Shown piece by piece: positions 1-64,000 of a stretch of DNA of 64,000 nt. The notes under the pieces are model-generated. The model was not told where the DNA came from and did not search any database. It saw only the letters and a list, made by a program, of their open reading frames with translations. The DNA is taken from NCBI RefSeq assembly GCF_022045235.1, contig NW_027266275.1, positions 58,094,001 to 58,158,000 of the forward strand, in the 5' to 3' direction. Numbering within the stretch: position 1 is the stretch's first letter; every line of letters begins with the position of its first letter. This DNA comes from Haliotis cracherodii (lineage: Eukaryota). The position numbers were made by a program, and so were the translations under genes.

Positions 1-28
1 CGAGTAAACGCTTTAACCACTAGGCTAG
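1..28 (-). mobile_element. tRNA-derived SINE family A, 5' fragment cut by the window edge
   Basis: Reverse complement reads TAGCCTAGTGGTTAAAGCGTTTACTCG, matching the head of the copy at 52336. Confidence 0.7.
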
Positions 29-746
29 TAATGTGCACACAATATTGAAGTATCCAATTTGATGACGTCAAGCCAAAGAAAGCATGACAATTTACACATA
101 ACACAGGGATTAGTGATGAAGTATGGTACAAAAAGCTTGAGTATTGAGTGCGTTCACTGTATTTCTGGAGAAAAGTAAGGGGTAGTCCACAAATTTGAAA
201 TGTTTTTACATGCACTTTGTGCATGTGGACATATATATTAGGTTGCACTTTTCAATGATAGGTTGCACTGTTTCTTTTTTTATATAGTTAAAATCAAGCC
301 CTGAACATTACATGCCTGACGACCCTTTATGAACCTAATAGTGACCTTAATGATAATAAAGACATGAACTAGAAACTGTAAACATGGTAAAGCATCATCT
401 TTATTAGCATGGTGCTTAAATACAGAAGATTGAAATAGTTACTGTTATTATATGCTGTTATCATATACTAAGAAGTGAGATGACCATGATCACCTAAATA
501 TATCCATACTGAAGCATTTAAAAACACACAGTGGATTTTGACTCTTTATAAGTTACAAGTGTCAACTCTCTATTTCCCAAATTCCACTATGCGTTTCATA
601 GTGTGTAAGTATATACAAGTCAGTTCTCTGAGTCATTACTTGATACTGTAGATGGCAGGAAATATGGCTACCTAGTCATAGATGCCAGTCCCTACAGTGA
701 CCCACAGTATAAGTGACCGCACATGGGAATATTTCCCAATGAAGTA

Positions 747-1543
747 CCGTATTCAACGTAATAAGCGCCCAGGGCGCTCTCAATAATAGAAATAGGGGGC
801 TCTTATTAGAATATTTTTTTGGTGAAAAAAACCCAAACAGTTGAAAGATAAATTTTGTGGTTTATGCTGACAGCCTGGAATGTTTATATACGAGAGATAA
901 ATTTTTCCAGAATTTAATTGCCCATTATTAAGGGTTCATATAACACATGAGTGTGTATTATACGCAAATAAATAAGTCTTGTCTACATTGACCAATCAGA
1001 AGGGGTGCTAATTGGTATTGTTCAATAGCCAATATATTAGAAAATATCGCTGTGGGCGTTTATTAGAGTAGGCAGTGTTCCCGCTGGCTTTTGAAACTGC
1101 CAGTCCACCACGACTGGCAACTCTAAAAATTACCAGTCCCCCCTATTTTTTTTCAGTCCAAACTTTCAACAAATGAAAAAACGTATGAAAATAACATGTT
1201 TTTAATTCTTTCAACTCTCTTTTTTTATATAATATTTCAAGACTAAATCACTGCAAATGTATATTTAACCTTGAAGCAAAGCAAAATGTTATTTAATAGC
1301 ACTAAAAACAGACAGGGGAAACCTAGAAGTCAACTTACAAGTTCATTTTGATCGAAATATATACTTATATGAATATTGTCAATGTTTTGTTCAACAACAA
1401 AGATTTATAAGATGCTATATTTGCCGGTCCACAGGGACTGGCAGTAAAATGAATTACCCGTCCAAGCTTAATTTTACCGGTAAAAAACAGGTAATTACCG
1501 GTAAACGGGAACACTGGTGGGGCGCTTATTACATCGAATACGG
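747..1543. mobile_element. MITE (Tc1/mariner-pogo type, TA TSD), carrying a nested insertion
   Basis: 24-bp TIRs CCGTATTCAACGTAATAAGCGCCC / GGGCGCTTATTACATCGAATACGG (2 mismatches), TA on both sides; body matches copies at 47046 and 60151. Confidence 0.9.
1073..1516. mobile_element. Non-autonomous DNA transposon (hAT-like CAGTG termini, 5-bp TSD) nested in the MITE
   Basis: 11-bp perfect TIR CAGTGTTCCCG; flanks GTAGG/GTGGG; the empty site in the 47046 copy has a single GCGGG; subterminal CCAGTCC/CCGGT repeats. Confidence 0.85.
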
Positions 1544-4500
1544 TATGTACTTTGTATTTACCAAAAGACTGAGGTACTATAAATTGTCAAGATGATTCTG
1601 AGAGGTCATTTATTTTCCCATTCTGCAAAAGATGACTTTTTGACATGACAGATGGTGGAATACAATATTAACTGATTAAAGTGTTAATAACTGCCAAAAT
1701 AAATTACATTCAAAAGCGGTCTCATCAAAACCATATACATCCCGTAGATGTACATACTCCATATCAAGCATTGTTGAGTTCAACAGAAAGGCAATTATCA
1801 TGCTCTGGTTGTTACCATGGCAATCTTCTCAGTTGTTGAAAACAAGTGTCACAAGAAAGACAAGAATAGAAGCAACATAAATAACTATCATCCTGATCAT
1901 AAGCAACGACTGCAATAATAATTTATAACATAAACATTCCATTCTACTTGTATTACAATATTTCAGATTTGAAGACGTATTAGAGATCTTGTTCCAAAAT
2001 ACTCTAAATCTTGAGATTAAGTGTGAATGAAAGGCAAAAAATGTGAGTGGTCTTTGTTCGCATTAATGAAACTTAGCATTTATGTTTCCAAAATGACTAT
2101 CAAGACGGTTTCACTTGACAACTCCAGTCTGTGAATTGTTGTTCACATAAACTGTGTGTTGTTTTTAAGAAAACACAGTTTATTGCTATTACAGAAGTTC
2201 TTTACTCAGTGCTAAGAAGCGGTGCTATTTGTGTTAGATTGGATTAAGGTAAGGATATGTAGGGGGGAGTTGCATTGATACTGAGTCGCATTCTTGGCTT
2301 AGGGTCAGCAGTTGTATAAATTTGGAGATGCATTAATTTCAAGATTTACAATATTGACTGTCCGCCTTTATCATGTTTATAAAAAATTCTTAATTTTGTT
2401 TTAGGTGCTTTCAGTACCTTCAACATTAACCAAAGTTTTGGTTATTAAGAGAGTAGGCAATGAGCTATGAGGAATTATACTTTATAGATTACCTGTTCTG
2501 AGGGATAACAGTATATTTCTGAGCCTTGGTGGGGCCAAGGGACAGATACTTTGTAATTCAAGTCGTGATTAGGTAATTCTTTATATAACCCATAGTCATC
2601 TTTCTAAGGAAATGAAGCAAAATGTTTCATGTTCTCAACATGCCAAAGTTGAAACATTAGTCCATAAAATCATTAGTGACATTATGATTTATGGATAATG
2701 CCATCCTCACTTATTTGCAAAACTGCATTAAAAAAATGTCACTTAACCACGAGAGCAATGGTTCTTTGCATACAATGAAAACAATGGAACAATTGCTTTA
2801 TACTTCCCCATCAAAGAGGAAGTAAAATTTGTAATACACATTAAAATTTACTGAAAATATTTTCGCAAATATCTGGGCCTCTATCATGTCTTTTGGTGAA
2901 ATATTCTAATATTCTTTTTGAAAAGCTGATAATTACCTGAAAATGCAAGTTAAGACTATCCATCTCAACGAGTTCAGGTGAGTAAAGTGTACCACAATTC
3001 TTCAATATGTGATCCAAACAAACTAAAGGCCAGAAACCTAAAACTAAACAGTATTCTCTTCAATTAATGACATCATATAGGATTCCTATGATTTGCATAT
3101 CCCAAGATATGGTCAAGAAACAGGAGAACATGTTCTTTCCTACCAACACGAACACAGCTCATAGATTAGGCCATCAGCTTTATGGTGCGTAATAGATTTG
3201 TAATCGACTGATTTGGAAGCGTTAATTCATACGAGATACATCTATTGACAAACTGCAGTACACAGTATCCATGGTGACTACTTCATCCATTATTGATCAC
3301 CAGTGATTGATGACAACACTATTGATTCATGCTTAATTATTCAACAAAGTATTTAAAACATGCATGGTGTGAGTGAGCTAAGCGTTGGTCAACAATGCAG
3401 TGCAAGTAATTCCAAGTTTTGTAACCTCAATCATTGTGACAGTCTGTGCAACAATGCACATATTTTATATATCCTGGATACAGAAATATTCAAACAGTTG
3501 ATCCAGCAAGACCTCAAGAACCAGATTCTACAACTGTTAATCCTGTGACTAGTTACTGGTTTTGGATGGTGCTTAGAAATTACCAGCCAGCAACAGAGAA
3601 TGACTACATCATGCAAACAGAAATTGAGATGTACTATCAAAATACAGGGTAGGTCAGACACAAAGGATATATGATAATAATCTGTTTCAAATTAAGATTT
3701 ATTGGGCATTTTTCTACTATTCTTTTAACACTGATAGTGTTAAGTGAAGAACAAACCGCAAGATTAAAAATGTCAATAATTAAAATGTTGGATAGGAAAA
3801 AAGCTACAGCATCAAAAGCATTTTTGTACCATTTGTTGTGATATTCTAAACAATATTTCTTAAAAGTGTTTGAAGCACTGCAACAATTAGACATTTTGAC
3901 CCCTGTTGATTTTTTATCTGTTGATGCTAAATCAAAGACACCTAAGCTTCAAACCAATAGCAATGCCAGTAATGTGACTACATGGACGATGTACCGTAAG
4001 CATTGTTTAAAGAACATGAACATGATAAAGAAGTAAACATGATAAAGATATAAATAATATAATATGTGCATGCTAAATTATTACATGTAAGATTATTAAT
4101 GTTGATTTTGTATTCATAATCATGAAAAACATAGTGAAAATTAATTTAACCATGCCAGAGTTCTACATGTTCGAAGCTCCTGACATGCCTTGAAATATTC
4201 AAAATAATTAGAAATGATCCTTTACATGTACAGCGATGTCGCACATTGGCAAATGGCTAATTGTTTCCTCAAACATTTGACAAAAGGGTTATCAAATGGA
4301 AGTATTCTGATCAAAAATATCCATAAACTTCACATGTACCAGTCATTTGCTGATACAACATGTAAATATATGAAAACTCCTTATATTAATTTTTAAAAAT
4401 GCAAGATTTTGTGGTAATCAATCACAAAGATGGCCTATTCCTGGAGTTCATCATGTGATGTTGATGAGAATCCTGTTGGGAGGGCATCTGGCAGCGATGG

Positions 4501-4974
4501 TGTTGTCATGTTCATTAGCTGATGGGAAAGTCTGTTATGTAACAGACAGTTATGACACTGACTCAGATTTCCTGCCAGCTTTGAACATTGTTATAAAACA
4601 GATGTATTTCTAAGCATTCAAAGACCTGTACTTGGTTAATTATGTAACTTAATGTCTCACCTCATCCTGTTTTGAAAGGGTGGTAGGTTACTTTACCAGT
4701 TTACCAATGATTACAGCAGAATGGTGAGTCAGTAAGATTCTGAGCCATGTATATGTCCTAATACAATCCTAGATCATGAAATGTTCTCTTCAGCTAAAAA
4801 CAGAGTTTTTATTCAGTTAGCCTAGTTAATGTTAGTAGTGTAATAACATGTCAATATAGAATTGCACTGCGGCTTGCAAATACGAATGTACTTAATGATA
4901 ATACATAATGATGATAATGATGATGATGATGATATATGTGCACAATTGTATAGCTCTAATTCCACACAAAGTAC

Positions 4975-5108
4975 ACTCACAGCACATACAATTTGCCTTC
5001 TCAACTCCATCAGGAGTCTACAACTTAAGCTGTCTAACAGGCATTTCATACCATTGAGTAGAGATACAACTTAGTACAGATATATGGGACCTCACAGTAA
5101 ATCTAGAC
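4975..5108 (+). pseudogene. Old non-LTR retrotransposon RT fossil, left part
   Basis: AHTICLLNSIRSLQLKL (decayed post-YADD segment) and WDLTVNLD, which continues in frame after the young LINE. Confidence 0.6.
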
Positions 5109-5224
5109 TCAGTTGTGTCACAGGTCCCGTACTGTACACAACCCTCCGCGCCTACCAAGCTCGGTTCGCTCACCAGCTTAAACTGCACGGTTGTCAATCA
5201 CCCAGGCCCCTGGGACTGACAAAT

Positions 5225-6742
5225 ATGAACTTGGAAATGGAGATGGCGGACTTATGTCCAGAAATTACAATTGTTGAGAGTTCGCCCAACTCTCAAGAGA
5301 ACCAGCCCAGTTCTCGAAAGGGTCAGCCCAACCCAAATGAAGGGAATCCCTTCACTCTGGTCACCAGAAAAACTGCCAAAAAAACAGCCAACTTGACTTA
5401 TAGTCAAGCCGCGCTAAATGTCCCTGACCGTTTTCAGGACAGATTCACGTTCTCAGGAACTAAAAACAAAGAAAATATTGATTATAGTGCCCTATGGGCT
5501 CAAGGCATGCTTAAACGCAAACAGCCACAATCTAGCCCACCTAAGGCTAAAATGGTACAGAAAAGACAAAAAATGGTCTCATCAGAATCAAAGACACAAC
5601 AAAATAGAAGACCACAAACCAAATGGGAAAAAGTAGTCTTTAGCGCAGACTTCTCCCAAGATCTTAATAAGATCCTAACAGCTCAAGATATTGCCAAAGA
5701 GCTGAAGCACAAAAATATTATTCGAATAAATAAGTGTGGAAGAGGGTATGTTGTTGTCGGGGACAACCTCACAGAGTCAATTGATATGCCCAAAAGCATA
5801 AACGGGATCAAACTAAAATGGGATACCCCAAAGTGGCTTAGCAATGTCAGATGTGCGGTACATCTTGACAAAAAAATTAATGACGACGAGCTTTATCAAA
5901 TTGTCTGTCAAGCTCAAAAGAAAGTCACCCAACCTACAATCCTGTCGGCATTCAGGATCAAATCAATGGGCACAAACAACACACGAGTAGTAATACTCAC
6001 ATTACTTGGACAGTCAGTCCCCGGCCACCTTAATCTAGGTGGTAAGGACATAGAAACAATGCCATACAGGAAAAGGCCAACCCAATGCACAAACTGTATG
6101 CTCTATGGACATACGAAAACATCATGTAACCAGCCACCCAAGTGCAAAAACTGTTCCCGAGTTTCTTGCAAAGAAAACTGCAACACATGGTGTACAAACT
6201 GCAGGAAAGAGGGTCATTCATCCTTGGCGCCGAAATGTCCTAAACGCTTGCTCATCAGCAAACGTATAAATAAAATATCTACTCAGCAATCTGAATCCAA
6301 ATCTATTCAACCCATTGAGGTCGAAAAAACCCAAGCGACTACTGATCACTCTACTGAGCAAACAATCGAATCTGTGGGCACTGAGCAAGCAATCGAATCT
6401 GTGAGCACTGATCCGCCTGCTCACAGGCACAAAGCCACTGCCAAACGCAAGGGGAAAAAGACCCAAGCTCCCCAATCAAACCCCATGCCTTCTAATCCTC
6501 AAACTGAGGAACACAGCAAACGAATCAGTCAGGCAAAGAAAACACCAGCTCATGGTAAACAAAAGGCTCAGAACACAAACAAAGTTGTAGAGTTCATTGC
6601 AACGGCATTGATCCAAATTACAAGCAGAAAAATGAGTGTCAAAGCCAAAGCCACCTGCATCCTCAAACTGGCTTCCAAAATAATGAAATACAAAGGAACA
6701 AAGAAACAGTTCCTAAATAGGGTATGCCCTAAAACTCAATAA
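5225..6742 (+). CDS. LINE ORF1 (gag-like nucleic acid binding protein with zinc knuckles), 505 aa
   Basis: CTNCMLYGHTKTSC, CKNCSRVSCKENC and CTNCRKEGHSSLAPKC knuckles; first ATG inside the element is 5225 (ATG 5084 lies outside the TSD). Confidence 0.9.
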   Translation: MNLEMEMADLCPEITIVESSPNSQENQPSSRKGQPNPNEGNPFTLVTRKTAKKTANLTYSQAALNVPDRFQDRFTFSGTKNKENIDYSALWAQGMLKRKQPQSSPPKAKMVQKRQKMVSSESKTQQNRRPQTKWEKVVFSADFSQDLNKILTAQDIAKELKHKNIIRINKCGRGYVVVGDNLTESIDMPKSINGIKLKWDTPKWLSNVRCAVHLDKKINDDELYQIVCQAQKKVTQPTILSAFRIKSMGTNNTRVVILTLLGQSVPGHLNLGGKDIETMPYRKRPTQCTNCMLYGHTKTSCNQPPKCKNCSRVSCKENCNTWCTNCRKEGHSSLAPKCPKRLLISKRINKISTQQSESKSIQPIEVEKTQATTDHSTEQTIESVGTEQAIESVSTDPPAHRHKATAKRKGKKTQAPQSNPMPSNPQTEEHSKRISQAKKTPAHGKQKAQNTNKVVEFIATALIQITSRKMSVKAKATCILKLASKIMKYKGTKKQFLNRVCPKTQ

Positions 6743-6762
6743 GCGCTCATCTATAAATTATC

Positions 6763-9700
6763 ATGGACTTGCTTTTACTACAGTGGAACGCAAATGGCCT
6801 TAAGAGCCACGGCAATGAACTGACTGCACTCGTCAAAAAAAAGGTGATCAAGCCTCATGTCATTCTAATACAGGAGACTAAACTCAGTGAAAAAGCCAAA
6901 TTCACACTACCTGGGTACACCCAATATAGAAAAGACAGAAAAAGACTTATGCCTGGCAACAAGGGAGGAGGACTAATCACCCTTGTCCACGACGGCTGTA
7001 CCTCCAAGAATATTGAAGCAAACGTAGGAAACCTTGAAACCCAAGTAATCTCCCTAAAACTGGCAAATGGCAACGAATTACGCATAGCTAACATATATCA
7101 CAGGGTTACCCATGAAACGAACATGGAAGAGTTAACAAGACTAGCTCAAATAGTAGGCAAAAATGGGATAATCCTTGGTGACTTTAATGCCCACAGCCCT
7201 CTTTGGGAAGACAGGAATGATTCATGCAAATACGGCAAAATGGTAGAGAAATGGGTTGAGGACGACAATCTCATAACTCTGAACAACGGCAGTCACACAC
7301 GTTATGACCAAGTCCACAACACATGGAGTTCAATTGATCTTACAATTGCCACCAAACACCTCGCCTCACATTGCCAATGGCAAGTCCATGACGACACTTG
7401 GGGAAGCGATCACCTTCCTATACTCACCTACATAGGTAGCCCACCACAATTAGAGGAACAGCCCGATCCTCAGCCCACATGGGACTATGCAAAGGCTGAC
7501 TGGCCTAAATTCAGGAAGGAATGTATATCATTCAAGTCCTCAGAAATTGCCTCGGATGATCCTGATCTTTTTTGCCAAAATCTCACCTCAGCAATTATTG
7601 CCGCAGCTGAAAAATCAATTCCAAAAAAAGACCACAAAACTGGCAAAACGCCGGTACCATGGTGGAACAGGGAAATAGCAAAAGCTAGGAGAGTGAGAAA
7701 GAAAGCCCTAAATAGGTCAAAAAGGGATAAATCAGCCTTTGCCCAAGTCCGAGCAGCCAGGACGAAAGTAAGACAACTCATAGACGATTCTAAGAAAGAG
7801 TCTTGGCAGACCTTCTGCAAATCCCTTAATGAGAAAACAAATGCTAAAACAGTCTGGAGCAAAATACACGCAATCAGGGGTAAGCGGAAACCCACAAAAA
7901 TTCCCAAGTTAGCCAACGCCCATACAGTCAAAGAAAAGGCCAACATTCTAGCTAAGCACTTCTCATCTGTGAGCAGCAACACAAATTGCAGCGAAGAATT
8001 CAAACAGGAAAAAATGCTTATGCCTAAGATCTCAAAACGGCCGCAAAGCAAGCATCTGGTATACAATATACCATTTACGGTGACAGAGTTTGATGATGCG
8101 ATACAACATAGAAAAGGCACAGCACCTGGTCTTGACACAACCAGCTACGAGATATTGAAAAACCTACCTGATCAAACCAAAGGCTTACTCACTGAGTTGT
8201 ATAACACGATATGGTCTAAAGGAGAAGTCCCAAAAGCATGGAAACATGCTGCGGTTATCCCGCTGCTAAAGCAAGGGAAAGAAGAAGCCCTACCAAACTC
8301 CTATCGACCGATCTCACTCACCTCAAACATGTGCAAAGCCATGGAAGCCATGGTTACAAAAAGGCTCATGCATCATCTTGAAACTGGCAATCACATAAAA
8401 CCTGACCAAAGTGGCTTCAGGAAGGGACACTCGTGTCTAGATCATATTCTAAGACTGGAAAATGAAATAAAAAAAGCCCAATTAAACAGACAATACCTAG
8501 CCGCAGTATTTCTGGACTTCAGCAAAGCCTTCGATATGGTATGGCATGACGGACTCCTCTCAAAACTATCACAAAATGGAGTTGAAGGGAACATGGCAAA
8601 CTTCATAGACAGCTTCCTGCAAGACAGGTCGCTATCAGTTAAAATAGGGAACAATCGATCAGATCCTATGGCACTGGACAATGGCACGCCACAAGGCAGC
8701 ATCATAAGCCCAACCCTGTTTAATATCATGATCAATGATCTTTTTGACCATGTCAACTCTCCTACCCAAACTTCTAAGTTCGCTGATGACGGAGCAATAT
8801 GGGTAAAGCACAGAGATATCTCACAAATCAGAAAAAAACTCCAGTCAGCCCTGGACGGAGTAGATCAATGGTGCAATAAATGGGGATTCACCCTTTCAAG
8901 TGAAAAAACGGTTGGAGTTCTATTCAAACGCCGGGGGAAAGATGCTATGATACCCCGTGTCTCCATAAAAGGCAAACCCATCAAATTCGAAAAATCTGCA
9001 ATATTTCTTGGAGTTATCCTTGATCAACACCTCACTTGGCGCAAGCATATAGAATATGTGGAAAACAGATGTCAAAAAGACCTGAACGTATTACGGGCAA
9101 TTTCAGGCACATCTTGGGGCACATCGAGGGACACTCAGCTGGACCTCTACAAAGCTCTTATCAGATCAAAAATTGACTATGGTTGTGAGGCTTTTCACTC
9201 AGCATCAAATACTGTCTTGAGGCGCCTAGACAGAATACAATACAAAGCCCTAATGCTGGCCACAGGCGCAGCGACAGGCACCTCACTAGAAGCACTACAA
9301 GTAGAAACGGGAGAACTCCCATTGAAACTAAGAAGAGAGCAGGCAATATTATCGTTCTGGGGACGAACATCAAACCCTTTGGTTAAAAAGATATGGCAAG
9401 ACAAAAACGCTCGAGATGAAGCCCTAGCTCGAAAAAATCCCTCACTAAAGCCATCTGGGATATTAGTGCGTGAACTCATTCGAAGTCACAATTGCGATGA
9501 CATTCAGCCTCCAGAAAGTCATTACAAAGGGTTACACCCTCCCTGGACTTTACAAACTCCCAAAGTTGACACTGCTTTAACATCAGAAGTCACTAAAAGA
9601 GAAAACCCAACCCTACTACGATCAGTAGCTATCACTAAAATTCAAACTACCTGGGACAGCTGGGCCCATATATACACTGATGGATCCAAGAATCCTATCA

Positions 9701-10488
9701 ACAACAGTGCTGGTTACGGGATCCATATCCACAGCTCCAAACCCCAAGCACATTCAGTTCGCTTGCCTGATGGTCAGTCAGTATTCACGGCTGAATTGGA
9801 GGCAATTCATCATGCACTCAAACTCATACCGGAACTCCCGGAAGCAAAGGCAGTCGTCCTATCAGACTCGCTAAGTGCACTTCAGGCCATCAGTGGGAGA
9901 AACTCAAACTCCAGGCCAAACACAGTCAACAATATTCTATACGAATATACAAAACTATCGGACCAAGGGCAACAGGTGGAGCTGTGTTGGATCCCCTCTC
10001 ACATAGATATTCATGGAAATGAAAAAGCAGACTCACTGGCGAAGCTAGCTCTAGACAAAGCGGATATAGAGCCTATTCCCTTTAGTAAACTAGAGATAAA
10101 AAGCAAAATCAAAGCCTCCATAGCAAAAAGATGGCAAGCCCAATGGGACGCAAGTAAGATCGGCAGATGGCTATACAAAATTCAACCCAAGGTCCAACAA
10201 AAGCCAAACTCATACTCAAATGAAAGGAAAATTGAAACTGCTATCTCACGCCTCAGACTTGGTCACAAAAAGCACTATGACAAGGTTTGTTCATCTTGCA
10301 ATCAGGCTGAAACCATTGACCACCTGTTACTAGAATGTCAAGACCATGCCCCAGCCCGGGCTAGGTTAAAACAAGAATTGCAGTTAGATCCGCTATCTGT
10401 CATAGATCTCCTAAAGCCAAGAGATGCAATAGCGAAGGCCAAACTAACTCTATTTCTGAGAGATGGACAGCTGCTCGAACGTATATAA
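6763..10488 (+). CDS. LINE ORF2: APE endonuclease - reverse transcriptase - RNase H - CCHC, 1241 aa
   Basis: QWNANGL, IQET, GDFNAH, SIDLT, SDHLPI (APE); YRPISLTS, FLDFSKAFD, GTPQGS, FADD (RT); YTDGS, AELEAI, LSDS, WIPSH..GNEKAD (RNase H); CSSC..ETIDHLLLEC. Confidence 0.97.
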   Translation: MDLLLLQWNANGLKSHGNELTALVKKKVIKPHVILIQETKLSEKAKFTLPGYTQYRKDRKRLMPGNKGGGLITLVHDGCTSKNIEANVGNLETQVISLKLANGNELRIANIYHRVTHETNMEELTRLAQIVGKNGIILGDFNAHSPLWEDRNDSCKYGKMVEKWVEDDNLITLNNGSHTRYDQVHNTWSSIDLTIATKHLASHCQWQVHDDTWGSDHLPILTYIGSPPQLEEQPDPQPTWDYAKADWPKFRKECISFKSSEIASDDPDLFCQNLTSAIIAAAEKSIPKKDHKTGKTPVPWWNREIAKARRVRKKALNRSKRDKSAFAQVRAARTKVRQLIDDSKKESWQTFCKSLNEKTNAKTVWSKIHAIRGKRKPTKIPKLANAHTVKEKANILAKHFSSVSSNTNCSEEFKQEKMLMPKISKRPQSKHLVYNIPFTVTEFDDAIQHRKGTAPGLDTTSYEILKNLPDQTKGLLTELYNTIWSKGEVPKAWKHAAVIPLLKQGKEEALPNSYRPISLTSNMCKAMEAMVTKRLMHHLETGNHIKPDQSGFRKGHSCLDHILRLENEIKKAQLNRQYLAAVFLDFSKAFDMVWHDGLLSKLSQNGVEGNMANFIDSFLQDRSLSVKIGNNRSDPMALDNGTPQGSIISPTLFNIMINDLFDHVNSPTQTSKFADDGAIWVKHRDISQIRKKLQSALDGVDQWCNKWGFTLSSEKTVGVLFKRRGKDAMIPRVSIKGKPIKFEKSAIFLGVILDQHLTWRKHIEYVENRCQKDLNVLRAISGTSWGTSRDTQLDLYKALIRSKIDYGCEAFHSASNTVLRRLDRIQYKALMLATGAATGTSLEALQVETGELPLKLRREQAILSFWGRTSNPLVKKIWQDKNARDEALARKNPSLKPSGILVRELIRSHNCDDIQPPESHYKGLHPPWTLQTPKVDTALTSEVTKRENPTLLRSVAITKIQTTWDSWAHIYTDGSKNPINNSAGYGIHIHSSKPQAHSVRLPDGQSVFTAELEAIHHALKLIPELPEAKAVVLSDSLSALQAISGRNSNSRPNTVNNILYEYTKLSDQGQQVELCWIPSHIDIHGNEKADSLAKLALDKADIEPIPFSKLEIKSKIKASIAKRWQAQWDASKIGRWLYKIQPKVQQKPNSYSNERKIETAISRLRLGHKKHYDKVCSSCNQAETIDHLLLECQDHAPARARLKQELQLDPLSVIDLLKPRDAIAKAKLTLFLRDGQLLERI

Positions 10489-10706
10489 ACAGAGCAGCCA
10501 CGGATAAAAATGAAATCATATCAATATAAGAAAAAAGAAATCATATCAATGCAAAAACAGAAATTATGTGAACACCGAACTCACAATATATATGTGAACC
10601 CTTCTCACACACAGGAGTCCCAAAGAGGGACAGGTCAGCCGAAATTGCCTAGGCAGAAGGCGACCTCTTAAACACCTAATGCAACAACAACAACAACAAT
10701 CTAGAC

Positions 10707-11250
10707 AAGACAATTATTGTGGTATTTAGAGGAGGTGAATGTTTATCGAGAAATGAAAAATAGTTTTATAAGGTAAAACGTTTCAACGGTTGACTCATAC
10801 AGATATTTAGGAATAATTTTCTCATCTACAGGAAAAACGAATACATGTATCCTAGACTTATCATCAAGAGGTATCTAATGTTAATGGAACTCATCTATCA
10901 ATTGTATAAACTTGGTATGGTTGACCCATCTGTGGTTTTAAAGATATTCGACATCCAAATACAGCCAATTCTATCATATAGCTCTGCAATGTGGGGTATG
11001 AACAGATTTGAAAAGACTGAAACTCTATCCATGTAATTGCTTGCAAGTACTTTCTCAACAAGTTGGTCCCCAAACACCTCATGGTGAATGTGGCCGATGT
11101 CCCTTATATATAAATGCATTACTTGCTTAAACTTACCGAGATGCACAATGATAGAATTCCTATGAAAGCATATGATGTGCTTATGTACCACCTTATGAAA
11201 AGATAGAAAGCCATGTTTTATGTTGATAAGACATATCGGGGTTGTTAAGG
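10707..11250 (+). pseudogene. Old non-LTR retrotransposon RT fossil, right part (L2/RTEX-like)
   Basis: KTIIVVFRGGECLSRNEK*FYR*NVSTVDSYRYLGIIFSSTG and LKIFDIQIQPILSYSSAMWG, with stops and frameshifts. Confidence 0.75.
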
Positions 11251-13874
11251 TTGAAAGTTAATGAGGGAGATGGTCTTTGCAATTAGGGATAGAAGACAAA
11301 CATCCTTTTACATTAATATGTAATTTCTGTTAGAACAGAATATAATACATTGATTGGCAGGGCTGTTTTTGTGAAAACAAACAATATTTTCACTTCAGAG
11401 AATGTTAAATGTGAATACCATATTGCTATTTTCATGAATGGTCAGAACAAATGGTCAGTTTATTATGTATTTTCTTACTCATTTAACTCTGCAAACCATA
11501 GTGTTATTTAAGCAGTCTGAAAGTTGTTTGGACATAAAGTCTTAATCATGCTCACTAAATGATAATATCGATTTCATGTTTTCAGATAAATAAACTGTTT
11601 GGAAATCAGTGTTTGAAATTAAGCGTGCAAGTATTTGTCAAAACCATGATAACACTAATGCTAAAAGTTCAGATTTAGACGTTCCTAGATTAGACAACTG
11701 AAGACCCCAACCCCTTTTATTTCGAACACAGGAAATAAATCTTGATCTAATTTACAATAATGACTTCTTTAATTACTAATCATAGCATGTGTATTATTTT
11801 TCATTCTACATTCACATAATACAGGGTTTCTTAAGTGAAGTATTAATGCCCTTAAAGCAAATTTTTGTGAAGATAGAAGCCTTTGAGCTTGTTGCTACAC
11901 ATCTAATGTACAATGTCCAGATAATAACCACACTAAAACCATGTGTGACCTGTTTATCTTGCTATTGTATGGGCGACCTCACTAAGTGCAGATATTGTCT
12001 GTATTATATATATGATAGAGAATGGTTTGACTCATACTGTTATAGATATGTACTCAAGTACATTTATTTTATATATCATGTTATCATGGTTACTCAGATG
12101 TTGATTATCATGTTGGCTACTGATGATACATCAATGGCAATGGATTGGGCAGCCTTGACCATGTTGATGATCTGGCCTATCCTTTAGACCCTAGTTTTAC
12201 AACACTTTTAGAAATATTCTAGCCAAATGAAGATGGAGCACATTAAGGACTTCACACATTGTACATGAGTAGGAAAGAAATAATATTCCAGCAGGAGTGA
12301 CTAGTTCATGGATGACAACATGACAAATACTTATGGATACAAACCAAGTTTGTATTTCATGTACATATACCATGTATACAGTAAGGTCAACGTTTAGACA
12401 TATGTACCTATACAATAAAATGTGTCAGGAATGTTAGGGTTTTATGCTGCTGAGATTATCACACATGTGACTGTCAGATTCTATGTCTGGTCTAATACAC
12501 GTGATCACGAAGATGAATTTGTGACTGTCAGTAATCATGGTAACAGAAGTCATCTGACATAAATGTAGTTATGATATCATATTTCTGCATAAACTCCAAA
12601 GAAATTGTCATAAACATTTGGATTAAGGTGGGGCAGTATCAAAAGCATTTCTATCAGGATAGAATGGATATGTTTCACATGCTTATTATACTGATACTTG
12701 GACATGATGGAGAACTGGTCAAATAAATATTTATCATAATGGGGCCATCATTCTTAAAAAAAAACTTGTCCTCAGGACTGATAAATGAAGTACCATAGTA
12801 CTCCGCTAACTTCAATAACTAGACACTGGTTATCAGGGGGCAAATGTGACACACTAACCTTGTCTTAGAGTCCAGGACATAACCTTTCATAGATGAAGAT
12901 TTGCCCTGTTGGTCAGGTCATGATAAATGAAAGTGTTAAAACTAAAATTTTATTCACACGCTACACTTCCTGTTGAGTCATAATGCCCCCAGCAATGACA
13001 ATAATTTCCAACTAGTTCAAGGTCAGAACAATAACAAATCACCTGAAACCAGCCTCGAAAACTTAGGAAAGAGCAATCAATATTCAAATGGTCATGTAAT
13101 GTGCCATTTAATAAATGTTGTATCCAGAAACAAACAATCAAGCTGATGATGATCTGAAGATTACACTGATACATTGTCATGTGAAGTACAAGCAATCAAA
13201 CAGCAATGAACAGTGATACTACATAACATATGTTGTAAGTAGACACTAACAAGTAGCTTGTGATTGACTGTCATAATAAATATAGACACATGTAACCATG
13301 GTAACACAACATGGAAAACAACGGACATATATAATCCATTATATAACTTTGTGGTAACTCTAACCTGCTATCCCTAAAATGAAGGTACAAACTGCACATG
13401 ACGCATGATGACTCTTGTGCCTGTGACACATAATGTGTGTATGAAAGATTATAAGGCCTTTTGGGCTTGTCAAGTGCAGTTTCGACATCAGGGCACTTTG
13501 ATATTTCTATAGAATATGAACATGGTTAGTGTCATGCAAAAAAGCTTGTCAAAATTTTTCTATTTTATTATGTAAGTTATTTTAGACCAAAGTTTGGTCA
13601 CCAAACCCAAAGAACAAACACTTTGGGGGCCTCGCTTCAAACATGTCAAATCAGCGTTAGAAATTGTCACTAGTCCTGTAGTCCTTACCAAACTGCCCAA
13701 TAGTGAAGGTATCCTAAGGACTAGTAGAAATTGGCCCATTTTAAGGGTTTTGCTATATGTTATCATTATAAGGACTAGTGGACAAAAACTGTTAGTTTCT
13801 AACCCTGCAAATGTAGGCCATAATAACAATCAAATAAGTTTTGGCATGGATGTGATCTATGCATGTTATAATAA

Positions 13875-13922
13875 ACCAGAAATGGGCTTCACACATTGTT
13901 CTCATGTAGGGATTCAAACTGA
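13875..13922 (-). mobile_element. tRNA-derived SINE family A fragment
   Basis: Reverse complement CAATGTGTGAAGCCCATTTCTGGT is identical to the family A body. Confidence 0.7.
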
Positions 13923-14099
13923 ATACAATAATACAATTGTATGCCTTTGTCAGGTTTATAGTATCAATCACCCCTCTCTTCATATACATTATATTTAATC
14001 AGAGCTTTGGATTCCTGTGATCAAATCCAGGTCTCACTCAGCATTGCTCAGCTTATATGCTATTGGGAAATGTTTTGAACTACTAGTATAGCATAAAGT

Positions 14100-14460
14100 G
14101 GTGTCATGTGTTTCTGTGTACAGCACACGTGTTACAATCAGGAGAAGTTAAGTCATGTTGGTCGCGGAGAGTAGGTGGATGGGTGACTGTGTTCATCAAG
14201 CTTGACTACTGAGAGTTTTTTGGGCTTTGCACTGTTCAAAATATGCCTTTGTCAACCCAGCAAAGAATGGGCATAGGATGAGAAGGTAATGTAACCGTTA
14301 ACCGTCTAGCGCTCCACAGGCGGCTCGGGTTTCATATTTCCTAGGGAGCTGAGACTGAAATTCAGGTATACACTTATCCATTGACTAGGGTAATAATATT
14401 ACCTAGCCCCACTGAGCAGCTGTCTAAGTTGTAAGTAAGACACTTCATAATGCACTATCC
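14100..14460 (+). mobile_element. Degenerate 5S rRNA-derived SINE (SINE3-like)
   Basis: GAAGTTAAG..GG..AGTA..TGGATGGGTGAC at 14144-14188 follows the 5S internal control region; followed by a CORE-like segment (CAACCCAGCAAAGAATGGG); boundaries approximate. Confidence 0.55.
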
Positions 14461-16585
14461 TATGTAACTAAACAAAATATAAGCAACATGAATAAGATTG
14501 TTGAAGGATTTTCCAACATAAACTGTGACATCCATACATGTACAATGTGAGCAGCCACCCATGATTATTACACGCAACTTAAATTGAAAACTTCAACATT
14601 GTACATTTGTAATTAATGAATATGATAAATAAAAATGAAAATTAGAAAGATTGGGATTGATAATTGGCAGTGACAAATAGGCTGTTTGTGTTACCACTGT
14701 CATTAGTCGGGAGCCCAAACCATGTAACTATATAAACTTGATCATCGAGTTGATAAATATATTCATCAATAATCATGATTATGAATAAGAAATGAGACAT
14801 CACATGAACATGATGAATCACAAACCAAATTTTATTTTATTAAGCATTTGTTAACATGGTTAAGGTAGACTTATTAGTTGAGCTCTAAATACAGGCACAT
14901 GTATGAATGTGAACACTGTGTGAACCTGGCCTACATTTAGAACACAGTACCACAAACTTTTCAAACATGTCACAAAAACCCTTAGTCACTATGATGTTAT
15001 TTGTGAAATTATGTGGCCAGATACGTACCCCTTCTAATGCAATTTCAAACATTGGAGCAGAAGACATGAAGCATACAAATATATACACTTGTCTGGGTAT
15101 TCTTGTTTCTTATTGTTTGCACATTTACAGTTGCCTTTATTCTTCTTACAAAAATGATGAGTTAGCAGGATAAAGTAGTTATGTCAAATTGTTTGGGATA
15201 GAGTCAACTGTCATGGAATTTCCATCCAAACCATGTTCACTCACTACACTTCATCAGTAATGATTCAAAATCAGACTCACTCTTGTGGCGTCATTAGCCA
15301 TGCCTATGCCTTTCCAGTTCCTTATTATGATCCATGTAATCCTTAGAGTGTTTCCTCCCACACTTTTCTGTGTCCAAATCACCCAACAATATTATTAAAA
15401 CCTGTCATTGGAACCGTTCGTGCCATATCAGCTCATCCCTCACCACTCGGTTTCTTGTCGATTATGGAATGGGACGAGTGTGCCAAATGGCATCAGGATC
15501 ACTCGTGAGTGTCCGCAGACTAAAGTCATGAGACACCATGCCTATCCGTAACCTCAAAAGTGTCCATAACCTATTCTACCCTTTCTGTTCAGTTCTGTAA
15601 TGTCTCAGGAATGACTAGGAAAATTCGCACTAAGTTTAACAATGTGGACACAGCTCAGTCTGGCTAACAATCCGAAGGTTGCTAGTCTTGGGGACATGTG
15701 ACCTTCAGCAGAGATCTCCTCACAAGAAGTTGTGGTAGAGTACTCTAAAGGTGCTCAGCGAACCTTTTTACATGTTGAAAAAGATATAATTTTGCGTTAG
15801 TTGGTTTGCTTTCAAATTCTTCTCTTGGGATAATACCCAATTGTCGGTCCAATTCCAAAAGTAATTTTAAAAAAAATATTTTAGTTTTTTTCATGTTGGT
15901 TGATTTTGTGAACCAAGTAATAAAAGTTGACCTGCAAAGGCCTAAAAGCACTGTAGCTACAGGTCAGTCCTTCCACTGTTATGACCGAACATGTCAGTTG
16001 CCCTGAATTGTCACACAAAGCATTAAGGACATGACCCCAAACTCTATATCCATGAATGAACATGTTATCTTGTGTCATCAAGCATACAAGTTCATCATGT
16101 TTATTCAGCTAACTCAACACTCTCAAATAATTGCAAGACCATGAACTCACCATAATTCATTGTAGGTGGTATAAAAAAATCTATCTGATCAAGATATATC
16201 AACTGATAAACTGAATTTTGGGTGAATGAATGAAATCGTCCCATGTGTCATAAACCATTTTATTACTTGCCCGTGAAGAGATCACCCGTTTAATAAACAT
16301 ACAGCTTTATTACACATTGTGTAATACCAAAACGCGTGCTTATGTACTCTCGGAACACGTTTCACGAACAAATATTGAAAGCTCTCAACATCCCCTGGCG
16401 TATTCAACGACATTGTATGTGGAGATGATAGATCACTGGGAGGAGCTTATGCACACTCGATGACCCCAGCAACCTTGTTGCTAGGCTGACGTCACATGGC
16501 ATTGTTTCGCCGATGGATCGTGCAACAAAATTCCACAAATTACGTCATCGGGTATTGTGACGTCAATGTAAACTTTGAGGTGCAA

Positions 16586-16698
16586 GGCCCCGTTCCACAA
16601 GGCGATCGTGCGGTAGCGCAACGACAGTCGTTGGTCTAAGTTAAATTATGTGAGTTGTGATAGCCTTAGCGCTACGATACGTTTGTGGGACGAACGCC
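16586..16698. mobile_element. Small MITE with imperfect TIRs
   Basis: GGCCCCGTTCCACAAGGCGATCGT ... ACGATACGTTTGTGGGACGAACGCC; related end at about 34570. Confidence 0.5.
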
Positions 16699-16877
16699 TG
16701 AATCCTAAAGGTGGACCATTGTATGATATTAAATTCATACGTTTCAACTTTTGACGTGTTTAAAGTATTATTCTGTTAAACTCAATTGGATTATGCCATT
16801 AGTATCGTGTAGGTGTCAGCCTATTTACACTCAACAGTATAATTCTAAAAACATTATAAATGACAAGTAATAAATAA

Positions 16878-17019
16878 AATACTAAACTCGCTCTCGTGTA
16901 AAACCAATTTTATGAAACTCGTGAATAGTTGTGGTATCTGACTCGCTTTCGCTCGTCAGATACCAGAACTATTCACTCGTTTCATAAAATTGGTATTACA
17001 CGGGAGCGCGTTTAGTATT
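16878..17019. repeat. Long near-perfect inverted repeat (65-bp arms, 12-nt loop)
   Basis: Arms AATACTAAAC...GGTATCTGAC and their reverse complement, 6 mismatches. Confidence 0.9.
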
Positions 17020-17559
17020 CTATATGTCCTTTGGTCCTTTGTGGGTGGCCTGCAGAACAGGTAACAAATACAAAGATTTCATTTGATGGTTCTCTATATG
17101 TTTGATCTGTGTCATATCAACGTCATATGAACAAAATATGGCTTCGAACAATGCAGCATTCATAATGGGTGAGCATGATGTCATCATGTCTTGCGGCAAT
17201 GGTGCTTGCTTTAACCTTTGAACCTTTTGTACAAATGCGAACTAATGTCTGTGGAAGTGTATATTTTATTTACAGACACGAATTTCGGCTATCGTTCAAG
17301 TATACTTAAGCAATTAATGATATAAAAATAACTGAATAAACAAAGGTGCCTGAAAAACCATCCAACCATGATTAAATAGCCTACTGGTAAATGAAAACAT
17401 CAGCTGATCTGTCGACGCCAAGAGCAGACGAAATAACGCATATCCACGGTACAATCGACATATCTTTGAAAATACTGTTTCCAGAACTGACCACATAAGT
17501 GACCATTATTTCTTCTGTATGTGACTGTCAGTTATCGATACGCATTGTGAAATAAGTCG

Positions 17560-17810
17560 TAGTTATAAATCATTTTTCGATCAAACTCACCACCACTGTT
17601 TTCACGATTTCTGCCATGTTATTCTACTGATCTCGCAAGTTCTCGTCCGATTTTCATATAGCATGAAAAGGTCACATGACCGATAGCGGGATTTTGCGTT
17701 ACGACAGCATGGCGGAAGTCGACCGATGTATAAGGATGTAATTCCTTGTTCTTCCATCAAATTATTCCTCCAACATTCTCTCTATCAGTGAACTAATTAA
17801 AGGTAACTGA
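17560..17810. promoter_or_regulatory. Putative bidirectional promoter and first exons
   Basis: Locally CpG-rich; E-box-like GGTCACATGACC (17670-17681); TCTCGCAAG; divergent ATGGC (YY1-like) motifs at 17617(-) and 17709(+); splice donors GTGAGT(-) at 17590 and GTAACT(+) at 17803. Confidence 0.55.
17591..17617 (-). CDS. Possible first exon (MAEIVKTVV) of an unidentified minus-strand gene
   Basis: AACATGG start context followed after 27 nt by consensus donor GTGAGT; downstream exons not identified with confidence. Confidence 0.35.
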
Positions 17811-19135
17811 TTATTAATAGCTTCTGTTCGATTATGTTAACCCATATTTCAGCTAATGGGGCTATGGATACGACGATAAGACTCGAAAGTAGAGAGTCCC
17901 TGCGGGGAAAGTTTATTTTTGATGTTTTACACCCAGCACTTTCCGTATTATTCCGCCCGCTGTCAAATTTCATGAAGCCAAACATGTGTCTCTGGTCACG
18001 TTTTGATATGTTTTCTATACTAGGTTCAGTATAGACTCAGTTTTAAGCGGACAATATACATCTTCATATCATATTTACAGCTGACTCGAGTGTCCACCCC
18101 CAAGAAGCCCAACAAAATGGAACTGCCCCTTTATTTATATTTTCGCCCCAGAGATAAAACTTACGTTTTGCTAACGTGTTTATGTGAGTGGTTGTTTCTT
18201 GTTAAATGTTAATGATCTATGAGTTCATCGTGGATAATGAATTTGACCTATTCCACATTACTGATGCACCTTTTTATACGCCCGGAAACTGTTTAGTATC
18301 TTTTTTAATTTGTTTACGAACAGTGCATACAAACTAGATCATTTCATTGTTTGATATGACACCTGTGGAGGGCATAAATACTGAGTTAACTTTGGATTGA
18401 TTCTTGGAAAGGACAGCTTTAGATTGTTTATCAAGACAGAAATCATATTCTTAGCTGGTACAAAATCTTTAGGATTATGAACAGTCATTCAGAAGTATTA
18501 TGAGCATAGTGATTTTAACCTGTTTAGTTAATTATAATAGTGTTTGAAAATAAAAATGAAACTAAGTGCTCCTTGTCAAAACTCCAGTGTTGAGACTTTT
18601 GGCGTCCCAAGTCTAAAATAATAATTAAATCAAATGAGAAAGTCCTAGAGTCGCTTTAACTTCCGGCAGTTTGTAACACCCAGGATGTGTCATATATTGA
18701 TTGCTTTGATTAATTTTGTAAACAGCCTACCATATTTTCATATAATTTGTAACTGTTTGTCAATAATATATTATTACATTTGAAACATACCACAGCATGA
18801 GGATGTGGAATAGCAGTGACTCATGACTACTATAACCATGATAACGATGAACTTGCTCTTTTCCCCTTTTCTTTTGCTGTTAATGTAATTCAAAAGGTTT
18901 CTAAAAGTTGTAATAACATCAGTTACCAGTACAATGTGCTACTGGTTAGCATACTAATTACACTAGATTTCGATGAGTGGTTAACAAGTGGTATATGAGT
19001 ATAAACCACTGCTGCTAAAACCATCATAACTCTTATTTTTTTCTGTTTCAGATGGGAGATAACTTTTGCAAGAGGAGTTTGGAGTAATGGCGACTATCTC
19101 TGTGGTTTGTTGGTAGGCCTTTGCTGGCCCCCAAA

Positions 19136-20577
19136 ATGGCAAGCAGGACAACCCAGAGTCCCTCACGCATTCCAATCCCTGTTCGAAGCCCTCCGCCTCC
19201 TATGAATGGGCGATTGGCAGCTAGAGAACAGAGGGAAGCCAACAAACTGAAGGAAAAAGACAGTCTCACTTTGACCGTTCATGAAAACGGTATTATTGAG
19301 GAGGTGTCTCCTCAGGCTATTTCTCCACAGAACAGGAAGGGAAAAGGCTTTGAAACATTTCTCATGACAGGAGACATGATAATCAAAACTACTCCTCCAC
19401 ATCAGCCGAAATCAAGGCAAGATGGCAGCAAGTCTGTCACCCCAAAGAGTGGCGGGGAGGATTTGAGTTACAGTGATGTGGATGGAAGTATACGCAGTGA
19501 CCAGTCCAGCCTGGTCTATTCCCCTCACCTCAATCTGTCTGGGGTACAGCAGACTGTGAAAAATACACCGTCTCCAGCCTTTCCTCTTGAGCTTCCAAGG
19601 GCACCTGTTGCTACTGTCGAAGACCTTAGTGATATGTCTCAGTCCTCAGGGAGCGAATCACTCATAGCCTCTCTCAATGAAAAAATGCAGCTTTCACAAG
19701 GAGAAAAAGTGTCTCCTGTTACTGAGGACAGTTCCCAAGAGGCTGTGAGGTCACCAGTTGAGGTGATAATTGTCAATGGTGACCGTGGCTCAGACAAAAG
19801 TTTACAGGATGTACCAAGTTCCGGTGATAGCGGTGTGCACCCTGACATCCACAGTTCTGACTCGGATGTAGGAGAGAAGTCCTCTTCTCTCCCGGAAGTG
19901 CCAAATTCAGAAGATGCCATCAATAGGGTCATGGTCACCAGTAAAAGTGCAGAGAAAATTACAAGTCAGTCAAAACAAGCCCAACCACAGCAGTTAGTAA
20001 GAACCAGTAAAAGCCATGAGAATTACTTAGAGTCTGGAAATGCAATGCAGCTTGTGACTATAGACATTGATGACAACATGGCCTATTCCTTGGACCAGCT
20101 TGCTTACTGCAATGACAGTTCCACTGCCTCCCTTGATAATGTTAGTGAGCCTGCTTCACGGAGTTTACACAACTCTCCGGAAAGGAAGCCGACAGAAAAG
20201 ACTTCTGAGCGAGTGTTCATGCCTGCATTCATAAGTCTTGATGATCCAAAACCGCTAAAAGCCAAAGTGAAAGATAAACTGAAAGATGATGATGATTCAC
20301 CTAATGGTTATGGTGAAAGAGTTGCTGTAAATAATAGTGCTTTGGAAACCAGTAGATCGGGATCAACCCTGTCAACTCACTATACATCCAGGGATGAGTT
20401 TGGTGAAGTACAAGACATCAACCATATAGACCTGGAGTTGGAATTCTCAGATGCAGAGAGTCTTTACCATCAGCCAATGAAGGGAGTGGATAGACCATCT
20501 GCTTCCAGACTGGCTAAAAGATTGTTTATGCTTGATGGTTTTCGTAAGAGTGATGTATCAAGGCATTTATCAAAAAA
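19136..20577 (+). CDS. PSD: PH and SEC7 domain-containing protein (EFA6), coding exon 1: disordered N-terminus with SxIP and MTED-like motif, start of Sec7
   Basis: Acceptor TTTCAG at 19051; AAAATGG start after in-frame stop at 19085; ASRLAKRLFMLDGFRKSDVSRHLSK; donor GTAAGT, phase 2. Confidence 0.9.
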
Positions 20578-21452
20578 GTAAGTATTTTCTGTACTCATTA
20601 CTTAGGTAAATGTCACTTTGTGATGTGAATCTTGAATTTAGTGGGGTTTTTTTTCAGATAATGCTAGTTCTAACATATACAATAAAATATGAAAATTATA
20701 AATAATTATTTGAGCAACTGACTATTTGATCGGTTTGTTGGCAATGGTGGATTGGAATTGGGAATTGCCTCTAATTTGTCTAAAATAAACCGCAGTGTTT
20801 GTGTTTGTTTGAACTTGTTAGTGTGAGTCTGTTGATGTTATGCCACATTAAAAAGTCTTTGTTTTTGGCAACCTGCTCAACCCTGCAGTATAGCAACAAA
20901 AAAAGTCATTTCCTTAATACACACCCACATCAGAATGTCTCTCCAACCCAGACAAGAATAAAAAAAACCTTATTAAATGTTGAGGATGAAAAAAATAATC
21001 AGGATCAAGCTACCAAACTTCATATTCCTGGTTTATATTGCCTGAAATAGATAGTATAGCTTTAGGTAACCCTTGACATCCAGTTTCATGTTTGAATTCA
21101 CAAACTATATCAACCTGACAATGATAATATTAATAATATTGATTAGGGGCATTAAATAGTGCAAGAATTAACTGACAGTATCAATAAGTCAGTACAAAAC
21201 AATATATCGCAATAAGCCAATTGATTTAACATTGTCTGATTAAAACTTCCTACAAAGTACACAAATTTGGGCTAGTAAAGTCAATAAGTTTAGGTTACCT
21301 GTTTCTAACCACAAAGCTTTTGACAATATTGGGGATCTTGCCATGTGTAAATTACTGATTATGCCTGTAATGTTTTGGTGGGTCTTCAATATGCTTCCTG
21401 TTCAGTTCTGATAATAGGAGTGACTGAGTGTAAACATTTCATGGATGACAAA

Positions 21453-22266
21453 CACTCTGCAAAAAAAGAAAGGCAAAAGTGATTTTACATGTATATTTTA
21501 TATATCATATGAATAATCGAATAGAGTCCAAAACTGTCTGGCATCATCGTCCCGTGGAAGCAATCAGATCCCAAATTGTGGCCTGAGGAATGTTCTCCCT
21601 CCCTGCCCGCAGTGCTTGTGCCAACTTTCGGATATTCTGTGGTTGTTGCTGACATGCTCACAGTCGTTGATCCAGTGAATCACATAAATGTTTGATTGGG
21701 TTTAAATCTGGAGATCTGGAGAGCCATTGCAGGACCTGGTTGTTGTGATTCCTGAAAAAGTCTGTTTTAAGTCTTGCTATGTGAGGTTGGGAGTTGTCTT
21801 GTTTGAAAATGACGTTCGCTTACTGCATAATGGGAAGGATGTGTTGCCGAAAAATCTCATCCGTGTAACATTGTGCCATTTAATTCCCCAGAACTTGTAC
21901 CAAGTCTGTTCTATCAGTGTAGGAGATGGCTGCCCACATCATCACACTACCACAACCAAATCTGTCCGCTTCCCTCATGCAGTTTCATGTGTAACGTTCC
22001 CCCTCTATGCCTGTAAACATTCTCACGGCAAAGCATGAACTGTGACTCATGACGAAAGCAATCTTGTCTCCTTTGCAATCTATCATTTATTTCTATCTTT
22101 TTGCCAAATGTCTGCAGTACTTCATTCTTTCCACACAAATCAATCCCTATCCATGCAGAATTGACCAATTCAATTTTGGTATTTAGTTTGTATGGATGTC
22201 GGCAACACTCTGTCAGATATTAATGATTTTACTACTTTTGTGTTTCTTTATTTTTTTTGCAGAGTA
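21453..22266 (-). mobile_element. Internally deleted Tc1/mariner fossil in PSD intron
   Basis: TIR CACTCTGCAAAAAAAG / TTTTTTTTGCAGAGT; minus strand encodes WLSRSPDLNPIKHL (Tc1 WPxxSPDLNPIE motif). Confidence 0.85.
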
Positions 22267-22531
22267 CATATTGTATTGTGACCTAACCATGCTTGCTATT
22301 CAGGTACATATCATCAGTATCATAATCATGATAATATCATGACATGAAGCAGGGATGGAAATTCACTCAAAAACCAAACAAGCCCAGCCAAAGGTTACTA
22401 GCCCTTATAAAATAAGAAGACTTTCAAATTTCAATCTTTAGTGTGCCATAAACACATTCAAATATTAAGACTCAGTCAGATTGTATAGATTGGGAGAACT
22501 CGGAAATGACAGACCATTTGAGGATAGTTCA

Positions 22532-22640
22532 CCCTTTTTGGGTTTGAAAAAAACGAGGGATATAAAGGTCAGCATGTCCGTCTGTCCATCTGTCAGCCTT
22601 ATGTTTCCAGAGCAAAACTCCTTAACTGTTGAATAAAGAG
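22532..22640 (+). mobile_element. Helentron-associated (HINE/DINE-like) fragment
   Basis: Short hairpin followed by GTCCGTCTGTCCATCTGTC microsatellite and TTTCCAGAGCAAAACTC. Confidence 0.4.
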
Positions 22641-23659
22641 ATAGCTGTCTGTCCACTTTCCCGTGGCTGGGAACCTTTCTGTGGGAATAGGTGACATTTT
22701 TTCCTTCCTGCCTGGCTGTCTCGTAAAAACCTTCATTACCAGTCCCACACTGACAATTTTAAATTAGATTTAGACATTGACATGTGACTCACTTTCCTGA
22801 GACCAGGATCTACTGTGATTATAAAGCAGTAAATGTTTATGGCACAGAGCCAATATAATCTGAAGAAAATGATTATCTACAATATTTAATATTTATACGT
22901 ATTTACAAATGGGAGCCTGCAACTTTCTGTACAGACACATGTATAAGTCATTAGTCTGCTTGACTTGTTGGGAGTAAAAAGTATTTCGGACACCGTATAC
23001 ATGTAACTTCCAAACATTGTTACTTGTAAGGGTCAATCTTAACAGATTCAGTCAGTAAGTCCGTGGTGTAATATTTACAGTTGGGACTGTGGTATTTCAA
23101 ATTTATTACAAGCTCAGTGACCTATCACTATCAGTCAAGATCCATTCTTTGATATTTTCACAATTATTTGTATTGCATGACAGGTGCTACTTTATCAGTT
23201 ATTATAATTATGAGTTATGAACAGATATTGAACATGTTGACATATTCATATGTATGAATTGCCTTTCTTGTTGTTTTTTCTGTGTGTTCAAATAATAACC
23301 TGATAATGAAAACTTGATGGGTACATTGCTAGTTACACATTTTATATTTTTAAGTCTTCAGTAGCTTTTATCATGTTTTATTATCATTATCGAACAATCA
23401 GAGGATAGTGGTTGATATAACAGTACATGTGAAATATGTGTGGCTACAATGTATGACATGTTTGCAGTATACATGGTATGTATTGTTTCAAATAAATATG
23501 GTAGTAACTTGCAAAGCCAATACATGATAATGATACTAATCATGCTAGATGTACTGTCGCCATTACTATGATTACATTGAATTCATACTTTTCTTGTCCC
23601 AAAATCAATGAACAGGAAATTTTATCATTACTGCTTATAGAATGTATGTAAAGAATATA

Positions 23660-24120
23660 CCATATTTGTTGTAATAAGCGCCTCTGGATATCAGAAAATT
23701 GACAAATGGCGGCCACTTATTTAAACGATACACAAGGAGATATATCTGTTTTCAGAGATTTAGTGGAAGTGAACAAACTGAGTTTCTGTTGGACTAACTT
23801 CTAGTTTCTGAAATTAACATATTTTACAGGGGAAAAAAGTTGCTAAATTATATTGAGAAATATAAAGAGCCTAGGAGATGACTCTCTTCATTTTAGGAAA
23901 CTACAGTAATCGAGACTTGCCCACTATTATAGACTTGCATGGGCTGTATTGGACATGTTGGATATATTTGTTTCAGGGTCTATAACAGGCTAGTTTTCTG
24001 TAAGAAATCTCTAATGTACACAAGAAAATTTGGACTCATTTAAATGAGCAGTCTTTGTAGCAGGTACTTGCACATTGGTCTAGAAGTTTGTCGGGGGGTT
24101 TGCTTATTAAGTTAATACGG
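23660..24120. mobile_element. Degenerate MITE related to the CCGTATT family
   Basis: TA-CCATATTTGTTGTAATAAGCG ... GCTTATTAAGTTAATACGG. Confidence 0.5.
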
Positions 24121-24486
24121 TGAATATACTACATATTATTACATGTATTGTCCAAACAGAATTGCAACCATCATTTGCATTAAGTTTACCTCACAAAAAT
24201 TCAGATTTGATCCGATTAGCAGATTGCTAAGCCCTTATTATTTCACGGTTGATTGGTTCAGTGCTAATGTTGATTGATTTGTAAGCATGGAGCATGTGTC
24301 ATGCACATGGAGCTTGCTGTGTATGGAACCTGTTGGCTGTGTGTTTGATGGTGGAACACCTGTGGCAGCATGTTTATGTTAAAACTATTGCCTTGTAGTT
24401 GTAGACAGAAATTACTATATGTCTATGTTGTATATATGATATACACATGGACATAAATAATATAGTAGTACTTCTTCTCTACAGTG

Positions 24487-24735
24487 GACTGCCTCCGTGG
24501 TCTAGTGGATTGAGTGTCTTCCCAGAGAGTGGAAGATCTGTGGTTCGATCTCCATCCTTGTCAAACCCCCAAATATGGTACTATTTGTTACCCTGTCTTG
24601 TTACCCTGGTGTTCAGCATTGAGGGAATAAAACAAAGGCTTGTACTGTGTCAGTATACTATGTCTGAATAGTTATCCATGTTAAACTGCGGCATGGTATC
24701 TCAAGGGGCTGGCACCATAAACCCTTGCACATTGA
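24487..24735 (+). mobile_element. tRNA-derived SINE family B (Meta/MESC-like), 3'-truncated
   Basis: Aligns by eye with the 29937 copy; A box TGGTCTAGTGG, B box GGTTCGATC. Confidence 0.8.
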
Positions 24736-24851
24736 GGATAGTCGGGTAGCTTAGTTGTTTAAGCATTTGCGCGTAACATCGAAGACCCGGGTTCGATTCC
24801 TGTCATGGGTACAATGTGTGTCCCCTGCTGTAATATTGCTGGAATATTGCT
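24736..24851 (+). mobile_element. tRNA-derived SINE family A, cut by the gap
   Basis: GTCGGGTAGC..GGGTTCGATTCC..CATGGGTACAATGTGTG. Confidence 0.8.
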
Positions 24852-24985
24852 NNNNNNNNNNNNNNNNNNNNNNNNNNNNNNNNNNNNNNNNNNNNNNNNN
24901 NNNNNNNNNNNNNNNNNNNNNNNNNNNNNNNNNNNNNNNNNNNNNNNNNNNNNNNNNNNNNNNNNNNNNNNNNNNNNNNNNNNNN
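24852..24985. other. Assembly gap (134 N)
   Basis: Run of N. Confidence 1.
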
Positions 24986-25394
24986 TGTTCAGAAATTTGG
25001 AATGTGATGTTAGACCCCATTCCACCTCACCCAAACTCTTCAATGCTCTTAAGACTAGTAGTTTGGTTTAAGGGAGTACTGGGCAAGATAAAAATACATG
25101 GTGATAGTCACCGACACTCACCATTTGCTGGCCATTGCCCACTGTTGATCTTGATCTGGATCTGGAGAGGGATTCTAAGCTTGTGTTTGAGTAGGCTGGT
25201 CCAAGAATGGACACTGTGTTGACCTTGATAATTGCGTCCAGGTGTGTTGTCTTTGAGCATACTTTCAGCGTAAATATCATATATTTGCCATAATTTATGG
25301 AGATCTTGATATATTGGATTTTCTCACTGTCAAACCCTTCATTTTGCCTTTTTGACAATTTGTGTGTGTATAATTATGGTCATTATGATAATTG

Positions 25395-25756
25395 GACCGC
25401 CTCCGTGGTCTTGTGATAGAGCGTCCACGGAAGGTCCGGGGTTTGATCCCCGGCTGCGTCATACCAAAAGATGTTTAAAGATGGTACTTGTTGTTACCCT
25501 GTCTGGCGCTCGTCATTAAGGGGCTTAAACAAGGACTGGTCGGCTTGGTGTCAGTATACTGTGTCTGAGTGGGGTATTCATGTTAAACTGTGGCATGGTA
25601 TCTCAGCATGCTCAGTGGGCTAGCACTATAAATTGGTCCAGACTTGTACAAACACCCACATGCACACGCACACACACATACACACATGCATGCATGTCAC
25701 TATATAAGCAATAATCTTGGACGCGACGTTAAACCCAATTTCACCTCACCTCATCA
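25395..25756 (+). mobile_element. tRNA-derived SINE family B (Meta/MESC-like), full length
   Basis: TSD CATTATGATAATTG / CATTATAATAATTG; GTCATACCAAAAGA..GGTACTTG central domain; GACGTTAAACCC + (CACCT)n tail. Confidence 0.88.
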
Positions 25757-25887
25757 CATTATAATAATTGAACTGTAATCAATGTGTATAACAGACATAG
25801 CTTTTGCCAAGAATCACATTTTCATCATTATTATCAAATCATATGAATGCCAGCCTATCTATAGACCATGACCTTTGACCTATGCAT

Positions 25888-26096
25888 CCCCTTATGAGAT
25901 CCGGGGTAGAATAGGTCTTCAGCAACCAATGCTTGCCGTAAAATGTGACTGCTTGTCATAAGAGGCGACAAATGGGATCGGGTGGTCAGGCTTGCTGACT
26001 TGGTTAGTGCATGTAATTGTATCCCCGTTGCGTGAATTGATGCTCATGATGTCAATCACTGGATTGTCTGACCCACACTAGATTATTTATCGACCA
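25888..26096 (+). mobile_element. Retroposon family D (no tRNA head, structured 5' end), copy with duplicated last hairpin
   Basis: Shares segments with 27921, 29506, 41648 and 43918. Confidence 0.75.
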
Positions 26097-26154
26097 TGTC
26101 TACTTTTGTCTACCATGTTTACTGGTACCATATATTTATATATATAATGGCCAA

Positions 26155-26321
26155 GGGGCGGTCGGGTAGTTTAGTGGTTAAAGCGTTTGCTTGTCACACC
26201 GAAAATCTGGGTTCAATTCCTGACATGGGTTCAATGTGTGTAGGCCATTTCTGTTGTTCCCCGCTGTGATATTACTTGAATATTGCTAAAAGTGGCGTAA
26301 AAGCATACTCACTCACATTCA
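26155..26321 (+). mobile_element. tRNA-derived SINE family A
   Basis: GGGGCGGTCGGGTAG head, B box, GGCGTAAA + (ACTC)n tail. Confidence 0.85.
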
Positions 26322-27468
26322 CTATAATTGCCGAAGTATGTTCTCCACAACCACAATGTTACTTGTTATACAATGTGATCAAGTGGTTACATTCAATCAA
26401 ATATATTTTGGTTTTTGCTCCCATGTTCATATTAGATTTTATTATATACTTCTGTGTGAAACATAGAGCTTTCTGAAGTTGAGAATTTTTTTATTTTCAT
26501 TGCAATGAATATAACCCTTGATATTTCTATGCAGTGAACATAATACTTTGACGGAACTATTGTCATAAAAGAGTTACCTCCCTTCAAATTGTCTCCCTTT
26601 ATCTTAAGTGTCTCGTCCGTACACAAACTGTTGACTTCCTTATTATGTAAGTTCCACATTGACAAGGCAAAATAATGACAGATGGTCATTTATGCAGTTA
26701 ATATCGCTTCTTGCCATTTCTTATTCTCTTGAAAATGTTTCATTTTTAAACTGTAAATTTCTCATTTGACTGTTTGTTTTGCAAAGCACTTTCTTTGTTA
26801 CTTGACCAGCATGTATATTCAGCAGTCTCATAAAAACAATTCTGGTGAACTGTCTCACACCGCAAATAAATGCTTTGACCAAATTGAAGTAATTGCACCA
26901 TTAATTGAGTATAAAATAAGTTTTTATGTTTTTGTGGATAATATCATGAAACCTTTGCTAAGGTCATGGGAAAGCCAGGCTAATAGTGTATGGGCAGGGC
27001 TATTTTCACTAGTGTGAGATTGAATTGCAATAGGACAGCAATAGTTGTCAACTGTTGCAATAGTATTGCGATATTTCTAAACCAACTTTGAGACTTGATA
27101 ATCATATTAATCAATGTGATGCAATGGAATAAAGTATTGCAAATGTCAAAGTTGTCCATTTATCTTACTGTCACTACCTTATTCAAAGGGTAGTAACTCG
27201 AATCTGAATCCCTTAGCAGCACAGGGCACTTTTGAAAATAGTCTTTCAAAACTGAGTTTTCTTACACATAAAATATGTTTTATTAATTTATTTTTTTCAA
27301 CTGTTGAAACTAGCATTTGTTATGCATACCATTGATGATATGATTGCATATTTAAATTCCACTTGCTATAGTGCCAATTGCAATGCGGCAGTAGTCATTA
27401 CCATGATTACACTCCTTGTTTGAACCCTGTATCGCCATGGGAGCATTCACGATAAATTTTACAGTCTT

Positions 27469-27667
27469 GGGCCACAGGTGGAATTGTCTGAGGCTTTAGA
27501 ATTCACTGTGCAGAGTTGCATCCCTTAGGCTTGCCAGAAACCAATGATGGTGGGTTCGAATCTTAGTTTGTCCTTATTATTATGTTGCCTAAGATCTGCT
27601 TCAAGCTGACAAACCGTGATATAACTGAAATATTGTTCACAGTGGCGTTATCCCTGATTCACTCACT
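27469..27667 (+). mobile_element. tRNA-derived SINE family C, internally deleted
   Basis: Matches head and tail of the 53743 copy. Confidence 0.75.
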
Positions 27668-27685
27668 TGCTCTTACACTGTATGA

Positions 27686-28075
<390 letters not shown>

Positions 28076-28171
28076 ATCTTAGATTGCTTTGTGGAACTGT
28101 TAGTATACTACAGTATAATTCCCTCCTTTGAATATACATGTGTGTAACTAAGTATCACCCCTCTGTTTCAG

Positions 28172-28230
28172 ACGCTTGTCACACCTTAACATGTGCAATA
28201 ATGCTGCTCAACACAGATTTACATGGACAG
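28172..28230 (+). CDS. PSD: PSD/EFA6 coding exon 3 (Sec7 motif 2)
   Basis: [20 protein letters not shown]; phase 1 to 0. Confidence 0.95.
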
Positions 28231-28937
28231 GTAAGGGTGTGGGCCACTGTGTCTCATTCAGTCTTTTAATTAGTTGTTAAATGGCATCAGGACATGTTCA
28301 TGATTTGGTCAACTTTCGGAAGGATGTGCTTCTATATTATTCCATTTTTTAGAAGATCTTTAGAACACTTGAGATGAGAATCAGTCAAGTCGTAAGACAT
28401 GAACCGTTCGATGCACGATGCAATGATGTGTTTGAATTTCACAGCGTACCATAACATACTTATGTCATCAATCATGACATGGAAAGTGACTTGCCCACTG
28501 AAGAAACTGCAAGCGACTCACTTTAGGTAGACTGTATAATAATTGGGGAACTGTGGATAATTAGATTTCTTGGTGACGGATTCTTCATTTCATCATGATA
28601 GCTTGACTTGTTCACTTGGATAAGCCTGGGTACCAGATGCTTGAGTCTCTTTGAGACAGTAAGGTGTTGCTCATTGGCTGCAACTGACCACTTTATCATA
28701 TCTATCATGAAAATGATTAAAACAACGTGTGAAGAAAGACTTATTTGAAATCTAATTAAAGATGATTTGTTTATATATGACTATAACTGTCCATACAGTA
28801 ATGTGATGTTGTCTATCATGGCATTTAGATTTGGTGCTTGAAGTGACCGGCTAACCAAAGTAATGTTGGAAAGATACTCTGTTATTAATAAATGTTAAGT
28901 GCACTTAGAGGTGACTTATATTTGTCTTCTGTTGCAG

Positions 28938-29071
28938 TTTGTTGGGAGGAAAATGACCTGTTCTGAATTTATTGATAATTTATCTGAGCTAAATGATGGT
29001 GAGAATTTCCCCAGAGAAGTCCTGAAGTCAATCTACCAGTCGATCAAATCCGAGCAGTTAGACTGGGCTGT
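28938..29071 (+). CDS. PSD: PSD/EFA6 coding exon 4 (end of Sec7)
   Basis: FVGRKMTCSEFIDNLSELNDGENFPREVLKSIYQSIKSEQLDWAV; phase 0 to 2. Confidence 0.95.
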
Positions 29072-29390
29072 GTAAGTGGCACACTTTGTCAGGCACTTTG
29101 CTATTGTTACCATGTAGTACTAAGACAAGTTGTAATATTATGGTATCTAGTTATTTTCATATGTTCAGTCAAAGTAAGATTTCCTGTGTCTAATTCCCTG
29201 TTGGGCTCAAGTGTACACTACTGGTATTAACAGAATATATGTTCATATGATACCATTCTTGAAAGGAAGCTTTTTGGGAAATGGAGTTATGTTTCCTTAC
29301 ATAATCTTGTGTAATTTTAATGCAGGATGTGTTATTGTAATCACGTGACATCATTATGCATACCTGTAGCTTCTATTACCTGTGATGCAG

Positions 29391-29481
29391 GGATGACGAT
29401 GTGCCAGAGGCCGATGCTTCTCAAGAGGCTGGGTCTCAGTCAGGCTCTGGACCCATAATAGGACAAAACCCTTTCCTAGAT
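29391..29481 (+). CDS. PSD: PSD/EFA6 coding exon 5 (Sec7-PH linker)
   Basis: DDDVPEADASQEAGSQSGSGPIIGQNPFLD; CAG/GTGAGT; phase 2 to 0. Confidence 0.9.
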
Positions 29482-29505
29482 GTGAGTAGGGCATCAGAGC
29501 TGTGT

Positions 29506-29678
29506 CCCGTGGGGATTCGGGGGTCAAACTAGGAAACTTTTAATATCGTGTCATCATAACACAAAGTCATGATGGTTGTGCTTAATGTCAGTCAATCACT
29601 GGATTGTCTGGTACAGACAGTATTATTTACAAGACCCTCATATAACTAATCTTGCTGAGTGTGGTGTTCAACAACAAG
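29506..29678 (+). mobile_element. Retroposon family D, degenerate copy
   Basis: CCCGTGGGGATTCGGGGGT start; ATCACTGGATTGTCTGG body; TTGCTGAGTGTGGTGTTCAACAACAA tail. Confidence 0.6.
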
Positions 29679-29821
29679 CGGAAAGAAACCTAAAATTAAC
29701 TAATCAATAAGTCCACCTTCTTTCTAGTAATAAGAAAATATTCATTACTATTATGCACGAATTGTGTATTGAATTAGCAAATGAGTGCCTTTTCATGAAT
29801 GTTATTGATCTCATGTCACAG

Positions 29822-29903
29822 ACTCCTGACCCGAATAAGACAACGGAGTACAAGAAAGGCTATGTGATGAGGAAGTGCTGCAAAGATATGGATGGCAGAA
29901 GAA
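29822..29903 (+). CDS. PSD: PSD/EFA6 coding exon 6 (start of PH)
   Basis: TPDPNKTTEYKKGYVMRKCCKDMDGRR; phase 0 to 1. Confidence 0.93.
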
Positions 29904-29936
29904 GTAAGTGCATGTCATCATTGTTCATTGAAACAA

Positions 29937-30286
29937 GACTGCCTCCGTAGTCTAGTGGTAGAGTGTCCGCCCGGAGAGCTGAAGGTCCGGGGTTTGATCC
30001 TCGGCTGCGTCATACCAAAAGACGTTAAAAGATGGTACTTGTTTTTACCCTGTCTGACGCTCAGCATTAAAGGGCCAAAACAAGTACTGGTCGGCTCGGA
30101 GTCAGTATACTGTGTCTGAGTGGGGTATTCATGTTAAACTGCAGCATGGTATCTCAGTGAGCTAGCACTATAAATCGGCAACAGTCCGGTCTAGTACAAG
30201 CAGCCACACAAACACACACACGAACATGCACGTCGCTATATAAGTGCAATAATCTTGGACGCGACATTAAACCCCATTTCACCACC
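29937..30286 (+). mobile_element. tRNA-derived SINE family B (Meta/MESC-like), full length
   Basis: TSD TCATTGAAACAA at both ends; A/B boxes; central domain; tail. Confidence 0.9.
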
Positions 30287-30359
30287 TCATTGAAACAAGT
30301 TAACTTGCTGATCAACATTAAGTTGAACCCATCAGGCATATCAGATACCTGTGAACAAG

Positions 30360-30484
30360 GGTTTCATGTTTGTCAACACCATACCCTTGCTTGTGGGTAA
30401 ACGTCAAAGACTTGCAACACTTGGCATTCCATGATATTACTTCATACTGTTCAAAACAGCATTAAAACAAACTCACTCACTCAC
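30360..30484 (+). mobile_element. SINE family C 3' fragment
   Basis: TTTGTCAACACCATACCC body and (ACTC)n tail. Confidence 0.6.
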
Positions 30485-30710
30485 TGTCCTTTCAGAGTTT
30501 GTGTCCGTATCAAGTCCTTTTTATGCCACTGAACAGCACTAATGGTGTTCATGGCAAGTGTATCATATATTAATTTCTTATCCCGATACAACAAATGCAA
30601 ATTTCCTCTCTTTTTGATATAATAACAAAGAGCCTTCCTTTTCTTTGAGTTTCAACGATATATTATACTTATTTATTAACTAAAAAAAACTAATGTTCCA
30701 TCACATTTGG

Positions 30711-33700
30711 TTTACCTTATCCTTAGTCCTACTAATAGCTTATCACAACTCATTTCCGAAAGGTGGAAATTTTCTGGACTGTTCCCGGAGAACAGAAATA
30801 AACAGCTCTCCCAAACGCTCCCCTGGTTTGCGCATGTGCACCGGAAACATGTGACCAAGCTGGCATACTCGTCACTCTCTCATTTACATGCCAACTGAGT
30901 AATTGGGAAATTTTGTTCTGAACTTGTAATTTGAGCCATTCTTTCAAACTTAGCCTTTTTTCATAATTATTTTTGTTCGGATTGCTTTCTTCTAATCTTT
31001 ATTCATCATATGTAATGATTATTTTTTTGCCTTGGGTTTAATCTTTTTCATAGTTTTAGACTTAAATGTTACCTCTGTGTCCATATGTAGTGTGTATGTT
31101 TCAAATCTATACGCTCACCCTATTTGTGCGGGCTGCCTTCCTCAACACTGCACTACGGAGAAGAGATTAAGTTTCTGCGCTCCTTGGGAGAAGAACATTT
31201 TGCACAGTATCTCTTCGTGGTGCACAGGAGGAAGATGGACCGTAAAAGAGGAAGGAATCATCACAATCTGCATCGTCCTCAGATGACTTGTTTGAAGGTA
31301 CACGCTACACCTACACCTCATTCAGAGGAAGAGAGGGACTCTGATTCTAGAGAGGAAGTTCTTATAGTTCTTCCTCCCTCGCAGAGCAACCCAGTCATAC
31401 TTACAAGTTCTTCCCTAGGCAGCAGAAGTGTTGACGCCCTTCTCAACGGTTCAGCCAAGTCGTTGACCAAATCCCCTGCTGTTTCTTCTGAGCGACCTTC
31501 GCGCAACAGCCACCTTCATGCAGCTGCAGATGTTCACACAGCTTCCATCTTTCACACAGCCTACAATGTTCATGCAGTCTAACGTCTTTCAACAGCGTGC
31601 TATACCCTTATAAACCAGTGTTACCCAGCAAATGTACTTTCCATGCAGCAGCAAGGAGCAATAGATCTGCAGCATCCAGCAATAGACCTTCACACAGCCA
31701 CAGACCTTCATGCAGCACTAAACCTGCATGCAGTTCACACAACTTCAAGGGTTCATGCCCCCTCCAAAGTTCACGAAGCCTGCATTCTGACATTTTCTAC
31801 TCGTTGTATTGCAACATCAGACAATAAGTGGAAGACTTCATGCAACCTACACTTTCACCCCCAACTTCTGAAGAAAATTCTGATCTCACGGTTCATCCAC
31901 AGCTCCAAATCCTAAAGCCTCATATCTTTTCAAGATAAGGATGTGTTTAAGCTTGTATTTGAAGGAAGTCAATCCCATTTTCTTGTTTCAGTGCAGACTT
32001 CTTCCCTCAGTAGGAATAGGAAGGAAAATTCATCGATCTCTTACCATGAGGATCAGTCATTCATTGATGATGAAGACAGGGTAGACATCAACTGGGCTGT
32101 TCATCTAAATTCACCAGTACGATCGGCAGAGCTTCGTCGAATATTGACAATATTCATTTACCTACATGCATCAAATATCATGAAGATTATTTTGCTACTG
32201 CACTGGACACGTCACAGATCCTACACAGAACTGACTGCGTATACACCATTATGCTTCAGAACTCGACACACCACTTTGTCTATCTACCATACAGGTCACA
32301 CTGGATTGTCAGTGTCTGGAGCATTGGACATCCTCTCCGCAGTATTCTTTGTTTCCTGGGGCGGTCAGGTAGCCTAGTGGTTAAAGCGTACACTTGTCAC
32401 GCCAAAGACCCGGATTCATTTTCAGACATGGTTATAATGTGTAAAGTCCATTTCTGGTGTCCCCCATTGTGATATTGTTGGAATATTGCTAAAAGTGGCG
32501 TAAAATCAAACTCACTCACTCCTTGTTTCCTGTGCAGGATGATGTACATGTCATGTGTCAAGATTTCACTGACTAGACAAACCTGAATATGCTGTGAGCC
32601 GTGCAGTGCACCTTTACAGACTGGTTTGCTTGTACGTAAAGCTGTAACTACACGATCCGACGCTACACATCAATGTGACCGGGGCACTTCAGTAGACCTC
32701 CGATGATGACAAGCGGAGTAATTCACAGCGACAGCACCCTTCACCGTCTCTACATATTAGAAGGGAGCGCTTAATTAGCATCCAGGAGATGGAATCCCAC
32801 CGCCTTATCACCAGAACAACACAACAGGTCAACCCAGAAAGACAAGTCATCCCTCACTTTTGATGATCAGGAATTGCCGAAAACAGACACATCGATACAC
32901 TCCCTATAATCTCCACATTCCTTCAAGGCACTGCTTGCTGATAACACAGACATATTTCCACATGGTCTCGATTATCATGCTTTGTGCGATCCTTCAGACG
33001 GAAGAATTATGTATTTAGCCTCAATCTACCAGATGCATGTTACTTTCAACGACCAGTACATTGATGCCTTAACAATCGGCTAGGAAGCACTCTTATTAGG
33101 TCTACATGGAAGAGGCGTTTGCAGACAAAGGCAATCTCCACAAGTAGCAGAGTTCTTATGCCACCTGAGAAGCACAAGAAACCCAAGAAAGGTTCAACAC
33201 TGGGCACATTCTTAGCAGCCATTAACTCTGTCCTAACCATGTGCAATGGAATTAATAGTTCCAGAAATGATAGTGCTGTTCAGATCTTACAGGCTTGAAG
33301 ATCAACCTCAGCCTGGGACCTGAATGTGGTACTTTGTCATCTTCTAGTGACGTATACGAACCCTTACAACAAGATGATTTTGGACATCTGCCCCAGAAGA
33401 CATTATTTCTACTAGCCCTAGCCATGGCAGGCAGGATGTCAGACATACATGCGATCGATTTCTCCCATACAAGATTCCACAGTGGCAAACATGCATCAGC
33501 TCTTCTCGGCCTGAGAATGGATTTTGTCACCAAGACTCAGCTGCTTGGTCAACCAGTCAGACAGTTTCATGTCCCGCCACTCTCATCCATCCTGGGGTGA
33601 GAGGATGCTGGAGATGAACCAAGCACACAGGTGGAACCCACCACCTTCTTTGAGATTCAAGAAATTAGTATGAGTCAGGATAAGGTAAAATATGTATCTT

Positions 33701-33980
33701 TGAGAGTAAAAATAAAGTTTATACTTATCCCAGCCATCCGCTCTTCCCCTGTGTTTCGGCTGTTATGTAAGGGAAGCGTGAGAGTGATGAGTATATCGGC
33801 TTGGCCATGTGTCTCCAGTGCTCATGTGCAGACCAGGGGTGTGCTCAGATGAGCTGTATTTTCTATTCTCCGTGAACACAGTTCAGGACGTTTCCACTAA
33901 TTTTCCAAAATGATTTTAGATAAGCAATTTGTATGAATCAGGATATGTATTAAAAGAAAATGTTGACTCTAAAAAAAATA
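30711..33980 (+). mobile_element. Decayed DIRS (tyrosine recombinase) retrotransposon in PSD intron
   Basis: YR remnant QKTLFLLALAMAGRMSDIHAIDF..FVTKTQ (about 33395-33540); gag-like HPICAGC; 5' end TTTACCTTATCCTTAGTCCTACTAAT complementary to internal ATTAGTATGAGTCAGGATAAGGTAAA (33664-33689). Confidence 0.8.
32358..32521 (+). mobile_element. tRNA-derived SINE family A inserted into the DIRS fossil
   Basis: TSD TTGTTTCCT; full head and tail. Confidence 0.88.
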
Positions 33981-34738
33981 CATTCTTTTCATGGTATTAG
34001 TGCCAAGGTGGACAGGGTTCAAAGTTCAAACCTCAAACCTCAGACTTTGAGTCAAGTGAGCTAATGTCGTGGGCAATTTGTCTATAGTGCGTTGTAAATC
34101 TTGCATTGTCTGTCAAAAACATCCTCTACAGGGACAATAAACATGATAAAGCTGAAACCAAAATTGTGAAATTTTTACCTTTACACTTTGATGGAAACTT
34201 CTTATGACCGTTTCCGGGACACTTTCTTTCAAAATATCTGAATGCAATATTCAAAATGAAACCGATCCAGATCCAGTTTTCGGTCATTTTTGTACAGAAT
34301 GTAATCAAATTAAGCACACAAGACCAAGCTTTTTTGTTGTCAATATTGTATAAAGATTTTTTTGTTCCGTAGTTAAATTCTCTCGAAATGCATATTTGCC
34401 TTGCATATTCTTATCCTCTGAAATTGTCAGAGTGAAAGAGTTGAACTTAAATACTTAAATATCAATGCTGACAGCAAGTTTTGTTCAGTGGCTGTGTTTC
34501 AAACATTTGATTACATATCCAGGTGAGCTACAGTGCAGTGGCACTAATTTTTACAAATTTAACCTGCCAGGGTCCTGTTCCACAAAGTGATCTAAAACTT
34601 TAGTTAATGAATGTTAAAGTATGCGCCAGGAATATAGTATTTTAAATGCGACCCAGCAAATGAAAGCTCTATAAACCCATGACATCAATAAGCATCTGAA
34701 TGTAGCTTGTTATTAACCTGATATTGTTCTGTGTCCAG

Positions 34739-34967
34739 CCCCCATGGGCAAGCGAGGCTGGAAGATGTTCTGTGCTGTGCTGAGGGACATGATCCTGTAC
34801 CTGTACAAGGACGAGCATCAGCTGAAGAAGGGGGGCTTCGTGGAGAGCGCCAACAACTCAATCCGCATCCACCACTCCCTGGCCACCAAGGCCACGGACT
34901 ACACCAAGAAACAGCACGTGTTCCGGCTGCAGACAGCTGACTGGTGCGAGTACCTCTTCCAGACAAG
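34739..34967 (+). CDS. PSD: PSD/EFA6 coding exon 7 (PH domain)
   Basis: TPMGKRGWKMFCAVLRDMILYLYKDE...IRIHHSLATKATDYTKKQHVFRLQTADWCEYLFQT; phase 1 to 2. Confidence 0.96.
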
Positions 34968-35443
34968 GTCAGTCATCACTCAGCTTGGATTCCCAAATAA
35001 AAAAGCTCCCCCATTACCCACACCCTATCAGACTAACTGTGTGGTTACAATGTGACATGGCTGATGCTGTGCACTCAGGAGGCACGGGCGATCCATTTGT
35101 CTAATTTGCTGTGCAGAACTGCTTCCTGCAGGCATCCTGTAACCTATTATTGCGTATTCTAATTTGAAATTTGCCCTGAAAATGACATGTTGTATATGTG
35201 GTCCATTCGTATAAGGCACCACTTTTCACTATGCAGAAACCTATGATCATCGGTTCAAATCACAGTTCGCTCTGATAGTGTTTCCAGGTTTGTCAGCAAC
35301 ATATTCATGCCCCCGGGTTTCACCGAAGTGCAAATGTCTAAGACCTGCCATATGTATTGGATATTCCTCATGTGAATACAAATTTAAAATGGTTTGGATA
35401 AGGAGGTTAAGACAATATATGAGTTGTTTTCCATATGTTGCAG

Positions 35444-35588
35444 TGACAGTAAAGAATTGCAAGAGTGGATTGATACTATTAACATGGTTGCTTCCACGTT
35501 CTCTGCTCCCCCACTCCCTGGAGGGTGTGGCTCCAAGACCAGGTTCCAGCGCCCTCTACTGTCATCCTGCTACACTAGGCATAATATG
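35444..35588 (+). CDS. PSD: PSD/EFA6 coding exon 8 (end of PH, proline-rich segment)
   Basis: SDSKELQEWIDTINMVASTFSAPPLPGGCGSKTRFQRPLLSSCYTRHNM; phase 2 to 0. Confidence 0.95.
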
Positions 35589-36066
35589 GTATGTGGTAGC
35601 TGACACATCATTGCAATCTTTTTGAAGTCCTTGAAATATCTGTGAATCATCTTCTTGTACTGCAGTTGAAATGATTGTAGTGACAGTTGGTATAAATGCA
35701 TTGTTTGATATCCATAAGGCTGAAGAAATAATAGGAATTGAGTTTCAGCCATTCGTTATTAAAGGTGAAATATTCACCCAGGGTCCAAAGTAAAAAGGCT
35801 GGGGTGTCTTTGGGTCCTTGAATCTAGGTTTCCCAAAATCTTGACCTTTCAACATTAGGGTTATTAGAAGAGCCTCTAAACTTTCTTGCTTAATTTTGAA
35901 CACTGTTTAGTGGTATTTTCCTAAATTTGCAGCACCTGTGAACCAAGACACTTTTGGTCTAGTTGCTAACTGTTACAGTGCAGAAATACGTCAGTGCCTT
36001 AGAATCAAGACACACATCCTGTTATCTTGAATTTGAATTGTGTGAAAGTGGACCTGTGAAAGTAGA

Positions 36067-36119
36067 CCTGCCCTGCCCTGCCCTGCCCTGCCCTGCCCTG
36101 CCCTGCCCTGCCCTGCCCT
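36067..36119. repeat. (CCCTG)n microsatellite
   Basis: About 10 perfect units. Confidence 0.95.
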
Positions 36120-36159
36120 CTTCTCCTCTCTTCTCTTATGTAAAACTGCTTCAGAGGTG

Positions 36160-36450
36160 TAGGTTTTCCCAGAGAGCGGAAGGTCCGAGGTTTCATCCCT
36201 GGCTGCATCATACCACCAGGTGGTAAGAGATGGTATTGTTTACCCTGCCTACCACTTGGCATGAAGGGGTTAAGGCAAGGATTGACTGGCTGGCAGTATC
36301 ATGTGACTGAGTTGAACTGCAGCTTAGTACTTCTGTGGGCTAGCACTATAAAACAAGCATAAGTTTGGACTAGTACAAGTTGTCACACATGTGCATGCAA
36401 ATCACTGTATGAGTGAAATAGATTTGCGACGTTAAACCTGTTTCCCCTGA
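36160..36450 (+). mobile_element. SINE family B copy abutting the acceptor of PSD exon 9
   Basis: GATGGTATTG..CTAGCACTATAAA..GACGTTAAACC; start approximate. Confidence 0.75.
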
Positions 36451-36464
36451 CCTCCTCCCTGCAG

Positions 36465-36608
36465 AAGGACCAGCTGCTGACCCATGAGGACCATGTGAAC
36501 AGCCTGGAGCAAGACCTTCACCAACACCGAGCCATGGCCCCAGAGAAGGGGGCCAAGGTCAGGGTCATACAAGACTACCTTGATAAGGAAAACTACCTCG
36601 AATTTGAG
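36465..36608 (+). CDS. PSD: PSD/EFA6 coding exon 9 (coiled coil)
   Basis: KDQLLTHEDHVNSLEQDLHQHRAMAPEKGAKVRVIQDYLDKENYLEFE; phase 0 to 0. Confidence 0.93.
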
Positions 36609-36837
36609 GTATGTTGCTTTCTGTGATTAGTGGATAGACAAGTGGAATTCATAAGATCATGTGTTCTATCGCCCTGTAAGACTTTTTACATACCTCTGTC
36701 AAGTAGATTTTTTAAAGAGTAAAAGCAAAATACTTACTAATTAATTTAAAGAAATAAACAATTTAATATGGAGCCTGTTTTGTTTTTTTAATCTGGGTTG
36801 GTACAATCTACAATAGTTGAATTTTCTGTGAGTAAAA

Positions 36838-36962
36838 GGGGGCGGTTGGGTAGCCTAGTGGTTAAAGCGTCCGCTCGTCACACTGAAGACCCGGGTTCGA
36901 TTCCTGACATGGGTACAATGTGTGAAGCCCATTTCTGGTGTCCCTCGCCGTGATATTGCTGG
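36838..36962 (+). mobile_element. tRNA-derived SINE family A, 3'-truncated
   Basis: Near-consensus head and body. Confidence 0.85.
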
Positions 36963-37129
36963 ATCTGGGTCATGTGACTTGCAAGCCAAGCACTCACAGG
37001 ATTTGTTTGTTTGGGTTTGCTAAGCCTTGACTTCATTAATGTTGTCCCTCGCCATGGTTGTTGTTGTTTACATATTCCTGTCTTCACATTTCACACAGTA
37101 TCTTCACACTCATCATCTGTTCCTTTCAG

Positions 37130-37381
37130 CTTAAAAGATACAAAACTTACGTGTATCTCCTTCAAGCCAAAATGACAAGCTTTCCCGAGCTTGAACCTTC
37201 TCTTGTCGAGACTGCCATTGGGGAAGATGAGGAAGTAGGCGTGGCAAGTGATGTCCCCCGGGCACCAACTGTCCCTATCTTCTCCACCCCAGCCAAGCCA
37301 GTGCAGCGTAGTCTTTCTGATAGGTACAGTTATCGTGCAGCCATTTATCAGACTGAGCGGGTAGAATATGACATAATCTGA
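37130..37381 (+). CDS. PSD: PSD/EFA6 final coding exon
   Basis: LKRYKTYVYLLQ...SLSDRYSYRAAIYQTERVEYDII*; acceptor TTTCAG; the 10 exons sum to 2772 nt (923 aa + stop). Confidence 0.9.
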   Translation, partial: LKRYKTYVYLLQAKMTSFPELEPSLVETAIGEDEEVGVASDVPRAPTVPIFSTPAKPVQRSLSDRYSYRAAIYQTERVEYDII

Positions 37382-37573
37382 TTCATTGATAATCTTCATT
37401 ATTGCCATTATTTGATCAGTTCAGTAAACCAAGAAATTAGCAGAGGGTGAAAGTTTCTGTGAGTCAGGCTGTGCTTCAAGTGATAGCACCTGTCTTGAGC
37501 TCCTCCAATTGATGAATGTGGAGAAAGGTTTGAAACCAATGTGCATGTACATACCGGCTATGTAAAGATTGAG

Positions 37574-37579
37574 AATAAA
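37574..37579 (+). terminator. Candidate proximal polyadenylation signal
   Basis: First AATAAA noticed after the PSD stop codon, with GT-rich sequence downstream. Confidence 0.3.
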
Positions 37580-39859
37580 TGTATGGGTTTAGAAGTTGAT
37601 TTTACATCACATTTAATCAGAGGGGTCAACTTCTCTTAAAAGCATCTGTGATGTAACTGAGAATTGTTACTTGAAACAATTCAAATTGACTTGTCGATTT
37701 CTATCAAAGGATTTACTTGACTATTTTTTGCAATCTATGTATGTAATGTAACAAGGCGTAGTTTCTTGGTTTACTTTCAATTAATTACATGATTATAGCT
37801 GAGTGGTAGCTAGATATTCCTAAAGAATGTGAATTGCTTCAACATTTTAACAGATATATTTGACTTGAGAGTGATGCTACCAATGCTGTGACCTGTAGTC
37901 TGTTGAATAAGTATTGTAGCTGTTTTCACATGAATGATCGCACTACATAATTAATGCTTTTGATTTTACTTTAATCACTCTTTATAAGATTTATGCTGAT
38001 TATTATTATGATTTACAAATTTCAGAACATGTGGATGTATGTCTGTGTGTGTTTTATCAGTAAGGCATCTTTTGGACAGTTTTGAAATATGGAAGTATAG
38101 ATCTAAATGAGGGCTCGGTCCCATTGAACTCTGTTGTCTTGAAGGTAGCACTGCCTTTAAAATGACTCACAAGTATTTTATTGATACCAATTTTGTCGCA
38201 ATTTGGCCTGTTTTTACTTTCATATTTTGACTTACTTGTCTGTTTATCCCTGACTGTTTTATTGGGACCTCATCCACTAATTACCATGGTTCATTGGTTA
38301 AAGACATGTATTGTTGCTTCAACCCACATTGCACTAATCTCAAACGTTGCCATGTGCTTTCCACGGGAGATGTCTAACATATGTTTGGTACATTACCTTT
38401 GTCCTAGCTATTAACTGATTAAAACAAAATCTTTGCTACATTTTTAAGTTGTTTTTTTTACCTATACATTCTTTGCTACATCGATCTTTGTCAGAATGTG
38501 TTATGAAAATATTGACCTAGAACTCTCAAAGCAGTTCCATAGTGAAAAAAAACAATTTCAGTCTCATGTTATAGTGCTATCAAACAAAACCAACATTTCA
38601 TGTAATGTGTTTGTCAATCTTAATCAATGTTGTGATATGGAGAAATCCCACTATTCATGAAACTTGTTTTTAAAGGGACACCTCATGACTTACTCTGAAA
38701 TCCTTATTCTCATCACAAAGGACATAATTTGCTGTCATCATCCTCCTTTCCTGTAAGACAATGTTGTGTTTTGCATGGTATACAGTAACTGGTATTGTAT
38801 GTGTTGTTGTCTATGCTCATCACAAGATTTGCTTCACACCAGTCTAGTCATTTGTAGCATACTTGGAAACATCCAGGAACATCCTTGATAGCACACTGCC
38901 TCCTTCCTTTTGTTTAGCATGGTAACGTCATGCCGTTTCGCAAACTTACAGTTTTAGCCTGGATGTTTACATTTAGATTTTACTTAAGCAGTATTTCTGT
39001 GTTTGTGTTGTAATTGGTCAAATAGTGGTCCACATTGATTTCAGAAGAAAGACTATTTTTGTACCTATTTATTTTCTGTCATTTAATTCCTTGTTTTGTT
39101 TAATGTCACATCATTGGAAACCATCTCCTTCACACTGGGACCTTGTGGCTTCATCTTCATCCAGTACTTATCTAGGTTATCTTTGTACTGGGGTTTCATG
39201 AGCTGTGGTTTCAACCTATGGACTTCACAGTAACGTAGATGAATGTTTGCAGTATAAACTTGCATTATGTAATTTCCAGCCTACTTTCACTATGGTTTGA
39301 CTTTTGTTTTGACAGAGGATGTAATCGTCAGAGTTGAGAATATTTTCATGGGTGATCCCCTTGACTTTGTTTCTAGTGTGTTTGAATGTAAGTCATTGAT
39401 CGAATGTGTACAGGTTTATGTGTATTCTTCAACAAGCTAGTGACAACTAGTATCACCACCATTTGGAGTCACAAGCCAGGATCCGCAACATTACATGTAT
39501 CTGGGGATAGGTGTTCCGTTTTGCCAAAATGTTCATTAACATTGAGCTGTTGGATTGTTGTCAATCAGGAGCAGGTGTTGCCCTTGATCAAGGTGGCATC
39601 AAGAGATAACAGTCACAAACTTGTATTTCTTCTGCTTATTGCCACTGCCTTTCTGGAATAAGGTTTTCGGCTAGGTTTATCATGTAATGAATCATCGCTG
39701 GTTACTGTTGAGACAAATGTTTGTTACAGATGACATCCTTTTCTTGCACAAACTGTTTGTTTTCTGATTCCTATAAGACAAGATATTGTTTGTTCCAAGT
39801 TCTGTGTTCACTGTCATATCTTCAACTTAACGATGTTTCTTCCTAGGACAGTGTCACAA

Positions 39860-40080
39860 TATGTTTTTGCAGACTTGTTTTCTTAGGCATGCCAGAATCT
39901 GATGATCATGGGTTCAAATTCAAGATTCACCCTTTTTTATGATCCTTGAATTGTCAGAACCATACCCATGCTCGTGGGAAAACATGTAAGGTATGCATGG
40001 CTTTGGTCTTTCCTGCCACATGCCAGGATATAACCGAAATACTGTTCTAAGCGGCATTAGATCCAACTCACTCACTCACT
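39860..40080 (+). mobile_element. SINE family C, 5'-degraded
   Basis: GGGTTCAAATTC, CCATACCCATGCTCGTGG, GCGGCATTAG + (ACTC)n. Confidence 0.65.
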
Positions 40081-40444
40081 GTTCCAGGACAATCTGTTGA
40101 CTATTGTGCCTTTCTGCTTTATTGGAAATACATGTATGTCCAACATGATGATATTCACAACATTTGCCAAAACCTTGCAATGAACAATCACAAAGGGAAG
40201 ACAGTTGCTTTCTGATAAAACAAACTTCACGTTTGTATCCTGACTTTTGGGAAGACACAGTATGTTACATGTGAACACCTAACCTTAGTAGGCTGATAAT
40301 TCTGTAACCAGTTTGCTTCTCTAGCCCTTTGTCTGTAGCACTAGTCTGAAAATGGATTCAGTTGAATGAACTCACCGGATACGTCGCAGGCCCTTGGCAC
40401 AGACTGTGTTAAAGACGTATCAGGGTTTAACTATAGTTACAATA

Positions 40445-40446
<2 letters not shown>

Positions 40447-40508
<62 letters not shown>
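40447..40508. repeat. (AT)n microsatellite
   Basis: About 30 units. Confidence 0.97.
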
Positions 40509-40510
<2 letters not shown>

Positions 40511-41647
40511 TGATCATGCGAGATTACAGTGTGTGAATTACCTCAGTAATACATTATTTTGAATACAGTTGCTGTGTAAGGGATAGGAAGGCAGAAGGAT
40601 TTATGTTGTTTCCTAGTCACGCCAATCTCATAAAAATCAGCATCATTTTGTGCTCCCTACTGCTACACAAAGATCTGAGGACATCCCATTACAGGGCGCA
40701 CCGATCTGACCAGTCAGAATGCCACTTACATGGTCGCAAAAGTGAATGGCTGATTGTGTTTTCTAATCATGCAACCTTTGAAAGGTCAACACGAGGCATA
40801 CCCAACCACAGTAAAATAAACATTTGAAATGGATCAGACTTTCCATAGCCCTTGGGTAGTACTGCCATACAATCTCAGTATTTTCTTTGTTCAGTTTTCA
40901 AATTTTGAATCAATAAGTTTGTCAAAGAAATTTCAAAATGTAGTCGTGAATGGAAGTTACTATTTTTAAACTAGTGCCATAAAGCCTCAGAAAGCTGTTT
41001 TCTGATTGGCAAATGTCAACTTCCTGTTGGTCATTTCACTGGTCGGTCAAAGTTCTGAAAAATGTTGTCCTGTCGTGACCTACAATCTGATGTCCTCCGA
41101 TCTTTGTGTACCCACAGCGAGCACTAACACCTGATTTTAATGAGATTGTAGTGACACAGGTTCTCAGGCGTCTCTCTAGGACCTCCCAGAATGACACTGT
41201 TTTATTGCTACAGCACGTAAGAACTGAGGGGCACATTTTGTCACACCCAAAGACAGGTGTATCACTTGTCCTCGCCAAAGAACCCATTACTTGTCACTTT
41301 CAGCCTCACCAAGTTTATAGTGAAAGTTGGAGAATCAATTTGAGATGGCAATACATGTACATATGTATTTAATGCAAATCAGATTATTTTGCAAAGGCCA
41401 CTCATTCTTTAAGTTACACAGCCATATTAAAATATGTTATACCACAAAAAGTAAATATGTTCTTTCTTTTATCTCAAATAGCCTCTGAAATTGAAACTCT
41501 GCAAGGGTTCACTTCAGTGCTATTCAATTCACAATCCTTGTTATTATGAGACCTTTTACTCCCATATGATTCCTCTATGCTTGGAAGATCGGAGAACACC
41601 TCCAGAGAAGGTCATGTCTGCTGAATCCTGAGCTATGTTTGACAGCC

Positions 41648-41693
41648 TGCTTGTCGTAAGAGGCGACTAACCGGATCGGGTGGTCAGGCTCAC
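41648..41693 (+). mobile_element. Retroposon family D fragment (best-preserved last hairpin)
   Basis: TGCTTGTCGTAAGAGGCGACTAACCGGATCGGGTGGTCAGGCTC. Confidence 0.7.
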
Positions 41694-43917
41694 TTCCTGC
41701 CTGCCTGCACTATGTTTTCAGAGCCCATTGCCTGAGGACCAATTCTTCTAAAAAAAATTAAAGCCTGGCTTGACTAGAATTTGTCTGAATGCTTTGCTCA
41801 CTTATATTGAGAATTTAGAAGCCCAAGTGATTATATGCTGATGAAAGTGTTCACCTGACGAGATCTTTATGCAGAGAGGCATCATACTGGAGTAAATGAT
41901 CTGATTTTGATGAGATTGTTCAGTTCAGTGTGTTAATGGAAAAGGGAACACTGTCCACAAATCCCTAAAGTTTATTTGTCCCAAATTTTCTTTTGAAATT
42001 TCTTTTAATAGATTCTGTTGTTGATATATAGACACGAACAAGGCATATAGTTCTATGGATATATAACTTCTTTATTACGATGACTGTGGCGTTTAATATT
42101 TTCATTTGTTTTTTCTGCTGCTCTTGCCAGTTTGTGCTTTGATTTGGTTTTGAAATTCTTGTCTCATTTTCTTCAGTATTGAGATAGGATTGGGTACAAT
42201 GCTCAAACACAATTCCTGTGTCTATCTCACAATTCCTGTATATTTCTCATGGAATGCCGTACCATTCTTCTCAGTTTTGTTTGGAATTATGTTCTCCTTA
42301 TATTGTGCAGCAAGGGGGAACACATGGAAGAAGCATGCTGTATTCATATCCCTTCTGTGTTTTCTTATCAAACATATCTAAGAACAGTATTGATACATAG
42401 GTATATGTACACAGTTATATTATTGGATATTGGCTATATTTTAACTTAATCACCTGTAATTTGAGAGCAAACATGTGTACAGCTGATTGCTATTTCCAGT
42501 TTAGTTTAGAAGACAAATAGTTTAAATACACATGTAATTGTATCCCTGCATATGAAACATTGCCTAGCCTAACAAGAAATAAAATGGAAATGGTATGTCA
42601 TTGTGTTTAGTGATGTTCAATAGCACATTTCACATTTTCATTGACAAAGTTTATCTCTTGTTTGTTCACCTGGAGTGACACAATGTTATTTTTTAATTAT
42701 AGAAAAATAGTTTCATGAAAGTCTAACCTTTATATAGGCCAACCCCCTTCAATGGAATCTTTTTCTGGTCCTCAAAATCCAGGTCATCTACTGTCATATA
42801 CAGTAGTAAGGATGTGTTTTGTTGTCAGAACAAGGGGCATTGGTTATAGTAGGGGGTGTCAAGAATCAGCCGGATCCTTATCCCGCATAGGAAGAAAATG
42901 TTCAAGGATTAATCTAGACCTGCTCAGAGGCCGATAATTGGCCCAAAGTTAGCACAAATTTTCATTAAATATTCCCAAATGCGAATACAACGTTTTCCTG
43001 TTTCATGTAAATATAGTTATAACTTGTGGCTTGGCCGAGGTGAATTCCACTGATTGCAAGCCCAGGAAAAAGGAAGTGGGTTGGTTAGTTTTACATTATT
43101 ATATTGAATGCAATGTTAAAATATCTCTGAAAATAATTTAAAATAGTAATATTTATTCCCAGTATGTCTGCCAAAGGCACTTAGTCCCTGATGTTTGTCT
43201 AAATTCTGAAATTCCATGGCGCCTCATTCAGATTGTACTGTGGTATACATTTTGCTGTGGACGTTTCTTTAAAATAGTAGACATAAAAAATTATTTAATC
43301 ACTGTATTTTATTGTGTATACTCCACATGATATTGAGAATATGATATTGCTCCAGGTGAGAGCAGGTGATTACAGAAGTGGTCAAAGCGTAATTTATAAC
43401 TTACACTTTGTAATAAAAGTGCTAGACACTGTTGTTGAAAACATAAATTGTGTTTAACCTCACATATTTTTCTATGATCAATATCATCAAGTTTGATTTT
43501 CTCCTGAACTAACCTAGGAGGTAGCAGTCAACTTGAAGTGTGATTTTGTCTTGCGATCCAGTGATTCAGTTTGATGTTATACCCACAATCATAACATCAG
43601 TGCTATCATAGCAAGAAAGTTAGTCTGAAATTATTATTGTACCAATAATAAAATAGCCATCAATAAAATAGTGAAATATAAATACATTTTTAATGTAGTC
43701 CTTATGTTTGCCACTGGTAGTTTTTGTGTGTGAAAATATTTTATGAGTCCTAGTTTGAGATTGTGATCAATGAAAACAAAAAGTTAACAGCCTTAATCCA
43801 TAGAAAGCAAATTAATGACTGTCAATAGTCAAATAGCAACAACTATGACCTGTTGAAAATCAAATCATGACATGCAGATATATTTTTAATTCTCTGAAAA
43901 CTCAGATCTGTAACTCG

Positions 43918-44080
43918 ATGACTTGGTTGATGCATGTCATCGTATCCCAATTGCGTGGATCAATGCTCATGATGTCGATCACAGTATTGTCTGGTCCAGA
44001 CTCGATTATTTACAGACCACAGTCTTATAGCTGGAATATTGCTGAGTGCGGCGTTAAACAACAAACAAACAAACAAACAA
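43918..44080 (+). mobile_element. Retroposon family D, 5'-truncated copy with intact tail
   Basis: Body matches 25997-26095; ends GCTGAGTGCGGCGTTAAACAAC(AAAC)n. Confidence 0.8.
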
Positions 44081-47045
44081 AGTCAGATCTGGAATAGGAC
44101 CATGCTTGTTGTATGTAACAGTGAGTTGCTGCAATCTGTTGATTAGGCCGCGTACGATTAGCCAAAATTGATGTACTAAAATTGAATGAAATTTTGAATG
44201 AAATTATATCCAAAACTTAAAGCCAGAAATACCCTAAATAGTGCAATAAGAATGATGACTGGCCTAATTCATTACATATTTGTTAACATGGTTATTCTGG
44301 TGTTAACATGCTCACTTGGGATTGGGGGGTGGAGGGGCATTGTCTCAGTTTGCATGTATGATATGCACACTCCTCCATACAGGTAAATGTTCTGGGAAAG
44401 TGTGGGTATTAAACACAAGAACTTTAGTACAGCTATTGTTTCACTGTCAGACCAACAAACTTTCATACTGGCGCATTCTTACATTTGTTGCATTGATAAC
44501 AGAGGAGCCCATCCCTCTCCTAGTACACATTATCCCACCAAGAGAGGTGACTATGTAGCTTCAGGATATCAGATAGGATCATATTGCAGAAAGTGTGGCC
44601 TCTCCCGAGGCTTTCTTCCATATGAGTTTTTACCCTATTTTCTAGCTGAAACATATTTGAAGCTTGCTGTTCATCTTTACAAGTTAGGTTATTAAAGTAG
44701 ATAGAAAATCTGGGATCTGTTCTACACTGTGTGTAAAATAAACTGCAGAGATAATTTTTATCAGTGTACTGTATTGCAACCCAAAATATGGAAATATAGT
44801 TTATCATGAATAGGGAAATAGGCGAATATGTTACCTTTTGTGTGAATGTACTTGATACATTGAAACGAGACTTCAATATACAACTTGCTGGAAGCACATT
44901 GTTTCCTGTTACTCAATGGCATTTCTCGATGTTCTGGTTCTGTTGTAGACGTCATGTCAGTGTCATGTCCATTGCTCTGTCATCGATGGTTGCTGTACAG
45001 TGGTGCACTGGATATATTTGCATGCAGTTTATATATTATTTTGTATATTTCGTTGCATTCAGTCTCAACTTTAAACATTTGAATTCATATGTTGTGTCAA
45101 AAAGCATTTTATCAAATGATCCAAGTTGAAATAGCCAGCAAAAATGCTTGCTTCTTTGAAAGAAGTATGCACCGGCAATTGTTTTTGACAAACGTTCTTT
45201 TTGTACTGAAGCTTAAATGATAGTAATAATAAGAGTATATTCATATTATTCTAAATTTCATGTAGTTTATTAATTTTTAAAACTTGTCTTGTTTCAACTT
45301 TCTTAAGATGTACGGTAGAATAGGCCAATATTGTTGTGGTTGTCATCAAAGTTGATTTGCAAACACCTATCATTGAAATCCATGTATAAATATTTGATGG
45401 AGGCATAGATCACTTATGCAGACTGTAATAGCACAAACCCACAGCCTTACTGGAACAAGTTCATCTGGTGATAGAGTTTTCATCCAAACTTTACTTTGTG
45501 TTTCTAAATGATGTCCATATATTGAATATTGTATTATATTGCTTCAAATGATCATCTTTAGGTTAGGGTATGTTTTATCCAAAGCTGGCTAGGTTGTTGA
45601 TATGGAAGGGAAATTTGTGAATGTATGATATCCTATAGGTGTGTGTGATTTTCCTAACAGTTAATGCTTTGTTTAGCCTTTGTTGTCATTGCAAAGGGAA
45701 AGTGGAATCGTCTGCAAACCAATCCTGTAGGGTTAGATTAGATTAGCTTCATAATACTACCACCCAAATAATGCTAGGATCAGGTGTCATAGGTGCCATC
45801 TGTTCAAGGATGTCGTGCCTATTGCAGTCCATGCTTGTTTGACTCAAGTAATTCACTTCCACTTTGTTTGTCCCCTATCTATACTCGGCAGCATTATTGA
45901 GGGGGCACAACAGAGATATAAATCTGAAAAAGACGTCACATTTTCAATTTGCCAGACTGCACTTCAGTTGCATCGTAAATGAAACACTGTCACTTGTCAT
46001 GTATGCCGCATGCATGGGCTATAGCACTGGTGTGAATTTTGGGTAGCTTTTTCCATCACCCTCAATATCACACATTTCAATGTTTTTAATCGTCGGCGTC
46101 CATTTTTCCAGTTTCATAAAAGTATCCAATCAGTGTGACAGGCATAAACACGTTTTTCACTTGTTAATGACATTGTTAACATACTCCGATCTGTTGATGC
46201 TTGTCTTCATATTGTCATCCTACATACCTAGGTGACCCTTCAATAATGCTGTTGAGTACATTATATTTTATGTGTATCATTCTAGAAGATAATGATTGCC
46301 CTAATTTACCCAGAGGCAGTGTCTCAGTTTCACAGTTTCACTGATTACAACATCTGGACCGAGGATTGAAATGACACACTAGATTGTGGAGCATTAGCCC
46401 CTTCAAAGGGTTGGCTTAGTACAGTATACATAGGTGATGCTGAAAGAGCGACAGGACACGTCATTCATGACATGCAATCTTGGTCGTGAAGAATCACAAT
46501 TTGAATACAGTTGGAATAAGTTTTGAGGTATGATGCTTTACCACGTAGCTGCACCAGGATATGATGGCTGTGGTTTCTGCAGAGGCTAGTTAGTAGCCTT
46601 TCTCAAGACGGTGCAATATAGTAACATGTTATAGAGATCTCATCAGACGTCTTGTACAGCTTTTGTTGATAAAGTTAATCTCCGGGAATTCTGTTGGTTG
46701 TGTTTCCACTTGTTTTTCACTATTTTAAGATGTAGAAAATGTACAGTCACTGTGTAGATTAGCTTTTACTTATCACCATTGTACATATTGCATCGCCATC
46801 ACAAGTCATGTGTATAGGAATTGTTTGTATAAGAGTTGTCTCCATTGATATGAATGAATTATCACCTGTTTTGGGTATTGTTAAGCATAACTGTTCCCAT
46901 CTTGGCCACCAGAAATAAGTACCAACTTTTAGTCTTCTTGCTTTTAAAAACAACATTGATTAGGAGGGACATTATTTCCATAAGAAAATGAATAATTCAT
47001 GTGATTTTAATTTTGGTGCACCAATATTCAAAGTTGTATCACATA

Positions 47046-47465
47046 CCGTATTCGACGTAATAAGCGCCCCGCTCTAATAAGCGCCCACGGAGACATTTGC
47101 TAATATATTGCCTAGTGAACAATCCCAATTAGCACCCCTCCGATTGATCAATGTACAGCGCCCACGGAGACATTTGCTAATATATTGGCTAGTGAACAAT
47201 CCCAATTGGCACCCCTTCCGATTGATCAATGTACACAAGACTTATTTATTCGCGTATAATACGCACTCGTGTGTTATATGCACCCTTAATTATGGGCAAT
47301 CAAATTCTTGAAAAATATATCTGTCGTACATAAACACTTCAGGCTGTCAGCATAAACAACGAAATTTATCTTTCAACTCTGTTTTTTCACCGAAATAATA
47401 TTCTAATAAGAGCCCCCTACTTCTAATTTTGAGAGCGCCCTGGGCGCTTATTACGTCGAAAACGG
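47046..47465. mobile_element. MITE (CCGTATT family), opposite orientation, with an internal 77-bp tandem duplication
   Basis: TIRs and TA TSD; 47081-47157 repeated at 47158-47235. Confidence 0.9.
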
Positions 47466-50201
47466 TATATGGAATTTTTGATGTACCATCACTCCCTAGT
47501 TTCATTTTTTAGGTTTGTCATATTTTACTTTTCATTCTCCACACTATGGTGGCCAGAAAGGACATTTATGTAATGCACAGTCATATGCTTCATCATGCTT
47601 CGTCAGATGTTTGTGAATGATCACTGCTTTCAGTCTCTCTTGACGATGTGGTATTTTTTTGTTACAGTGATGGTGATTGTTTTTCATCCTTATCTTGCTT
47701 CTTTTATTAAAACCATGAAAAATTAATTATATAAGTAAAGTATTGAATCACAGGCTTAGTGTAGGAAGTTACCTGACAGCAACAATCACGTCTTGGTTAT
47801 TTTGGGATGTATTGCAATACACGATTTCCAGTGATATATGTTGACTTGTAAATGTCTAGAAAGTGGTAAAATATATTTTTTCTTTATTATACTGGTATAT
47901 GAAAATATCTCCATCTGTCAACACTTACATAATTATCTCTTTTTTTTTATGATCTGTCTATTGCATACTACTTAGCTTGTGTAGGGACCATTTCAGTATT
48001 TTAAATTTTGCATAATATCCATATTTACATAAGCTCCTTTTCTATCCTAAGATGTCTTCCATGTGGCTTTCGTTATGCACAGTTTAGTTACTTTCTCACA
48101 CATCCCTGTATAAGGGTAAAAATGAATGTTGTTAGTATTGACAGTTCATGAATGTTGGAGTGTTAATGTATTGTAACTATGGTAACAGGCCTGTGTAGAT
48201 TTCAGACATGTAAATTTAGAATGATAAATCTCTAATTTCCAGTAAAATATTCTTTTTCTCTTTGCTGCTTATACGAGATTTCTAGGGACATATTGAAAGT
48301 TTATATTTTGATAGTTTCTTGATTTGTACATAACTAAAATGAATATGTATTTGTATCTTTTCAAATTTGTACCTGGAGTTTGCAGATCTGACTGATGCTA
48401 CGATGAAGTTTTGATTGGAATTAATACATCATGCATGGAGATTGTTTTAGGTCGTAATGATAATGGCTGATAATGGTTAATGTGTTTGATGGAGTTCAGT
48501 ATAAACTATTGGATAATATCAGAGTGTCATATTGTATCATGAGCAGTTGTTAACATGCCAGCCTCGTCATTCTATCAGTGATCCAAGTAGGTCAAACATC
48601 AGTATTCTGTAAGAACTGTTAGCTACTGAATTTTCCGAGGAATTAATTAAATAATATGCAGAATACACCAGCTTGACATAACCAATGTAAATAGAGAGTT
48701 GGTTAGAGCTTGAAGATTGTCCTTTACCAGTGGCACTGATAAATAGATGTGCACCTGAAATAGGACTTGACCCTTAATTAGAACTACTGTTATGTTGTAA
48801 TTTCTTCTGGTACAATCTTGAAAATGACATTGCCATTCTCATTATATATGGGAGATTAAGTATAACAACTAAACTATCTTTATTTGAAACCCTCATAACA
48901 AACAACAAATGCTAACTTATAACTATGGGTCTTGTTTTGTCCAAGTATGAAAATGTGACCGCTTAATGAGTAAATATATTGTTATTTGGCTTGCAAAGTA
49001 AATTAATGATTCACAACAGTGTTTTTGTTAATTCAAATTATTGATAACATGAAACAGTCAAGTACTTCATGTATGTGTTGGTTACTTATGAAATACGTAC
49101 ATTAGCCATTGATTATGCCTAATTTGCAAGTAACAATCAGATACTTGCTAACTTGTTTTCCAAGGAAGTAATTGTGGTGTAACCTTTCCTGCTTTTCCAT
49201 GATCACTGGTAGAAGGTCCTGGCAGTATGTATTGTCCTGTAGGGAAGCATCAGATGGCCCCTGGTGTGTGGGCGGTGTCCATTTCACCTGCCTGCCTGGC
49301 CTGTTGTACATAGCCCTCTTCGTCTGTACCTAGAGGCACTGGTGCTACCGTTCTAATGTGTCATCATCTGTCAACTGCAGTCGTCATCTGGAGACAGGTG
49401 CCAATCATTCTTAATGTATGTGTAATTTTACTTAGTCCAGACATAAAAATGTTACAACAGTATCAGAAGTTTTGTTATCATTTCCCATAAAGGATTTTGT
49501 TGTTTGAGAAGGCATGCTATTCTGCTTTACAGTGTTAAGTTCGGTTAGTATTGATGACATCTGGACCTTTGGGGTTCTCATAGTTCTATGGTTAAGTTGA
49601 TTTGGGGTGTTTTGGATGTGGATTTGAAGCACGACAAAATGATCATTTCTGTGTTCACATTGGAGAATGTCGACTATCATACTGCATTTCTGATGTATGT
49701 ATAAAGTATGTTGGGTGTTTCTGAGACACAAAGGAGCTCAGTTAGTACACTGGTCCTAATTTCAAGCATGATAACCTCGAAAATTGTAATCCCTTCACCG
49801 AGACACCCCAAAAGCTGTCTTCCTCGGGCTATCAGTGCTCCAACTGCCACAGAATAGGCCGACAGGCTGGTCTGTCATGGGGCCATCTTACCATCTGTAC
49901 TCCATATAAACCTATAACATGCAGCAAAGAACGACAGGACTGGAGAAATGTTTGTGTTCTTGCTTCACATAGATGAAACAGGAAGCTGTTTGCAAAGGGG
50001 TTTGGATTGATTTTATGATATATCTGTGCAACACAACTCTAATTTTCTCTGTTTAAAGACTGGAACCAATGGACCTTTACCAGAGCAAAATTACTGTCAG
50101 GGAGTTAACTCCTGTTCTCAGTTGAATTTATCACTAACTTCATAAAATCCATGCCATCACAACACCATCCTGTGCAGCAGTAAAGTAGGTGTCAACAGTT
50201 A

Positions 50202-50453
50202 CCATATTTCCACTGTTTAAGGCTCGCTCAATATCTAATAGGCGCCAGCCTCCAAAAGTTGAGGGGTCCAAAGTAGTATGCAAGAAAAGTGGTGGGTTGT
50301 TGGATTGTATGTAATGAAATGTATGTAACTATTGCAACACTGTAGTTAAAATATTAAGCGCAAGATCTCTACTGCTGGGCATATTTATTAACACCTGGGC
50401 ATGGAAGCTCATTTAAGGAATCAGTGCCAGGGCGCTTATTAGAGGAAATAAGG
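50202..50453. mobile_element. Degenerate TA-flanked MITE, related family
   Basis: TA-CCATATTTCC ... GGGCGCTTATTAGAGGAAATAAGG-TA. Confidence 0.5.
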
Positions 50454-51377
50454 TACTTTTAATCACAAGCCATGGAGAGTTCAACACCTCAGAGTGACAC
50501 TCTTCTTAATTACAGATGTACCTTTTGAAGGGCTGGGTTAAAAGAAAAGTATAACAAGGTTTTCCACACAATGAAATATTAGACATCAACCTGGTTTCAT
50601 TTTTTTTAAAGTATTTTACAAGAACTAATTACAAAATTGTTTTACCCTAATTATCCAAGATTCAGATTTTACGAAACATTTCAGTCAACATTTCTGTGAA
50701 TTTGTGTGACGGTTTCTAGTCGCTCTGTAGAGAGGCTAGTTCATCTGACCTTACTGCCTGATGTAATACATATTAATACAGTCATGATTAGATGTTCTTT
50801 AATCTAATCAATCTAACCAGGTTCTGTAATCTGGGTTGAACTTCACCCTTTCACCTCTCCATCCTGCACCTCTCCATCCTGCACCAAGTTGTGACAGTGT
50901 CTGAACATATGACTTGATAACCTACAATGTGATGGTCAAAGTCAGCCACACTACAATACTATAGCCTACAATTAACAAGCATTTGTTTTCAAAGGTAAAT
51001 TATGTTCTTTCGTCAGAAAACTTGATTTGTGAGCAGTTTATTTCCTGCAAATTGTATTCTAAGCAATTAAGAAAGAAAGACAAATGTTTTTTATACATAT
51101 ATACTTTTATAACAAAGGTTCATCGGTTTTAGATTTAAAAGAAACATCTGAAAATCTGCATGCACCTGATCACCAAGGTGCCTCATACACTAACTTTCTG
51201 CATATTCTTCCGTCTCTGAAGACTTCAAAAGAATGTACTGTCTCTCAGTGCTATACAGTGAAACTTGGATATTCTGGAAACCTGTCTTCCAGACATTTCT
51301 CTTTGGAAGTTGACACACAAAGGGACATTACTCCATACTCGTGTTTGGATAATCAGCAAATGTGGGCAGTTTTACCA

Positions 51378-51650
51378 GGACAGGCTTTACTGTATACCGT
51401 ACAGTCTGAATAAACAGTGTTTCTCTGTATGCAGTACTATCATGATTAACATGGTTTAACAGGGTTTAACTACATGCAGAACAGTCTTGATTAACAGGAT
51501 TTCACTGTATACAGCATTGGCTGGATTAACAGGGTTGTAATATATAAAGTACTGTCTGGTTCAACAGGGTTTCAGTGTATACAGTTCTGTCTGGATTAAC
51601 GAGGCTTTACTGTATACAGTACTGTCAGGATAAAAGGGGTTTCGCTGTTT
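51378..51650. repeat. Degenerate tandem repeat, unit about 38 bp
   Basis: Recurring GGATTAACAGGGTTT..CTGTATACAGTACTGT. Confidence 0.6.
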
Positions 51651-52335
51651 ATGACAAATGGAAAGGAATACATCTAAGACTGAAGTCGAAGAATAGAGAA
51701 AAAAAGATTTCTTCCTTTTTATTTAATCCTGAAAGTGAGAATTGACTCTTATGTCACATTGTCAGTACCAAGCATGATATTTCTGAGCTGAAGTGGACAC
51801 TGGGTCTTAAAAACAAGATCGAGAAAAGTGAACTGTGGATGAAGTCTAAGTGAAGATCATCAATGAAGGAACGGATATCAGCAACAAGTAACCATGACGA
51901 CTATCATCGGTTTGCTTAAAAGCGTGAAAAATAGGGCAAGTGGTGAATTTGAAAAGTTGTTTTGTTTATCCACAAATTTTGTTTCAATTGTTTATGTATT
52001 TCCATAATGAATTACATTTGTCAAAGGTTAAAGGCAAATTTAAATTTCAGACCAGATGCCTCAGAGAATGTGATAGGATTTGGTTTTGTATGTTGAGGTT
52101 TCTAAATAATTTAACTTTAAATAATCTTTTCATAACAAATATACAAGAACATTTGTGTCCAGTAATTGATTGCTATGGGCATAACATGGGTAAAAAACAT
52201 GAAAGTTAAGGGCAATGTTGGTTAAAACCTCAAAGATTTAATCTTGGCACAAAGTCCATTTGCTCTCTTACAAAGTAACCTGTCTACATTCTACAAGAAT
52301 GTGGGCCTTCACTTGATTAATTTCATTTCAAAATA

Positions 52336-52497
52336 GGGGCGGTCGGGTAGCCTAGTGGTTTAAGCGTTCGCTCGTCACGCCAAAGACCCGGGTCCGATTC
52401 CCAACATGGGTACAATGTGTGAAGCCCATTTCTGGTGTCCCCCGCCGTGATATTGCTGGAATTTTGCTTAAAGCGGCGTAAAACCATACTCACTCAC
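52336..52497 (+). mobile_element. tRNA-derived SINE family A, young full-length copy
   Basis: 13-bp TSD TCATTTCAAAATA; CpGs retained. Confidence 0.92.
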
Positions 52498-53010
52498 TCA
52501 TTTCAAAATAATTGTGATAATGCTTTAGCTGGGCGTGATGTGTTGGTGTGCAATAACCCCATGTTCTTTGCTTTTGCTCCCATGCTCTAAGCTTTGGAAA
52601 TCTGCTGGAGACAACCACAGCGAGGATAGTGTAGGTTTGTACCCTCCATGCATGTTCATTGCATGCTGCTGTAACACGCTGTAGGCGTCAGAGTGGCACA
52701 TAGCTTGTCCATAGCGGTATTAATTTCACGTACACATGCAGCACAAACAGTTGTTGGTTCAACTGATCAGTTCATACTTACAGTATGTAGCTGTGTAGTC
52801 ATATTGCTAACTTTCTAACACTAGATTATCTGTAATAATGTTATTTGTATGAAACATTTGATAATACCTAGTAATGTTATAAAACTGATTTAGATCTGTG
52901 ACATGCCAAATGGATGTTTTTGATAATGGGAGATGATTATGTAAATGTATCACATTGGTTCGACTAGACTAACCTCTACAGAAAATAACAGTTTTTCAAT
53001 TATCTTAATA

Positions 53011-53170
53011 GGGTTGCCCAGTTGTCAAAGGTGCCGCAATTCGTTGTGCAGAGTTGCGTCCCTTGTGCACACCAGAAACCTATAATTGTGGGTTCGAATC
53101 CCGGTTCGCCTCGATTATGTTTTTAGGTTTGTCAACACCATACCCATGCTCCTGGGTTTCACTCACTCAC
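53011..53170 (+). mobile_element. SINE family C, internally deleted copy with TSD
   Basis: 15-bp TSD TCAATTATCTTAATA. Confidence 0.85.
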
Positions 53171-53504
53171 TCAATTATCTTAATAAAAATATAATAGAAA
53201 GGAGCCCAGAGACTCTCTCCTGATACTGCAATAATCTAGACTTGCAAAGCATTATAGACTTGCATTGGCTGTATTTGATATATTTATATCAGGGTCTGTC
53301 AGACAGACTAGGGTTAGACTAATATCAGTGGGTGTGCACCCCTGCTCTAGGCATGCCAGAAGGACAGAATGTAGCTTAACAACAAAGGGATAAATCTCCA
53401 TTTTACCAGTTGCTGAGAAAAAATTTTTAGATCACTATTTTGTATATTAAAGACAAGATCATATTAGCTATCCTACACAGGACAGAATATTGTTTCTTAC
53501 AATC

Positions 53505-54060
53505 ATCAGGTATGGGTTTTCCAGTCGTGGAAGGCACCACAGTTCACTGCAGAGTTGCTTCCCTTGGGCACACCAGAAACCTATGATCATGGGTTCAAAA
53601 CTCAGTTCTCCCTGATTATGTTTCTTGGTTTGTCAGCACCGTACTCGTGCTCATGGTAGATGTCCAAGACATGCTTTGGGCTTTCCTTCCAAATGAACCT
53701 GACATGCTGTGATATAACTGAAATATTGTTCCAAGTGGTGTTGGGGGCACAGGTGGCTCAGTCGTCTAAGGTGCCGCGATTCGCTGTGCAGAGTTGCGTC
53801 CCTTGGGCGCGTCAGAAACCTATGATTGTGGGTTCGAATCCCGGTTTGCCCCGATTATGTTTCTAGGTTTCTAAGCACCATACCCGTGCCCATGGGTTTC
53901 ACCAAAGTGGTAAACATCTGAGACCTGCGTCACTTTGAGGTTTCCTCCCACATTAAGCTGACACGCCGTGATATGACTGGAATAATATTAAAAGCGGCGT
54001 TAAACCCAACTCACTCACTCACTCCAAGTGGTGTTAAACCAAATTCACTCTCTCTCTCAT
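53505..54060 (+). mobile_element. Older SINE family C copy interrupted by a younger copy
   Basis: Tail split at TCCAAGTGGTGTT; resumes AAACCAAATTCACTC. Confidence 0.75.
53743..54022 (+). mobile_element. SINE family C, young full-length copy (tRNA-Leu/Ser-like head, V-domain-like GGTTTCCTCCCAC)
   Basis: 13-bp TSD TCCAAGTGGTGTT (53730-53742, 54023-54035); A box TGGCTCAGTCG, B box GGTTCGAATCC. Confidence 0.9.
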
Positions 54061-55525
54061 AGACTTGCAGACTTTTCATGAAGTTTTTCATGATTTAACT
54101 GAGACGATATCTATTAAAATGACAGAAATACTACTCTCTTTTTTAACCCCACACAAACAAAACCAAAATCTTGACAAACAGCTGATGCCATGTGATACTC
54201 TCAGTTCTGTTTGCTCTGACACTATGAATGCAGTGAGTATATATTTGGTGTGTCTTGTGGTAAAGGGGGTCTTTCTCTTCTCTGTTCTGTGGTCTTGATG
54301 GGTGTTTTTCTGTTTCCTTTCTGTGGTGTTTTTTGTACACAATTATTGACAAAGGTGTGAATCAAATGTGTCATTGCACATGAAACTGTTCATGCCATTG
54401 TTCTACTTCACTCAATGTATGAAGTGTGTTATTAGCAGTGACTGATTTCGGTTCACGTCTTGCAGTGTATCACTGTCACATCTGTCATGCTCTTTTCAAG
54501 TCTATTTCACTCACCTTTGTTTTCATATATGTTGTTCATTAGTACATACTTTTTAATTTTATGTTTTTTTGTGAATATTTATTTTTGGTGTATTCTTTAT
54601 GTAATTTATGTTATTTTGTTTGTATAAAAAAACAGAATTCAGTGAAACCTTAAATTATAAAATTTTGCCCTAAAAACCATGTTTGAAAAAGTATACAGAT
54701 TTTTATCATTTCAGTTGGACGTAATGTTTCAAAATTATATTTTCTTGAATTGTAATCGAAAGACCAATAACTTTTATATGTTTATCATTGCAAATTGTCA
54801 TCAATTCCTCAGGTTTCACAAATTGTTTGTTTTTTCATACTGAAAAAATATGATCAGCTGCAGTGCAGTCTACATGAACCAGCACAGCTAGACCAAATCT
54901 TATCCAGACTGAGAGACTTGGAGGTTAAATACAAGTATTGCATGCTGGTTCTGCAAGCCTAATTGTAAGACTACCGGTATATAAGTGCTTGGTCAAACTG
55001 CACTGCAGGTTGTTTCTGTTGGGGATTTAAACGGCGATGTGTTTTTTTTGGTTGTCTCAGTAACATTTACTTTAGTGAGATAGGTTTCTTTTTATTGTAT
55101 TTGTAGTAGCATTTACACAAGAAAAATCTTACATAACAATGATTTGCTAATGCCATGTGCAGCTATTAATCTTTGCTTGTTAAAACATTGTAGAAATCAC
55201 ATCACATATAATCATATCACATAGTATTAATCCTTAACACATATGCTATTTATATTATTAACATTATTAACCCTTAATACCAGCTTTCAGGCTTCATGAA
55301 AGGCAATAAGAGTTTATTAGTTTGATGATTTATACATTAATCAACATTTGTGGCACCTGAAACATGAATTCATGTGTTGATGCAACTGAAACAATGTGTA
55401 AGCCAAAGGATGACATGTCTTCAACAAATTACTTTTTCATTGGAATCACCATCCCTACAATTTGATCCTGATTTCTTTGTTCTATTAATTAACCCATATC
55501 CATTCCATGGCAGTCTTAATTATAC

Positions 55526-55685
55526 GTGGCGGTCGGATAGCGTAGTGGTTAAAGCGTACGCTCGTCACGCCAAAGACCCGGGTTCGATTTCAGACATGGG
55601 TACAATGTGTGAAGCCCATTTCTGGTACCCCGTCATGGTTTTGCTGAAATATTGCTAAAAGCAGCTTAAAACCATACTCACTCAC
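55526..55685 (+). mobile_element. tRNA-derived SINE family A
   Basis: TSD TCTTAATTATAC / TCTTAACGATAC. Confidence 0.88.
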
Positions 55686-56274
55686 TCTTAACGATACTGA
55701 TAAGAACCATATTTATATGTCTATGACATTTGAGGAATTTGAAAAAAGGAAAATTGACTGCCTGCTCCTCATGTATTTCCCAAGTTCCAAAAGTACCAAG
55801 AATGGATTGTTTGTGGGTTGTGTTTTTTCTTCTTTCATAGGATGGTCAACTTTCAAATCACAAAATGATAAACCAAATCGATATATATATTTTTACCATC
55901 CACTTTGCTGCCAACAATACAACACATTCCAATATATGCGCAATATCATCAAACACAGAATTGGGAAATTCATGTTCTTAAGTCACCAATAAGCAGGCTG
56001 TTGAATGTGTTAGGTACTGTAGTTTACTATTGTGGACGTCTTGTCTCCTTCTTGCTATTTAAACATGTCTTCTTGATGTTTCAGAATGGAGGATAAGGCA
56101 GACCTTGATCTGAGAACTAATCCTGGCCATGAGTTTCTCTACATCAATGTTGGTAGTTTTGATACTTACCTTTGATACTTCCTGTGATGACGCCACGACT
56201 GGTGACTGACCGGATCAAGACATTAGTGTAGAATGGTTGTGTGATTGCAGTTGACCTTAGAGGTTGTAATAACA

Positions 56275-56947
56275 TTGAGGGGATGCTACTGGCTGACCTG
56301 AAGCTGACCTGATGTTGTAGATCACAGGTGGAAACTTAGGCCCTGATGACATTGTTGTGATGATGCCATCACTGAGGGGATGCTACTGGCTGACCTGAAG
56401 CTGACCTGATGTTGTAGATCACAGGTGGAAACTAAGGCCCTGATGACATTGTTGTGATGATGCCATCACTGAGGGGATGCTACTGGCTGACCTGAAGCTG
56501 ACCTGATGTTGTAGATCACAGGTGGAAACTAAGGCCCTGATGACATTGTTGTGATGATGCCATCACTGAGGGGATGCTACTGGCTGACCTGAAGCTGACC
56601 TGATGTTGTAGATCACAGGTGGAAACTTAGGCCCTGATGACATTGTTGTGATGATGCCATCATTGAGGGGATGCTACTGGCTGACCTGAAGCTGACCTGA
56701 TGTTGTAGATTACAGGTGGAAACTTAGGCCCTGATGACATTGTTGTGATGATGCCATCACTGAGGGGATGCTACTGGCTGACCTGAAGCTGACCTGATGT
56801 TGTAGATTACAGGTGGAAACTTAGGCCCTGATGACATTGTTGTGATGATGCCATCACTGAGGGGATGCTACTGGCTGACCTGAAGCTGACCTGATTACAG
56901 GTGAAAACTTAAGCCTTAAACTTGTTGTGGTGAAGCCATCATTGAGG
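56275..56947. repeat. 97-bp tandem repeat, 6 near-identical units plus a degenerate 7th
   Basis: GAGGGGATGCT recurs at 56277, 56374, 56471, 56568, 56665, 56762, 56859. Confidence 0.95.
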
Positions 56948-57471
56948 TCTAATCTGAATGGATGATTCAGACACTTATCTGTGACAAGAGTTACGTACGA
57001 TCAGCAGCAACCTGCCACAATATCACCCGTATCCTTCAGGTCCAGTTGTTGTTAGGAGCGATGCGTCATCCACCATTGGAAACCAGACAGAGGACTAGAT
57101 TTTCAATTATATCTCGCATCATCAACCTCATCATCAAGCTTTGGTGGTGTATCGAGTGATAAACATTGTCAGTTTTTGTTCCAATATCCCTTGGTTATCA
57201 TGGTCCTCAAGCTTCGCTGATGATCCATGTATCCATCGACGATACTTCACAAGCATTGTCAACACTTCATGAGTTTGTGTACCCTCCCATCACCAGTGAA
57301 TACATATGTCCGCCATGCGGTGTAAAGTGACTTGTGACTTGTTTTAGTAAGCTAATGAAATGAGGCCTTTTTAAGCTCAAGGTAGGTCATGAACCCTTCC
57401 ATGTGCATAAACTTAATGTGAAACCTTCAACTGTCTGCAACAAAGGCATTGCATGAAGTTACAAGGTCATG

Positions 57472-58023
57472 AGGTTGTCAAGGGAGACACATTGCTGTCC
57501 GTGGGATGTAAGCAGGACACTCATTGGTTGCACAGGTTGTCAAGGGAGACACATTGTTGTTTGTGGGATGTAAGCTGGGCACTCATCGGTTTCACAGGTT
57601 GTCAAGGGAGAAACATTGCTGTTCATGGGATGTAAGCAGGACACTCATTGGTTGCAGAGGTTGTCAAGGGAGAAACATTGCTGTTTGTGGGATGTAAGCT
57701 GGGCACTCATCGGTTTCACAGGTTGTCAAGGGAGAAACATTGCTGTTCGTGGGATGTAAGCTGGGCACTCATTGGTTGCACAGGTTGTCTAGGGAGACTC
57801 ATTGCTGTCCGTGGGATGTAAGCAGGACACTCATTGGTTGCACAGGTTGTCAAGGGAGAAACATTGCTTTCCGTGTGATGTAAGCTGGGCACTCATTGGT
57901 TGCACAGGTTGTCAAGGGAGAAACATTGCTGTCCGTGGGATGTAAGCAGGACACTCATTGGTTGCACAGGTTGTCAAGGGAGAAACATTGCTGTTCGTGG
58001 GATGTTAGCAGGACACTCATTGG
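57472..58023. repeat. 62-bp tandem repeat, about 9 units
   Basis: GGTTGTCAAGGGAGA every 62 bp from 57473. Confidence 0.95.
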
Positions 58024-60150
58024 ACTAAGGACTTGCTGCTCAGTAAAACCTGGCCTTTGCTTGATTCATTGGTTAAAAATAGGCAAAGCAGTTGATGTAT
58101 TCACGGGTGAAGGAGGAATGTTGTGCTTACAGTACCTCACATTAAGATTATCCTGATGCAGGATCTCCATTCTCTTGTTGGTGTTAGCAACATATTTCAG
58201 CAGGACATGTTTTTTACAAATGATGCTTCTCTGACCTCAAAATCTCAATGAGATCAAATTCGGGAAAATGTATTTGAAGATAGCAGGAGACATATATGTG
58301 GTTTCTAAAGAAGGAACATGTATCATTAACATAATGAGTTTGGCGACATATTTCCTCCTCAAGTTGTATAATGTGGTAAATAAGAGAAGAAGCCTGTGAT
58401 AGACAGTATGTATTAAGTCAGCCTGCAAAGTGAACACTTCCAGAAACAAGATGGCCAGTAATGGTTCAAGGGAGATAACCCACTAATCTGGAGAAAGTGG
58501 CTACAAACTCTTCAAGGAGACTCACACTCATCCGTGAAAACCAGCTGGCCACCTTTTTCATCAGTCTCATTGTGTACTGTTGCACTGACGCCTTGCACTG
58601 TCATGACCTGTCAAAAATGTGAGTGTGCAGCCGACGAACGGCAAGTCTTCCCCAGCTCTGATTGCTTTGATAATGTAGTAGTGATTCTTCAGCGTATCAA
58701 ACTACAGAGGGATGTAAGATGTGCAATGTAGCAGGTCTTTTGTTCAAATGTTTTTTTAAAGTCACAGCCAATCTTAAGATGTGTTTTATGCTATAGTTTT
58801 AATGTAAATATGATAAATGTTTTATATAATGGTCCCATATAATGGTCATATTGATATATGAGTGGGTTGAGTTGTGACCACTGCATTTGTTATTTTTCCT
58901 ATGGCTTTTGCAGCTTGAACCTGCCTACAATATATACAGCTGATTTAATGTGTACTGGACCTTGTTTCATGTCATGTCATTGTATGTGATAGCTCAGTTA
59001 TTCCGTCGATCAATGCTGTGATCAGAGTTACCTCCCTTCCTCTGCCAGCTTGAATGCTTGCTTGTGTGTGCAACAACAATAATGTATTGAAATCAGAGAG
59101 CCTCGATACAGAATAGTGCATAACGTGAATGTCCAAAGGAAACCTTTCTTAAAAGATGTATACTGTAGATAAATAATGGCATTCAGAGAACACGGGGTGA
59201 ATTTGTAATGCAAATGTGTATAGAAATATAGCAAATGCAGAACTGAACATTATGCAAATGTATTTATGGTGACGATAGATGAGATTTGTGTCAAAACTAA
59301 AATGTTACAAATCTATTAATCAAATATTATATTACAAATATGTGCATGTGCATGTGTGAAATATTATGCTGTATTTTCAAAATGAAGTGGAGGTTTAAAT
59401 CTTCCATTGAATGATGCCAAAGTTACAAGGCTACCATGGCAACAAGATTTTCTTTGATCTGGAAATCTGGACTACAAGGGCAAGAATAGCTATGTGGGGA
59501 GAAGTATTTGATAGGTATGCGATGAAAGGTTGAAGAAATCATTGATTACTGTTTCCGAGGTATAAGCTGAATGTACTCCTTGATTACACCCACTCTGTAT
59601 GATGTAGTTAGCAGCTGGGCCTCCACACTGATTTGTAGACCTCTCCCTTTCCTGCACTGACTTCGTTATGGTAGGGACAAAAAGAAATATTTGTTTCCTA
59701 CTTCGGCTTTTGCAAAATAGGGCAGGAAGGTATTTTTATTTTATATTTTATTGCTTTATTATTGTATTGAAAAAAAAATTGCAGTCTTTGCAGAACACAT
59801 CATTTTGTGGACTTGGGTAAACAGTCAGGAAACTGGAAACACATTTTGAGGGGGCGGACTAGGATAAAAACAAAATTACAGATATTTGTTTTCTGCACAT
59901 TTTGGTGTAGGCTCATCTAAACAATAAAAATGTTTTGTCCAAAATAATCAGTTACAGAAAGCTAAGTGGTCACAAGTGTAAACACATTTGTTTTTTTAGT
60001 TTTTCTATTTTTCTAAATTTCAGTTTGGCTTGTCTGTAAAACAAGAAGCAGCCCTGGCCTTATGTGTTCTACAAAGATAAAGGTGCCTGGAGTTCTATTC
60101 AGGTGCACTGAAACCAGGGTTTGCTTCTACTGGGAACCAACCTTTTAATA

Positions 60151-60519
60151 CCGTATTTGACGTAATAAGCGCCCGGGATGCTCTCAAACTTAGAAATAGG
60201 GGGTTCCTATTAGAACATAATTTTGGTGAGAAAAAAAAACAGGTGAAAGATCATAAACTTTGTGGTTTATGCTGACAGTGAAATGATACAAAAGAAAAGT
60301 CTGTGTGTATCATACACGACAGATATATTTTCCAGAATTTAATTGCCAATAATTAAGGGTGCATATAACACATAAGTGCGTATTATACACAAATAAATAA
60401 GACTTATGTACATTGATCAATCGGAAGGTGTGCTAATTGGGATTGTTCTCTAGCCAATATATTAGCAAATATCGCGGTGGGCGCTCATTAGAACAGGACG
60501 CTTATTACGTCGAATACGG
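60151..60519. mobile_element. MITE (CCGTATT family)
   Basis: TIRs, TA TSD, body matches the 747 copy without the nested insertion. Confidence 0.9.
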
Positions 60520-61369
60520 TAATCATTTTTATGGTATGGGTATTTTTATGTCACTCCTTCAAGGGGTACAGTTTTGTTGCTCTGGGAGGAGCTCAAGACT
60601 CTTTTGGGGAACCACAACTTGTTTTAATACAAGACAACAAGCCTGTCCGATGAACAATTTGGCTTGGGTGGGGTTGTTGGGGGATGAATCCTCCCAAAAA
60701 ATTCAAAACAATCCTGGGCCACCGCCAAAATATAAAATGGTTGGTCCCTCTTAGATCCAGTATTGGCTGCAAATGGGTATTAGCTCAATTACACTAGCTC
60801 TATTGCTTGTGTGCTTTGTTACCTCATCAATATTGTACACAACAGTATTCTGTTCGTATTCTATCTAGCCTGGATGGCATGGAATATTAGTATATTTATC
60901 AATGTATTCATATAGACAACTAGAGGCAAAAGAATGTCTCTGGTCATATTTCATATCTTTTTTAAGAAACTTCATTCACTAGCTAGTCTTTGGTAGATTT
61001 GTAATCAAATAACTTAGATAGAATGTATAAACAAGGACCTTTTTAAATGTTTATAAGTTTTATCAGTCTTATATTTAATTTTAGTTGAAAGGAATTGTTC
61101 ATAGTACAATATTGATTGAAAGAGCAGACTTTGAACAAAAGAAGACTAGATATAGTCATATGTACTGTGTTGTGTGATGTTACAGAACAATTCACAAAGA
61201 AGAGGAAGCTTCCTTTGTCATAAGGGCTGAAAGAAATGGTGTGCCATGGTACTTGTCTTTACAAACTGACTTTCTTCCTTCTTAATTACAGGTACCACCA
61301 TCTTCATATTTAACAAATATTACCATTCACCATGGTCACAAATACATTTGTCATCATTTAACAATCAGA

Positions 61370-63412
61370 CCATCACATGTAGACTTCATCCTTCACACAT
61401 CGACTTCATCCTCCACAGGTAGACTTCATCCTTTACACATAGACTTCATCATTCACACGTAGACTTTATCCTTCACACGTAGACTTCATTCTTCACACAT
61501 AGACTTCATCCTTCACACATAGACTTCATCCTTCACATGTAGACTTTATCCTTCACATAGACTTCATCCTCCACATGTTGACTTCATCCTCCACATGTAG
61601 ACTTCATCCTTCACACGTAGACTTCATCATTCACACGTAGACTTTATCCTTCACATGTAGACTTTATCCTCCACATGTTGACTTCATCCTTCACACGTAG
61701 ACTTCATCCTTCACACGTTGACTTCATCCTTCACATGTAGACTTCATCCTTCACACATAGACTTTATCCTTCACATGTAGACTTTATCCTTCACATGTAG
61801 ACTTTATCCTTCACATTTAGACTTCATCCTTCACATGTAGACTTCATCCTCCACACAAACTTCATTCTTCACATGTAGACTTCATCCTCCACACAAACTT
61901 CATCATTCACATGTAGACTTCGTCATTCACACATAGACTTCATCATTCACACGTAGACTTTATCCTTCACACGTAGACTTCATTCTTCACACATAGACTT
62001 CATCCTTCACACGTAGACTTCATTCTTCACACGTAGACTTTATCCTTCACACATAGACTTCATTCTTCACACGTAGACTTCATCCTTCACATGTAGACTT
62101 CATCCTTCACACATAGACTTCATCCTTCACATGTAGACTTCATCCTTCACATGTAGACTTCATCCTTCACACATAGACTTCATCCTTCACACGTAGACTT
62201 CATCCTTTATCCTTCACACATAGACCCTATCCTTCACACGTAGACTTCATCCTTTATCCTTCACACCTAGACTTCATCCTTCACACCTAGACTTCATCCT
62301 TCACACGTAGACTTCATCCTTCACACGTAGACTTCACCTTTCACAGGTAGACTTCATTCTTCACACGTAGACTTCATCCTTCACACGTAGACTTCATCAT
62401 TCACGCGTAGACTTCATCATTCACACGTAGACTTCATCCTTCACACAGACTTCATTCTTCACACGTAGACTTCATCCTTCACATGTAGACTTCATCATTA
62501 ACACGTAGACTTCATCCTTCACATGTAGACTTTATCCTTCACATGTAGACTTTATCCTTCACATGTAGACTTTATCCTTCACATTTAGACTTCATCCTTC
62601 ACATGTAGACTTCATCCTCCACACAAACTTCATTCTTCACATGTAGACTTCATCCTCCACACAAACTTCATCATTCACATGTAGACTTCGTCATTCACAC
62701 ATAGACTTCATCATTCACACGTAGACTTTATCCTTCACACGTAGACTTCATTCTTCACACATAGACTTCATCCTTCACACGTAGACTTCATTCTTCACAC
62801 GTAGACTTTATCCTTCACACATAGACTTCATTCTTCACACGTAGACTTCATCCTTCACACGTTGACTTCATCCTTCACATGTAGACTTCATCCTTCACAC
62901 ATAGACTTCATCCTTCACATGTAGACTTCATCCTTCACATGTAGACTTCATCCTTCACACATAGACTTCATCCTTCACACGTAGACTTCATCCTTTATCC
63001 TTCACACGTAGACCCTATCCTTCACACGTAGACTTCATCCTTTATCCTTCACACATAGACTTCATCCTTCACACCTAGACTTCATCCTTCACACGTAGAC
63101 TTCATCCTTCACACGTAGACTTCACCTTTCACAGGTAGACTTCATTCTTCACACGTAGACTTCATCCTTCACACGTAGACTTCATCATTCACGCGTAGAC
63201 TTCATCATTCACACGTAGACTTCATCCTTCACACAGACTTCATTCTTCACACGTAGACTTCATCCTTCACATGTAGACTTCATCATTAACACGTAGACTT
63301 CATCCTTCACATGTAGACTTCATCATTCACACGTAGACTTCATCCTTCACACATAGACTTCATCCTTCACACGTAGACTTCATCCTTCACATGTAGACTT
63401 CATCCTTCACAT
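61370..63412. repeat. 20-bp minisatellite (GTAGACTTCATCCTTCACAC)n, about 100 units
   Basis: Direct inspection; variant units recur in blocks. Confidence 0.97.
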
Positions 63413-63661
63413 CATGCAAATATATATCACTTAAGTCACATATTTTCAGATCAGTTCATATTTAATGACAATGACCGAATGTCCTAAAGATTGTTTTCCA
63501 AACAAGAAATCATGAAAATGTTCAAGAATGTCCAGAGCAGTGCTCATTTTAGTTGCCTCTCATGGGGTACAAGAGACCTTTTCTACCTCGAAATTCCCAA
63601 TAGGGCTTCAAGTATAGAGCGAAATATCACTATCACCTCTTGTGAGGATATTTGGTAATAT

Positions 63662-63975
63662 CTTTTACCTTACCTGACTGAAAGTCTAGTGAGCTTATGT
63701 CATGACACGTCGTCCATCCATCCGTCATTAATCGACTTCATCTCAGAAACTTCAAGGCCTGTGGAGCTGAAACTTTGTATGAATTATTGCAGCTAGGGTC
63801 TCTAATAAAAAAATTCTCACAGAATTCCAGTCGTCCATGGCAGCCATATTGAAAATGTCATTTTTTGCCATTACTCAGCTGTTTCTACATGGATCAAGAC
63901 ATTTGTGATACAAGGAATAACATATACTATTTTGGGGAGCATGTGTTGCTTTTTGGTCAAGCTACCCTTGTTTTC
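63662..63975 (+). mobile_element. Helentron-associated (HINE/DINE-like) element, degenerate
   Basis: T-rich start, GTGAGCT hairpin, CGTCGTCCATCCATCCGTC microsatellite, CTTCATCTCAGAAAC core, ends CTTGTTTT. Confidence 0.5.
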
Positions 63976-64000
63976 TCTTTGTATTTTTACGTTTGCAAAT

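Follow-up and report, generated by a model that had tools for sequence, protein, structure and literature searches.

What stands at the 5′ end of a retroposon that carries no tRNA head? The question is raised by a copy of a short retroposon at positions 25888–26110 (+) of a 64,000-nt stretch of the genome of the abalone Haliotis cracherodii, referred to here as the window. A first, sequence-only reading of the window had assigned five places to one retroposon family (family D) and had drawn its first 70–90 nt as a closing stem, three hairpins, and a kissing loop. The head was proposed there to be an undescribed self-cleaving or 5′-defining RNA. We examined the family in the genome, the relationship of its head to published elements, the occurrence of the head in other sequences, and the pairings that are kept among independent lineages.

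Family D in the window and the genome

The copy at 25888–26110 (nhmmer match 25896–26095) belongs to a family with more than 3381 candidate matches in the 1.18-Gb genome (80 contigs), far more than chance would give, and the 40 genome matches that were scored are 87–89% identical to it. Twenty 10-kb pieces of the genome, picked arbitrarily (200 kb in total), contain 34 heads by model R1, from which a family size of order 10^5 can be extrapolated. In its profile the element measures ~310 bp, with a LINE-type tail and (CAAA)n at its 3′ end. Its 5′ border is sharp. A comparison of 30 copies showed that similarity sets in abruptly with G-ACCCGTGAAGATCC and that the sequences 5′ of it are mutually unrelated. 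Target-site duplications of 8–13 bp surround most full copies and end one base before ACCCG, and the majority of copies are full length. A 22-nt tandem unit in the head is present in one to three copies among the members of the family.

The LINE-type tail is common to family D and the tRNA SINEs of the window (families D5, D7, and D10), as the sequence-only reading had stated, and its observation that the family lacks Pol III A/B boxes was likewise borne out. No tRNA head was found upstream of the 5′ end of family D, where the flanks are unrelated, and the A and B boxes that mark the Pol III head of a tRNA SINE are absent from the head. An Rfam search at E ≤ 10 with the heads in the window and with intact copies matched no family, tRNA included, while the tRNA model did match the adjoining tRNA SINEs in the same search. 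In two cases an antisense tRNA SINE lies just upstream of the head; these are separate insertions and not part of the head. The copies in the window and the parts of the first copy, labeled by the helices described below, are as follows.

25888–26110, + strand: family D copy; 5′ end present and diverged, 3′-truncated before the tail (nhmmer 25896–26095, model positions 9–210)
25886–25985, + strand: head module, of the subfamily with an extra degenerate 22-nt unit (R1 35.1 bits, E = 7.8e-9, full model length)
25888–25891, + strand: 5′ strand of S1, CCCC (CCCG in intact copies); its partner at 25902–25906 has cross-lineage support
25896–25901, + strand: 5′ strand of S2, GAGATC, the first hairpin of the earlier drawing (sequence; covariation)
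25902–25906, + strand: 3′ strand of S1, CGGGG, earlier taken as the start of loop 1
25907–25913, + strand: A-rich loop L3, TAGAATA, retained by the abalone consensus and by every other lineage (AGAATA was required by the search pattern)
25914–25920, + strand: 3′ strand of S2, GGTCTTC (sequence; covariation)
25921–25933, + strand: hairpin H2, AGCA, loop ACCAA, TGCT (sequence; covariation); the loop is ACCCA in intact copies and pairs with GGG(T) 3′ of hairpin 3
25935–25949, + strand: degenerate duplicate of hairpin 3, part of the 22-nt tandem unit (family comparison)
25955–25969, + strand: hairpin 3, GTCATAAGAGGCGAC (consensus GTCGTAAGAGGCGAC, invariant in all lineages found)
25974–25983, + strand: candidate 3′ strands of pseudoknot 2, either GGG at 25974–25976 or GGGT at 25980–25983; the register in abalone is ambiguous
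27920–27999, + strand: head-only copy of a second abalone variant, S2 AGGGATT/GGTCCCA (R1 32.1 bits, E = 8e-8; nhmmer 27931–27989); the head alone matches elsewhere in the genome
29512–29679, + strand: 5′-truncated fragment of body and tail (nhmmer model positions 89–258)
41629–41734, + strand: partial copy starting near hairpin 3, which is intact and followed by TAA (R1 26.4 bits; nhmmer 41647–41734)
43914–44081, + strand: 5′-truncated copy with body, LINE-type tail, and (CAAA)n end (nhmmer 43914–44070, model positions 106–262)

All five places assigned to the family in the first reading thus belong to it and lie on the + strand, but nhmmer places the head only in the copies at 25888 and 27921. 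The copy at 41648 does have an intact hairpin 3 followed by TAA, as described, but it starts there and holds no complete head, and those at 29506 and 43918 are of the same family but are body and tail fragments without a head. The five copies are all in the sense orientation of the gene (5/5), as had been pointed out, but the sample is too small to carry weight.

Relationship to published LP-SINEs

LP-SINEs have been described in Haliotis, Littorina, oysters, and scallops, with a fruit fly also mentioned; they have target-site duplications, a short-repeat tail, and no tRNA, 5S, or 7SL head (Matetovici, 2016, PMC4758252). Their first ~70 bp are homologous to the extreme 5′ ends of LINEs, of which two are of the Nimb clade (locust and zebrafish) and one is an RTE (turtle), and several combinations of head and body coexist within one genome; the named relatives of the head are Nimb-17_LMi, I-3_DR, RTE-9_CPB, and Hdi_LP/Hmi_LP (PMC4758252). 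A similar motif at arthropod LINE 5′ ends, which the first reading had mentioned, agrees with this published head at Nimb and RTE LINEs, locust included (PMC4758252).

Family D is likewise short and non-autonomous, with target-site duplications that vary and a tandem repeat as its 3′ tail, and its head shows no derivation from tRNA, 5S, or 7SL in Rfam at E ≤ 10. Because it shares with the LP-SINEs a host at the genus level, the architecture, and a module of ~70–80 nt, family D is probably an LP-type SINE, as judged by comparison with the description of the published family. The hexamers AATATA/ACTAAA that precede the tail repeats of the Haliotis/Ostrea elements (PMC4758252) were not seen in family D. 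The element type was therefore already published in 2016, and the new part appears to be the RNA fold of its head. In the LP-SINE paper the head was suggested as a possible DNA promoter, an activity that the authors themselves call untested, with the trypanosome Pr77 promoter/ribozyme drawn as a parallel, and neither an RNA structure nor a link to viruses was reported (PMC4758252).

Independent lineages that carry the head module

The abalone copies were first evaluated by themselves. Shuffled sequence folds at least as stably as the 134-nt head (z = +0.59), and the folding energy of the whole element gave z = −1.94. RNAalifold on family D copies returned only a weak long-range stem. Covariation within family D was not found when 49 copies were scored on the structure of the earlier drawing, with 89.9% of the positions paired versus 89.5% in shuffled alignments. 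Such a result is expected because the copies decay neutrally after insertion; it therefore neither supports nor refutes a structure, and independent lineages are needed.

The IMG/VR database was scanned with the exact string of hairpin 3, and 31 loci were obtained. Chance matches inside unrelated sequence, mostly in longer contigs, account for 26 of these. In the remaining five contigs the string lies 30–86 nt from a contig end. CCGUG, a 7-bp stem whose loop ends in AGAAUA, and a small hairpin precede it there, and UAA follows. The five contigs represent four distinct (+)ssRNA viruses of tombus/noda-like and tetra-like types. One virus encodes RdRP_3 and a nodavirus-type capsid, another an RdRP_3 polymerase, a third (two contigs) the tetravirus capsid Peptidase_A21, and another an S-domain coat protein and a large ORF. 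The closest named relative of one of the carrier polymerases is “Tombus-like virus” (73% identity). The viral module is located in the 3′ UTR, in the sense of the ORFs and 9–414 nt after the last stop codon, and one virus has two modules in tandem. None of 79 contigs from relatives of one carrier virus has the module, which indicates that the viral distribution is patchy.

Model R1, whose training included viral sequences, gave scores of 60–85 bits for true modules and 17 bits for loci with the 15-mer alone. A covariance model built from retroposon sequences only (R3), whose training alignment was laid out by R1, found all the viral modules at full length with 41.6–62.4 bits and E values from 1e-10 to 1.5e-17. 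None of the ~70 other loci obtained with the same short-motif patterns reached E ≤ 0.001 with R3.

A metagenome scan with a pattern of the loop plus hairpin 3 gave at least 120 loci, and most of them, among the matches listed, are from a few host-associated sample series. In these host-associated metagenomes the module forms the head of at least three further retroposon families. Conservation begins 0–2 nt before S1 (CCCG) in abalone and in three metagenome families, and the first base is a purine in all four retroposon families. The tail of one metagenome family is much like the abalone tails and has (ACTC)n. A C2H2 zinc-finger gene on one module-bearing metagenome contig indicates that the DNA is from an animal host. 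The open frames adjoining the metagenome modules showed no reverse-transcriptase domain.

Local helices and their covariation

The head module is ~80 nt long and comprises five helices, S1, S2, H2, hairpin 3, and PK2, with the strands in the order S1a, S2a, S1b, S2b, H2, hairpin 3, and PK2b. S2 is a helix of 7 bp, H2 is a hairpin of 4 bp, and hairpin 3 reads GUCGU-AAGAG-GCGAC and is followed by UAA. The three local helices S2, H2, and hairpin 3 were evaluated in a plain MAFFT alignment of 14 lineage representatives, in which 95.1% of their positions are paired versus 72.5% in shuffled alignments. The covariation score is 0.654 versus 0.193 for shuffled alignments, and none of 500 shuffles reached it. 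When the partners were slid by 1–3 columns in the same alignment, pairing fell to 32–51%.

Nine pairs change on both sides, six of the seven in S2 and three of the four in H2. S2 reads GAAGAUC/GGUCUUC in abalone, and GUGAUGG/CCAUCAC, GUAGCAC/GUGCUAC, and GGAUUGG/CCAGUCU in three viruses. The second abalone variant, GGGGAUU/GGUCCCC, has two compensatory pairs in S2. The compensatory change noticed by eye in the copy at 27921 is real and belongs to this variant. The first two hairpins of the earlier drawing also hold: GAGATC/GGTCTT is present, extends to 7 bp in intact copies, and covaries across lineages, and AGCA/TGCT is present and covaries as well (0/500 shuffles, scored with the first hairpin). 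Hairpin 3 is likewise present, and in the window copy at 25888 it carries a G-to-A change at 25958.

Hairpin 3 never varies and thus contributes no evidence from covariation. All the non-abalone lineages were found via patterns that required hairpin 3 and AGAAUA, and the invariance of both is therefore partly built in. A scan in which the three inner pairs of hairpin 3 were left free found no viral copies with a varied hairpin 3.

Long-range pairings form two pseudoknots

C-rich strands occur twice in the module, as the 5′ CCCG and as the H2 loop, and so do G-rich strands, as the CGGG that opens “loop 1” and as the stretch 3′ of hairpin 3. The sequence-only reading had paired them crosswise, the 5′ CCC with the downstream GGG as a closing stem and the ACC of the H2 loop with the GGU of loop 1 as a kissing loop. 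The other lineages do not keep these pairings. In S1, the CCCG at nt 3–6 pairs with the CGGG directly 3′ of the 5′ strand of S2, and this helix combines with S2 into an H-type pseudoknot whose first loop is 1 nt long and whose third loop, UAGAAUA, is A-rich and conserved. The sequence of S1 is flipped among lineages, namely CGCCC/GGGCG and GCCG/CGGC in two viruses (L079 and L089, respectively) and GGCCC/GGGCC in one metagenome family.

In the second pseudoknot (PK2), the loop of H2 pairs with the stretch after hairpin 3 and its UAA. The strand pairs observed are CCUGG/CCAGG, CCAGG/CCUGG, CCUGA/UCAGG, CCCAU/AUGGG, UCCAU/AUGGA, and AUCU/AGAU. At the center of the helix, 22 sequences have A-U and 14 have U-A, and none has a broken pair; the alignment used for this count had not been adjusted to PK2. 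In two of the four viruses the second pseudoknot could not be discerned.

With both pseudoknots added, 89.9% of the positions are paired in 38 sequences versus 75.7% in shuffled alignments (0/500 shuffles). Of 13 lineages scored with G-U pairs allowed, 10 favored the scheme with S1 and PK2 over the closing stem and kissing loop, two favored the latter, and one gave a tie. The crosswise scheme is thus outscored in 10 of 13 lineages and is contradicted by the swap between A-U and U-A in PK2; possibly it represents an alternative conformer. S1 was judged by a custom script because the alignments placed it in two registers. In a second covariance model, made for S1 and PK2, four pairs were lost to insertion columns and the register of S1 was not fixed. 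Taken together, we consider it very probable that the head folds as this double pseudoknot and that the fold is distributed across retroposons and viruses. In this respect the first reading is supported in its essence: retroposons that look promoterless carry at their very 5′ end a conserved RNA of several helices, some of them formed by long-range pairing.

Function of the module

Several retroposon families have the module as their precise 5′ terminus, and unrelated viruses have it in the 3′ UTR; for this reason we conclude that it acts as an RNA, probably with conserved host machinery. Viruses without a DNA stage keep the helices as well as the unpaired motifs, and the retroposons show compensatory changes. 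These observations point to a function at the RNA level, for which a promoter alone is insufficient. The polymerases and capsids of the carriers are unrelated, so that the partner is probably host machinery.

Our tentative reading, which we hold as a possibility to work with, is that the module stalls 5′-to-3′ exonucleases of the Xrn1 type and in this way may protect or define the 5′ end of the RNA. The pseudoknot of S1 and S2 would sequester the first nucleotides, and Xrn1-type enzymes proceeding 5′ to 3′ would stall at it. Whether the retroposon RNA is made from its own start site or carved from host transcripts, its 5′ end would thereby stay fixed and protected, and in viruses the same fold would protect or generate a 3′-terminal RNA. 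We favor an exonuclease block because the retroposon RNA begins exactly at the pseudoknot and because the SINEs keep the module without a need for translation. In support of it, the 5′-terminal nucleotides are paired in a GC-rich stem and an A-rich loop crosses this stem, an arrangement known from compact pseudoknots that withstand 5′-to-3′ machines. RNAs that resist exonucleases are well established in viral 3′ UTRs, frequently as tandem copies. Against it, no xrRNA family of Rfam matches the module (abalone or viral copies, E ≤ 10). The purine at the first base also fits a transcription start, which counts against an exonuclease block as well. In small-RNA reads from three libraries, probably of a related species, 9–114 reads mapped to a near-consensus copy and showed no pile-up of 5′-phosphate ends at the start of the element, a number too small to weigh for or against. 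A literature search on xrRNAs or exonuclease resistance in retroposons, and on the motif strings, found nothing relevant. The exonuclease reading can be widened. The module might represent a new class of RNA directed at host machinery, most attractively an exonuclease-stalling one, which fixes 5′ ends without a promoter, allows LINEs and SINEs to be carved from any host transcript, and has passed horizontally between retroposons of invertebrates and unrelated RNA viruses. We regard this wider proposal as rather doubtful.

It is unlikely, in our estimate, that the module instead recruits the translation machinery (ribosomal subunits or initiation factors) in the manner of the 3′ cap-independent enhancers of tombus-like viruses. 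At the 5′ end of a LINE it would substitute for a cap, and SINEs would keep it to sit at the ribosomes that make the LINE reverse transcriptase. Two of the carrier viruses have a tombus-type polymerase (RdRP_3), which favors this idea, as does the known use of enhancers by the group: tombus-like viruses commonly use structured 3′ enhancers, which remain functional when moved to the 5′ end. Ribosome-binding elements with multiple hairpins and a double pseudoknot exist, as in the tRNA-shaped structure of TCV, and provide a precedent, and the invariant hairpin 3 suggests a specific binding partner. However, no translation-enhancer family of Rfam matches the module, and SINEs contain nothing to translate. 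The 79 relatives of one carrier that lack the module indicate that it is not core to the expression strategy of that group, and, to present knowledge, the RNAs of tetra-like and noda-like viruses carry a cap.

The suggestion that the head is mainly an internal promoter at the DNA level, derived from a LINE 5′ UTR, was based on the position of the head and its homology to LINE 5′ ends (Matetovici, 2016, PMC4758252). On such a view the RNA fold would be secondary or would serve the viruses alone. A purine start at a fixed site agrees with it, and so does the full length of most copies, as would be expected of elements with their own promoter. It does not account for the retention of helices and unpaired motifs by RNA viruses, which have no DNA stage, and the compensatory changes in S2, H2, and PK2 among the retroposons would not be expected if selection acted on a DNA motif. 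We therefore consider a promoter role of this kind quite improbable; a combined role as promoter and RNA is a live rival.

The module could also be a site for proteins of retroposon or host RNPs, such as a LINE ORF1-type protein or an abundant RNA chaperone, captured by viruses for the same partner. Hairpin 3 with its UAA is invariant in sequence, and not merely in pairing, in every lineage found, and no new case appeared when its inner pairs were allowed to vary; the patchy and horizontally spread distribution is also like that of s2m. This invariance is, however, partly conditioned by the search patterns, and a protein site leaves the exact 5′-terminal position in retroposons unexplained. 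We know of no protein partner of the module, and we assign the protein-site explanation only a slight chance.

Self-cleavage, the activity first proposed for the head, would cut the RNA at its own 5′ edge and free the element from host transcripts. The sharp 5′ end and the complex pseudoknotted fold suit a ribozyme, and the HDV-like ribozymes at the 5′ ends of R2, RTE, and L1Tc provide a precedent. The fold is indeed unlike the known ribozymes, as had been remarked: no ribozyme family of Rfam matches it at E ≤ 10 (for hammerhead, twister, twister-sister, pistol, and hatchet, in abalone and viral copies), and the order of its strands is not the HDV-like nesting. A further difficulty is the location within the 3′ UTR of linear viral genomes, once in tandem, where constitutive cleavage would remove the end used for replication. 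Because viral 3′ ends would be severed, no ribozyme matches, and the helix order differs from that of HDV-like ribozymes, an efficient self-cleaver is very improbable. We give almost no credence to a degenerate tRNA or tRNA-like head, be it the remnant of a Pol III head or a substrate for RNase P cleavage at the 5′ edge: the earlier four-stem drawing was cloverleaf-like by eye, with GG and UAGA in the first loop as in a D loop, but the Rfam tRNA model misses every head yet matches the neighboring tRNA SINEs, the A/B boxes are absent, the pairings kept across lineages are pseudoknots and not a cloverleaf, and RNase P cleavage would also sever viral 3′ UTRs.

Comparison with known structured RNAs

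The stem-loop II-like motif (s2m) of corona-, astro-, calici-, and picornaviruses, which has also been reported in insect genomes, resembles the module in being a short conserved structured RNA with a patchy and apparently horizontal distribution in the 3′ UTRs of unrelated (+)ssRNA viruses. It differs in being a single irregular hairpin of unrelated sequence and fold and in not being known as the 5′ terminus of a retroposon. The s2m model of Rfam matched neither the abalone nor the viral modules.

The xrRNAs of flaviviruses, dianthoviruses, and poleroviruses are, like the module, compact pseudoknots in viral 3′ UTRs and often occur in tandem. They are 45–80 nt long, and their 5′ end is locked in the fold, which defines the 5′ end of the RNA that survives decay. 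The pairing of the 5′ end of the module in S1, as predicted from sequence, would fit a locking of this type. The order of the helices in flavivirus and dianthovirus xrRNAs differs from that of the module, and to our knowledge no xrRNA is present at the head of a retroposon.

HDV-like ribozymes and Pr77 (R2, RTE, L1Tc, and ingi) are, like the module, conserved and structured RNAs located precisely at the 5′ terminus of non-LTR elements. They are shared among unrelated elements, including the non-autonomous NARTc and RIME, and are thought to release the element from co-transcripts. Their nested order of P1, P1.1, P2, P3, and P4 is absent from the module.

The frameshift pseudoknots of the luteovirus type have, like S1 and S2, a GC-rich stem of 4–6 bp, a 1-nt loop, and a second stem of ~7 bp. 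Both also have an A-rich third loop, which by analogy may lie in the minor groove of stem 1. The luteovirus-type pseudoknots lie in coding overlaps and act on ribosomes, whereas the module is 5′-terminal or in the 3′ UTR and contains three more helices.

The role of the ~70-nt 5′ end of LP-SINEs and the polymerase that transcribes them were left as questions when these elements were described (PMC4758252). LINEs from different clades and SINEs from several phyla have this 5′ end in common. With a covarying double-pseudoknot RNA that viruses keep as well, what has to be explained is an RNA device rather than a DNA promoter. The module joins s2m as a second structured RNA common to unrelated viruses and animal genomes, and its genomic role is clear here, as it heads elements that make up several percent of the genome. 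If it truly defines 5′ ends, it would represent a third route by which retroposons obtain a 5′ end, beside internal promoters and ribozymes.

Variation of the head module in the abalone genome

The number of 22-nt units carrying hairpin 3 in the head module of family D differs among members of this LP-type SINE family, and one, two or three tandem copies were observed (L044:6381-6459 and other fetched copies). The most abundant subfamily among the fetched loci has two units, and the ancestral form of the family looks to have had a single one. A head-like sequence also occurs in tandem on its own, on the minus strand of contig C78 of the abalone assembly (L050:9101-9620), where at least eight units of 51 nt each follow one another. 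Each unit is a head-like piece with S1, S2, the A-rich loop and an H2-like part, lacks hairpin 3, and belongs to the head variant with the S2 strands GGGGATT/GGTCCCC. This array looks like a satellite with its origin in the head's pseudoknot half.

At its right end, the window has three separate tandem-repeat arrays with no relation to the head module, and a pure dinucleotide tract lies further to the left:

56176-57048, tandem-repeat array with a period of 97 nt
57348-58147, tandem-repeat array with a period of 62 nt
61223-63000, tandem-repeat array with a period of 20 nt
40440-40517, pure (AT)n tract

The microRNA matches returned by a permissive Rfam scan at 40440-40517 were rejected as spurious, being caused by the (AT)n tract.

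Variation of the module in metagenome families and a virus

In two metagenome families (L153, L194, L234 and related loci), the third loop of the pseudoknot has insertions of approximately 60–130 nt, which are located between the CGGG strand and AGAAUA with the flanking helices retained; one of them includes a (GTAA)n repeat. One viral 3' UTR has a tandem pair of modules (L073:1-153, minus strand of the contig), the second of which is incomplete and ended by the contig edge. In the 7-bp stem, an A-U pair of one module is replaced by G-C in the other, a compensatory change.

Small RNAs, nested insertions and mosaic families

Antisense small-RNA reads of ~31 nt map to the SINE body at an abalone locus (L008:1664-1694). 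They form a pile in which every read starts at position 1694, and two runs yielded 63 and 9 such molecules; the libraries carry the code of another organism, probably a related species. The pile looks like a piRNA directed against the SINE body.

At another abalone locus (L014:1252-1500), a family D copy has an antisense tRNA SINE inserted exactly at its 5' end. The 10-bp target duplication of this tRNA SINE takes in the first 9 nt of the family D copy, and there is an older head fragment immediately upstream. At L033:1407-1600, also in the abalone genome, the family D head is combined with a short body of another kind and with a tail resembling that of the tRNA SINEs. Therefore, the abalone genome has several LP-type families, among which heads and tails are shared mosaically.
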